From NCBI GenBank assembly GCA_964199315.1, contig OZ116701.1, forward strand, positions 7,192,001-7,256,000: a stretch of 64,000 nt of DNA, in the 5' to 3' direction. The number at the start of each line of letters is the position of its first letter. Positions within the stretch are counted from its first letter, which is position 1. Position numbers and translations under genes: made by a program. This document shows positions 1 to 64,000 of this stretch, piece by piece. The stretch is from Orbicella franksi (taxonomy: Eukaryota). The notes beneath the pieces are model-generated. The model had not been told where the DNA came from. It was given only the letters and a program-made list of their open reading frames with translations, and did no database searches.

Positions 1-1178
1 GTGTACATGTGAAAAGAAAAGAGCTTCAAAACGCATGCGATTCACGGTCCTCAAACCTTTAAGGAACCTTATAGAACCCTAAGATCTCTTCACCGTAGGT
101 GGTTTTTATAGTAAGGCTGGGGAAAAGGGATTTGTGAGCGACGGAGAAACACTTAATTTCCATGAGTATTCACGCTGAGAACAAACGCTCAACCCTACCA
201 TTCCTCATCGCATGCATACAATGTACTATCCATCTCTCTGTCTTCACAAAGTGCTCAAAAACTTGAGTAAACAATACACAGATATAAGCGACAACTGCTT
301 ATTATGACTGCTTTGAAATTTTCTTTTCTTTTAATACAATCAAAATAAACTTAACGACACTCCTCTGGTGCTGGCGTGACTTTTCGGTGACAATACAACT
401 AACATTACATACATATAAATGTATGATAGATTCTTATGCAAATTAGGGGATCTAAATGGGGAGCGTAATGTCTGGAGTATTGAAAAGGGTGTTAAAGAAA
501 TTCCACCCTAGTGTAAGAGTTTTTTTCTCCGAAGTTTTCCTTCTCCCTCTGCCATCTTCTTTCTTGTCTTACTCTTCATACATTTTTTTCCTGATCGTTT
601 GGAGTGATTTTTAAGCCTTAAGAAGTCGAGAAGTCCAAGTGTCTATAGCTCATTTGGTGTAAAAGATGGAACTTTTCTTTAACAACCTGCTCATAAATCT
701 GCTCATATTATGTATATGTCTATAAAATAGGAAAAAAATATAATGAAAATTAAATTTCGTCATTACAGTAAATGTTTAATAATATGAGAATGATAAAGAT
801 GCTCATGGAGGTAAAATCTAAAAGAAGAGGAAGACTTTGTTGTCAAGATTGCTTCAGATATTTACTAAGGACTACCTCTAGTGTCATCAGAGTCCATAGT
901 CACTTTCAAGGAACCCGAAAATTCTGTGTTGGTTAAAACAATTTTAAGTCGAGACATTGGTATTTGTAATATATTCCACCCGGAAAGTCTTAAACCGACT
1001 TTATTGCATTCAGTTGTTGGATTTTGCAAAACTGAAACGTTTTTTTATCATGGATAAGTCCAGAAAATCACCTGGCTTCTCCGTATTCAAGGTTTCGTTC
1101 GAGAAATCACATGGTGCGTATGACTAAATTTGGTTATTCCCCTGACTTTGAATGTTGTTTTGTTTTGTTCACGGCCCT

Positions 1179-2195
1179 CTAGGAAGGAATGGCGAAGTTT
1201 GCCTTAACCTTAAATATTCGACAAAACAACTTGTCAAGGAGACTTCTAAGACCTTGGCGATAGTTTCCACTGAAGATAAAACAGATACAAGGGTTCATGG
1301 CACAACTTGCGCTGGCAATAATCTGGACAACAAACCAATAGCGCACGGTGCCACATGAAGGCGAACTAGTGTGGTCCCACCCGAAGGTCGAAAGAAAAGT
1401 TAAAACACTGACAGGCAACCAGCATATTACAAACACTGAAACAATGGTAATGGCCATCTTTAACACGTTTCTTTGCTTTTTTGCCCGTAGGTTTTCAGTG
1501 TTGATCGATTGCTCGCCTGGGAACTTCTGTGTCTTGAGCTTAAAAAGAATGATTGAGTAAAGAATGGTCATCAATGCAAAAGGGATAAATACTTCTATTA
1601 TAGACAGCACTATAATGTAATTTTGAAAAAAATGATATGAAGAATCATCAAAAACTTCATTCCAACGGACCTCACAAGCCAGCTTTTCTGGATACTCAAC
1701 AAATTTATAGACCAAGTAATGTGGAAACTGGGTAGTTATCGCGAAGATCCATGTGACAAGAATCAAGAAAGGACATAACTTTGGACCGATTAGTGCTGAA
1801 CGGAGGGGAAATACCACAGCTCCAAATCGATCCACTGCTATCAGAACCAGGTTCTGGATAGACACTGCAACGGAGACAACTGTTGCGAAGGAAACTATTT
1901 TACATAAGGTGTGGCCAAGAGTACCATGTATCAGCCATGAGTCGCTGTTAAGCCCTGTTAGTTCCCATGTAAAGGCGAAAACCGAAAAGAGCAGATCAGA
2001 CATAGCCATGTTAACGATGAAAAAGTTAATAGTTTTTCTCATGGTTTTGGTCTTGTAGACAATTATTGCGACGAAAGAATTTCCAGCAAGCGAAGCAACA
2101 AGAATAATGCTGTAAGCAACGGTACTTCCGATATTTACTGCTTTCAGACTATCGGGACTGAGACAGTTCGACGTTGTGTTCATGCTTAGCAACAT
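1179..2195 (-). CDS. Intronless rhodopsin-family (class A) GPCR, neuropeptide-receptor-like, 338 aa
   Basis: Seven hydrophobic segments; N-terminal NTT glycosylation site; TM1 GNSFV, TM2 NMAMSDLL, TM3 DRF, TM6 CWLP, TM7 NPCICF. A second possible ATG is at 2183. The ligand class cannot be assigned from sequence. Confidence 0.93.
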   Translation of the reverse strand: MLLSMNTTSNCLSPDSLKAVNIGSTVAYSIILVASLAGNSFVAIIVYKTKTMRKTINFFIVNMAMSDLLFSVFAFTWELTGLNSDSWLIHGTLGHTLCKIVSFATVVSVAVSIQNLVLIAVDRFGAVVFPLRSALIGPKLCPFLILVTWIFAITTQFPHYLVYKFVEYPEKLACEVRWNEVFDDSSYHFFQNYIIVLSIIEVFIPFALMTILYSIILFKLKTQKFPGEQSINTENLRAKKQRNVLKMAITIVSVFVICWLPVSVLTFLSTFGWDHTSSPSCGTVRYWFVVQIIASASCAMNPCICFIFSGNYRQGLRSLLDKLFCRIFKVKANFAIPS

Positions 2196-2345
2196 TGTGG
2201 TAGGGTTGGTGCGTTATTTGCCCAAGATCTTGGCTAAAAATTCCACTAAAACTTGTAAGAAAACAGGTTCAACACATTGGACGTAGCCGAGCGACAGCTG
2301 CTAATCAGGGGCAGCAGACGATGTGATGAAATAGACTGTTTTGCA

Positions 2346-2353
2346 TTTATATA
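2346..2353 (-). promoter_or_regulatory. Candidate TATA box of the GPCR gene
   Basis: Minus strand reads TATATAAA about 150 bp upstream of the ATG; no transcript evidence. Confidence 0.35.
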
Positions 2354-2891
2354 GTTTTTTGCCGCTTTATTTAATTTCCACCGAAATAACGTTATTGACG
2401 TTGGAGTAGGGAAATTGCCACGGATGTTATAACTGTAGAAAGGAATTATGTTGCAAAGTCAATAAGAAAAATATTAATTTACTCTGTTTACAGAAGAATA
2501 AGTGATTTCTTTTCTTTTTTCAAATGCGATCTAAAAGAACAACGTGAAAAGCAATCTAATTCACTGTTGGTCCAATCGAGTACCGAGAGACCTGACATTG
2601 TTAAAATTTCGAGAGTGCCTTCTTGCGGGATTGCTTATAGTTTTATTTTTCAGTGTTCTCCATGCTGTCAAAGATTACAGAGCAACATTGAGATGCGAAA
2701 AAAATCAAGGGGAGAGAAAGATCATGTGACTAAACTAAGGCGCACTCAATTTTCGCGAAGCCATAACTGTTATCACTCAATGTTTTCACTTTTCGCTGTG
2801 TAATCTGTCAGGATTAGGACCGATTCTGTCCAGGACCGTTGTATGTCTAGTGTTCAAACTATTTATTCACTTATTTGATTCAAAATATGTC

Positions 2892-3809
2892 TGACCCATT
2901 TTCCCAAGTATGAACCTTTTTTTTTTCAAGTTTGACCCTTATTTCCAAGTGTGTCCCCCTTTTACCAAGTTTGGCCTATTTTTCAAAGTGTGACCCATTT
3001 TTCCAAGTGTGACCCATTTTTATAACCGTGACCCATTTTTCCAAGTGTGACCCATTTTTACAAGTTTGAACCATTTTTCCAACTGTGAACCATTTTTCCA
3101 AATGTAACCCATTTTTCCAAGTGTAACCCATTCTTGTAAGTGTGACCCACTTTTCTAGGTGTGACCCATTTTTCCAAGTGCTACCTGATTTTCCAAGTGT
3201 GGCCGATTTTTCCAAGTGTGACCCATTTTTTGAAGTGTTACCTTTTTCCAAATGTTTCCTATTTTTACAAGTTTGACCCATTTTTACAAGTGTGACCGTT
3301 TTATCCAAGTGTTACCCCCTTTTTCCAAGTGTGACGCATTTTTCCAAGTGTGACCTATTTTTCCAAGTGCGATTCGTTTTTTCAAGTGTGACCCATTTCT
3401 CCAAGAGTGACCCATTTTCCCAAGTGTTATCTATTTGTCGAAGTGTGAGCCGTTTTTCTACTTGGTACCCATTGTTCCAGGTGTGACCCATTTTTCCAAC
3501 TGTGACCCACTTTTCTAAAAGTCACCATTTTTTAAAATGTGACCCATTTTTCCAAGTGTGACTCATTTTTCCAAGTGTTGCTTACTTGTCTAAGTGTGAT
3601 CCTTTTCTCCAAGTGTGACCCATTTTTCCAAGTTTGACCCATTTTTACAAGTGTGAAACCCTTTTTTCCAGGTGTGACCCATTTTTCAAAGTTGAGCCAC
3701 TTTTCTAAAAGTGACCCATTTTTCAAAGTATTACCTATTTTCCCCAATGTGACCCATTTTTCCAAATGTGAACATTTTTTCCAAGTGTGATCCATTCTTT
3801 CAAGTGTGG
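2892..3809. repeat. Tandem minisatellite, ~20-bp unit (consensus TTTTTCCAAGTGTGACCCAT)
   Basis: Dozens of degenerate head-to-tail copies; the source of the spurious WKNGSHLEKWVT-type ORFs in the track. Confidence 0.95.
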
Positions 3810-4339
3810 AACTCCCTGGACAAGAAAGTAGTTATCAAATTATTTCTTGGCAACTACTTAAGTTGAAAAAGGAACTTTCAGCAAGGTTTGATAAATTTTT
3901 GTCAGAGTGAATAGTGATCATTTTTTCCTATAATTACTTAGCAGAGCGAACACCAAATGATCTAATAAAGAAGGATGATGAATCCACGCATCGGCTCGCA
4001 ACATATTTTGTTCCAGACACCTGATAGGGACGCCGCTTCACAAGTATTAGTTGAAATTTCATCATAATCTAAATAAGAAAATCCGTTGTTGAAGTTAAGA
4101 TATCATGCCTCTATTGTTTTGCTCAATAAATCTTTTGTTTAGTGAAGCTCCCCTTGCCGTACGTCTTCGTGGTTTGCTTAAGCTCCCAATAACGGGCGAA
4201 CGCCAAATAATCCAACAAAGAACGGTGATGAATTCACGCAACGGGTCTCAACACTTTTTTTTTTCAGCCATCAAATAGTGTTCGTTGAAATTTCACTAAA
4301 ATTTAGATAATTAAATCTGTTATTGAAGCTGAAATATCA

Positions 4340-4465
4340 GGGAGTGGGGAAGGTGCAGAGCAGTGGTGAAAGCATTTATATCAGTTCCACCAATGTGGCC
4401 CAGTTTTCAACTAATCCCGCTCACGGAATCATCTGTGGGTTGAGTTTGTTGTTGGTTCTTGTCCT
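4340..4465 (+). mobile_element. 5' fragment of a tRNA-derived SINE
   Basis: Box-A-like GCAGTGGTGA, degraded box B, then GTGGGTTGAGTTTGTTGTTGGTTCT, which resembles cnidarian SINE bodies. Confidence 0.45.
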
Positions 4466-6132
4466 CAAATATTAGACCTTTTATTCCTATATGACTGGCA
4501 TTAAAATAATCATTTTGTTTTTGGATTGAATCATTAACAGCCGAGAAATTCGCAATTATGTGCAATGTGCTCACACATTCTCTGTAATGGTGTTCCCATA
4601 CATGCTCTGTAATTTAACAATATATTTTTCTAGCTTGAGTAATAGAGCTAGCTATAGATCTGAAATTTAGCAGACATCATCTCTGCATTATTCACTAATT
4701 AATTTGTTTTTGGATTGAATTTTATTTGTTTCTATGTCTCGATGTGCTGAACGATATCATGAGTGTAACGGTCACAATGATGGTCTTTCTAGCAAGCAGA
4801 CTCTAACTTGGAGTTACCACTTGTGAGTCTCTAGTTTAGAATTTCTCTTATGAAGCACGAAATTCCAAATCAAAATTACCGCTCGCAGGTTATGATTCTC
4901 TTTTCTCTAAGAATCAATGTGTCATTTACCACAGTTATAGGTCAGTGTTAAATGTACCATGCGGAGTCCCAATTGATGGTCCTCCCAGCGAGCCTCTGAG
5001 TCTCTCAAGTACGAAATCCCAAATCAGCAGAATTCCCGCTGGTAGGCTATCGGGTTCTTCTTCCTGTAAGAGTTAATATGTTATCTACCAACAGTTAGGT
5101 TAGTCTTAATGGATAAAGTCCACCATAGAAGGTAGAACCACATCACCCGTTTAGAGGCTTTGGTCTCTTTATCAGAAACGATGAATGCCTTTGAATGTGT
5201 CATCTACTGCTTTTAGAAAGCAAATTGCAAAGACATCTCTTTTTCCCAATAAGTCTGTTCGTGTTTCAAGTGATGTAATTCTAATAATGGTCACATTGAC
5301 AGTTCTCCTAGCGAGCAGACGCTCTGGTTTGGAATTCCTCGCATTAAACGTGGAATTCCAAACTAGATCACCTCCTCACAAGCTTTGTTTCTCCTTCCAA
5401 TAATAAATGATAAATTTTCTGCAAAATCACTCGGTTTTCTCCATGCGCGTGTTGACTACGTGTGCGAAATAATATCACTTGTAGTTTCTGGCATGAAGCG
5501 AGAAATCCATCGTAGGAAAAACGATGGCGGCTGCACATTTTACCACAATGCCCTGAGAGCCTACCACAGCCTATAAGGCACAAAGAAAGCCAATTTCTTT
5601 TACAGTATTCGTCCCTGTTCCAAGGACATTAAGTAGCCTAGGTTTGAAGATTTTATAACGTTTCCGTACGTTTTAGTGAACGTTATTAAGGTTTTCGTGC
5701 GCTAGGAACTATGGGTAAATGCACCAGTCGCCATCTTTATTTCTACGGAGGATTCCAAACCAGAATTCCGGCTCCTATGGTTCTCCCTCCTGTAAGAGTT
5801 AATCTGTATTCTACCACAGTTAAGTTAGTTCTAATGAATAAAGTCTACCATAGAACCACATCACCCGCTTACATTCTTTAGTCTCTTTATCAGAAACGAT
5901 GAATGCGTTTAGTTAAATGTGTTATCTACTGCTTTTAGAAAGCAAATGTCAAAAACATCTGTTTTTTCCACTGACTATGTTCGCGTGTTAAGTGACGTAA
6001 TTCTAATAACGGTCACATTGACGGTTCTCCTAGCGAGCAGACGCTCTGATTTGGAATTCCTCGAATTTAAAGTGGAATTGCAAACCAGATCACCTGCTTG
6101 TAATTCAATCTGTCATCTAAGTCTAGTAGATG

Positions 6133-6159
6133 TTATTATTATTATTATTATTATTATTA

Positions 6160-6191
<32 letters not shown>
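6133..6191. repeat. (ATT)n microsatellite
   Basis: Nearly perfect trinucleotide run. Confidence 0.98.
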
Positions 6192-7546
6192 GTACCGCAA
6201 CAAACCTGGATGTGCAAATTGCCACAGTTCAACCCCATCACTGAGCTTACTATTGTTACTCGTATAGTTCTCCTAGTACACTATTGCAAATTACATAATC
6301 TAATTGGTTAACAACGCACAGGTCGAAACGATTTTCCTCGACCTCAAGTTTCAAAGGTATTTTACCTGAGTGTTGCTGTGCTGAGCGATATAAGTCTAAC
6401 GGTCACATTGATGATCCTCCAGTCAGCAACTGAAACTCTCTTGTTTGCGGTTTCTCACCTGAAGCTCAAAATTCCAAATCATAATTCCTGCTCGCAGACT
6501 ATAGCCCTCTTTCTTCCAACAAACCATGAATCTGGTTAAATTTGTCAACTACCGGTAGTGGATGCAATTATGTAATTAAGTCATCTGTAGCTCCTAACAC
6601 TACACTACAAATAGACTCCTTCGTTTTCTGATGAAGTGTCAGTGTGTCAGATGAAAGTCTATTGCTACAATTGGTGGTCCCCTAGCGAGCAGACTCTGAT
6701 TTGGAATTTCTCGCATGAAGCATGGAATTCCAAATCAGAATCCCCGCTCGCAGTCTTTGGTTTTCCTTTCTCAACATGTTAAGAATCAATATGTTATCTA
6801 CCACAATTAGGTCAGTCTTAGTGTGTCTTCCCTTAACCGTCATCCATAGCTAGGAAACTATATCACGAAGGGACTCCCTCGTTTTCCGAATGTGAAAACA
6901 ATGAAAGTTTACCGCTCGAATTGATGGTCCTCCTAGCGAGCCCAGTCTCTGGTTTGGAATTTCTCGTATGGTACAAGAAATTCCAAATCAGAATTCCCGT
7001 TCACGAGCTATGGTTCCTTCCTCCAAGAGGCAATCTGTCATCTACCATAGTAAGGTCAGTCTTAGTGTGTCAGTGTCTCTAAAATGATGAAAGTCCAGTT
7101 CTCCAACTGATGGCTTTCCTCACGAGCAGACTTTCTGCTTTGGAATTTCTTGCATGAAGCACGAGATTACAAACCAGAAATCCTTCTCGCAGGCTTCTGG
7201 TCTTGCCTCAAACGAGGAACCATGAACTCAGTTGCATCTGTCATCTACAGCTTGCAAACTACGCTACATTCAATTAGACTCCGTCGTTTTCTGATGAAGT
7301 GTCAGTGTGTCAAATAAAAGTCTATTGCCCAGCTGATGGTCCTCCTAGCGGGCAGACTCTCTGGTTTGGAATCTCTTGCATGAAGCACGAAATTCCAAAT
7401 CAGAATTCCAGTGTTAAGGTACCGGTGTCAGTGTCTCAGATAATGAAAGTCCAACGATCTAATAGCGAGTGGAATCTCTGATTTGGATTTCCTTGCATGA
7501 AGCTTTCCTTGCATGACGCCTTCCAAAATAGGATTGACGGTTATCC

Positions 7547-7881
7547 TAGCCTGCAGTGCAGGCTTAGTTTTTGGTGCGCGGGTGCACATTTTCGTATTAG
7601 GCCGCCATCTTGAATTTAGTAACTGTGGAGGATTGGGGCGAAGAAATATTTGCCGAGGGAGTAGGCGTGAACTGGAAATATGGGCAAGGAGGGAGGGGAA
7701 AGTAAAAACTATATCGAGTGCACCACCCCTACCCTACCCACCCCCGGCCTCTGCACCAACACTCCACCGGTCAAGCATCCAATTACAATCCAAGATGGCG
7801 GCATTAATTGGAAACCTGATTTTATTATTACTATCTAACGTTCCGCTCCAAAATAACGCCTGTACTGCAGTCTGCAGGCTA
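7547..7881. mobile_element. Non-autonomous DNA transposon (MITE) with TAGCCTGCAG termini and a 9-bp TSD
   Basis: Starts TAGCCTGCAG, ends CTGCAGGCTA; CGGTTATCC is duplicated at 7538-7546 and 7882-7890; interrupts a unit of the tandem array. Confidence 0.85.
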
Positions 7882-9048
7882 CGGTTATCCTAGCGTATTG
7901 ACTCTCCGGTATGGAATTTCTCGCATTATACGTGGAAAATCGAAGCCAAATCACATGCTACCAGGTTCTATGTCCACCAGACGACGATAAATCTGTTACA
8001 AAGAAAAAACACACCAGTAGTCTTTTTTTATGTGCGTGTTGACTTCTTGTGTCTTATGATACAAGTTTAATGTTTGAATTATATTGAGGTCCTGCAAAGA
8101 AGACTCTGGTTTTTCGTTTCTCGCAAGAAATGTGAAATTCCAAACCAGAATTCCTGCTTGAAAGCTATGGCCTTCCTTCCTCAAACAAACGGTGAATCTG
8201 GTTAAATTTGGTATCTACTGCTATTAGAAAGTTCAATTCAAACACAATTCCTCTCTTTTTTCACGAGTGTGTTACTGCGTGGAATGAAACATATCTAACG
8301 GTCACATTGGTGGTTTTCCAAGCTCGATCGTTCTCTCTGGTTTAGAATTGCTCGCATGAAACGGTAAAAGGCAAATCAAATAAACTGCTCACATGCTATT
8401 GCCCTCCTTCCTCCAACAAGCTTCCAACAAATGATGAATCCCGTCGAATCTGTCATCTAAAGGAATCGCTTGAAACAATCTCGTGTTACCCCGGCACTAG
8501 TTTTGAAGGGGGAGGTAGCTATTATACTGCTCCGGCTCTAGTACTACTCTGTAGTAGTGATGAAGGTCTTCCAGGTTGCTAAGTATCAAGATGTTGCGAC
8601 AGGACAACTTTTCTTATGCCTTAGAGTGGTTGCCATCGCCGTTGGTAGAAGAGGGGTATTGCCCACTTCCCAGGCTTGAACTCCGGAGGCAGAAAATTAA
8701 ACAACGCAAAGATTTTGACCCCATGGAAAATTCGAATTCAGATTTCATGCAGATTTAGCGAGAAAAACCACGCCGATTGCTGTAAGATTGATCAAAGAAT
8801 TCCTCTGGACAAGGTCTAAGGCTGAGTTCGCACGCTAAGGTGATATCTTTGACTGTCATCAAAGATTAACAAATACCATACATAACAATGCAAACTTAAC
8901 ACGCTTTAACGCTACACGTGTCGGTTGAAGTTGTAGGAGCATCTGCGACAAATATTTTTGCAGCTGAAACTTATTTATAACTTTCCTTAACAGGCTTCAA
9001 GGCTAAACAGGAAACAACTGGAGAGGTGTTTCCACATACAAGTTAAAT

Positions 9049-9248
9049 TAGCCTGCGTAGCAGCCGTTTCCTTTCCTTTTCCAGGTGGAGTGATCGTACA
9101 AGCGAGCAAGCAAGCGGGCGAGCGAAAACGCAGGCCTGGGGTGAGCAAGAAACTGGGGAGAAGTGGAGAGGGGATGCTTATTTTTCGCGCTCACTCGCAG
9201 TTTCGTTCCCTTCGCGTGCTTTTTTGGAAACGCCTGCTACGCAGCCTA
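9049..9248. mobile_element. MITE with TAGCCTGCGTAG termini and a 9-bp TSD
   Basis: TAGCCTGCGTAGCAG ... CTGCTACGCAGCCTA; flanks AAGTTAAAT (9040-9048) and AAGTTGAAT (9249-9257), 1 mismatch. Confidence 0.85.
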
Positions 9249-9914
9249 AAGTTGAATTTGGACTTACAAGTTCAAAATCAAGCATGAACTCGTATTCGCG
9301 TGAGCTTATGATGCATGTTATGGTGTTGCATCTAAATACTCATTACCAAGACATAACAACATCAAGTCGAGGGGGATGCGTGTGTATCGTCAAATATGCG
9401 TTTCTGATTCTGACAGCAGTCCTTCAAACGTGATTTTTCTTTTTCGTCATGTGTTTACGTATCATATTCCGCTAGTTGAGACAAGACATTCGGAGCAATT
9501 TGATTTTCGATGTCCTCAGGCTAGCTTACAGATGTTGCTGGCGGTTATCAGTTGCCTCGTTAACGATGAAACCGTCATTTTGTGGTGGTGGAAACAGTAG
9601 TTCGACGAGTCAGTTTTAATCAATAACGCTGCCAGACTGGGACATAGGAAAGCAGCTTCGCCGTATCCAAAGACTGGGTCAGCATAAGGTTTGGATTTGA
9701 AGCAGCAGCTTTCGGGATCTTTTAATATTGGAATGCTTTTAATGTCTTTTATATCAAGATTTAGTTTGTTTTCTGTCGTTCGTTGGTTTTTAGCTTGAGT
9801 GTTCTAGGTATTGTAACATTTTTTATTTATTTTTGTGACAAAATAATTATTGTTTCAGAATCGATTATCTATTATTGAAGTAATTATAAAATTATATTAA
9901 TTGCCGGGTTCTCA

Positions 9915-10107
9915 TGTTCTCGTGTTATAAGTCAAGATTTCGTGATATAACAGCTCGAGATCTCGAGTTAGTAAAGCGAAATGTCGCAATATAACTCGAA
10001 ATCTCATGTTACTAAGTCCAGATCTCGCGTTATTAACAGGAGATCTCACATTGTAAGTCGAGATCTCATGTTACTAAGTCGAGATCTCGTGTTATAAGTC
10101 GAGATCC
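9915..10107. repeat. ~22-bp minisatellite with palindromic core TCGAGATCTCG
   Basis: Repeated TCGAGATCTC(G/A)TGTTA(C)TAAG units; probably internal to a decayed DNA element. Confidence 0.75.
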
Positions 10108-10273
10108 CAAATTAAATCAACAGTAATTTTTTGGCTATAAAAAAATATACTCATATCCAGATGGCCCCTACGGGCCACCGTCGATTTCAGTCTTTACAAA
10201 GGTAGTATTTTAAAATAAAAATACTTGTGGGCGGCACGCAGGAACAACTAATGATCTTGGACAACTGAGTTTA

Positions 10274-10318
10274 TTAATCGACCGGTTTCGTCTGCTAGTG
10301 AGACTTCGTCAGGATTAA
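10274..10318 (-). ncRNA. Minimal type I hammerhead ribozyme in a Penelope-like terminal repeat / retrozyme remnant
   Basis: Minus strand: TTAATC (stem I) CTGACGA A GTCT-cactagc-AGAC (stem II) GAAA, palindromic ACCGGT (stem III), GTC cleavage triplet, GATTAA (stem I'). AATAAA follows immediately and TATAAAA lies ~30 nt upstream. Confidence 0.8.
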
Positions 10319-10681
10319 ACTACAAGATACAAAGATGGAACTTATTTTATACTAAATATTGGTAGTACAAAGTACGCTCCCGCTGTAGGGTGTGAACAAC
10401 AAGACACCCACAAGAAATACGTGCAGGCTATGACTAAAATCCTGCGCGAGAAAATGTCTAATGAAATGTAAGCGGAGCTCACGGATTTAACGTTAAAAAA
10501 TGTTTTCTTCTCCAAGTGAAGGAACAAATGTTTGGCTGCCTTAAGTGACGTAAATAACTTCTAGCGCCTTTTTCGTACCTAAAACAAACATTTTTGTTTG
10601 CTACTTAGTGAAATCAACGCTCAGCGCTACCTTTTCCTCTAAAACGAACTTATAGTTCTTTCCCTCGGCTGATATACTAGA

Positions 10682-10770
10682 CCTAACCCTAACACTAACC
10701 CTAAACCTTAGGATTAGGCTTAGATCTAACCCTAATGCATAGCTTAGTGTTAGGTAATAATAACCCTAGC
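10682..10770. repeat. Degenerate telomere-like (CCCTAA/TTAGG) repeats in mixed orientation
   Basis: CCTAACCCTAACACTAACCCTAAACCTTAGGATTAGGCTTAG...TAACCCTAG. Confidence 0.6.
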
Positions 10771-11394
10771 GTTACCCTTGCTCTAATTTTAACTCTCGAA
10801 ACTAGCCCCAAAACTAAAATGTAATATTAAATCTCCTCCTTTTACGTTTTGAAGACACCTTGTGCATTAAAATTTGAAAACTGCGTTGTGTTGTATACTT
10901 TATTTACCTCGTGATAGAGGAATCCCAGAAAAAGAGCTAAATATCCTTTTGTTTTCCTTTCCTTTTTGAAATATTGTGGAATTTTATATTTATTACGCAG
11001 TAACTCAGTGGGGGCAGTATGGCAATCACGTGATAGATTACAAGAGAGCTTTGTTTTACTTAAAGATGTATGGTAAATTTGTTATAAAGAAATTTCTCTG
11101 CCATTTGTTCTGTTAGAGACTACTGACCTAGTGGCCTTATAAACGCTGTAGGTCCCGCCTTAACCCATTTCTAGCATTAACAGATTTCTGTTACGGTCTT
11201 TTAGAATGTCGTCATATTGTTTCCAGCTGACGAAAACGTTGAGCCACGCTTTCGATCAGGAACCAGCATGTCGCTTACTCGTAGTATCTTACTCAATATT
11301 CCAACCTCAATAGTCCTTCGTCCTACGGACTTCGCACTTAAAAGGGGTGTTTCTGTACTGACCTTGCTACTTATCGGGTAGTTGAAAAATTCAA

Positions 11395-12045
11395 CCGGAT
11401 TTCACCTTTTCTTGACGAAGGCTGAAGCAAAGCCTGCGAACAAGTGATTTGGCTTTGAATTCCCCATTTAATGCCAGAAGTTCCAAGCCAAATTATCCGC
11501 TCGCTAGGACGACCATCCAATGTGACCATTAGACACATGTCAATCGACGCTTAGTGGGAAGAAGAGAGAGTGTCTTTGCTGTGTGCTTTCTACAGACGGT
11601 AGATGACAGATTGAGCCAGATTCACCGTTTATTGGTGGAAGGAGAGCTATAGCCAGTGACCAGGAATTCTGGTTTGGAATTTCACGTTTCATGCGAGAAA
11701 TTCCAAAACAGAGGGTTTGCTTAACATGCAGGACCATCAACATGATCTGACAATTACACTTACATCATTTGACACATTTAAGAAAGGAATTCTGGTTTGC
11801 AATTTCACTTTTCATTTTAAAAAAAACTCCAAATCTGAGAGTCTCTTTAGCAGAACCTCAACACGGTGTGACCGTTACACCGTGACTTTAATCATTTGCC
11901 ACACGAAGTTCAACACATTAGGAAAATGGGAGGGTGTTTTTGCAATGTACTTTTCACTGGCGGGCTGACAAATTGAACCAGATTTCATTGCTCGTTGACG
12001 AAACGAGAACCAAAGCTTGCGAGCAAGTGATTTGGTTAGGAATTA
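11395..12045 (-). repeat. Inverted cluster of the same palindromic-core repeat found at 3950-8465
   Basis: GGAATTCTGGTTTGGAATTTCACGTTTCATGCGAGAAATTCCAAAA at ~11664-11709 is the reverse complement of the array unit; further degenerate copies near 11455, 11790 and 12030. Confidence 0.75.
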
Positions 12046-13130
12046 AATCTTATTACTGACGCCCATATCATTTTAAAAACGGGGTAAACAGACAATGGGT
12101 GCTTGTGGGGAAAACGAAGGGAGGGTCTGATTACAGGCTAACAGCACAATCATAATAGTTAGCTCCAACAAGAAGTGCATGTTGTTAAAGAAGAGACGGA
12201 GGAAACCTTAACCTTGGATAATATCGAGACCGCTTGTTTCCAGAGCTAAGTACCAAAAATGAGATGATCGGTTTAAAAAGAAAGAACCTGACGCTGACAA
12301 GTGTTTTGTTTGGAACTCACCACTTTCAGATGTCGGATCAGAAAGCGTCCCACTCGTGTCAATACTTTTTACCTGTATGCAAACATTTTGACCAACTTCT
12401 GATCGTTCCAGGTATGGAATGGATGTCAGAATTGTTCCAGGCATGTTTTGCAAAATTTACTTCCAGCTACCGCAAAATGTAACGTGAACCGTTTTATTTG
12501 TTATTTTTTTAGTTTATTTTTATTCATTTTATTTTTTTATTTTTTATTTATTTTTTAATTTTAAACAGGTTGTCTGTATAGTTAACAAGTAGAAAGTGTT
12601 TTCATGGCATTTAAAGTTATAGCCCATGGAAAAAATATGGCTATATTTTAGTGCTATAATTCGCTTGCAACACATTGTCAAATTTTCAGTGTCATTTCGA
12701 TCCCGGGTCGTTTCGGGCTCAAAACTGACTTCGAGTTTTTTTTGTTCTTCGTTCGGTGTTACCATGAAGACCTGAGCGGATTATAAATATCGTTGAAAGA
12801 TTCTCAAGTAGCTGTTGTATTGTGTGCGATGCGATCAAACATTCAGAAAATTCAGCATAAGCAAAGGAGATTTTGAGCCTAATCGGGGCGAGATCATTTT
12901 TTTGCAAAAATTCTACCAAAGGAAGCTGCATTAGCAAAAACTAACTATGGCCCATTTGTATTCTTATCCTATCTATGGACGAAATACCAGTGAAATGGAT
13001 TTTTTCGACTTGTGCCACCGGAAGTCGATTTTGGTCGATTCTTATAGACAGTCACTCTTAAATTTTCTTAGAAGTTCTAAAACGTCTGCTACCGTGAACG
13101 GTCTCGCTATCGACCAATGCAGGGCGGTTT

Positions 13131-13161
13131 TTTGTTGTTGCTGTTGTTGTTGTTGTTGTTG
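13131..13161. repeat. (TTG)n microsatellite
   Basis: Trinucleotide run. Confidence 0.95.
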
Positions 13162-14952
13162 CAAGTTGCATGTGTAACTATTTTATTTCTCCAGAGTTTC
13201 TATAGTTGTAAGCAAGTACAATTTCGATATTTCAGGGAAAATCAAATCTTACATTTCTCGAAATTTAAATAGGAAGGCATTACAGAAGCCATAAGAAAAG
13301 TACCTCCATTGCAAAATATTATGCATCTTGAATTCATTACTAAACATGCGAGAAGACCCGCAAGGAAAGGTGAAATGCAAGTGTACTGTATAAACGTTCA
13401 AGAAAACACCCAAAAACGTGGGTATGGAGTTTATAGGGTAAAACAGAGTAATGATTTCCCGGGTAATGGTAAAGGCCGGGCTATCGCTAAACCATATACA
13501 ACCAATTGTATACATCAAAATTGGCTTAAAATGGAGCGCTTTTTTTGTTTTCTTCTACTTTTCAGAACAGCAATATATGGTTCAGAATATGGCATTCTGT
13601 GAAAGGAGTATCTGCATATTAAGAAGGAGTAGCGTGTGGGGTCTCGGTAGTTGAATCACCCAGACGAAAAACAAATGAGTTGTGACTGGTACAGCGTACA
13701 TTGGCTTGGAAAACGAGGAAACCACAAAATTGAAATGCATAACTCGCAAACTTTATTTCCTCTAAGACTATAATTTCCAGGGTGATGCTTTAGACTTTGG
13801 CTGTTAAATTGATTTTTTTTTTTCGTGTAATTTATAATTCTTATTTCTTATCCTTGTCACGTAGCCACTTGTTAAGCCATCATGCTGAATAAAAAAGATA
13901 ATAAAATGCAATCTAAAATATGATTTCCGGGAACTTTTCAATTTGGCTCCAACTACGTCACATAAACTCGTCAGGAGAGAGGGTGTGCCACCAAAATATA
14001 GACTTAAAAATATCGTAAATATAATCACTTTTTGTTTACAACGCATTTTTTTTTCTTCCTGAAGAGCTCTTTAGGCGGAATTTTATCGCAAATAAAATAG
14101 AAGTAAGGAAATCGAATCATTCAGTTAATCTGATAATTTGAATCTAGCTCCTTTACCTTATCGTATAAAATTCACAGCTGTGCAAATTGAACCACAGAAG
14201 AGCTAGCAGTGTAGACTTTTTTTTGTTTTTCAATTTAGTTTAAAATACAAGAACAGTACCGATTCAGTTGAGTCTCTCTCAATGTCAAATTTTTGTATTT
14301 TTTTTTTTAGTTTTCTAAGGAATAATAAAATAAATTCTCGCAAAATCTTGGAAGAAGCTGATAACATGTGAATGTCTTTGCAGTGCTTTAAAATGGCTAA
14401 TTTTCAATTGGAATTTACTGTATCAGGCCTTGAAGATAATTTTCTTTCTTTTTGTGCGAAAAATAAACTTAGTTGGCAAATGAACCACGGAGTGATCTAC
14501 AACCCCCTATGGATAACTAATCTTTCAAATTTCTACCGCATGGCCAATTTTGTTTGATTCTTACTGGAGGGTCTCAATGGGTGGGTCCCTTTGAAAATAA
14601 TCCGTTTTGACGGTTGACGATTAAATTTTAGGTCATTTGATGATTGATCAACCTTATTAAGATTCTCCTACAGACACTAAAGTGTATATTTAATCACAAC
14701 ACCAGTCTAATGCATGCTTACCATAATTTTACCCAGTTTCTAATGTAGATAGCGTCCAGTGAACACCACAGGCTGTGGTAATTGGCTCTAATACAGGAAT
14801 GCTATTTCACTCCTCTGTAAATGAAAGGTATGCTGCAGCATCGGCCACTCGTTGTCTTTACCAAACATTTAGCTGTTGTGGGGATCATTGTGGTAGGCGT
14901 TTCTATTCCACAGAAGAAAGCAACAATAAAAAAAGGTAACTCAACAATCTGC

Positions 14953-15386
14953 ATACATGCATACATACGTACATTACTTTATTTACCCTCGGATTTCAGA
15001 GTAGCTTATGCAGTGTGCCATTCTTAAGAGTGTGTCCATGAAAGAACCATGCCGGGGTTTACGCAGCTAATATCTCCGAGCATTTAGCCATCAGATAAGA
15101 GATAGACCATCATAGCGGGAACTACGTCCCTTACTCTTTTAGATCAGTGTGTAGGTTCTTTTCCGTCCCACAGAATTAATTATGAGGAGTTGTGAGATGG
15201 GGCCTACGGTTTATCGTCCTTATCCGAGAAGACTAGAAAGTCTAACCATTTGCAGATTTCATTACAAAGGCAGCACTTTCTCCTCAATTATTTAAAGACC
15301 CCGAGTGTTGGTCCGGCCGGGGTTTGAACCCGCGACCTCCCGCACGCTAGTCCAGTGCTCTACCACTGAGCTAACCGGTCGGCGGT
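14953..15386 (-). mobile_element. Full-length tRNA-derived SINE
   Basis: Minus-strand head ACCGCCGACCGGTTAGCTCAGTGGTAGAGC (box A) ... GGGTTCAAACC (box B), non-tRNA body, 3' end GAAATCCGAGGGTAAATAAAG plus a (GTAT)n tail. Confidence 0.88.
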
Positions 15387-17417
15387 TAAACCGTTAAACT
15401 GCAAACCGTCTTTAGAAAGAAGCGGCCTGGTAATATTATCGTTAACTATTACTTGTCTCTTAAAAAAAATACCGAGATGCAAATTGCTTTCACGAGGAAA
15501 TGTTAAATTACACTGTAGTGGTAAATCGTACAAAAAGTGTGCCATTCTTAAGAGTATGTCCATGAAAGAACCATGCCGAGGGTTACGCAGCTCAAATCAT
15601 CGAATTCACTCAAACTTGGCACAAACGTTGGGTATTGATGATTGAAGGACTATGGCATATTAGGTCAAATCTTTTAATCCCCCAAGTTAGGGAGAACCCC
15701 CGCAAAAAAATGCCCATTTAATTAGTTTCCTTTGGTTTTGTATTTCTACGACGAGAAAGGCCTTGTGAAAACTAAATTCAGTTGGTCATGATCGACAATT
15801 ATCACTCTCAAAGGGAAATACATCAATAAAACTTGGCGAATTGATTTATCTTCGTGGCTCCGTCGAAGGTCAGGTGCATATTTCGCAGTGTTGTGCATCG
15901 CCTTGAACTGAGGGCAAATATCTGTAGTCAGTAACAGCATAACACATTATTCTAACCTTGACATTTCTTCTGTGCTCGCGCACTATTTACGATCGATTTT
16001 AGGACATTACCTTTTACGGCCATTTCGTAAAACATGCACTGAAACACAAAAGCCGTTTTTTCGTCTCAACGTACCCGCTCGAAATCGGCAAGAACTATTT
16101 AGCTAAGAATTTTCCTATCGATTACTAGTAAAAATTCGGCCAAAAGAAGCACTTGAGACATTTAATTCTTGAAGTGTTTTCTCATTTCTCAAATTGAAAT
16201 TTTCAGGCCTGTCTTGTGTTGCATTATCATGATGCAAGCACCAGCAGTAGATTCAACTCGCAAGTTCCCTCAACTTATGCTTTCAGGTCCAAAATACAGA
16301 ATAGAACAATTAAGCATATTACTTTTAGAGCAGAGAGCTACTATGGTCCAGTAAGCTTCAACAAAATATCCGGCCAATTAAAGAGCGGAAAAAAGTGTGC
16401 AGTAAAGCAGAAGTTCAGAAATTTTTGCCTTTTTTACAGAGAACGCAAATTTATTGCGAAGTTACTGAATCTTTTTGGGTTTTCTTAGAACATATTTGTG
16501 AAACTTTGGAGGATCCTCGGATGTCTTCGGATGTCCTAAGTATTCAGAATTTCGTCTTCTAAAAAAAAATGATAACTTCAACCTAAACGATTCAGTTAGT
16601 TCAGTTGACTGTGCTGATTGTGTATTAGCACCGTGTTGTTGTCAAGAGGAGCAAGTTTATTATAAACCAGTGGTTTTTATTTGGATAAAGAGAAAGTTCT
16701 GTCAGCTGGCTAAAATTAACTTTTTAGGATCTTTAGGGAGATGCGGTTTGATAGAAGCATCGCGTCACATCCACGTCTACTGTTTGCATTACCGCCAAAT
16801 TTGCTTCATTGAAAAAAACTGATCACTAAATAATAGAAAAAAATAGAGGTTCAGATAAATTAACTCATTATGTGGTTACCCCTGGTGATCGAGTCCAGTT
16901 TTGGACCAAGAAAGGGACGTTATCCGTGCAGGTTACATACCAGAATTAAGCCGGTATAAGATCCTAATTATTTACATGCTAACTTACAAGCATGGTATTT
17001 TGTCACAAACGTTTTAGTATACTATTTCAAGTCGTAATTCAGTTCAAAAAATTAAAAGTAAAAGAGGTTGGTGCGCAGAGCTTTTGTGCGGCACATGTCA
17101 GGTAATTTGAGTACTGCAGCAATTTAACACTCGCCTAGTTGTAGATAACGTAGGAACTCCACTTCTTACGATACTTGATTTAAATTTCTATATAATCCCA
17201 AAATTGTAATGATAATGTTTGAGTGATGCCGGTAAGGATAATTAACTCTTGAATAGAACTAATTAAATTATGTTTAGAGCTTATGTTCAGCTGGTTGTTT
17301 TCCAGTTACGAGTGAAAACTCAAGGAAATTGAAGACAGGTTATCTCTATATAATATATATAGAGAAATGTGAAAGAAAAAAAAAAGATTAAATGTTACTT
17401 ATGTAATTTCTTTTGCA

Positions 17418-17456
17418 CTAGACAATGATGACATGAAGTCGTCGAAACATCATGTA
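17418..17456 (+). mobile_element. Degenerate hammerhead/Penelope-like terminal remnant
   Basis: CTAGACAA (mutated CTGANGA) T GATGAC-atgaa-GTCGTC GAAAC ATCAT GTA. Stem II and GAAAC are intact; the core and stem I are broken. Confidence 0.4.
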
Positions 17457-17651
17457 ACCTTCTTATCCGTTATATTCATTTTACAATGTTTTTCTAAATC
17501 GATCCTTATTAGATGCTTAGTTAACAAGTTTTTTTTTTGTTCGAATTAATTCATAGACACAACCCTATTAATAATAAAACGACATTTGAGGTTTATTAGT
17601 ATTTACAGGAAGTTTAGACAAAGTAGTGACATTGAGGCCATTCTGCTAATC

Positions 17652-18016
17652 ATGAATGTACTCGTCCTTGTCAGCGAGTACTTTTATCTGTTTCTCGTGA
17701 TACCTTCTGCGACGCCACTCACTTGGCCAGTCTTCAACGGGACCCGAACGAACAGTGCAGATACGCACAATTCATAAAACATTTTTATCATGTTCTTTCT
17801 GGACTTTGCAAAAATTGAAGGAGTCGCCGTTCAAACGGAAATACAATGCCTGTTGCGATGCGTAAAGAACGATCGGTGCTTTTCCGCAAACATTGGAGCT
17901 TTTCATCCACCAAACGGAAATATATGATTACATCGTGTGACTTACTTCCAACTGACAAATACAGTGCATCTGAGACGTTCAAAGCGAATTATACTTTCAA
18001 TCACTACAGTATTACG
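17652..18016 (+). pseudogene. Frameshifted exon of a secreted PAN/apple-like domain protein
   Basis: Pieces across three frameshifts: MNVLVLVSEYFYLFLVIPSATPLTWP / QRDPNEQCRYAQFIKHFYHVL / VAVQTEIQCLLRCVKNDRCFSANIGAFHPPNGNI / SCDLLPTDKYSASETFKANYTFNHYSIT, ending at a GTAAGT donor (18017). Lesions near 17730, ~17797 and an 8-bp insertion at 17925-17932. The C-x3-C-x5-C-x-S-x-N spacing is PAN-like. Confidence 0.7.
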
Positions 18017-18841
18017 GTAAGTACTAATTACGTCTATAGTACTGAAATTTGCTTTGAATCCAAATTTTGGCAGGGGTCGCACTTACGGGTTCGATGTTTA
18101 CATTGGACATAAATTCTGTCATCGCATGTTCGCGACATGTGCCACCCTTATGTCGTGACCAGACATAACTTTCAATTTCTGAAGTTTGCCAGTTCTATCT
18201 TAATTTCAACCTGTGAATTTTAATCTTAGCTCTTTATTTTTAATTTTGGTAACTCCATGGTGTTGATTAAAATTCGCTATCTTAATTAAAGTACTTTCCG
18301 CTCGTATTGTATGTTGCATTGTTCTAATTGTAAACACTTAATGTGTAAATGGTGATATATAAGAGAGTGCATTTGTAAAGCTTTTCGATCACACTGTATG
18401 ACGAAGATTATTATTGACGAGTGCGGAATAAACTGCCTTTGGACCAAGTTATGTCTCCTCCTTGGCGTCCGTAGTGAAGACCATTGAAGTAGATCCTCGT
18501 GTACCAGGAAATCGTGACGAGTTTCTGTTCCCGCAGGCAAAGCAGTGCTCTCCAGAGCATTGTAGATTCCACAAGTTTCAGTCGAAGTGTCACGGTTCAT
18601 TCAGAAATTTACAGTCGCAAGGGAAAAACCTATCGTCGTGTATCTGTATGTCGTGTTTAAAATTTCTTTCGCGCTCGACAATAATGATAACATGAGGTTC
18701 GTCATCGGAATGTCATAGAACGTTCGTATCGTCTTGTGATTTCAAGTAAACATCAAGTTTCCAAAGTATAATCTATACTGGCACTACCTTTTTTTAATTG
18801 GAAATTGTCACTAGCTCCTTTCCATGGCTACTTCTCACTGT

Positions 18842-18880
18842 ACAACTGACGATGGATGTCTCATCCGAAACATGTATTGT
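18842..18880 (+). ncRNA. Second minimal type I hammerhead ribozyme (Penelope-like terminal repeat)
   Basis: ACAA (stem I) CTGACGA T GGATG-tct-CATCC (stem II) GAAA, palindromic ACATGT (stem III), GTA cleavage triplet, TTGT (stem I'); ATTAAA downstream. Confidence 0.68.
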
Positions 18881-18930
18881 CTTCATTAAAAAATGAACTT
18901 CAAAAACATCGTGTGGTTCATCAAAGCGAC

Positions 18931-18937
18931 ATTATTA

Positions 18938-18975
<38 letters not shown>
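18931..18975. repeat. (ATT)n microsatellite
   Basis: Trinucleotide run. Confidence 0.97.
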
Positions 18976-18976
<1 letters not shown>

Positions 18977-19318
18977 AACATGATTCCATTTTGAAAAGCA
19001 ATTGGTAATAAAGTAACAGCACAACGTAGGAAAATTGTTCATCCTATGTTGGCATTGCTTATTTTTTCTCAACAATTCGTGGGCGTTCATTGAATAGCTG
19101 CAAGTCCACAGTTGAGTTGTAAAATATGTCATATTTCTCATTCTAATAATCTCGACTCGATCAGTTTTTGCACTTTCTTGACGGAATTTTTGCTGGCGAT
19201 CCTGAGCAAGACAACAGCCATACAGGAGATTTTCCGCCCTCGGTAGCTTTTGTACGGACCTCGCTGCGCTCGGTTCTTTCTACCACGACCTAGGGAGAAT
19301 ATTCCCTAGTACGGGAAA

Positions 19319-19484
19319 CAGAGGCGGATCCAGGATCTTTCTTAGGAAGGGGTGCACCATTAAGGAATGGGGTAACTGACTGGTGAGGTAAACAATTTTT
19401 AAAAGCGAATACGAAGAAGGCTTCGTCTCATGGCGGGGGGGAAGGGGTGCGCACCCCCTGCACCCTACCCCTAGATCGTCCCTG
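19319..19484. mobile_element. GC-rich MITE (CAGAGGCGGATCCAGG ... CCTAGATCGTCCCTG)
   Basis: Imperfect terminal inverted repeats; inserted into another palindromic repeat (GTACGGACCTCGCTGCGCTCGG family). TSD not clear. Confidence 0.65.
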
Positions 19485-19708
19485 GGGAACAGTACAACGC
19501 GTACTGGCCAATATTCCCCAATACGCGCTGAGCCCAACTATTTGAACGCCCGAAGCAGGCTACCGTCTCTAATAGTGTGTTGTTTAGCAATTCATTAGCA
19601 GGGTTCGCTGGCGACGTTGTTCTGCCATGTGTGAAGGAAACCCCTGATATCATGAGAGCGGCGGTGTCACGTGTGATTTGTTATCACTAATGGAAGTGTC
19701 TCATCGCC

Positions 19709-19922
19709 CTGGGCCGGCTTGTTCGAAAGCCGGTTAACTCTGACGCAGAATTAAAATTTAACCGCAGTGTTGATTTTTCTTGAATAAAATTGCTTTTGAG
19801 CGCTTATGTTTTGCGTATTATGAGATTACACAAGCTCAAAACTGATGGACAAGCAGTATAAACAGAAAAGCTCACCGAAAAGCCTGGGTTTGCTTAATCG
19901 AGCTTCGAACAACTCGGCCCAG
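19709..19922. mobile_element. MITE with CTGGGCCGG-TTGTTCGAA termini; related copies at ~21050-21282 and ~24110-24148
   Basis: CTGGGCCGGCTTGTTCGAAAG ... CTTCGAACAACTCGGCCCAG; the related copies share the TTCGAACAACCCGACCCTG end. Confidence 0.65.
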
Positions 19923-20573
19923 ATGTATTTCCCTGGCTGTATCCTCTCTTTAAGCACGAAATATATGGCACTAGGGGGTAGTCTAAATAACGCTCCTGTT
20001 AACTTTTAAAAATAGCGTCTGGATAGCTAGTTAGCCTAAATATTACTGACTCGACAGTTGTTAGCTCTCGATCATTGTAAGGGTTAAGTTAACCCTTACA
20101 AACACTCCTATCCCACATCGAATCTTACCCTTAGTGCCATTTTGTCAGTTTGTGTTCTTTTAAACACCCCTCTCCCACCACTCCAATATTGAAAATGAGG
20201 TTATGAAGGCCTTAATTCTAACTCAGCTCACTTCTAGTTTTTTAATGAAGGAAAACCGCTCGGAGATTAATCTTCAGACTACAAATTTCCTTTTTCTTCA
20301 CGCTGTGACAGTGTGAGTGCAAGCAAAACTTACGCAAATTAAGTCACGCACGAAACAGACAGGGCGATCAAACACTGACACGAGCGTGTGATCACAGAGC
20401 AAACTTCCGGGTAAACTTGGACTAAGTTCATTGGACGAGGGCCGCAAGCAAGAAAATTATCGGGTTTGTAGACAATAGCTCCTTAGACATAAACAGGGGC
20501 AAAACTATGAGTCACAAGAAAGACTTCACACAATTCACTTGTGGAGCAAAACGTTATTCTACAAAACGCCAAA

Positions 20574-23464
20574 ATGCGTTTGTCTTTTCGAGCTTGTTTT
20601 ATCGCAATCTCGATTATACTGGGCGTGAATGCTGACAAATCTCCCCCATCTTGCCCCAAACCATACGACAAGATGACGGCCTGTAACCTGATTTGTAACA
20701 TGATTCACGATTCGGACGCCAACAATGCCATGAAAATGCTGCAAACAAAACTGGAAAGCCTTACTTCAGTGATCAAGAAACCTTCTTCACATCCAGGTAA
20801 GAAATCTAATTTTGCCAGCATGTTTTCAACCTATTCTTGGATTGACGCATTTCGAAAATAACCGGAGTTTTATATTCTTTGCAGCTGTTCCCGCTTCTTC
20901 ATGTAAGCAACAGTATGAAAAATACAAGTAAGTTGGTTTACACCTTGTATTTTGTTTCAAACTCACTACGGTTTTATTACAGACCTGATCAATCCTTCCT
21001 TAACCCCGCGGGTTTTGTCCAGCTCTCGAAGTTGGTACTTCGTAAAAATCGGGGCCGTTTGGTCAAAACCCGGTTAAGTTAACTCAGGGTTAGAGAGAAT
21101 TTCGATTTTAAAATTAATTTGCAACTTTTCGATAAGTTTTTCTGTTTATTTGCTTTAATTGTCCTTCTGTTTTGAGTTTGAATAATTTCAAACTACAGTG
21201 AAAAGCATTTGTATCCAAGAAAAATTAATACATTCAGTTAAAATAACTTAGCGTTAACCGGCTTTCGAACAACCCGACCCTGGGTTCTAAATCAATATTT
21301 CCCTCCATGTCTATTTGAAAAATTAAAAAGCGCGTTCTCAATTGACGCACTCATTTCATTGCTGCGCTTCCAAAACAATGCGTTACACAGGCACGCAATA
21401 CGTCCATAGGGCGACTTAAATTCTGCGCAATTTTGTGCACTCGACAGGGGGTACGTTTCCATTCCAACAATGAAAAACAACCATAATGTAGAGAGCAAAT
21501 ACTGTAATGTTGAGAGATGCATCTGTCAATTTTAGCAGTGCCTACTCCCCCACGCAAAACTTACTAACAAAAAAGACGGCAAATGCCCCACATCAGTCTC
21601 CAAAAGAAAACAACGGGTGAAAATGTAAAAATGCAGGAATCTGAAACAACATTACCTGCATTTGCTTTCGGTTTATTATTTTGTACAAGCACATTTCATT
21701 GGGTAAATTCAAATTGGTAAATTTAGACAATTTAATATTAAAATGTAAATGTTAAAAAAAAATCCTTAAATACGTGATTCTACATTCAAAAACGAAGAAA
21801 AAGAAGTGAAAAGACTTTTGTGAAACTGATCATGTCATAACATAGGCCTAAAATCAATTTATTCCCATTGATCCGCATTTGATCAAGATAATTGAGCAAT
21901 AACATGTTTGACTACTCAAGAGCAAGACCAAAACCACAAAGGCGCCAAATGCCCCAGGGTTGTCCCATGGGTGGATAAATGCCTGCCCCAGGCATGCACT
22001 TCAAATTCCCCACCTGCTGGCTTAAAGCTCAAACAAATACCCACCTAATACCCAGCCATTAGAAGTTGATTGAAATGCATTTCTTTTCACTCATTACCTG
22101 TATCATTTTTATGATGAAATCACTTTTCGATGGCTACTGTACTTTAATAGGCCTTTTGCAAAACTTAGTGACGTGACCAATTATTAGGAGCATGTTCCAG
22201 TTGCCCAGAAAGAAGCATTCAGACTGGTGTTGTGAAACAGTGACATTTTATGCCAGTTTGAACATTTCAGAAATTTGAAGGTTTTGTGTGAAAGTGAGAG
22301 GACCTTGTAGTTAAATAAATTTACTATAATGCCGTATGTCTGTTAAATTAAAATCTCTAAAAAAGAGACACAGGTGCTACATATACACATGTAACAGCAA
22401 AAAATTGAAAGATCAGGAGGTTTAAAATTAACCATCATAGAGAATGGGAGCCCAGTTAGCCACATTTAGGGTTGGATTTTGTGGTAGTTTAAACATTTAA
22501 AAACTTTGAGGGACTTGTGATGAGAAACACTAGACCGTGACAAAATGGCGATGCTTAAACAAATCCCTTTATTTTCACATGCACACTCCCTTTTGAAATA
22601 ATTTTTGGTCTGAAAATTTGAATGAAAATTCATTTCTGCAGGCTCTTTCTTCACAGAAATTAGGTAATGTGACTAACTTTTGCAAAAGGCCTATTAAATG
22701 GATGAGTTAACCACCATCACTTTGACTGCACACAGGTGGACAAAAAGTCAAGTGCTTCCACTGAAGTTTGGTTCACAAGAGATTCCTGTTTACTGTCACA
22801 TGGGAGACTTTGGATGTGGAGATGGAGGATGGACGCTGGCCATGAAAATTGATGGCGCAAAGGTCTGCAACTCTCTATTATATTCTACCGGTAACCTTAA
22901 CAAACTGCAGTTAGGTAACACATTCTTATTGTTTTTTAGAAAACATTCCACTATGATTCTCAGTTTTGGAGCAACCGAAATGCTTATAATCTTCCAGGAG
23001 GCAAGACTGGCTTTGACCTACAAGAGACCAAGTTACCGACCTACTGGAATACACCCTTCTCTAAGATCTGTCTTGGTATGAAGATCAGCCAACAGATCAA
23101 GTTCATCACCATGACCAAGCAGGCAAACTCTCTGTACTCACTGATTGCTGATGGGAAATACCGCAAAACCTCACTGGGTCGTAGCACATGGAAGTCTCTG
23201 ATTGGCTCCTCAGCCTCATTGCAGACTGGGTGTAATAACGAAGGGTTTAATAATGTTGGAGGTTCTAAATCTTATGCTAGAGCAAGAATCGGCATCCTTG
23301 GAAATGACCAGAGAAATTGCAACACTTGTGATTCCAAAATTGGTTTTGGAATAGGAGGGGCGACAGATGACTCCAACACATGCGGAAACAATGCTATTAA
23401 GGGTTATACTGCAGATAATGGTCCCAAAAACATTAAAGCCATGGGATACATCTTAGTTCAGTAG
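20574..23464 (+). CDS. Secreted protein of the coral skeletal organic matrix protein 5 (USOMP5)-like family, fibrinogen-related N-terminal subdomain, 305 aa
   Basis: Exons 20574-20796, 20885-20927, 22736-22862, 22940-23464; all GT-AG and in frame (918 nt). Signal peptide [20 protein letters not shown]; SSCKQ...[23 protein letters not shown]; [19 protein letters not shown]; terminal GYILVQ. Confidence 0.85.
22146..22695. mobile_element. MITE in intron 2 of the USOMP5-like gene
   Basis: TIR AATAGGCCTTTTGCAAAA ... TTTTGCAAAAGGCCTATT; a related AATAGG-terminated element lies at ~45766-45942. Confidence 0.75.
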
Positions 23465-23559
23465 AGGAACTAGCTTGTTCCTTGCTGTAGAAAAGGCCAT
23501 CAATGCAATAAAGAATACTTGACATCTGACCACTTTTTACTGGTGTTCTTATTCTAAGT

Positions 23560-23757
23560 GACTGACTATCTGTCTGACTGACTGAGCGACTGAGCAACTG
23601 AATGACTACCCACTTGCCCACCTGCTTGCCTGACTCCTGAGACACCACCACCAATTTTTCTGGGAGTACCCCCTGGGGACGCACATGTACAGACGGACGG
23701 ACGGATGGACAGATGGATGAACGCACTGATGACTGACTGACTGACTGACTGACTGAC
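23560..23757. repeat. Compound (GACT)n/(GACG)n/(GATG)n tetranucleotide repeats
   Basis: Direct reading of the sequence. Confidence 0.9.
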
Positions 23758-24968
23758 ATGTGCACATCTGAATAAAAAATTAATCACATATGCTCAGGTC
23801 AACAGCTGGTCCCAAAACGTATGGAATTTTCACCGGTATAAGTGCCAAAAAACACTCAATTTTCAACCAGCAAATTTATTCGCAATTTTTGAAGTAACGA
23901 ATTCATTGAAATTGATTGTTGTTTGAAAGATGGTTAACGCTACCCACGAGTTAAAGTATGAGTATTCATTTTTCCTTTGTAAAATTGTTTTCCCCTGGTT
24001 TTGTTTTGTATAGTTCAGGTTTGAGATTATTCAAACACAAACTGAAGGATCAACAATAGAAAACCTCACCAAAAAGGTTACAGAGCTGTAATCAAAATTC
24101 TTGCCAATCCTGGGTTAGCTTAATTGGGCTTTGAATAACCCGACCCTGAAGTGCTTCTGCTGCCACAGATATAGCCTACAATTTTGCAAGTTCTTCATTC
24201 TGTAATCCATGTCAAGATTACACAGTCTAAATCAACCTTGTTTCTTTGACTTACATGTATTAATCCCTATTCACACCTTCGCACCTTGGTTAAATATTAA
24301 ATTGTTGTTCATTTTAGGGTGATTTGGTGTTTTTTAAAAAAGAGCCTTATATACATACAGTAGTGTGGTCAATTTTTTAATGTACCAACATTTATTAGAA
24401 AGAGCCAGCTTTCCTCTTCTAAAACAACATTTTTATCAATGATAATAAAACATACTTTTTCAAAATCCTTTCCAACTGTTGTACAGCAAAAAAGTACAAA
24501 AATGTGAAGAGAATATAGAGTGTGGGAAGAAAGAAGGAGAAAATATGGTTTGGTCATGCACAGTACATTAAATTACTGGCACATTAGCATACCAAAGGAA
24601 GTAATAATAAAATAACAATTAAACGATCATGGCAGGTAACACTGTCAATATGATAATTAACCAAAATTGAAATTAGAGTGAAATAAAATGATGCATTCTC
24701 TAAGTTGAAAACAAGTCCACACGGTATTTTTATAGTCTGTTTGCTGCACGTCTACCTCAGGTCTATAAGAGCCTGCAAAACTTTGCATACCTCATGGAAG
24801 ATTCTTAAAAATACAGTAATGCTGTTTTGAAGACAGTTAAATAAGATGCTCTCTAATAAACCAACCCTCCCATTCCTTTTTGTTCCTTTCCACCAAGAAA
24901 CAGTGAGTAAAAAAGCAACGATGCCAAGTCTTGTCATTATTGAGTCATAGTGTTCTTTACTAATTGTC

Positions 24969-27900
24969 TTATGATCTGGTGATGTGTAGCTTTGCTAGCC
25001 GTGGTCGACCCTCATTTTCCTGAAAGAAACAAAAAGTTAGAATGGTTTAAACAAATTTATTAGTTCTAGATACCATCCAAAATTCAAAAATTATCTGGGA
25101 GATTGTCAACGTTGCTCAAAGATGCATTGTCTCGATTCTCAGTGCCTAAACATGACCTACACAACAAGTAAAATGGTCCCCAAATTCCATGGAATAAATG
25201 TCATCAGCATCCCACATTACTGGGAAGCGCCTTGCAAGGGTACTCATTCCACGTTCGTGTGCTCCCTTTTGAGATTATTCTCTATTCTCTCTCTTTTTTT
25301 CATTTGTTATGATTTTAGATAAAGTTGTACATATATCTTCCCAATAAAGCTGATTAAAGATTACCAGTGCCCAAGATAATGCCAAAATCAGTTGGAAACT
25401 ACATTGCATGACTTGTAATTGCAGTGTTTTTGTGCCTGGAAGGTTTAGCAACCCATGCTGCACACCAGAAGATTCAGTCTGTCTTCAGGAGAGCATGTTG
25501 GCATACTAGTATGAAGCAGGGTCATCATTAAGGGCTGTAACCTAAAACACACCGGTTATGGCTGAGAATGCTTGATTGCACGCCCTGTTCGGGCCAGGAG
25601 CCGCTGTGGAAGAGCATCACGACTCCCTGTGAGACTAGACTTGTAATGTAGCCACCCTACTGGGGATATTTGTTGTCTTAATGTTATGGGGTGCCAGAAC
25701 ATGTGCTTTTCGCTCGAAGAATTGTACTCATTGTTCGAAGCTAGTACTAGTTTTTCTTCAGATCATTAAAGGGATTGTTTACTGTTGTCAAGAGCAAAGG
25801 TTATTTCGTAGCCTGAACAGAACAGGCCCAAAACACCCCAAATTACTGAGATCCAAGGACTAAATTCGCTTGCAACAAGTGTACACTTTCCTTTCTCACA
25901 TTTTCACTTGTAGTGCATAATTTATTGTTAGCATGTGTTTCCATTTCCACTGACTCTTTCCTATAATTACCTTGAAGTTCATTTTGTTTCCCAAGAACTT
26001 GAGATCAACCAATGGTATAATAGAGGGCCTGTGGAAACAACACCAAACCATGTAGTTATAAATCTACATGAACTGAAATTGTAAATATTATAACAAGCAA
26101 GCTACAGTGTATGTCCTGTAGCATCAAAACTGACATAATCTTGCAGACACTTTCTAATATCAAAGGCCTCCTGAAACTGAAATTTACTTCCTTTTTGTGA
26201 ACTGGTGAAACCAACTAACATTAGTCAAGAGTGGTTTTCATTTGAGTGTCGAAAAGCAATTGGTTTTGCATCAACTATGCTACATGCGTCACTTTTCCAT
26301 TCAATCAGAGGTAAAACCAAAACCAATCGTAACTCATTTGTACAAGTCCTGTTTATGTCAGTTACATGAATGGGCAATTATTTTAAGTTCTGATTGGTTC
26401 ACTGGATTGTCTGTGCCCTTTGTGATTGGTCAGAGTGATTATTTTGGGTTTGGTTTAACAATACTCACTTGAAAACCCCTCTAAATCACCCCTCATTTCT
26501 CTTGTACTTCACAGTTGTTGCTTTTGCACCCACCATGCAAACAGGTTGGGGCATCAAAAGGATCAGCGATAAGATGGTCACTCCACTCACCTGCCATGAG
26601 CACACTGAAAAGGTAACTGACACTTGGACAGACACTTGATGAGCTCCTGACACTCACTTCTACCAAGAGGCTCCCCAAACTTTACAGCACCTGAACAACA
26701 AAAGACACCTAAGGTTTAAATAAGGATAAAATCCCAATTAGTTGGAGTATGGCTACATTGATGTGCGACGTCCTCGTCATTTTTTGCTAGCCATGTTGTC
26801 CATGAAAAAAGAGTTGAATGGTTTTGTAAGTTTAGGCATGCATGTGGTTCTGTTCGTACAGAACTTTATGGTGCTCTGCTTGGCAGCTCTTTGGTCTGCC
26901 AGAGCTCTGCTATTAAGGTTTGAAAATACATGCACAGGTGGTACACTGACATTTGAGCTTTGCATAGTTGCATACACATGTACATGTAAGAAACAAAGAT
27001 GCCAGGAGAATAGTTTAAAACAAGACAGGTGTAAGTGGTTTTTATACCATGGCATGCCTGGGAGCTGATCACTTGAGAGATGACTTTAGGAATCACTGCT
27101 GGTACTCCATGTGTGCTTGTAAGATGCTGTTAAGAAGGGTTAAGAGATGTTATTCATTGTATAATGTACAATTTAAATGTTTTCGACCATAAAAATATTT
27201 CAGTTTTAATTAACAGAAACACCCAGCCCTGGTCATTCAAAGGGCAGATAATGATATCTGTCAAAACAAAATAAGTGCACATAAGTGTTAACAATTTCAG
27301 CTGGTAAAGTAGCCCATGCTGCTGGTGTTTAGTGATTTTTATATCGTGTGACTAGGAGTACAGGTAATTACTTCCTAACATAATTGTCTGGTTGCCCTGA
27401 CAATAAGCAGATGCCCACTGATCCTCCTGGTTTGCAAGAGGTACTATGCAGGAGAAGCCTCTTGCACCAGAACACAAATTTCTACAACTTCAACCTTACA
27501 TGTAACCTAGACCCCTTGCTGATTGTAAAAGTTGAAAATTTTAAGTGTATTTTCAAGGAATAAGTTTTAATTACATTTTTCCTGGTTTCTGACAAACAAA
27601 TGCCCAATCACTTGTGAACAAGTTGAGGAAGGGATTCATTGTCCACCAATGACTGGTAAAACTGCTTGCTTGACACCTTTATGTGGCATTTTCCGATAAA
27701 GAGTGGCAGTGTTGATCCATCAGAGCACAAGAGCTGGAAACTGATATCAGCCACCTTAATTAATGATGCAAACTACCTCATCCATAATCGCTGTTATACC
27801 ACTAACTCCAGACATTCTGTCAATACTTACTTCAAGATGCTCCCTGATCAGCCCCTAATAAGAAATAAAATAACATAATATACATTGAAGAAAGTACATG

Positions 27901-30900
27901 TACCCATTAAGTTGTGTCAATGCTTATCAAAGGGAAAATAACTTAGCCACTTTTTGACAAAAGATGTATTATTACATGTAGACTATCGCATTTTTTGAAA
28001 ACTTTACAGAAACAATATGGGTAATAATCAGACACTGTTATCATCTTGCAAATGTAAATGTAGATCTAAGATGTCACTGGTTTCTGTCTCAGTTGGCTTG
28101 AAATGATAGGAGCATTGAGCTACATATACTACTACTAAGGTTACTTTCATGAAGTATTTTTTGTCATAGATTGTCAGTGACTTTGTCCATCGTCATAAAT
28201 GGTAAAGTAAGTCACAGACAATTCAGTACTCAAGATCAGTCACAATGGAGTGGACAGTACGATAGGCCAACTTTCTTTCCATTACAGAACTTTTTCATAC
28301 AGTTACAAGTAAAGATCACCAAATGATTAGCACAAATTTAGGTCTGTAACGCTCAGTTGTAACAAAAGGTCGGCTAAAATAAATGCTAGACTTCAAATGG
28401 ACATTGGTACCTTGACCAAGCACCAGGAGTCTTGATTCAACAGTCAATCTAACTTATATACATTCATCATTTACTTCAACCAAACATTTTCAAATACTTT
28501 ATGAAAGTCAAGGAATATGGTATACCACAGAGACATAAAATTAATGTAGAAAGAATGTCAGTGATTAACATTACATTTACCTTTACTTTACTGATGGCAA
28601 CTGAAGGCCTTCCACGTTTCACTTCTGATACCTCCCGCTCCACAAACACTGATGGTACACCATGTACAAGGATCACTGTCTCCTGTGAGACTTGTGAAGA
28701 TTCACTGATCACAAAGCGTATTCCAATACGCTCAATTTCAGTCTGAAATGTTTTTAACAGTTGCACTTCTTCTGGAAACAAGGTAAATTCTAAAGGAGGT
28801 GAGACTGAGGACGATTTTATGCAAGGTTTGTCTCTATTCCAGCATATACCTGTATCATCATCTTCAAAGAGTTCTATAAATTAACACAGAAAATACAGTA
28901 CATACATCTCTAGTTATTAACCAAGCACGAGAGCCGTACTGGGAGAATATTAACCAGGCTGAGGTCCTGACATTATGGACTGAGCACAGCAAGATCCAAA
29001 CAAAAAGACCAAGGGCAAACATATATTTCCCTGAAGGGTTCCAAGCAAGCTTGGTGAATAAGAGATTTGTTACAAAAATCCACTATCACAGATTGGAAAT
29101 ACATTCTGTACACCATAATAATTGTGATTCTGATAAAAGATCTGCTTTAACATACATGTACACTCCAATTTATTGCTCTCAATAGAAAAAGAAAGAAAGA
29201 AACGCAGAAGAGAAAGAAAACAAATCTCTCGTACATATAATAATAAATCTTACAGAAAAATAAGCTCAAAAAATTATAAGTGACAAAACATCTGAGGGTG
29301 GTTGCAGCAACTTGCCTTGAAATATTCATGTTGTTTTGCAGCTGTGCGTACCTGATTGTAGATGTTCTAATCGAACTCGCTCATGAGCAGCATGTTGATC
29401 CACTAACACCAGCAAGCCATTGTTTTCTCCTACAAGGATGAAGAAAAGGAGACAAGTGAGTCACAAAATGATTACCACATTTTTGAGGGTGTGTTTAAAA
29501 CATGAAATGGCGAAATAACAAAATGACAAAATGGCACTTAACAGTTAGCCTCAATAGTGCTTTCGTTAGCCTAAATAGCACTCAGGTTAACCTAAATACA
29601 GTCATGTATCAGAAGTTGGCTCTCAATAACTATATGGGTTAACCCTTACAGACAACCGTATCCCACATTGACTCTTATCCTTGATGCCATTTCATCATTT
29701 CACTATTCCGTGTTTTAAACATGTCCTCTTTTTGAGTCAGTAATTATGTAACCTGCCATCAGGCATTGCTTTTTTTCAGGATTTCAGTAGAACTGAATGA
29801 TGTTATTGGCCCATAGTGTTCCCAATGCAAACTTTGGAAATTTGCCACATTTCCACTTTTCCATGCTTACACATAGGGGATACATGGTAAGTTCACTCTT
29901 AAAGGAAACAATCTCACCTTCTTGTGAAACTACCCCGACAATAAACTTCTCATCCAGCTGTCGCAGTACTCGCATGCTTGTCAGCATATCTCTTGTGAAG
30001 CAATATGGGTGAACCACGTTGTGAACTAAGACCTGTGTCTTATCGCTGGCTGCTTTGTTGATCTTCATTATATCCTTGCAAAATATATACAATAAAAACA
30101 CTGATTTTCAAGAATAAGCAATAATGTGAAAACTAAAATAATTAATGTAGTCTTAGGAAATAAAGCAAAAGGAAGGGAGGATTGAAGACCGGAAATCTAG
30201 TGCACAGCAGGACCATTACCACAAAAATTATGACTGAGGCACTGTCCATGGTTAAATTCTCTTTGTAGGGACAGTGCAAATGAGAACTTACAAGGTTTAA
30301 TGTGTGAAAAAGGCCAACATCATTTAAAATGAAATTTTACTCAAAGTGATGCACAGTAGTGTTCACTTGATCTCATTGACAAAAGTAAATGCTTTAATTT
30401 ATGTGCCACTTTACCCATTCCTGTCGATGTGATCTCACCTTTTCTGGTGCAGTAAACACAGGATTCTGCCAAGAACCGAGCAGTTGTGCCACAGTTTTGC
30501 TTCTGTTATTTAACACATCTCGTTCGTAAGCTTGCAACATGTTGGCATCCTTCCATTTGCAGAGCTTTTCTTTCTGTTCTAAGTGTTCCTTGTATAGATC
30601 ATTCAACTGAGACATAGGCAAGTCTGTAATGATAAACTGACCTTAATATTACATCAATGAATGAAGAGGGTGGGAAAGAGAAGGCAACAGGGCAATAAGT
30701 AGAGAAAGTCTAAAGGAGTGACAAAGTAGTCTAGATGTACATGTTTACAAACTTTTTTCCAACCTCCTGATTATTTACTTAAGGCAACTTACAAGATGAA
30801 TACTATTTTCCTTGGCAAAAGTGTCAAGGAAAAAAAAATGCTCTTGATGTTTTAAACCTCCCAGTGTGATTTTTCAAACCACTTTGAATTCCGTGCCCCA

Positions 30901-33900
30901 AAGTATAAAGTCTACAAACTGGGATTGCACTGTAATTTTGCAAAATAACTGAACAACTGAATCCTTCACCAAGTTACACACACAACTTGGGATACTATGT
31001 ATACTAAAAAATGTCCTCGAGAAACCCCTGAGGCCCTGACCCTCCCTAAGATAGGTTATGAGTCCTTTGTACGTTTTCCCTGAGTAGGATTCTGGGTAGG
31101 TCTCATCCCCATTTTGACTGTACTCATTTATAAACCTAGACTATGAGAAGCCTGAGGGTGTGGTGGCCTCATGGTTAGTACGCTTGACTCCAGACAAAGC
31201 AATCCAGGTTCGGGTCCTGGCTGGGGACATTGTGTTGTGATCTTGGGCAAGACACTTTTACTCAGGGTGCCTCTCTCCACCCAGGTGTACAAATGGGTAA
31301 CAGCCAATTTAATGCTGGGGGTAACCCTGTGATGTACTAGCATCCCATCCAGTGGGGAGTAGAAATACTCACTTCATGCTACAGAAACTGGGAAAAGCTC
31401 CGGCCTGATGCGCCACTTGACTCATATGCAGACTTAACCTTTTTTACCCACGAGAAGCACTGTGAGTAAAGTGTCTTGCCCAAGAACATTAATCAGTGAC
31501 CCCCAACCAGCAGACAGGAACTGGACCTCAAGTCCAACTGAACATTAGGCCAGTGCATCTACCACTGAAAGTATTTTGTAACATGTATCGCATACAAGTC
31601 AAGTCAGAAATCAAGTATTACCATTAGTTTTACAAAACAGTAGGTTCGCCAATGACATTATGTGTACATACCTTGAGAACACAGAACACCATTTCCATCA
31701 TCACAAACAGATTTTTGCTGTCTTCGGTCCCCTCGTGGAAGCCATGGAGTGCATGAAAATGACAAGTGGGAAGCACATGGGTGTGGCAAGTGCTGGGAAC
31801 AGTGTTTTCCTATCTCATTAGCTTCAGGTACAATCTGCCCAAAGCAGTCATCATCTTTAATGCTAAATCTGCAGGGAGCTTGAAAAGATGAGTGCCCAGT
31901 TCGAGTGTTGATGAAGACTTTTTTTCCAAGTAGCACATCAAATGTACAATGCCAGTCCTCATTGGGAAAGTTTGTTCTTTCATCAATGTCATTATTATCA
32001 ACTGATATTAATTTAGGCTCTGAGTTTGACTCTGCCATCACTGAGCAATGATTTTCATCCTGCTCCAGAAACACTTCATTTCCTTCGCTCTCTTTCTGAA
32101 CACAGTCAAAATATTCTGTACGTTTGTGTGCATTCCTTTGTTTTGCAGTAACATTTAAGTTTGAACCCACACAGCTTAGACTGTCATGTTCTTCACAATA
32201 CTTGTTTTCAGTGCTAAATCTTGTCCCACACATTTGGCCCCCAGAATCTCCCAAACATGGTTGGATGAAATTGTTAGAATGATCTGTCTCAAAGGTCTTG
32301 TCAATTGGCACAGACAAACCAGAAATGGAAGCATCGCAGTTAACTTCACTGTTGTATATGGCAGTATTTGACAATGTGCATGTACCAGTTCGAGTCACAA
32401 TATTATCACCAGAGGTTGCCGAAAGCTTACTGCTACAATTATCTTCAGGCTTGTGTGTATTGTGGCTACAGTTTGTATCACAATCCCTACCTTCTCCAAC
32501 CTTAACATTAGCTAATAATTGTCCTGCGTTATTGCAACCACATCTAACTCTTCTTTGACAGCCTCTGTGTAATGTGATGAGTTTTCTATTCTTTGATGGC
32601 AATGCCAGCTCAGCTACAGATGTTTCCTTGCTGCTCTGATGTCTCTTTCTTGTGCACTGCCCTTTCAGTGTGATAGGGCGTGGAGAAGTAAATGCCGGCA
32701 TTGTGAAAGTTCTTGCTTTGTTAATCTTTGTGCTAGAGGTTTTAGTTCTTCTACGTAATGCAACAGAGGGCTCTGGGTCATGACTTCTGCTTGACAGAGG
32801 TGTAAATCTTTCCAATTTAGATGAGTGAACAAAACCATTGCTTTTTACCGGCAGACAGTCAGGTTTCTCAACAGAGACTGATAAACCCAAGACCTCATCA
32901 CATGTAGTTCTTGTGAATGTACTAGAAGTACATACTCTACCATTACCATTCTTGCTTGAGAGGTCATTCAAAAGAGTTGTTGTATGGTGCCCGACACCAT
33001 TATCACCAGAATGACTGGAAGAAATGTGTTCCAGGTCACTTAGAACACAACAATTGCTGACATCTGACAATGCGCATACAAGATCTGCAGTTGCACATAT
33101 ATCATCTGTTTCATTTTGAACCTCTTTGACAGCGACTGATTTAGTAATTGAGGCACAGCCTTCTGCGTGAGGTACATGGCATGTCTTGTCATTACAAGCA
33201 ACTTGCTTTGTACTTTCATTCAAGTGTTTTGCATCTTTGTTGGTGCAAAAAGAGAAATGTTTGTCTACATTTATTGTCACAGTATCTGAGACTGCTACTC
33301 TTGAAACAGACTCAGAACCCAAAGCTGTGAGATCTCCAGAAATAAAATCATTTGAGGTTGCCTTAGCATCACAATTGATGTGACTGAGTTTTCTATCAGA
33401 ATGTAAAAAATCTGAAAGCCCTTTCTCAATGCAGCTAGAAGTTTTCTCTTGGCTCACACATTCCCTTTTTGACCTAAACACAGTGGAGGAGTGTAGACTT
33501 TTCTTCACATTACTCGTTTCAATCTCTCTTTTGTACTCAAAAGCCTCAAGATTTGTGGGGCGCCATGAATCCCCTGAGTGACAGTCGTCATCATTAGCTT
33601 CCGATTCTGTTGAGTTTGCAGAATCATCAAAGTTTAAAATCAAATTGTTTTTAATTAGAAATTCTTCAATACATCTTTTTGTGCAATAGAGGACTTTGTC
33701 CCAGTCCTGAAATTCAATCAAAGTCTTTGCTGGTTCAAGGCAAATGTCAAATTCAGTGACAAGACACTCTATGTTGAGGACAAAAATGCCATATTTGTCA
33801 ACAATCTTTCCATGTTGAGGACTTGTTGTTTTAGTCTGATAACCTTCTGATCTGATACTTTCTTTAACCTCAACCAAAGGCAATTTTCTTAAAAGCTCGG

Positions 33901-34723
33901 ATTTCCCAAGAATGTTATTAACCAGCTTGTGAATACTTGTCTTCAATAGCAGACGGCCATTGACAAACAAAAATTGCAAGCTCTTACTGTGGTGAGTGTC
34001 AGTTGAAATGAGACCTGAAACTTTGAAATTCTTGTGCTCAAATGTGACTGGCTGCAGATTCTTGGATCTTTGATTACCAAACAGCTGAGAGAAAGTGGAG
34101 ACAACCGACTTGCAGACATGAGTTTGCAGGCATTTTGAACCAGTTGAATCATTAATTAACAAGAATGATGTCTTAGGGTGAATGAGAGCAATGGATGCAA
34201 TTCTGTGCCGAACACGTTCAAAATCAAGAATTTCAGAGACGGTTTTCCGCCTTACTGGAAGGTTTGCGAAAATGCCATGAATTGTTACACTTGTTCCAGC
34301 GCTAGTTCTTGGAAATCTAGACTCTGTGAGTTCCAGAACTTGCGAATTTCGAAAGATTTTGCAGTAAGTGTGATAAGAAGACCGGTGGCGAGTGACTAAT
34401 TCTAGCACATCGCACATCTCACGTAAGCTTGCAAGCGCTTCTCCTCTGAATCCGTAAAAACTCAGCTGTTGCAGATCTTCAAGAACGTGGCATTTACTAC
34501 TCGAGTATCGTTCTCCGACAGATTTCAGATCACCAAAGGCGATTCCATTACCATTGTCAGACACTTGAATCTTGAAATTAGGGATGTCTATTCGAACTGT
34601 TATGCAGGAAGCTTCAGCATCCAGGCTGTTCAAAATAAGTTCTTCCACACACTGCGTCAGGTTTGTGATAGCGACCCCTGATCTCAAATGGGAACGTACT
34701 TCTTCCTGCAAAGGGCGGATCAT
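24969..34723 (-). CDS. MLH3: DNA mismatch repair protein MLH3 (MutL homolog 3), ~1358 aa, 10 coding exons
   Basis: Exons 34723-31672, 30623-30439, 30074-29918, 29429-29352, 28873-28581, 27854-27831, 27126-27048, 26690-26591, 26028-25971, 25019-24969; splice phases consistent. GHKL ATPase motifs (EELILNSLDA, DNGNGI, GFRGEAL), endonuclease motif DQHAAHERVRLE, QACHGAVKF and CAHGRP. The last exon (ENEGRPRLAKLHITRS*) is the least certain. Confidence 0.95.
26228..26483. mobile_element. MITE in an MLH3 intron; related copy at ~48626-48879 in ACTR10 intron 4
   Basis: AGAGTGGTTTTCATTTGAGT ... ACTCACTTGAAAACCCCTCT inverted termini; internal CCAATC/GATTGG motifs shared by both copies. Confidence 0.7.
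31155..31447 (+). mobile_element. tRNA-derived SINE (family also at 50878 and 62698), followed by an inverted 5' fragment at ~31459-31560
   Basis: GTGGCCTCATGGTTAG (box A), GGTTCGGGTCC (box B), TTGGGCAAGACACTTT...CCACCCAGGTGTA core, 3' CCTGATG..CACTTG..CTCATATGCAGACTT. Confidence 0.88.
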
Positions 34724-34984
34724 TCTTGGAGAGCTGAGCAGTTACTTCAGTTATTCGACATCAGTAATCTAATTAGTCAAATGAGTTTCTCTTCTTATGT
34801 TAGAAGTAAACAAAAACATAAGCTTATCAAGTTAAAATTGTCTTTGGGACGCGCCATATTGAAACTCTTTCGCGCGATATCCCGTAGACCTTTGCGGTTT
34901 CTAAAAAAGTATACTTTTCATGGACTCTTACATGACCCATTAAGGATCACCATCTTAGGTTCTTGCATTTTCCAAAAGCAAAGA

Positions 34985-36915
34985 AGTAAGCTATTTTTTG
35001 CTGCTTTTTTCCTTTTAAATGTCACTGGATTCTAAGCTTATTCTTGTCTTTTGCTAATTTTCGGTTTACTTTCGATTTCAGTGGTAAAGTCAAAATCAAA
35101 GTAAGTGGCTAGTCTTTGCAAACCACACTACTGTAGGCGAGCCTCTAGGTTCACGGCTATGTTTGACGACCTTATTACGATTTGCTACAGTTGTGAGGGA
35201 TAATGTTAGCTGAAACCCCAGCTGCTTAAGTTTGAATCTTTTGCTTTACAGAAGAATACACAACCGTGTATTTGCACTCTAAGAGGAGTACAGTTTAATG
35301 CTTCGTTCTGCAAAGCACATGCGTTGCGTCTACCAGAGTGTTCTGCAATAATGCAGAAGACTTAAGAATGATATACTGAAATTGAAATTTCTACGGTAAT
35401 GTAGATGGGAAGTAGGGGTCTGTTGTTGAACTATGTCATATTCATTCACATTTACTCTTATCTCTTCACAATACAAAGTAATTCCTCAAGCAGGGGTAGG
35501 GGTTGGAGTGTTAGAGGGAACTTGGTACCAGTTCTTGAGACGTAGACCTACAGTTAAATACCCCTTTTTATGGTTAATTTGTCTTATTTAATTCAACGCG
35601 GATGCAAGGCAATTTCGGACAGACTACAAAACTGCCAGAAACTGCCTCACACCTCTTGGCAACTCAGTGTCTGAAAAGTTTCATACATGTCATGGATTTT
35701 CAGTATTGTGGGAAATCTCTCATAACACAAAACAGCATTCAAAGAACTCTGTTTACACATGTTGCACAGATCTTAGCATAACTGCAAATTTTGTGTTCTC
35801 CTCTGAAAGTTTTTCAATCTTGACTCTGTTATTTCTCTTTAGACGTATAATTGTACGCCTTGTTAGCATGGCTGGGACAGGGTATTACTACATGATGACA
35901 AGAAACAGACTTAAACCCAAGCTGGAGTTTATGAAACATGATCCTATTGGTAGGCAACAGTTTAAGAATCACATGTGTTCCAGACAAAGGAGAGTAAAAA
36001 TGCAACCAAACTGATACATGTACATGATCTGAAAAGCCAAAAGCAAATTTAAACCACTTGCACATACCTACCGGTGTTTGTGGGTCCAACATAGGTTTGG
36101 TGGGATGCAGGATAAGAGAAAAAATGAAGGCAGGATGTAGAATGACAGAAAATTTAATGGCAGGACACAGGATAAAAATACTTTGGTGGGAGCAGGATTT
36201 TCTCATTTTGATCAGGGAGATGCAGGTTATGGGATGATAACAGAAAATCATGTGTTATGTGGAGAACTGCATCTTCAACCAGGCCAGATCAAGAGAAACA
36301 TTCTGATTGTGGAAGGATTGAGCTAAAATAGAGGCCAGATGCAGGAGTGAAAAAGTCTATGTTGGACCCTCTTAGACTTCTCAGAAATGCTACTACTAAT
36401 TTTAAGCCTAAGCTGTCAGCTCCTACTGGATGTATAGACCAAATGGTATTCTACATATATTTATTCATAATTAGAATATTGCATATCCATGGTAAGGAAA
36501 TCTCTCAGGCAAATTGTGAAGCCTCTGGAAATATCTATAATTATGTGAAAACTGTTTTGTCACAAAAAATACAAAAAGCAAAAAGAAAACAATTTATCTG
36601 CCATTTGTTTAGTCAGTTTTCTGTGGCAGTAGTCTGTATTGTGAGAATTTAGGGACGCTTCACATTTGGAAAATAACTGAATTGACAAAAATCAGATTAA
36701 ACATTTTGGCTGTTTAAATGGGATAATATGGAGCTACCTAATAATAATTATATATTAACAAAGACTGACTGTCTGATGGAGGGACAGACAGACAGACAGA
36801 CAGAAAACATTATTCTGATATAAATCTTGTTTACCATGTCACATCCCTTTTTTGTTCCCTAGTGAACAAGCATGTGCTATTTGTGGAACAAAAGGTCAAG
36901 AAGGGCAAGCAATAA
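34985..36915 (+). CDS. MRPL33: Mitochondrial ribosomal protein bL33m, 59 aa
   Basis: Exons ...34985 (A of ATG), 35082-35100, 35843-35949, 36863-36915 give MVKSKSKRIIVRLVSMAGTGYYYMMTRNRLKPKLEFMKHDPIVNKHVLFVEQKVKKGKQ*. L33 motifs VRLVSxAGTG and KHDP..VLF.E. The start-codon assignment is inferred. Confidence 0.88.
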
Positions 36916-37841
36916 GCACTGGAAACATAGACAGACAACATAGAAACATTCATATATGCAGAATAAGCTAGCATCATCATCTTAAAACTTTGGACGTGTG
37001 CCTCAAGCAGCAGAAAAGAAAATATATCCATAGTGTTTGAGGATTGCCATGTTACCACAAGATGTTATTTAACAAAGCAAAGATATATACACCTGAGACT
37101 AAAGAATTTTTTTATTCTTGGTAATTTAACATAGTGAAATGCAAGGACCATATCTAGGTTATCAATGAATAATTCATGAACTGGTTTTCAGTACTCTAAG
37201 AGTGTGTGATTAACCAGGATCCTAGGTATACAATAGTAATCTGTGAAGTTTTGTAAAGATTGTTTATATTCAATACTTTCAATGCCACTTATCTGTAACA
37301 TGAACACTAAGTGTGATATATATGAACAATAATCTCCATTAATTTGGTGCGAAAATATGCTCAGATATTTGTCCGCAGACATTATCTGCTCTAAGAAGCA
37401 AACAATTTTCTGCGAGTGTAGCTTGAAGAAATCTGTGAGCTTTGAGGAACAGATAATGTCCAAGGACGCTTATCCTAGCATATTTTCATGCCAAATAGAG
37501 GCTGTGTTTATTATCCTTCAAGTATTTTTTGCAACATGTGCAGTTTTTAAAATTGGGGAATATCACTCGGATATTCGTCAGCATTAACTGCGGCATATTT
37601 AGTTGTGTGACGTGTTTAGACCAATCATGTGCAAGCAAAATATTTGGAATAGTTTAAGTCAAAGCCAGCCTCCCTTTAGTGTGTGAGAACTTCACTCTTT
37701 GCCATTTTTTGCAAGCCCAGGCAGCATGAAAAGCATTTAACTCCTAAACCCTAGCAGGTGAAACCTTGCTTAAAGCAGCTATTTAAAATAAGAGCTATTC
37801 AGGAGTACTTCATTTGGTATTGTTCATTGTTGCTTCATTCA

Positions 37842-37872
<31 letters not shown>

Positions 37873-39761
37873 GGACACTTTAGTCACAATTTAATTCCAT
37901 TCATCGGTAATTACTTCGAAACCTAGAAATATATACAGGTGCAAACAAACATGAAACTAAATGAAGAAAAGCAAAGTGAAGTTCGATGCCTCATGACTAA
38001 CACTTACCCAGTAGCTCAAGAGAGTTATAGCAAAACAAAACTACAACTCAAAATCTACAGTAACCATTACAAGAACGCTGATTGCGAAAAACTGATAGAA
38101 TATGCTAATACGTTAACTGCAATTATTCATGCATATCTAAGCATGTGCAGGCTCAAAATAACACTTTCTTTTGTGAACGAAACAATCATGCTTTTTCAAA
38201 CTCATAAATAATTTATCAAAGTGATGACCATGACAGTGTTTGGATGTCTGATCTCAATTAGCACAGTTTTTTTTCTCCCGCGTTTTAGTTTCGATTGAGA
38301 CAATAATATTGAACACTCAAGACAGTGTTTGAAGTTTGTCAAATATACTCTGCTGCACATCATACTTTCAACTCTCCACTCCATCTTTGAAAATGTGGTC
38401 TTTTGTGTTTATATATTATATACAAGGTTCAAATTGTTGTTGATAGCTTTCAAAGACACACACTTTTGTGATTTGTAAGAAAGGAACTTGACACAAATTT
38501 AATTTAAGCTCCATGTTTATTATGAACAGTTAAAGTTTCTGAGAAAATAAGATTAAACTAACTAGTGCTGAGTCTCATTCCATTAGTTATTTTTAATCAA
38601 TACCACCTCCTACCCAGCACAGTACCTGTTTTTTGTAGGAAGCCATTTAAATCTAAATTTTTAAGTAGATTTAGACCAAAATATTATATGTCAGTGACCA
38701 ACATCATCATCAACATTATTCATGGTAGAATCTTACAGGGATTCAAAATATTTATCTCTGCCATCTAGGCTATTCACTGCACTCACACCAACAAGAAAAA
38801 AAATACCCACAATCTTATTTGTTGCTGTTTACATCAATTCAATGTCAAACAGAGACCTATTGCAATTCAAAACAGCGTAATTAAGAGATACATGATCATC
38901 TTGTTGAACTGTAATTTAAATTCTCATAACTGGTACAAAAGTAGAAAATAATGTTTTAAAAAATCAATTCATCTCTAAGGAACATTTTTCTGTCATTGAT
39001 GATATTATAAAAATCACACTTTATCATTCATTGCCCTGTATAAATTTTATTTATTATTTATTAATCCTAATAGTGATTTTGGAGGCAGGCAGGCTTTTAG
39101 CCAGGATTTGAGGAGTGGGTGTCCAAAACGTGCTGTAAGGGAACAATTTAAAAAGCAACATGAAAATTACAACACTTTTCTTTAGAAAGTGGGAGTCCAC
39201 AGGATGCCTGGACACCCATCTGGCTAAAAGCTTATTTAAGATTAAAAGATTATGTCATGTTGTGACAAGAAACCATCAGATGCTGTTAATTACAGGAGTC
39301 CAAAAATATTTATTAGTATTAAATCTCCTGATGAGTAGTGATGGATACTGAGACATGCCTTGTATCTGAGTGTTCATAAATGTGACAGAAGTGAACAGAA
39401 ACAAGGCAAATCAAACTTTGTTCATTACAGGAACAAATGAAATGGTAGATGTAATAACAAAGTGTCCCCACTGCAGAGGTAATAATAATTACGAAATTCA
39501 ACTCAGTTTCTCTGGGACCAAGTGAACTGCTCGTACCATAAAGGTGCCCACAAGGATGGGTTTGGCTGTATCTAGACAACCAATGTGCTGTCCATTGTTC
39601 TCTTTCACCTGAAGACATTCCTTAAAAGCTGCTATGTACATCAGTACTCAACTCCACAAACAGCTATAATATTTAGAGCGATACATAATAATAATTATAA
39701 TATTATTATTATTACTGAAAATAATATAATTTGTTCTTGATTATTATAAGACTTCTGAAGT

Positions 39762-45137
<5,376 letters not shown>

Positions 45138-45390
45138 TTTGAAAGAAAGCGGAGCCGGAAAACCGGAAGCGCAATCTCCCACGCCAGCAGAAGACTGGGA
45201 ATACCGGAAATAAGGTACTCATGTTTGTAGCCGCTGATTGTTGTGTTTGCGGTAGGGTAGATGGCCTCGTTTTCGTTCAAGAATCGTTCAGAAGCTTTCA
45301 GGAGCTATTTCACAGGATAGAGAAGATTTCGAAGATTGCTGTGAATTTCTGATGTGTTTTGAACTTTTCCTTTGAGATGACAGAGATATA
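45138..45390. promoter_or_regulatory. Bidirectional promoter of RBKS/ACTR10 with three ETS-type CCGGAA motifs
   Basis: 253 bp between the opposing ATGs; CCGGAA at 45155, 45163 and 45204; YY1-like AAAATGGCG over the RBKS start. Confidence 0.65.
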
Positions 45391-48300
45391 ATGCCTTTGT
45401 TTGACGTTATTGGACTTGGGGGAGAAAAGCATGCTGTTGTTATCGACATTGGGGCAGCCTATACAAAGTAAGAAGGGTCTTATATTGAGTACACAGTAAG
45501 CTTTACAACGACACCCAGCCTTTATTTTAGCAACAGACCGCTCAGATTTCTATGGGTTTATCGGCGCAATAAACCCACGCGGGTTGTTGTTATAAGCTCA
45601 TATATAGCTGATCATGTTCTGGGTAGCTATAGCTGTTGTACTTTAACTGTTTTACTGTGCAATAATTTTTTTAAATTACAAATCCACCACTGGGTCACAT
45701 TTGACAATTACTCTCTGAATTGTACAAAGGATAGTTCAGGTACTAATTAAGCCTATCAACATCAAAATAGGCTATATTCGTTTTCTTGGTATTGGAGTAG
45801 AATTAGCGTACAATGGAGGCTCGTGTAGGTGAGTATCATTAAAACGAGATTAATATCATTTGCATTTGAAAAGACTCCCCATGTAAGCCTTAGTTGCAAG
45901 CTAGTTCCAGTCCAGTACCGACAGTACAAATATGGCCTATTCAAGTTTGGAAATACTTTGAGAACTGCTTTTAAGTGGAGAACTGGGGGGCAACAACAAT
46001 AAGGCGCATGCAGTTAACCTGCAAATGCTGTAGATTTCTATAATTCCAGGTATCCAATTTCAGAAAGCTGAAAATGGACACCCAGATGATTTTACACCAA
46101 TTACATCACAAATAGAGATGCAGAGAACCAATCACAATCAATAATTAAATAGGTCAGCAACTTGGGAATGTCAAGGTTATATGATATATTTTGACTGAGA
46201 ATTCATGAACCTGAAAGCTGTACTAATTACTGGCACACCGTCTGTGACTGTCAGTAGCAGCCTTGGAAACTTGGTAGTAGTAGTAAAACACCATTAACAG
46301 TAAGTAAGGAAGAGTAAATTGCTTGTCTGCTCTTAAGGACAGGCACAATCAATAACATATTTGTCTATAAGTCCACATCAGTCCTCTGGAACTTGTGGAC
46401 ACATCTGTTTGCCGCACCCTGTTATTAATAATATTGCATGTCGTCAAACACACAATAAATGGAGAGGTACCATTTATAAATAATATTGCTTACACCTCAA
46501 GTGATTATTATCAGTATTGTTGTCTTAGTTTTAATCTTTAAATAAAGATGTTATGCTTTTGTATTCAGATGTGGTTTTGCTTCAGAGACAAGTCCTCGTC
46601 ACATCATTCGCAGTGTCGTCACACACACAATAAATGGAGAGGTACCATTTATAATTAATATTGCTTACGGTACACCTCAAGTGAAATTTTCAAAGTCTTA
46701 TAGCCAATTGCATTGGAATCACAATTTTTTGAACCTCCTCAGGGCTCAAAAAAATACACATGTAAATTTTTCTGCCAGGCAAGTTATTTTTCATTTTCAC
46801 TTTCCCAATGGTCAAGGACCCAGGCAAGTCATTGGCAAACTAAAACACAATAAAAGTAAACTAATCTTGACTTTCCCAGGGCAGGAAAAATTTGAGAGCT
46901 ACATGCTCTGAAGGGCAAGTTGGAATTCAAGTTTTTCAAGCCCTTTTTCAAGCCCTGCTCCTAGGGAAACGAACATTAGTTTGAAAAGTTGTGTACAATT
47001 TCAAAAATTGGGGTAAATTACAGTTATTGAGAGGTTTGAAAAATCAAGTCCTGATTTAAAAAATGACAGGATTACACTGTATTTGGAAGTTTCCAAAATA
47101 CAACCTGTTGATTTTCATTTTGCACACAATGGTTTGTGGTTTTTTCCCTATTCAGATAGAAACAGTGAATGTTATTGCCAATGAACAAGATAGAAGGCCT
47201 GATGAATTGTATGCTATCCTTAGAGACTTTCTCCACCAAGTGTACTTCAGGTAAGGCCAAACTAGCATGCAAAACAATAATTGTTTTGCATGCTAGTAGA
47301 TTATTGTTAAGAAATAGAAAACGTATTGCATTTCTATCGTGCTGAGAAACACGAGTGGAAGTTTGGGAGAATGAGAATTGAGCATTGTGGGAACATGAGC
47401 TGAGAGGCGAGCGTTTCCACAGCTTTCTTGAGTTTCTGTCGAGTTACAGAAACATGATTTTAAACCATTTTATCAGCACATATTTAGACTCTTTGCACTA
47501 TTTTCTAATTTCTTTTGATGAGTTGAATTAAATATAATCAAGCAGGTGAACAGAGTAGGATATGTGAATGAACACTTAAAATTACAAAGTTCATGGAGTA
47601 TTGCAAGTCATACACTTGCAATTGAACCCTGTTAATTCAGACATTACAGAGACTATCAGGGTTGCCAAATGTCAGAAAAAATGTTTAGGAAAATATTTGC
47701 CAGTTCAGGGAAAACTCACTGACAGGGAATTTAGCACATTAGGCAACTGATCAAATAAATGAACATTATTTAAAATAATGATATAAACAAGTGAATATTA
47801 AGGTTAAGAGCCGACATTTCAGCATTATCGTGACACCATTCTCAAGACAAAGTGAATAGACTAATGCGAAGATTTGAAGATCATATTTATTTAATTTATT
47901 CACTTTGTCTTGAGAATGGTATCACAATGACTCTGAAACGTCAGCCATTAACCTTAATATTCACTTGTTTATGTTTTAAAAGGTTGTTATTGTTCAAGAC
48001 TTTAAAATAATAATAATAAAATAAAAAATAATTTGGACTAACTTAGGGAAAAGTCAGAAATTATTTGTTTCAATTTGAAGATTGAGTGTTACTGATTATA
48101 ACAAAATTTTGAAGCATAAATTGTGTACATGTACTTAAGGTTAAAATAAAACAAAAGTTACCTTTTCCCATATCAGGTACCTTCTTGTTAACCCACGTGA
48201 CAGAAGAGTGGTTATTTGCGAGTCTGTGCTTTGCTCAACTCTTTGGAGGAATACAATTGCAAAAGTTCTTTTCAAGCACTTTGAGGTATAAAATTGTGAT

Positions 48301-51300
48301 TTAATTCTACAATGAAAGAGATCTTTTAATAATTCATCTTTCTTTTCTATAATTTATATAAACACTTGGTGGAAAATTGTGTAAAATATGCATATTTATA
48401 AAAACAAATTAAAATGTTTCTTCATGTTATCCATGTATTTGATTTAATATGTATTTGCCATATCAGAGGTCTGTAGCTAATCCCAGTTGTTGCCTTTGTT
48501 TTGTCTTTTTGAAAATCTGTGCAGTTTACAAATTAATGTACATGTACTATCATTGCCAGTGCTTCATTTCACCCAAGTGAACAAATCTCTTGACAGACAG
48601 TATATAATGGTATTCACTTGTGTTATGAGAGTCGAAAAATAATTGGTCTAGCATTACAATGCCATATGATTGGCTTAAAAAAGTCGCACCACTTTTTCAT
48701 CCAATCAGAATTTAAACCAAACCAATAACCAATCGTTCGTTTATGTTTTTCCGCTTTTCACATGAGCTACTTTCGTAAGTTCAAGTTTTGATTTGTTCAT
48801 TGGATTGTTTGTGTCTTTTGTGATAGGCCAGAGTGATAACTTTGGTCTTGGTTTTACAACACTCAGTTGAAACCGCTCGTCTCAAACTCATTAATAATTC
48901 ATTAAGTTCAAACAAAGGAAATCATGATCGTGACAGTGTTTGGATATCTGATCTTAATTAGCATAGATTTTAACAATTATATTTCTCTGTTTTCTCCTTA
49001 GTTTTAGTCTTGATTGAGAAGATATATCAAATACTCAAGATAGTGTTTGACCACATTTCCAAACACCTCTAAGTTCGCCAAAAATACTCTGCTGCGCATC
49101 GTATTTTCAACCCTCTTCTCAGTGTTTAGAGATGTGGTCAAACACAGTCTTTTGTGTTTGATATATTACATGGCTAGGAAGCTGGACAAGTTAGCCTCAA
49201 CCTAATACACTGATTATCAGGCTACACCTACTTCTCTCTCTTTTAACCATTTATTTTGTTACAATTTGAACAGGTTCCATCATTATTGTTTGCGCCCCAT
49301 CACCTGTTGGCACTATTTACTCTTGGAGTACCTTCAGGCCTGGTCTTAGACTGTGGCCTTACAGAAACAGCTGTCTTACCAATATCCTTTTAATATGTAA
49401 TATAGATAGGACCCTGTCCGCCCTCTGATTGGTCAAAAACCCATGTTTTATCAGAGTATAAAACATAGAAAAAGCTTGTTTTACTGAGTCTATATCATAA
49501 AGCAAATGAAGAAGCCTAAGCTGTGTATTACACTGTGATAAAACACTCTGGACATTTGAGAACACTCAAAAAATGTAGAAAACACTCGCCCGCAGCTCAT
49601 GTTTCCTACATTTCCCTCATGTTCTCAAATGCCTGTCGTGCTTTATTACAGTGTAACACACAGCTTAGGCTTCTTTATTTGTTAAATATGTACATCAATA
49701 CTTCTGGAAAACTCAGGGCTGTGCTCTAGAAGCGAGTGGGTGCCACAGGCGACTAAATTTTGCCTTTCGGTGACTGGAAAAACCTACTTTTCTTATATAT
49801 GCTTATAATAAATGATGGGCACACAGGATTTCATTGTTGGGAACCTTTGGGCTCCTCATGAATTTTTTTATACCAGAACCTTGAAACAGTAAATTTCATT
49901 ATAATCTATCGTGAATGTTTTTGTTGGCATGTGAAGTGATTGGTCTAAACACATTGTCATGGGATTAAATATGCGCCAGCTGAAACTGAGGAATATCTGA
50001 GTGATCCTGCCTGTTAATGCTGCCAAAAATATTTGTAGGAACAAACACAGTAGTCTCCATCTGTCGTTAAAAATATTCTTGTAATGAATATTTGTTCTTG
50101 GGCATTATCTGTTCCTTAAAGCTCGCAGTTTTCCTCATGCTTTGCTGTCAGAAAAACTGTTTGCTTCTTGGAACAGATAATGTCTGCAGACAAATATCCA
50201 AGCATATTTCTGTGCCAAATAGAGGTTATAATTGTTTATTTATTAGCAAGTTCCAATCAGAAACCTTTCTATGGGCACCTGACAGAGTCTGTCATCAATT
50301 TAGAAATTAATTGGTAAACTCATATATGTACCAAGGTATTTATTTGTTTGATATTTATTTTAAATTATATATAGCTGGAATTTGAACGAGATCAAGTTTT
50401 AATGTAGCAGAAAGTCAACATAATCCCTTCTCCAGATGAATTGGACTTTTCATGTTTATTTAGAAGTTGTATTACTTGACTCATTTTTGCTTCTGCCATC
50501 ACATCTATGAAGGGATGGCCATTCTGAAGGCTGTTGAAACAATTCCCCTAGGATCACAAGCCATTCACAAGTAAGATTAACTTATAGCTCTTTCTTCCAA
50601 GCATTGACAGAAGTGTCTGTTAAGCCCTGGCCAAATGGACTCGCAAGTATTATTGGAAAGACTTAGTAAAAAAAAATGTACAGTATTTTATGTGACAATG
50701 AACATTTTGCAATTTCAGGTACTTAGAAAAGCAGCTTATGGATAGAAGTCTTGTGCAAATAGAAACTGGAATAAAACCTTTGTCATCTGTTATGAGTGAG
50801 TAAACTCTGTCATAGCTCAGGCTGATATTATTATAGATAATTATTAAGATTTTAAAAAACACACCAGTCATGAACCTGTGGGAGGTGCAGTGGCCTCATG
50901 GTTAGTGCCCTCCACTCCAGATCAAGCGATCCAGCCCTGGCCGGGGACATTGTGTTGTGTTCTTGGGCAAGACACTTTACTCTTGCAGTACCTCTCTCCA
51001 CCCAGGTGTACATTGTACATGTATAAATGGCCATCCAGGGGGAAGTAGAAATACTCCTAGTCACCTCATGTGACAGAAACTGGTATTAAAGCTCAGGCCT
51101 GATGAGCCGCTTGGCTCGTATGCAAACATTACATTTACCCTAGTCATGAACCTACTGTTGCAAACTTGAACTGTGTAAGTTTGGCTTGAAGCTGTGTAGT
51201 TTAAAACAGTGATTGTGACAATGATGTGGTGTTTCATAAATTTGGGGTTGCTCTTAAATCTAGAAATTGATTTTTTTGCCGCTAATGTCTTGTAAGAAGA

Positions 51301-54300
51301 GTGTATCCAACCTCTTGAGAAAATTAGTAAAAGTAAAAAACATAAGTCACTGAGTGATGATTTGTTATTTAAATGATTTTTCAGATGCTGTTGAAACGGA
51401 AACTTTGGAAGATATCAAAGGTAAACTTGTCATTCAAGACAAGTGACTTCTTTGACCTGGTCACTACTCAAGACCTGTTTTGCTCTTTCAACTGGCAGAA
51501 GTGCAAAAATAAATAAGGAACAGTTCTTTTGATCTGGACAGTCCAGAAAGTGAACCTATTGAGTGGGAAAAATTCTCCTTTTATTAGTTAATTATTAACT
51601 GACTGACTGACGAACTGACAACAGACAGACAGACACAGACAGATAGACTAGTAGACAGACAGAAACATACCCTTATGGGTGAACTTTATTTTTACAAACA
51701 CAATAAAATGTTCATGAAGAATTTTTGTCTTGCACCCTTGTCAATGCAACTCATGGAAGGCTTGACTGATCGTCTGTCATCTTATTTGTAATGTTCAGAG
51801 AATTGGTCATAGATCAGCAGGGCCAGATTGATCTCCCAGCTACGAGTTACACATCATCTACTCTGTGTGTTTTGAACATTGTTATGGTTGCTCTGTAGTG
51901 CGTACCTGCTTTGTGGCACCAAAGTTCAGTGGCCCAGAGGGAGAACCACGGCCAGCATCACAGGTGCCAAAGGTTGATTATCCACTTGATGGTGGAAGGA
52001 TACTCAGAATTGAAGGTCAAATCAGGTAAAATAGACAGGACAGGATGTACTGAGATTGTGTAAGGAATATGCTCAAAACACAACCTATTTGACTATAAAT
52101 AAATTGTCTAATTAATAAGCAAAAAGTCCCTTGCCTGAAGTACTTGCTTTTCACTTTTTCATTTTTACTTTTAGCCGTAACCCCCTGGGGTATTGGGCCA
52201 GGAATTTTAGCTGGTTATTTTTGTTTAAAGTGGCTTACTACAGTTTTGATGGATTATAACAGCCCAACTTCTAACTCTTTTGAAAAATGTTCCAAGATGT
52301 TTTTCCTTTCTCTATTTGCTGTTTACTTAAGTCTTTTACCATTCTATGTGAAACTTGAACAATTGCATGTAAATGTCAACAAATGGCCAAAATGAACGAC
52401 CGAGTGCTTAAGGAGAGACTGGGCACTAGTAGGTTAAATCACATTTTTCTCAAAATCTACCCATATGACCCCACCTCAAACTTTCAGGGATAAGAAATTG
52501 GCTCTGACTTAACATTCATGCAAAGTAAAAAAAAAATCTGTAAGACAGATTTTTTGCAAACTAAGAAAATGTGAAATCAAAAATAGCTCAAAATGTCTTG
52601 CAGATTTTTTATTTTACTTTGCATGAATGTTAAATAAGAGCCAATTTCTTATTCCTGAAATTTTGAGGTGGGGTCATCCAAGTAGATTTTGAGAAAAATG
52701 TGAGTTAACCTACTAGTGCCCAGTCTCTCCTTGGGTACTCAGTCGTTCATTTTGGCCATTTGTTGATGTTTAATTGTGCAAGTTTCACATAGAATGGTAA
52801 AAGACTTAAGTAAACAGTAAAAAGAGAAAGGAAAAACATCTTGGAACATTTTTCAAAAGAGTTAGAAGTTGGGCTGTTATAATCCATCAAAACTGTAGTG
52901 AGCCACCTTAATAGTACAATGCTCATTAGCCTCCTTCGCAGCCATTATTAGGGTTGTCATGCAATGCTTCTCCCCCACTAGGGGAGAAGTGTTGTGCGAT
53001 GACCCTAATAAGGAGATTATTAAAAGGCTCATAGTCTTTGATTCACATGTAAAATCATTGATTTGACTACTCCTACTACTGGTAAGGTTAACAATTTCTT
53101 GATTACATGTATTTTAGATACACTGTATGTATAAGAATAATAGAGGCAGATGAGTCAGGGAGCATGCTAATGCCCAGAGTGACATGTATACAAATCTCAG
53201 TTGAAGGATAATATTGTTCTGCCTTGTTTACAGAGAACAGACATTTGATATTCTGTTTGATGGTGATGAGGAAGAAAAATCCATTGCAACATGTGTTTTG
53301 GATTCCATACTCAAGGTACATGGTGGACCCAATTTAATCTTTTACTTTTAAGTAATGCTCACAATATCATTGCATTTTTAGTAATAATTAAGTACATGTA
53401 CCTAATGTTTATAATGTCAACTTGGGTTTGTAGTGTCCTATTGACACCAGGAAAACTTTGGCAGAAAACATAGTTCTCATTGGAGGAACAGTTATGACAC
53501 CAGGGTTTAAGTAAGTCCCATTTTATCTTAGTACTAACTGTATTAGTATATCATTTTGTAGAGGTACATGTAAAGCTATACATATAATGCAAATAAAGAG
53601 TAAAATGTACATTACCACACAACAAATTGTGTTAATATTATAAGACGTAAGTTTCATATTAATTGTATTATTCAACCCTTCTGGTGGAGTACAAATAATA
53701 TTCCAAAACATATTTCAAATTCCCCCGCTATAAATAAATCTTATGCACCAGGAAACTGGCTACAGCAAGTTGGTTGCAGTTGCCTGAGCACATGCAATGA
53801 AAAACATAGTTCAAAGTTTTGTTTTGGAGAAATGAAGAACTGCATCCAGCTGCATGGAAGATGGGTGTCCAGGATGTCCAGGGGCCTCCACTGAGATCAG
53901 CCAGTCCCTAGATCATAAAAATCTTCCATGGCTGGCTGTCCTCACAACCCAACCATGAGCCCCCACCCACAGTCATCCAGGCACCCATCGCACTGAAATA
54001 ACAGTGGAAAAGGGATGGGGAGGGAGGGGCAGAGGAGGACTTGGATGTATCTTCCAAGGTTTTCTTTTCTGAAATACACATTTGAACTGCAGGTTGTCTG
54101 GAATTCACACCATGAGAAAAGAAAAGGGGAAAGGGGGTTTTACATAGATGATGATTATTTTAAGTTGACCGGTGTTTTGTATTTCTTTGGTCTAGGCACC
54201 GTCTTTTGCAAGAGATTTATTGTTTACTACAGTCACCTCGATACAAGGAGAACTTGTTTATTAAAACCATCAAAATGCATCGGACACCTGTCAGCCCTAA

Positions 54301-55596
54301 CTGTACATCATGGCTTGGAGGTATGTCATCTGACTGTGTGATTTTTTTTAAAAATCCTTGTAGGAAGGTTTCCAAAAGCTGAGTGACTTATAACTGCTGA
54401 GTATGTTCTGTAGCATAAAGGATTGTTACTCTCCCACCCCTACACTATTCCACTATCCCCCCCCCCCCCCAAACGGCACCCTTCTTCATCCAGGGGAAGG
54501 AATCCAAAATGCTCCTACTCTAGGGATGCAGTTGAGAAAAACTAAGCCAGCTCATCAACAAGCTTAAAGTTAGATAACTTTTCTAGCCAGTGTCCCTTGA
54601 GGATTACTATGGGTCTTTGTTTTGTACTGACATTTTGATTTGATTTGATTTTGACCGTAACCCTAAGTGGGTATAGGGCCAGACATTCTCCTTCACCATG
54701 TCACACAGTCACGAGCAGCCACTGTTGTCTCGCTCCATGCGCCAAAACCCAATGCTGTTCTTGTACTGACATTTTAGCCAGTGATAAGTTCTCTTAATTT
54801 TCCACTTGTAAAATTTTGCCAGTTGCCAGCTCTTAGCTACGTCACTGCTAAGATCGTCCTGCTACAAATGCTATTAAAGCTAGGCATTAGTAGAGATGAG
54901 ATTTGGCAGGCAGGCTTAATTAACCATTTACCAAACAGTTTCAAGTGTAATGCCAAAATAATGTTGTAAGATCAGTTAGCTGCTTTCATTACAATACAAA
55001 AATTATATTTCTTAAGAGCAAGCTTGTCAAATGTCATAGGCAGGATTCAAATAGACGACACAGAATATTACCGAGCATTTAAGATAAAGGACGTGACTAA
55101 AATTACACTTTCTTACTTATTAGCAATCTATAGAAATATGACTGCTCATGGTGTAGAATTCATAATTATACTAAAAGATGCTTCTTCCCCCTGTTGAATG
55201 TTTCTATCTTCACTCCCAAGCTTATTGTAGTGTGGTTTTGTAGGTGCAATATTTGGTGCTCTTGAAGTGCTGGCAGACCGCTCTGTAACGAAAGAGAGGT
55301 ACATACAAGATAACAAGATACCAGACTGGGCATCCTGTGAAGTGCAAGCTCTTGATAACATCCCAATATTAGATGCACCACTTGAAAGACCTGTGCTGTC
55401 ACGTCGTCAGACAAGTGGTATTACCAGCACCCTTAGCAGTATAAGCAGCACACTGTCAAGCCGACTTCTTAGTGGAGGCAGTCCACGCTCTTTGGGATCA
55501 AGCTTACTTCAAAGAGCTGGGGCATCCCCTAGTTCAGGTGCTTCTCAGAGTATAAAAGAAACTGACAGAGAAAGTCAAAAGGAAGAAAAGGAATGA
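45391..55596 (+). CDS. ACTR10: Actin-related protein 10 (Arp11, dynactin subunit), ~468 aa, 13 exons
   Basis: Exons 45391-45467, 46569-46641, 47156-47250, 48177-48285, 49274-49381, 50503-50570, 50719-50795, 51385-51420, 51899-52025, 53234-53315, 53434-53510, 54196-54320, 55244-55596 (1407 nt, in frame). Motifs [47 protein letters not shown] and WLGGAIFG. Confidence 0.94.
49382..50502 (+). other. U12-type (minor spliceosome) AT-AC intron, ACTR10 intron 5
   Basis: 5' site ATATCCTTTT (consensus RTATCCTTT); branch site TTACTTGAC at 50472-50480; 3' end CATCAC; splicing joins ...VLP to IYEG... in frame. Confidence 0.92.
50878..51141 (+). mobile_element. tRNA-derived SINE with a 12-bp TSD
   Basis: Same family as 31155; AGTCATGAACCT duplicated at 50866-50877 and 51142-51153; internal deletion relative to the other copies. 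Confidence 0.9.
52229..52907. mobile_element. Foldback non-autonomous DNA transposon, ~315-bp TIRs, TTAA TSD (Kolobok-like)
   Basis: Arms 52229-52547 and 52594-52907 are near-perfect reverse complements; TTAA at 52225-52228 and 52908-52911. The purine-purine 5' end (AG) fits Kolobok better than piggyBac (established terminal rule; family call is inference). Confidence 0.8.
54637..54760 (-). mobile_element. 5'-truncated non-LTR retroelement 3' end with a (TCAAA)n tail and a 15-bp TSD
   Basis: TTGTACTGACATTTT at 54622-54636 and 54761-54775 flanks a 124-bp insert ending in short tandem repeats. Confidence 0.75.
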
Positions 55597-56431
55597 ATCT
55601 GCTTAGACTTGTGTATAAATAATACCACCATATATTATAAAGATACTTGTATGTCTTTATTTCAAGGTTTCTGTTTAAAAAAAGAACTTACAATTATTGT
55701 ACTGAGGCACTGACCCAGGCCTTCGTGCATTGTGTAAAAATACCCCTCCCAGCCCAAGTAGACTTGTCACAAGTCTATAAAACCAACTTAACAGTAGGAA
55801 AGTAAAACTTATGGTTAAGAAAGTCTTTACCCCTGTATAATGAGGACTTTTGCCATCAATTTACAATCAACTGGGTAAATGGATATCAAGTGAAGAAAAT
55901 AGTAAATTTAAAAAGGTTATTTATTAAACTGTCTCTTGGTCTCTAGTGGACTTTTGACTGTTCTTTTAGCTTGTGAAAAAGCAATAAAATATGTTGTGAA
56001 GTGTCAGTGGTTATGATTGTCTGTAGCAATTAGCAAAATTAATGGCAAAGGAATTCAATTGGAGGCATGTAGATGTAGACAACACCTTGACAAGTTCCTG
56101 TATGGCTTTATCCCGGGCTTTCATGATCAATTCAGCCCAAAAGGGATTGACCATGGCAAAATACGGAGGTCTAGGAACTTAGGCAAACTGTACCCAGCTT
56201 ACAAGGTGTTATGATCAGTGGTATTTCATGTGAGTACAGACATATGGCCTCAGGTGTCTTGCGGAGCACGATGAGGAATGAGATGAGACACAATAGGCAT
56301 TGCATCAGTACTTGGTAGCTATGTTAGAAACTTGCATCTTGCTTATCCAAATCCATGGATCACCCAAGGTACCAACCTTTTTTGTGGAATTATAGTACGT
56401 TCAAACTATTTTCCATTGTGTGATTTTTGTG

Positions 56432-59351
56432 TCATCTCAACTCAGTTTCAATCAACATGCTTTCTAAGAGGACGTCATTATCATCATTTAAAAGTGGCTC
56501 ATGGAGCCACAGTGACAGATACACCATCAGTTGATCTCTGTTCTTACAGTAGGTAAATTCTGTTACAAGTCTTTCCTTTAAAGAAAGTTCTTTGGTAAAT
56601 GAATCTAAAAGTCTCTGTGATGCATCACCTGAAAAAAAAAATGCAGGAAACTTCATTACATTTCATCATCAATACCCAATTTGTATTTATGCACTAATTT
56701 TCTTTTGGTAGCTCAAGGGAGGGTGCTTATTGAACTAATGACACTCAATGGGGAATGCGTATTAGAAAGAGGGTGCTTATTTGAAGGAGAGCACTACATG
56801 AAATCATGCCATAACAGTACATATTTACAAATTTAAGTTTTGATTCATTTTTTTTTATTATTCCTGGTTTTGATATACATGTATACAGATTACTGATTAG
56901 ATTGAAATCTTAAACTACCTGGTAGTAGTTTTTATAGGTCAAAAAAACTAATGAACAATAATCACTAAAAAACAAAAAATAAGTTAGAATGGCTATGACT
57001 GAGGAAGGTTAAGACATTGCAAAAATGATAAAATATTTGTAAAAATTGGCAATTTTTATAAGAAATTATGATGCAACATTACTTAGCTCTTATTGACTGA
57101 GCAGGAGGTCTGTATGGGAGAATCTTGACCGAGGTCGTGAGTACAGACCGAACACAGTGAGGTCTGTACACACGACCAAGGTCAAGATTCTCTCATACAG
57201 ACCAACTTAACTGGGTTAATAAGATGTTTATTATATGGCAAAGAAGAAAACTTTAATTCGTTTAATGTAACTGGTGTGCTGACATTTTGCTTGCAAACGG
57301 AAATGAGCTCAACTTAAACCTGCCGAAATTTGCTCGTCCTCTTTACTTTTCTTTTTTTTTTTTTGTCATCGGGCTTTTTGGCACTTCCATAAATGATTGA
57401 GAAGAAAATAGAAGAAAATGGTGAACATTTTGAATTTTAGTTTGCTACTTTTTCAACGCAATATGCTGGTCTAGATGGGAAAATCTAGACCGCGCACAAT
57501 ATCAATTTCAGCCAATCAAATTCGTGAATTCACTGGTTCCCAGTCCTTGTGAGACACAGCCATATAATAAATGTTGTGATATAGCTTGTTTGAAACCAAA
57601 TTGCACTTATTGCATGCATGTTTTGCCCAAAAAATTATATAAACTCAGTGACCCCTGTTAGTGCTTGCCTTGAATGCCCTTCCATATTAGCAGCCATTAT
57701 GTCACTTGACAAAATACACGTACTTACAAAAACGCTCAATAGTCCAGGTATTGAAGATTCGGTTGTCTGATCCATTGTCATTGTTTCTCTGAATAGACTG
57801 TAGTTTTCTTATTGCGTGAAAGTTCTGTACTAAAGCTTCCATTTTTGTATGTAAATCAGCCTAACAGAAAGAGACAGTTTTCAGGGAAAGAATATACCAA
57901 CATACAAAAACACTCTGATTATATCATTTGTCAGTCAAAGCCCTGTGCTTGCACTTTATCAGAAGGCATTTTGCAGATTGGGGACATGTTGGCAGAAGAA
58001 GTGATTCAGGTTTACATTTGGACGGGAAATTAATTGTGTGTCTATGATAAAACTCTCAAACATAACCATAATATTATTATGAAACAAAGCAAGTCCCACA
58101 GTCAATAAACATCACACATCAGAAATTACTGTTATGACAAATGCAAAAGAAGATCTCCCATGTCAATCTAAAAAATTGTGTATCCTTGTTTGAGACCCAA
58201 AACTGAATATTATAACATGATGGGCTTCTGTTTGTGTGGCTGGAAGGGGAACTTTGCACCTGATATTTCATTCTTGTCCCCAGAGGCCACGCTCCTTTTG
58301 GTCAGCACCAAGAATCGTGACCCCTGGGCTGGTCCAACACCAAAAGTCCATGAGTCACAGACTTCCCATCAAATCTGGCAAATCTGATTGGCTGGGAATA
58401 CAAAGCAAATACGCTGTGCATGCTCAGAAAATCGGGTCCAGTCAGAGGTCGCGATTCTTGGTGCTGACGAAAAGGAGTGCAGCCTCTGAGGATAAGAACG
58501 CTGATATTTTTGAGGGATTCATTTAGAGAGGGCTTATTTTTGGGGTTAGGTAAGGCTTATCAGAATTTTTAAGGTAAAGGCAATGGTATGAGTGACATGT
58601 CAGGTTATTGTAAAATGCATTACTCTGTAGGGAGAAGTACTGTGTGACGACCAAAATGAGACTGCAAGCAATACAGCTTGAATGTCTTAAGAAATTTTCT
58701 AATAAAACAAAGGTTAAAAGAAGATTGCTGCCGATACCAAAGAACTGTAAATTCTTGAAAGTTCTTGGGAAGCCTTTGGTATGTCCCCTTGAAGTTTAAA
58801 GGCCAAGTCTTGGTCGTTTGCCAGAGAAAGTGTGGTGCTTTCCTCAACAGCATTGTATCTATTCAATAAAAATGTAATATTAAGCTTATAAGTAAATAAG
58901 CTTAACTAATCAAACTTGTGCTCATATTTACAGCAGTTTTAAACGGTAAAAATATGAACTGAATGGAAATTGCAATTGCCCATTATTATAACTTCTCTGC
59001 AACATTTCGTACCCTTACAGGTCCCCTATGGATCATCAGATTAATATATCTATTCAAAATAAAAATAAATAAAAAGTTTAAATTTTGGAAACAAATTACT
59101 GTTACCTACTCTTTTTGAAGTTGTAAATTAACCAATTTGTTAGCCAACGATGTTCCCAGTTCGTTCAATTTGGACCATTTATTCACGTGCTCATGCCAAG
59201 TAGCGCAACAGTCTCTTAGCCTTTTAGCAACATCCGACAAATTTCTGTTGGGAGATGATTTCGGAGAGGTTGACTGCGAAATTACTTCTTTTCTTGATGG
59301 AGTTTTCTGAGATTTTGGTGACTTGGACTTTTTCGGCGTAGAGGTCGCCAT
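56432..59351 (-). CDS. CINP: Cyclin-dependent kinase 2-interacting protein, ~230 aa, 4 coding exons
   Basis: Exons 59351-59110, 58858-58738, 57860-57728, 56628-56432 (693 nt, in frame). RLRDCCATWHEHVNKWSKLNELG, FNTWT and YLSLWLHEP...LLESMLIETELR match CINP motifs as I know them. Confidence 0.85.
57107..57203. repeat. Palindromic repeat (43-bp arms, 11-nt loop) in CINP intron 3
   Basis: GGTCTGTATGGGAGAATCTTGACC...GTACAGACC / GGTCTGTAC...GGTCAAGATTCTCTCATACAGACC; related decayed copies near 19250-19530 and 28930-29060. Confidence 0.8.
58269..58500. mobile_element. MITE with CATTCTTGTCCCCAGAGG termini and a perfect 9-bp TSD
   Basis: CTGATATTT at 58260-58268 and 58501-58509; long imperfect TIRs. 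Confidence 0.85.
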
Positions 59352-60997
59352 GTTGGATGAGCTTTCCTGAGAAGACTGGGTTTGAAATTAAAAAGGTTGC
59401 TAGGAAACGAAAGACACCAAGAACGATCATAGCAACGAGTATCTTATTTACATAGCAACGCCAATCGGATGTAAAAATAATTCACTAAACATGTAAGAAT
59501 AATGTACTTACGATCAGACCGTCGTGGAAATTCGCTAACAGGTTTGGAAACTACCGAAAGAGAAAACAATCTGTGCTTGGAGGTGGGTATCTGTCACACG
59601 TTTTAACTCGTTTCAAACAAGAAAAGGAAAACTTGCGTCGAATTCTTTTTTTAAAAAAATGGGCTTAGTTTCGTGATTTCTCCCTGGCCTCTCGGATCGC
59701 CAGTGCATGAACAATACAGCGCAACTTAACAAAAGTCGATTTTTCTTTACGTCTATATTCTTAACGATTGTTTTATCGTGTGCTAAATTTTCAGACTCAT
59801 AAAAAGTCTTCGAGTAAACGTGAATACAGCTTACGATTCCGTAAAAGAGAACGCTTTAGAATTAAAAAGACAAATCACAGAAAATGTGTTTCACACGTGC
59901 CGCAAACTGTACTTTTTACTTTGGTTTTATTTACCCGCAAGATCTGAAATGTGTACAGACATTCTAGGTTCAGTAAATTCATGTTGTACCTGTACTGATT
60001 CGACATTTCAGTATTTTAAACTGAGGATTTCATCCACTGCTATCGATTAATCAAGTGCCATTTTGAAGAAGCCCAGCAGATTCACTGTTCCGAAACATTG
60101 CCTGATCACAAATGATTTGAAGCACGTACACTCGGCAAATCATTGTTGTAGTTTACAACAAATGTCGGAAGCCATCCTTGATTACTAAATATTTTATTGA
60201 CACTTTTGGTATTCAAAATACTATCCCTGTGTTCATTGATTTTGTTGAAATTATTCGAGCCTCAAGAAACAAGAAGTGTTTATGAAAACAAACACCGCAG
60301 GGACACTTCAGAATGTCCGTCTTTTTATTTATTGGTGCGGTGTAATTGAGTGATGTGATGTGCGTGTCGACACCCGCTGTCTTTACCTAACAACTGCAAA
60401 TTTTGGAAAATATGACTGGTTTTCAAACAGTACATAAGGTTACTTCTGTTGATGAAAATCTCTAACATGAAAGACTTTATCAAAGGACACAGCAGTCCTA
60501 CAGGTTCACATCATAAGGTAATATTGATCCACCAAAACATGGGAAAAGGACACTTCAAATTCAAAGTACATTTTTGTGACATGTGCCATCTGCTGGGACA
60601 CTGTTCTTCCTTTTGTTGACAGTTTGAATCTACGACTAATTTAAGGGATTTTATCATCTGCAGAGGCTTTACTGATAACTAACAGATTTGTCCAAAAATT
60701 AAATAAATTTGTAGCACCCCATTACTGATAAGAAGTGTAATCATTTTATGATGGCCCTCTCAATCACCAGTGGGGTGTGTACAACTTTCTCCAAAACTAT
60801 TAGCTACATGGGGCCTCTTGTGATCACTCTCACCCTTGAGCTCTCTTCTGTTCTCCTTTGTCTTCAAAGGCAGCCAAGGCAATTTTTGGTGAGGCTGTAT
60901 GATGAAATTGAATGCCATTCAAACGTATCATTGTTCAGGATTCTTACAATATTATTCCTTTAATTCTAATTTTACCATAGATTAAGTGAGAAACTTC

Positions 60998-63597
60998 ATG
61001 GCGCAGATCCTTTATGACAGCTCACCAACGCGGTCACTGCGTCAGTACAACAGCAATGCAGAGATTTCTTCCCATGTCCCTGATACTATGAAGTCAGTCT
61101 CGGCAAATATTTCTCAAGCAAATTACAACATGAACCACAATAGAAGTGCCCCAAAAAAGAAGAAGTTATCTCGTCTGGAGTTACTCAGAAATGATTATAG
61201 CAAGAAACTTCAACTTGAAAGAGAAGAGAAGATCAATAAGTTGCGAGTTGTTCAACAAGAAAATAGTCTAAAACGAGGCAGTAATGGTGGAGGGATGGTA
61301 CGAGAATTCTTTGCAGAGAGAAGAGCAATGGAAGCTACGAGAAAAGGACAGAAAAATCCTGAACTGCTACCCCCGATTGAATCACATTTCAAAAAGGTGA
61401 AGGAGCAAAAACAGGACACATTTTCACAAGGCATAGTTAAAAGTGAACAACTTTCAAAAACACACATGCCGGCTGGGAGAAGAATTAGTCTGAAACAGGA
61501 ACCTCTGTCACCACAAAAACCACTGTCTTCAAAATACTCAACAAGGACTCAGACAAGACACATTGGTGTCAGTGTAAGGAAAAGGACAAAGGGTATCGAT
61601 AAACAAGACCCTCTGCCTCCGGTAAGCAAGCATGGCTCTGATGTCACAAGAAGAAAACCACCAACTCCTAATAAAAGATACGAAACTCATTCCATTTTAG
61701 CACAAGATGATGGTGAAGATTTTGAGACTTCTGGCCCATTCATGCCAGTACCTCCTATTGAGAGTAAACCAAACACAAAACGATCAAAGGCTCCATTACC
61801 ATCCCCAAGTGCTGAAGAATCTGTCAGCGATTATGACGATGCCCTTAGTACCCTTACAGATTATAGCAGTGTACCTCCAAATCTAAGTAAACTGAAAGCA
61901 AAAGCTCTGAGGCAAAGGCAACTAAGCAAGCAAAAATTAATAACTACGAATCAGCAAGATAATGTTGATAATGGTAAACTGACAGACTTCCAAAGATGGC
62001 AGATGGAACAGGACAGAGAGAGAACAGAGCGGCTGGAAAAACACAAACAGAAATCAGAGTTGTCTCTTTCCCAAAGGGAGAACGAAATTCTTAATAAGAT
62101 ACAAGAGGAGCAATTGCGACTTGATAAGTTAAAACAGCAGAGGAAAGAACTGGAAGAACAGGAGAAACAGCAAAAGGAAGAGCATGAAAAATGGTTGGCA
62201 GAAAAACACAGTTTAGAGGAGCATGCCATCTTGCCTCAGCAACATGATCCTGCTGAAGATTCTAAACAGATCAAGAGAACAGTCTCAAAGAAGGTGCCAA
62301 ACCCCACCAAACAACCAGTGAAAAAAGAAACTCCCCCTCCTACTCAGACACTGGAGGACGAACTTGATCAAAGCGAGAATATCCATGACAATGCATACAA
62401 TAATTTCTATGATGAAGCAACCAAGGATGTTAATGAGGTTTTGCTTGATGTCTCCCCCTGCTCTATCTGTGGACGTAATTTTGCTCCAGACAGGCTGGCC
62501 AAGCATGAAAAAGTGTGCGCAAAAACTGCAAACACAAAACGGAAGGTTTTTGACACAAGAAAGCACCGAAGTGTTGGTACTGAACATGAGAAATATGTAG
62601 AGAGTGGAAAATACCTGGAGGAACCCAAGAAAAGGGTAAGTTGCATTTCCATACTACCTGCACCCTTAGATTTTAATAGCTGTTATCAAAACACTATGTG
62701 GAGGTGCAGTGGCCTCACAGTTATAAACACACTCGCCTCCGGATCAAACAGTCTGGGTTGGAGCCTTGGCCAGGGAGATCGTGCTGTGTTCTTGGGCAAT
62801 ACACTTTACTCTCCGAGTTCTTTTCTCCACCCTGGTGTATAAATGTGTACTGGCAAATTTAGTGGTGGAAGGTAACCCTGCAATGGACTAGCATCCCCTC
62901 AAGGAGGCAGTGGGTATTAGAAATATTCCTAGTCACTTCATGCTAATGAAACTGGAGATAAGCCCCGCCCTGATGGGCCACTTGGCTCACATGCAGACTT
63001 AACCTTTACCAGTCAATACACTGCAAATAGATTAACACATCACCTACATCCATCCCCCAAAATGCACACAGGATGAAAATGTTAAGGGTCATAATTTACA
63101 TGAACCACCTCAAAGTTATTAAAGAAGAATCCCAGCACAAGGCAATTGAATTACTCAAATCTCATTATCTATTATGACTCACTATATACCCCCATCCTCC
63201 CCGAAAATTGTTCTGGTAAAAACCTTGGCACAAAAAATTTCTTAATAAACAAAAAATCATCTGTCAGTGTCATAGAATCAATCATCCTTCACACCTGTCC
63301 ATGACTTTTATTCCCGGGTATACCCCTCCAACTGAGACAATGCCAAAATAGAAACTAAGCTTGATTTTATTTTCATTCCAGCCCAAAGCAGACTGGAGAA
63401 CTCAGCATGAAAATTTTGTCAAAGCTATCCGGTACGCAAAGGGAGTGAGCAATGAACCTCCGCCTCCAACAGAAAACCCAGACTATGTCCAATGCCCTCA
63501 TTGCGAGAGGAAATTCAATCCTGCTACAGCTGAAAGACACATACCAAAATGCAAAGACATTAAGGCCAAGCCTGCTCGTTTGAAGAAGAAACGATGA
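60998..63597 (+). CDS. ZC2HC1C: Zinc finger C2HC domain-containing protein 1C-like, ~617 aa
   Basis: Exons 60998-62635 and 63382-63597, in frame. Two C2HC fingers (CSICGRNFAPDRLAKHEKVC; CPHCERKFNPATAERHIPKC), RKVFD and WRTQHENFVKAIR motifs, and a central EQ/K coiled coil. The 1C rather than 1A/1B assignment rests on the long N-terminus and C-terminal fingers. Confidence 0.8.
62698..63010 (+). mobile_element. tRNA-derived SINE in the ZC2HC1C-like intron
   Basis: Same family as 31155 and 50878; imperfect TSD TCAAAACACT/TCAATACACT. Confidence 0.88.
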
Positions 63598-64000
63598 AGA
63601 TTAGACAGTTCGGTTTTTAGCAAGACTATTTTAGAATTTATCAAAGTGTGAGGAGCTCAAGACATATTTTTATTTTAATTCTGTAAACTTTGGTAAGACT
63701 ATTTTAGAATTTTATCCAAGTGTGAGGAACTCATATTTTATGCGGCCCAAGATGAAATTAGTTTTTAAGAGTGGAAATGAAAGAGGAAAGAAAATACACA
63801 TTAAAGAATTGATCACAATGAGACAGATATTGTAAAACACATTTTAATTAATGTTTGAGAGGCAAACAAAACACACTCTTGCCGAACTCTATGTTGTGTT
63901 TTGAACAAACAATGTACATGTACGTCTCGGTCCGAATAAATACTCTTCTAAGTTTCAAACTCTCAGATAATCTGACTTACTCTTTTGTAGTTATAAAATA

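Follow-up and report, generated by a model that had tools for sequence, protein, structure and literature searches.

The window, by which we mean the entire 64,000-nt stretch of Orbicella franksi DNA that was analysed, carries on its minus strand (10497-10207) a repeat unit that we consider, with a probability of about 0.85, to be a dead, 5'-truncated solo copy of the non-coding 3' end, or pseudo-LTR (pLTR) unit, of a Penelope-like element (PLE). It is this part of the element that serves as the pLTR where copies stand in partial tandem. In the master element this unit would sit right after the stop codon of the reverse transcriptase (RT). Its TATA box would start transcription about 30 nt downstream when the unit lies upstream of a full copy, and its hammerhead, lacking a helix III of its own, would fold only once its ACCGGU pairs with that of a second copy, in the other pLTR of the same RNA or in a separate transcript, and would then cut after GUC. 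RT, entering from the 3' end, would then stop or snap back at a palindrome, leaving solo units with a fixed 5' end and double units. We infer the promoter, cleavage and snap-back steps, the promoter from only three junctions. The window copy itself most likely does nothing now, because it lacks both a partner and a coding part and none of its RNA was detected.

The 291-bp unit and its reverse transcriptase partners

Read from the window sequence, the minus strand at 10318-10274 carries a minimal type I hammerhead motif made up of the core, the helices and a palindromic helix III. Helix I pairs UUAAUC (10318-10313) with GAUUAA (10279-10274). Its 5' strand is followed by the CUGACGA core (10312-10306), a bulged, unpaired A after A9 (10305), and helix II, in which GUCU (10304-10301) pairs with AGAC (10293-10290) and closes the 7-nt loop CACUAGC. 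Next come GAAA (10289-10286), CCGG (10285-10282), U16.1 (10281) and C17 (10280), with CCGG lying in the palindromic helix III, A-CCGG-U (10286-10281). The core (CUGANGA ... GAAA ... UH) is thus complete and in type I order, and the window copy keeps every core position of the hammerhead. Helix III is the palindrome ACCGGU, which is loop-less and unable to close on itself. From the hammerhead consensus, self-cleavage is predicted after C17 (10280/10279), which would leave 10279 as the 5'-OH terminus of the 3' product. The first-pass annotation had described this minus-strand core, stems I and II and the ACCGGU palindrome as we find them, without mention of the bulged A at 10305.

The motif belongs to a complete, solo unit of a 291-bp repeat family, family A (10207-10497, minus strand), whose boundaries are common to about 30 genomic copies. 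The 5' end of the unit (10497-10474) consists of TTTAAC (10497-10492) and GTTAAATCCGTGAGCTCC (10491-10474). A TATAAAA box (10351-10345) lies 33 nt upstream of helix I, and an AAUAAA hexamer (10275-10270) begins within the last bases of helix I, just past the cleavage site. The 3' tail (10278-10207) ends in TATTTTAAAAT, and independent copies end alike; the unit runs 63 nt past AAUAAA and has no poly(A) tail.

Family A has at least 45 genomic matches, many of which go back to a single insertion that segmental duplication has copied (C5 26.5-27.8 Mb; C6). At least 13 copies are independent, with a mean pairwise identity of 90% (range 85-94%), and 8 of these 13 carry one or more lesions in the hammerhead core or helices. 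Because of this identity and the share of copies with lesions, we conclude that family A is old and that its copies are decaying neutrally. As a separate observation, one A insertion has been copied, flanks included, at least 14 times on C5:26.57-27.84 Mb and 3 times on C6:23.19-23.45 Mb, in duplications that are large, young and segmental or tandem, with spacings of about 45-130 kb.

The copies of family A are dispersed solos, with three exceptions. At one locus (L026), a 129-bp inverted arm abuts the 5' end of the A unit. At a second (L019; G000 C4:11476998-11480242), a full A unit is followed by a second copy of positions 180-291. At the third (L020), two A pieces are separated by 22 bp, and an RT remnant (67% and 58% amino acid identity to the ORF of metagenome contig L096, described below) is fused by deletion to A position 55. 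The second locus also holds a unit of a sister family, family B, 870 bp beyond and on the opposite strand, so that an old and a young lineage have inserted side by side. A search for A units around an intact interior of ~3 kb found none, and one decayed candidate (C11:17548782-17555520). Among 13 loci, no target-site duplication was convincing.

Around the window copy, the unit is not repeated in tandem, in or near it. No ORF of at least 90 amino acids lies within about 2 kb, and tblastn with 31 PLE ORF queries from the O. franksi genome returned no match anywhere in the window; the earlier statement that no RT ORF is nearby therefore holds. About 90 bp past the 3' end of the element, at 9918-10119, the window also contains tandem and inverted repeats of 21/41/62 bp, all based on the palindromic word GAGATCTC. 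This block gives weak, chance-level miRNA-like Rfam matches and may be another small transposon.

Family B units are 275 bp long and 73% identical to A over their full length. The blocks conserved between the two families are the first 24 nt, the TATAAAA box, the hammerhead core, AATAAA and the 3' end. In helix I, three double changes preserve pairing (AAUC/GAUU vs. CUCC/GGAG), and helix II has a fifth pair in B. TATAAAA and AATAAA, which the first-pass annotation had placed upstream of and after the motif, are both real and have been kept between A and B despite 27% overall divergence; both probably mattered in the master element.

Copies of family B are 97-100% alike, and the family is for that reason young. 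At six or more loci its units are arranged as an inverted B unit, a B unit, an interior of about 2.9 kb and a further B unit, at a spacing of 3168-3172 bp. Full-length loci of B include G000 C11:812739-816444, C10:29974515-29978223, C12:26807496-26811201 and C11:18178628-18182336. Other B copies form bare head-to-head pairs, and more than half of the B loci are unit-only. The B hammerhead was also found in 21 public metagenome contigs, which appear to be of coral origin, and the 2.9-kb interior is known only from about 1.4 kb of metagenome contigs.

The coding partner of B is seen in four of these contigs. In L096, B is directly preceded by an ORF for a PLE-type RT with an FIDD motif; this RT has 35-36% identity to the RT portion of those PLE ORFs in the O. 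franksi genome that carry GIY-YIG. In L092, the same RT ORF runs through the thumb region and reaches its stop about 12 nt before the B unit and its palindrome, and in L101 and L107 an inverted B unit is followed by the RT ORF. In the genome-wide tables, where 150 of 1018 and 150 of 6192 candidates were scored and other families dominate, no row placed an RT or GIY-YIG domain inside a B interior. A further ORF beside a B copy in a coral metagenome contig (L109:680-1477, minus strand) encodes a host HEPN_DZIP3 domain (E = 8e-47) and was rejected as element-encoded. Because an RT ORF abuts B and an RT remnant is fused to A at L020, we take A and B to be the 3' untranslated termini of two PLE lineages that are related to each other.

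The RT ORF of B (L092:4004-4525; L096:2-619) has no C-terminal GIY-YIG domain and ends in the thumb region. Pfam likewise found no GIY-YIG domain in 10 of its closest database relatives (521-1050 amino acids, up to 70% identical); the proteins examined on the RT side of B include P0002, P0025 and P0027. Together with the 97-100% likeness of the B copies, this points to a partner from an interstitial, recently active PLE lineage that putatively has no endonuclease, as judged from an RT read without its N-terminal half, where a nuclease is possible.

Fixed 5' ends and the alternatives to a PLE terminus

The B unit starts inside a perfect 44-nt palindrome (TTTTGGGGCTCACGGATTTAAC followed by GTTAAATCCGTGAGCCCCAAAA) that comes after the RT stop codon. 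In terms of B, the first 24 nt of the A unit correspond to the 3' arm of this palindrome plus 6 nt of its 5' arm. Copies of A start 3-9 nt past the palindrome apex, the window copy retaining 6 nt (TTTAAC), and head-to-head copies are symmetric about the same apex (L026, L031). RT, running from the 3' end of the RNA, may end at this hairpin, or may fold back there and self-prime. If true, this would explain both the solo units and the palindromic double units. Alternatively, two direct units could recombine and leave a solo.

Three partial pieces resume inside the unit, one at A position 180 (L019) and two in B, at positions 170 and 161. All three junctions fall on the first base of helix I, 24-33 nt beyond TATAAAA. 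If the junctions are template switches at RNA 5' ends, transcription would start at the 5' edge of the hammerhead. Such a TATA-driven start fits the published transcription starts of Penelope and Chlamys-3, which lie in the pLTR (PMC8557442). We therefore put forward, as a tentative idea with the odds against it, that the PLE 3' unit is a compact, LTR-like control module, in which TATA sets a start at base 1 of helix I and the palindrome serves as the site where RT stops or self-primes.

These fixed ends also bear on the strongest rival, in which the 291-nt unit is a self-standing, non-autonomous (retrozyme-like or SINE-like) element copied in trans by a PLE RT. Every copy of A, and the majority of the young B loci, consists of the unit alone, with 5' ends that differ by a few nucleotides at most, and the pieces that restart at A 180 and B 170 show that sub-unit RNAs have served as templates; moreover, a preprint of 2026 traces animal non-LTR retrozymes back to PLE pLTRs (10.64898/2026.07.22.740005). 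However, there is no promoter upstream of the first base of the unit, and its only TATA box, at position 147, would give an RNA of 112 nt. The fixed 5' end coincides with a perfect palindrome that would itself stop or turn back RT. Finally, unit-length tandem arrays are absent, and both A and B are joined to RT coding sequence. We regard a self-standing unit as unlikely, and a PLE 3' end as the better account of the same copies.

RNA data gave no sign of activity at the locus. Sequencing runs in which the stretch occurs carry coral labels. Raw reads from two poly(A) RNA runs, and RNA-library contigs from two sets, were mapped on 10000-10700 at a likeness of at least 90%. The first raw run placed 0 reads on this interval. 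The second placed 10, all of them 90-95% alike and from other copies, with none at 95% or above, and only the RNA-library contigs gave coverage at the family level. Neither read starts nor read ends piled up, including at 10279/10280, in these poly(A) runs, which are poor for small non-polyadenylated RNAs. No back-joint crossed the unit in the poly(A) libraries or assembled contigs, which are poor for small circles; the only joint found lay outside the unit, from 10101 back to 10020. Thus, the window locus has no evidence of expression, cleavage or circles. The absence of RNA 5' ends, cleavage ends and circular joints, like that of a recognised target-site duplication, counts against the PLE reading. 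So does the lack of any A copy with an intact interior between two units, as well as the small part of the B interior that is known and the result that folding of a monomer or a dimer does not favour the hammerhead structure over others.

The same data weigh on a second rival, that the unit is a monomer of an animal non-LTR retrozyme, which yields small circular RNAs through double hammerhead cleavage. The window unit resembles such a monomer in being non-coding, AT-rich and about 290 bp long, with a hammerhead of type I topology. In contrast to a retrozyme, it is not tandem: in family A, pieces lie next to each other only in the pair separated by 22 bp and in a 1.4-mer whose second part begins at the hammerhead. 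Its ribozyme is of the minimal PLE type and not of the canonical coral-retrozyme type (PMC7229834), and neither RNA contigs nor reads contain back-joints. Having found no unit-length tandem arrays, no canonical ribozyme and, in the poly(A) reads and RNA contigs, no circles, we reject the retrozyme identity as very improbable.

The first-pass annotation had left the choice between a solo PLE terminal repeat (Penelope pLTR) and a retrozyme monomer. Its first option stands, since B flanks 2.9-kb interiors and abuts an RT ORF and A is fused to an RT remnant; its second falls, since the copies are dispersed solos with a minimal PLE-type ribozyme. The tandem copies and circular RNAs that it had proposed to look for did not appear, the copies being dispersed solos and back-joints absent from poly(A) reads and RNA contigs, which are poor for small circles. 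Its suggestion that the locus may still make a self-cleaving RNA likewise found no support, with 0 reads at 95% or above, no pile-ups or back-joints, and no compatible partner nearby.

The minimal hammerhead class across the genome

A genome-wide hammerhead search, which the first-pass annotation had proposed, was carried out on the 497-Mb assembly with a core-only pattern. It gave 933 matches vs. 63 with a reversed-pattern control, a 15-fold enrichment, and in the window it gave 2 matches vs. 0.01 expected. The 933 genomic motifs group into sequence families. Helices I and II were left free in this search, but the core and the two outer helix III pairs were prescribed, so that only the inner pair of helix III is a free test of the palindrome.

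Of the 35 distinct motifs taken with their flanks, every one carries an additional base, A or U, behind A9, forms the G10.1-C11.1 pair and has a helix III that is palindromic (ACCGGU, ACAUGU or ACGCGU); G10.1-C11.1 is G-C in each of 14 family representatives. When these 14 representatives were aligned, 88.8% of the cells were paired, vs. 27-44% when the partners were slid by 1-3 columns. The covariation score was 0.757, vs. at most 0.22 in the slid controls, and 0 of 500 shuffles scored as high. Helix II was 97% paired, and 4 of its 5 pairs had changed on both sides. Across families, then, the sequences of helices I and II vary and their pairing is kept, with strong covariation. Four features that argue against chance have been listed for the minimal hammerhead ribozymes (min-HHRs) of PLEs (Cervera & De la Pena 2014, PMC4209133). 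The coral motifs match all four, and the motif is not a chance occurrence.

Rfam gave no hammerhead match in the window at gathering scores, nor at E <= 10 on 1 kb. This miss is expected because the window hammerhead has no helix III hairpin, and Rfam models miss the minimal PLE hammerhead class entirely; the null result is a limitation of the models and not counter-evidence to the motif. Minimum free energy (MFE) folding of the 60-nt motif, the 291-nt unit and an RNA dimer was no better than that of shuffles and did not recover the hammerhead fold, which is also expected because the ribozyme has no helix III of its own. The empty Rfam result and the MFE folding could be taken to favour a chance fit to the hammerhead consensus in AT-rich DNA, a reading that is refuted by the 0.01 matches expected per window, the 15-fold genome-wide enrichment, and the strong covariation and conservation across the family, and to which we give practically no weight.

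Single min-HHR motifs show no detectable cleavage in vitro, and their dimers cleave only weakly (PMC4209133). Near the window copy there is no compatible helix III partner; the sole other motif in the window lies 8.5 kb off, on the opposite strand, and cannot pair with ACCGGU because it carries ACAUGU. This second minimal hammerhead belongs to another family (18846-18876, plus strand; flanks 18838-18884). It has CUGACGA, a bulged U, a 5-bp helix II (GGAUG/CAUCC), the palindromic ACAUGU, a GUA cleavage triplet and a helix I of only about 4 bp, and it is related to abundant ACAUGU families in the genome.

Relation to published hammerheads and PLEs

The window motif shares with PLE min-HHRs (PMC4209133) the type I topology, the unpaired base 9/10.1, the G10.1-C11.1 pair and a palindrome that needs a dimer. 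The genomic picture is also shared: many covarying families per genome, with most motifs solo, pairs ~3 kb apart around an RT ORF, and opposite-strand pairs a few hundred bp apart. Helix II is 4 bp in A and 5 bp in B, vs. 7-8 bp in the Schistosoma min-HHR families, and helix I is 6 bp here; nothing differs in kind from the PLE min-HHRs (PMC4209133). The sequence-level defining features of the published class, min-HHRs in PLE pseudo-LTRs, are all present in A, and by this measure we assign A to it.

Among stony corals, Acropora millepora is reported to have more than 6000 type I hammerhead motifs in 16 families (Cervera & de la Pena 2020, PMC7229834), and all but 1508 of these resemble the minimal variants of PLEs and Terminons (PMC7229834). 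The A. millepora minimal hammerheads are thus like those of O. franksi in both host and motif class. That study characterises 220-245-bp tandem retrozymes with canonical hammerheads, and not the minimal families (PMC7229834). Family A is an addition to the known class; A or B may correspond to one of the 16 families of A. millepora (PMC7229834). With the animal non-LTR retrozymes, A shares a non-coding, hammerhead-bearing and PLE-related nature. In contrast, those retrozymes form unit-length tandem arrays and have canonical, efficient hammerheads and abundant circular RNAs, none of which was seen for A.

Typical PLE insertions have partial tandem pseudo-LTRs and an inverted 5'-truncated copy, with the hammerhead near the 3' end (Craig et al. 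2021, PMC8557442). The arrangement of B, in which an inverted unit and a direct unit precede the interior and a further unit follows it, and the head-to-head units of both A and B match this layout. Unlike the PLEs of that study (PMC8557442), B has an RT without a C-terminal GIY-YIG domain, and its partner looks endonuclease-less though interstitial. The canonical endonuclease-less PLEs, Athena and Coprina, are telomeric, unlike the interstitial partner of B.

The kind of element described here is already known, since PLE minimal hammerheads were published in 2014 and thousands of them in a stony coral in 2020. The value of the present case is that it is a dissected one, tying one solo motif to a coding partner. 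The comparison of A with B also yields two testable leads on how PLEs work: transcription would be started by a promoter right at the ribozyme, and a palindrome would fix the 5' ends and form the symmetry centre of inverted copies. Both bear on the mechanism of PLEs, which is still unclear in the literature. If the 3' unit is indeed a control module, every element RNA would begin with a ribozyme, and there would be a mechanistic account both of solo units, with their fixed 5' ends, and of the head-to-head palindromes, one that would extend to an endonuclease-less PLE lineage inserting inside chromosomes.
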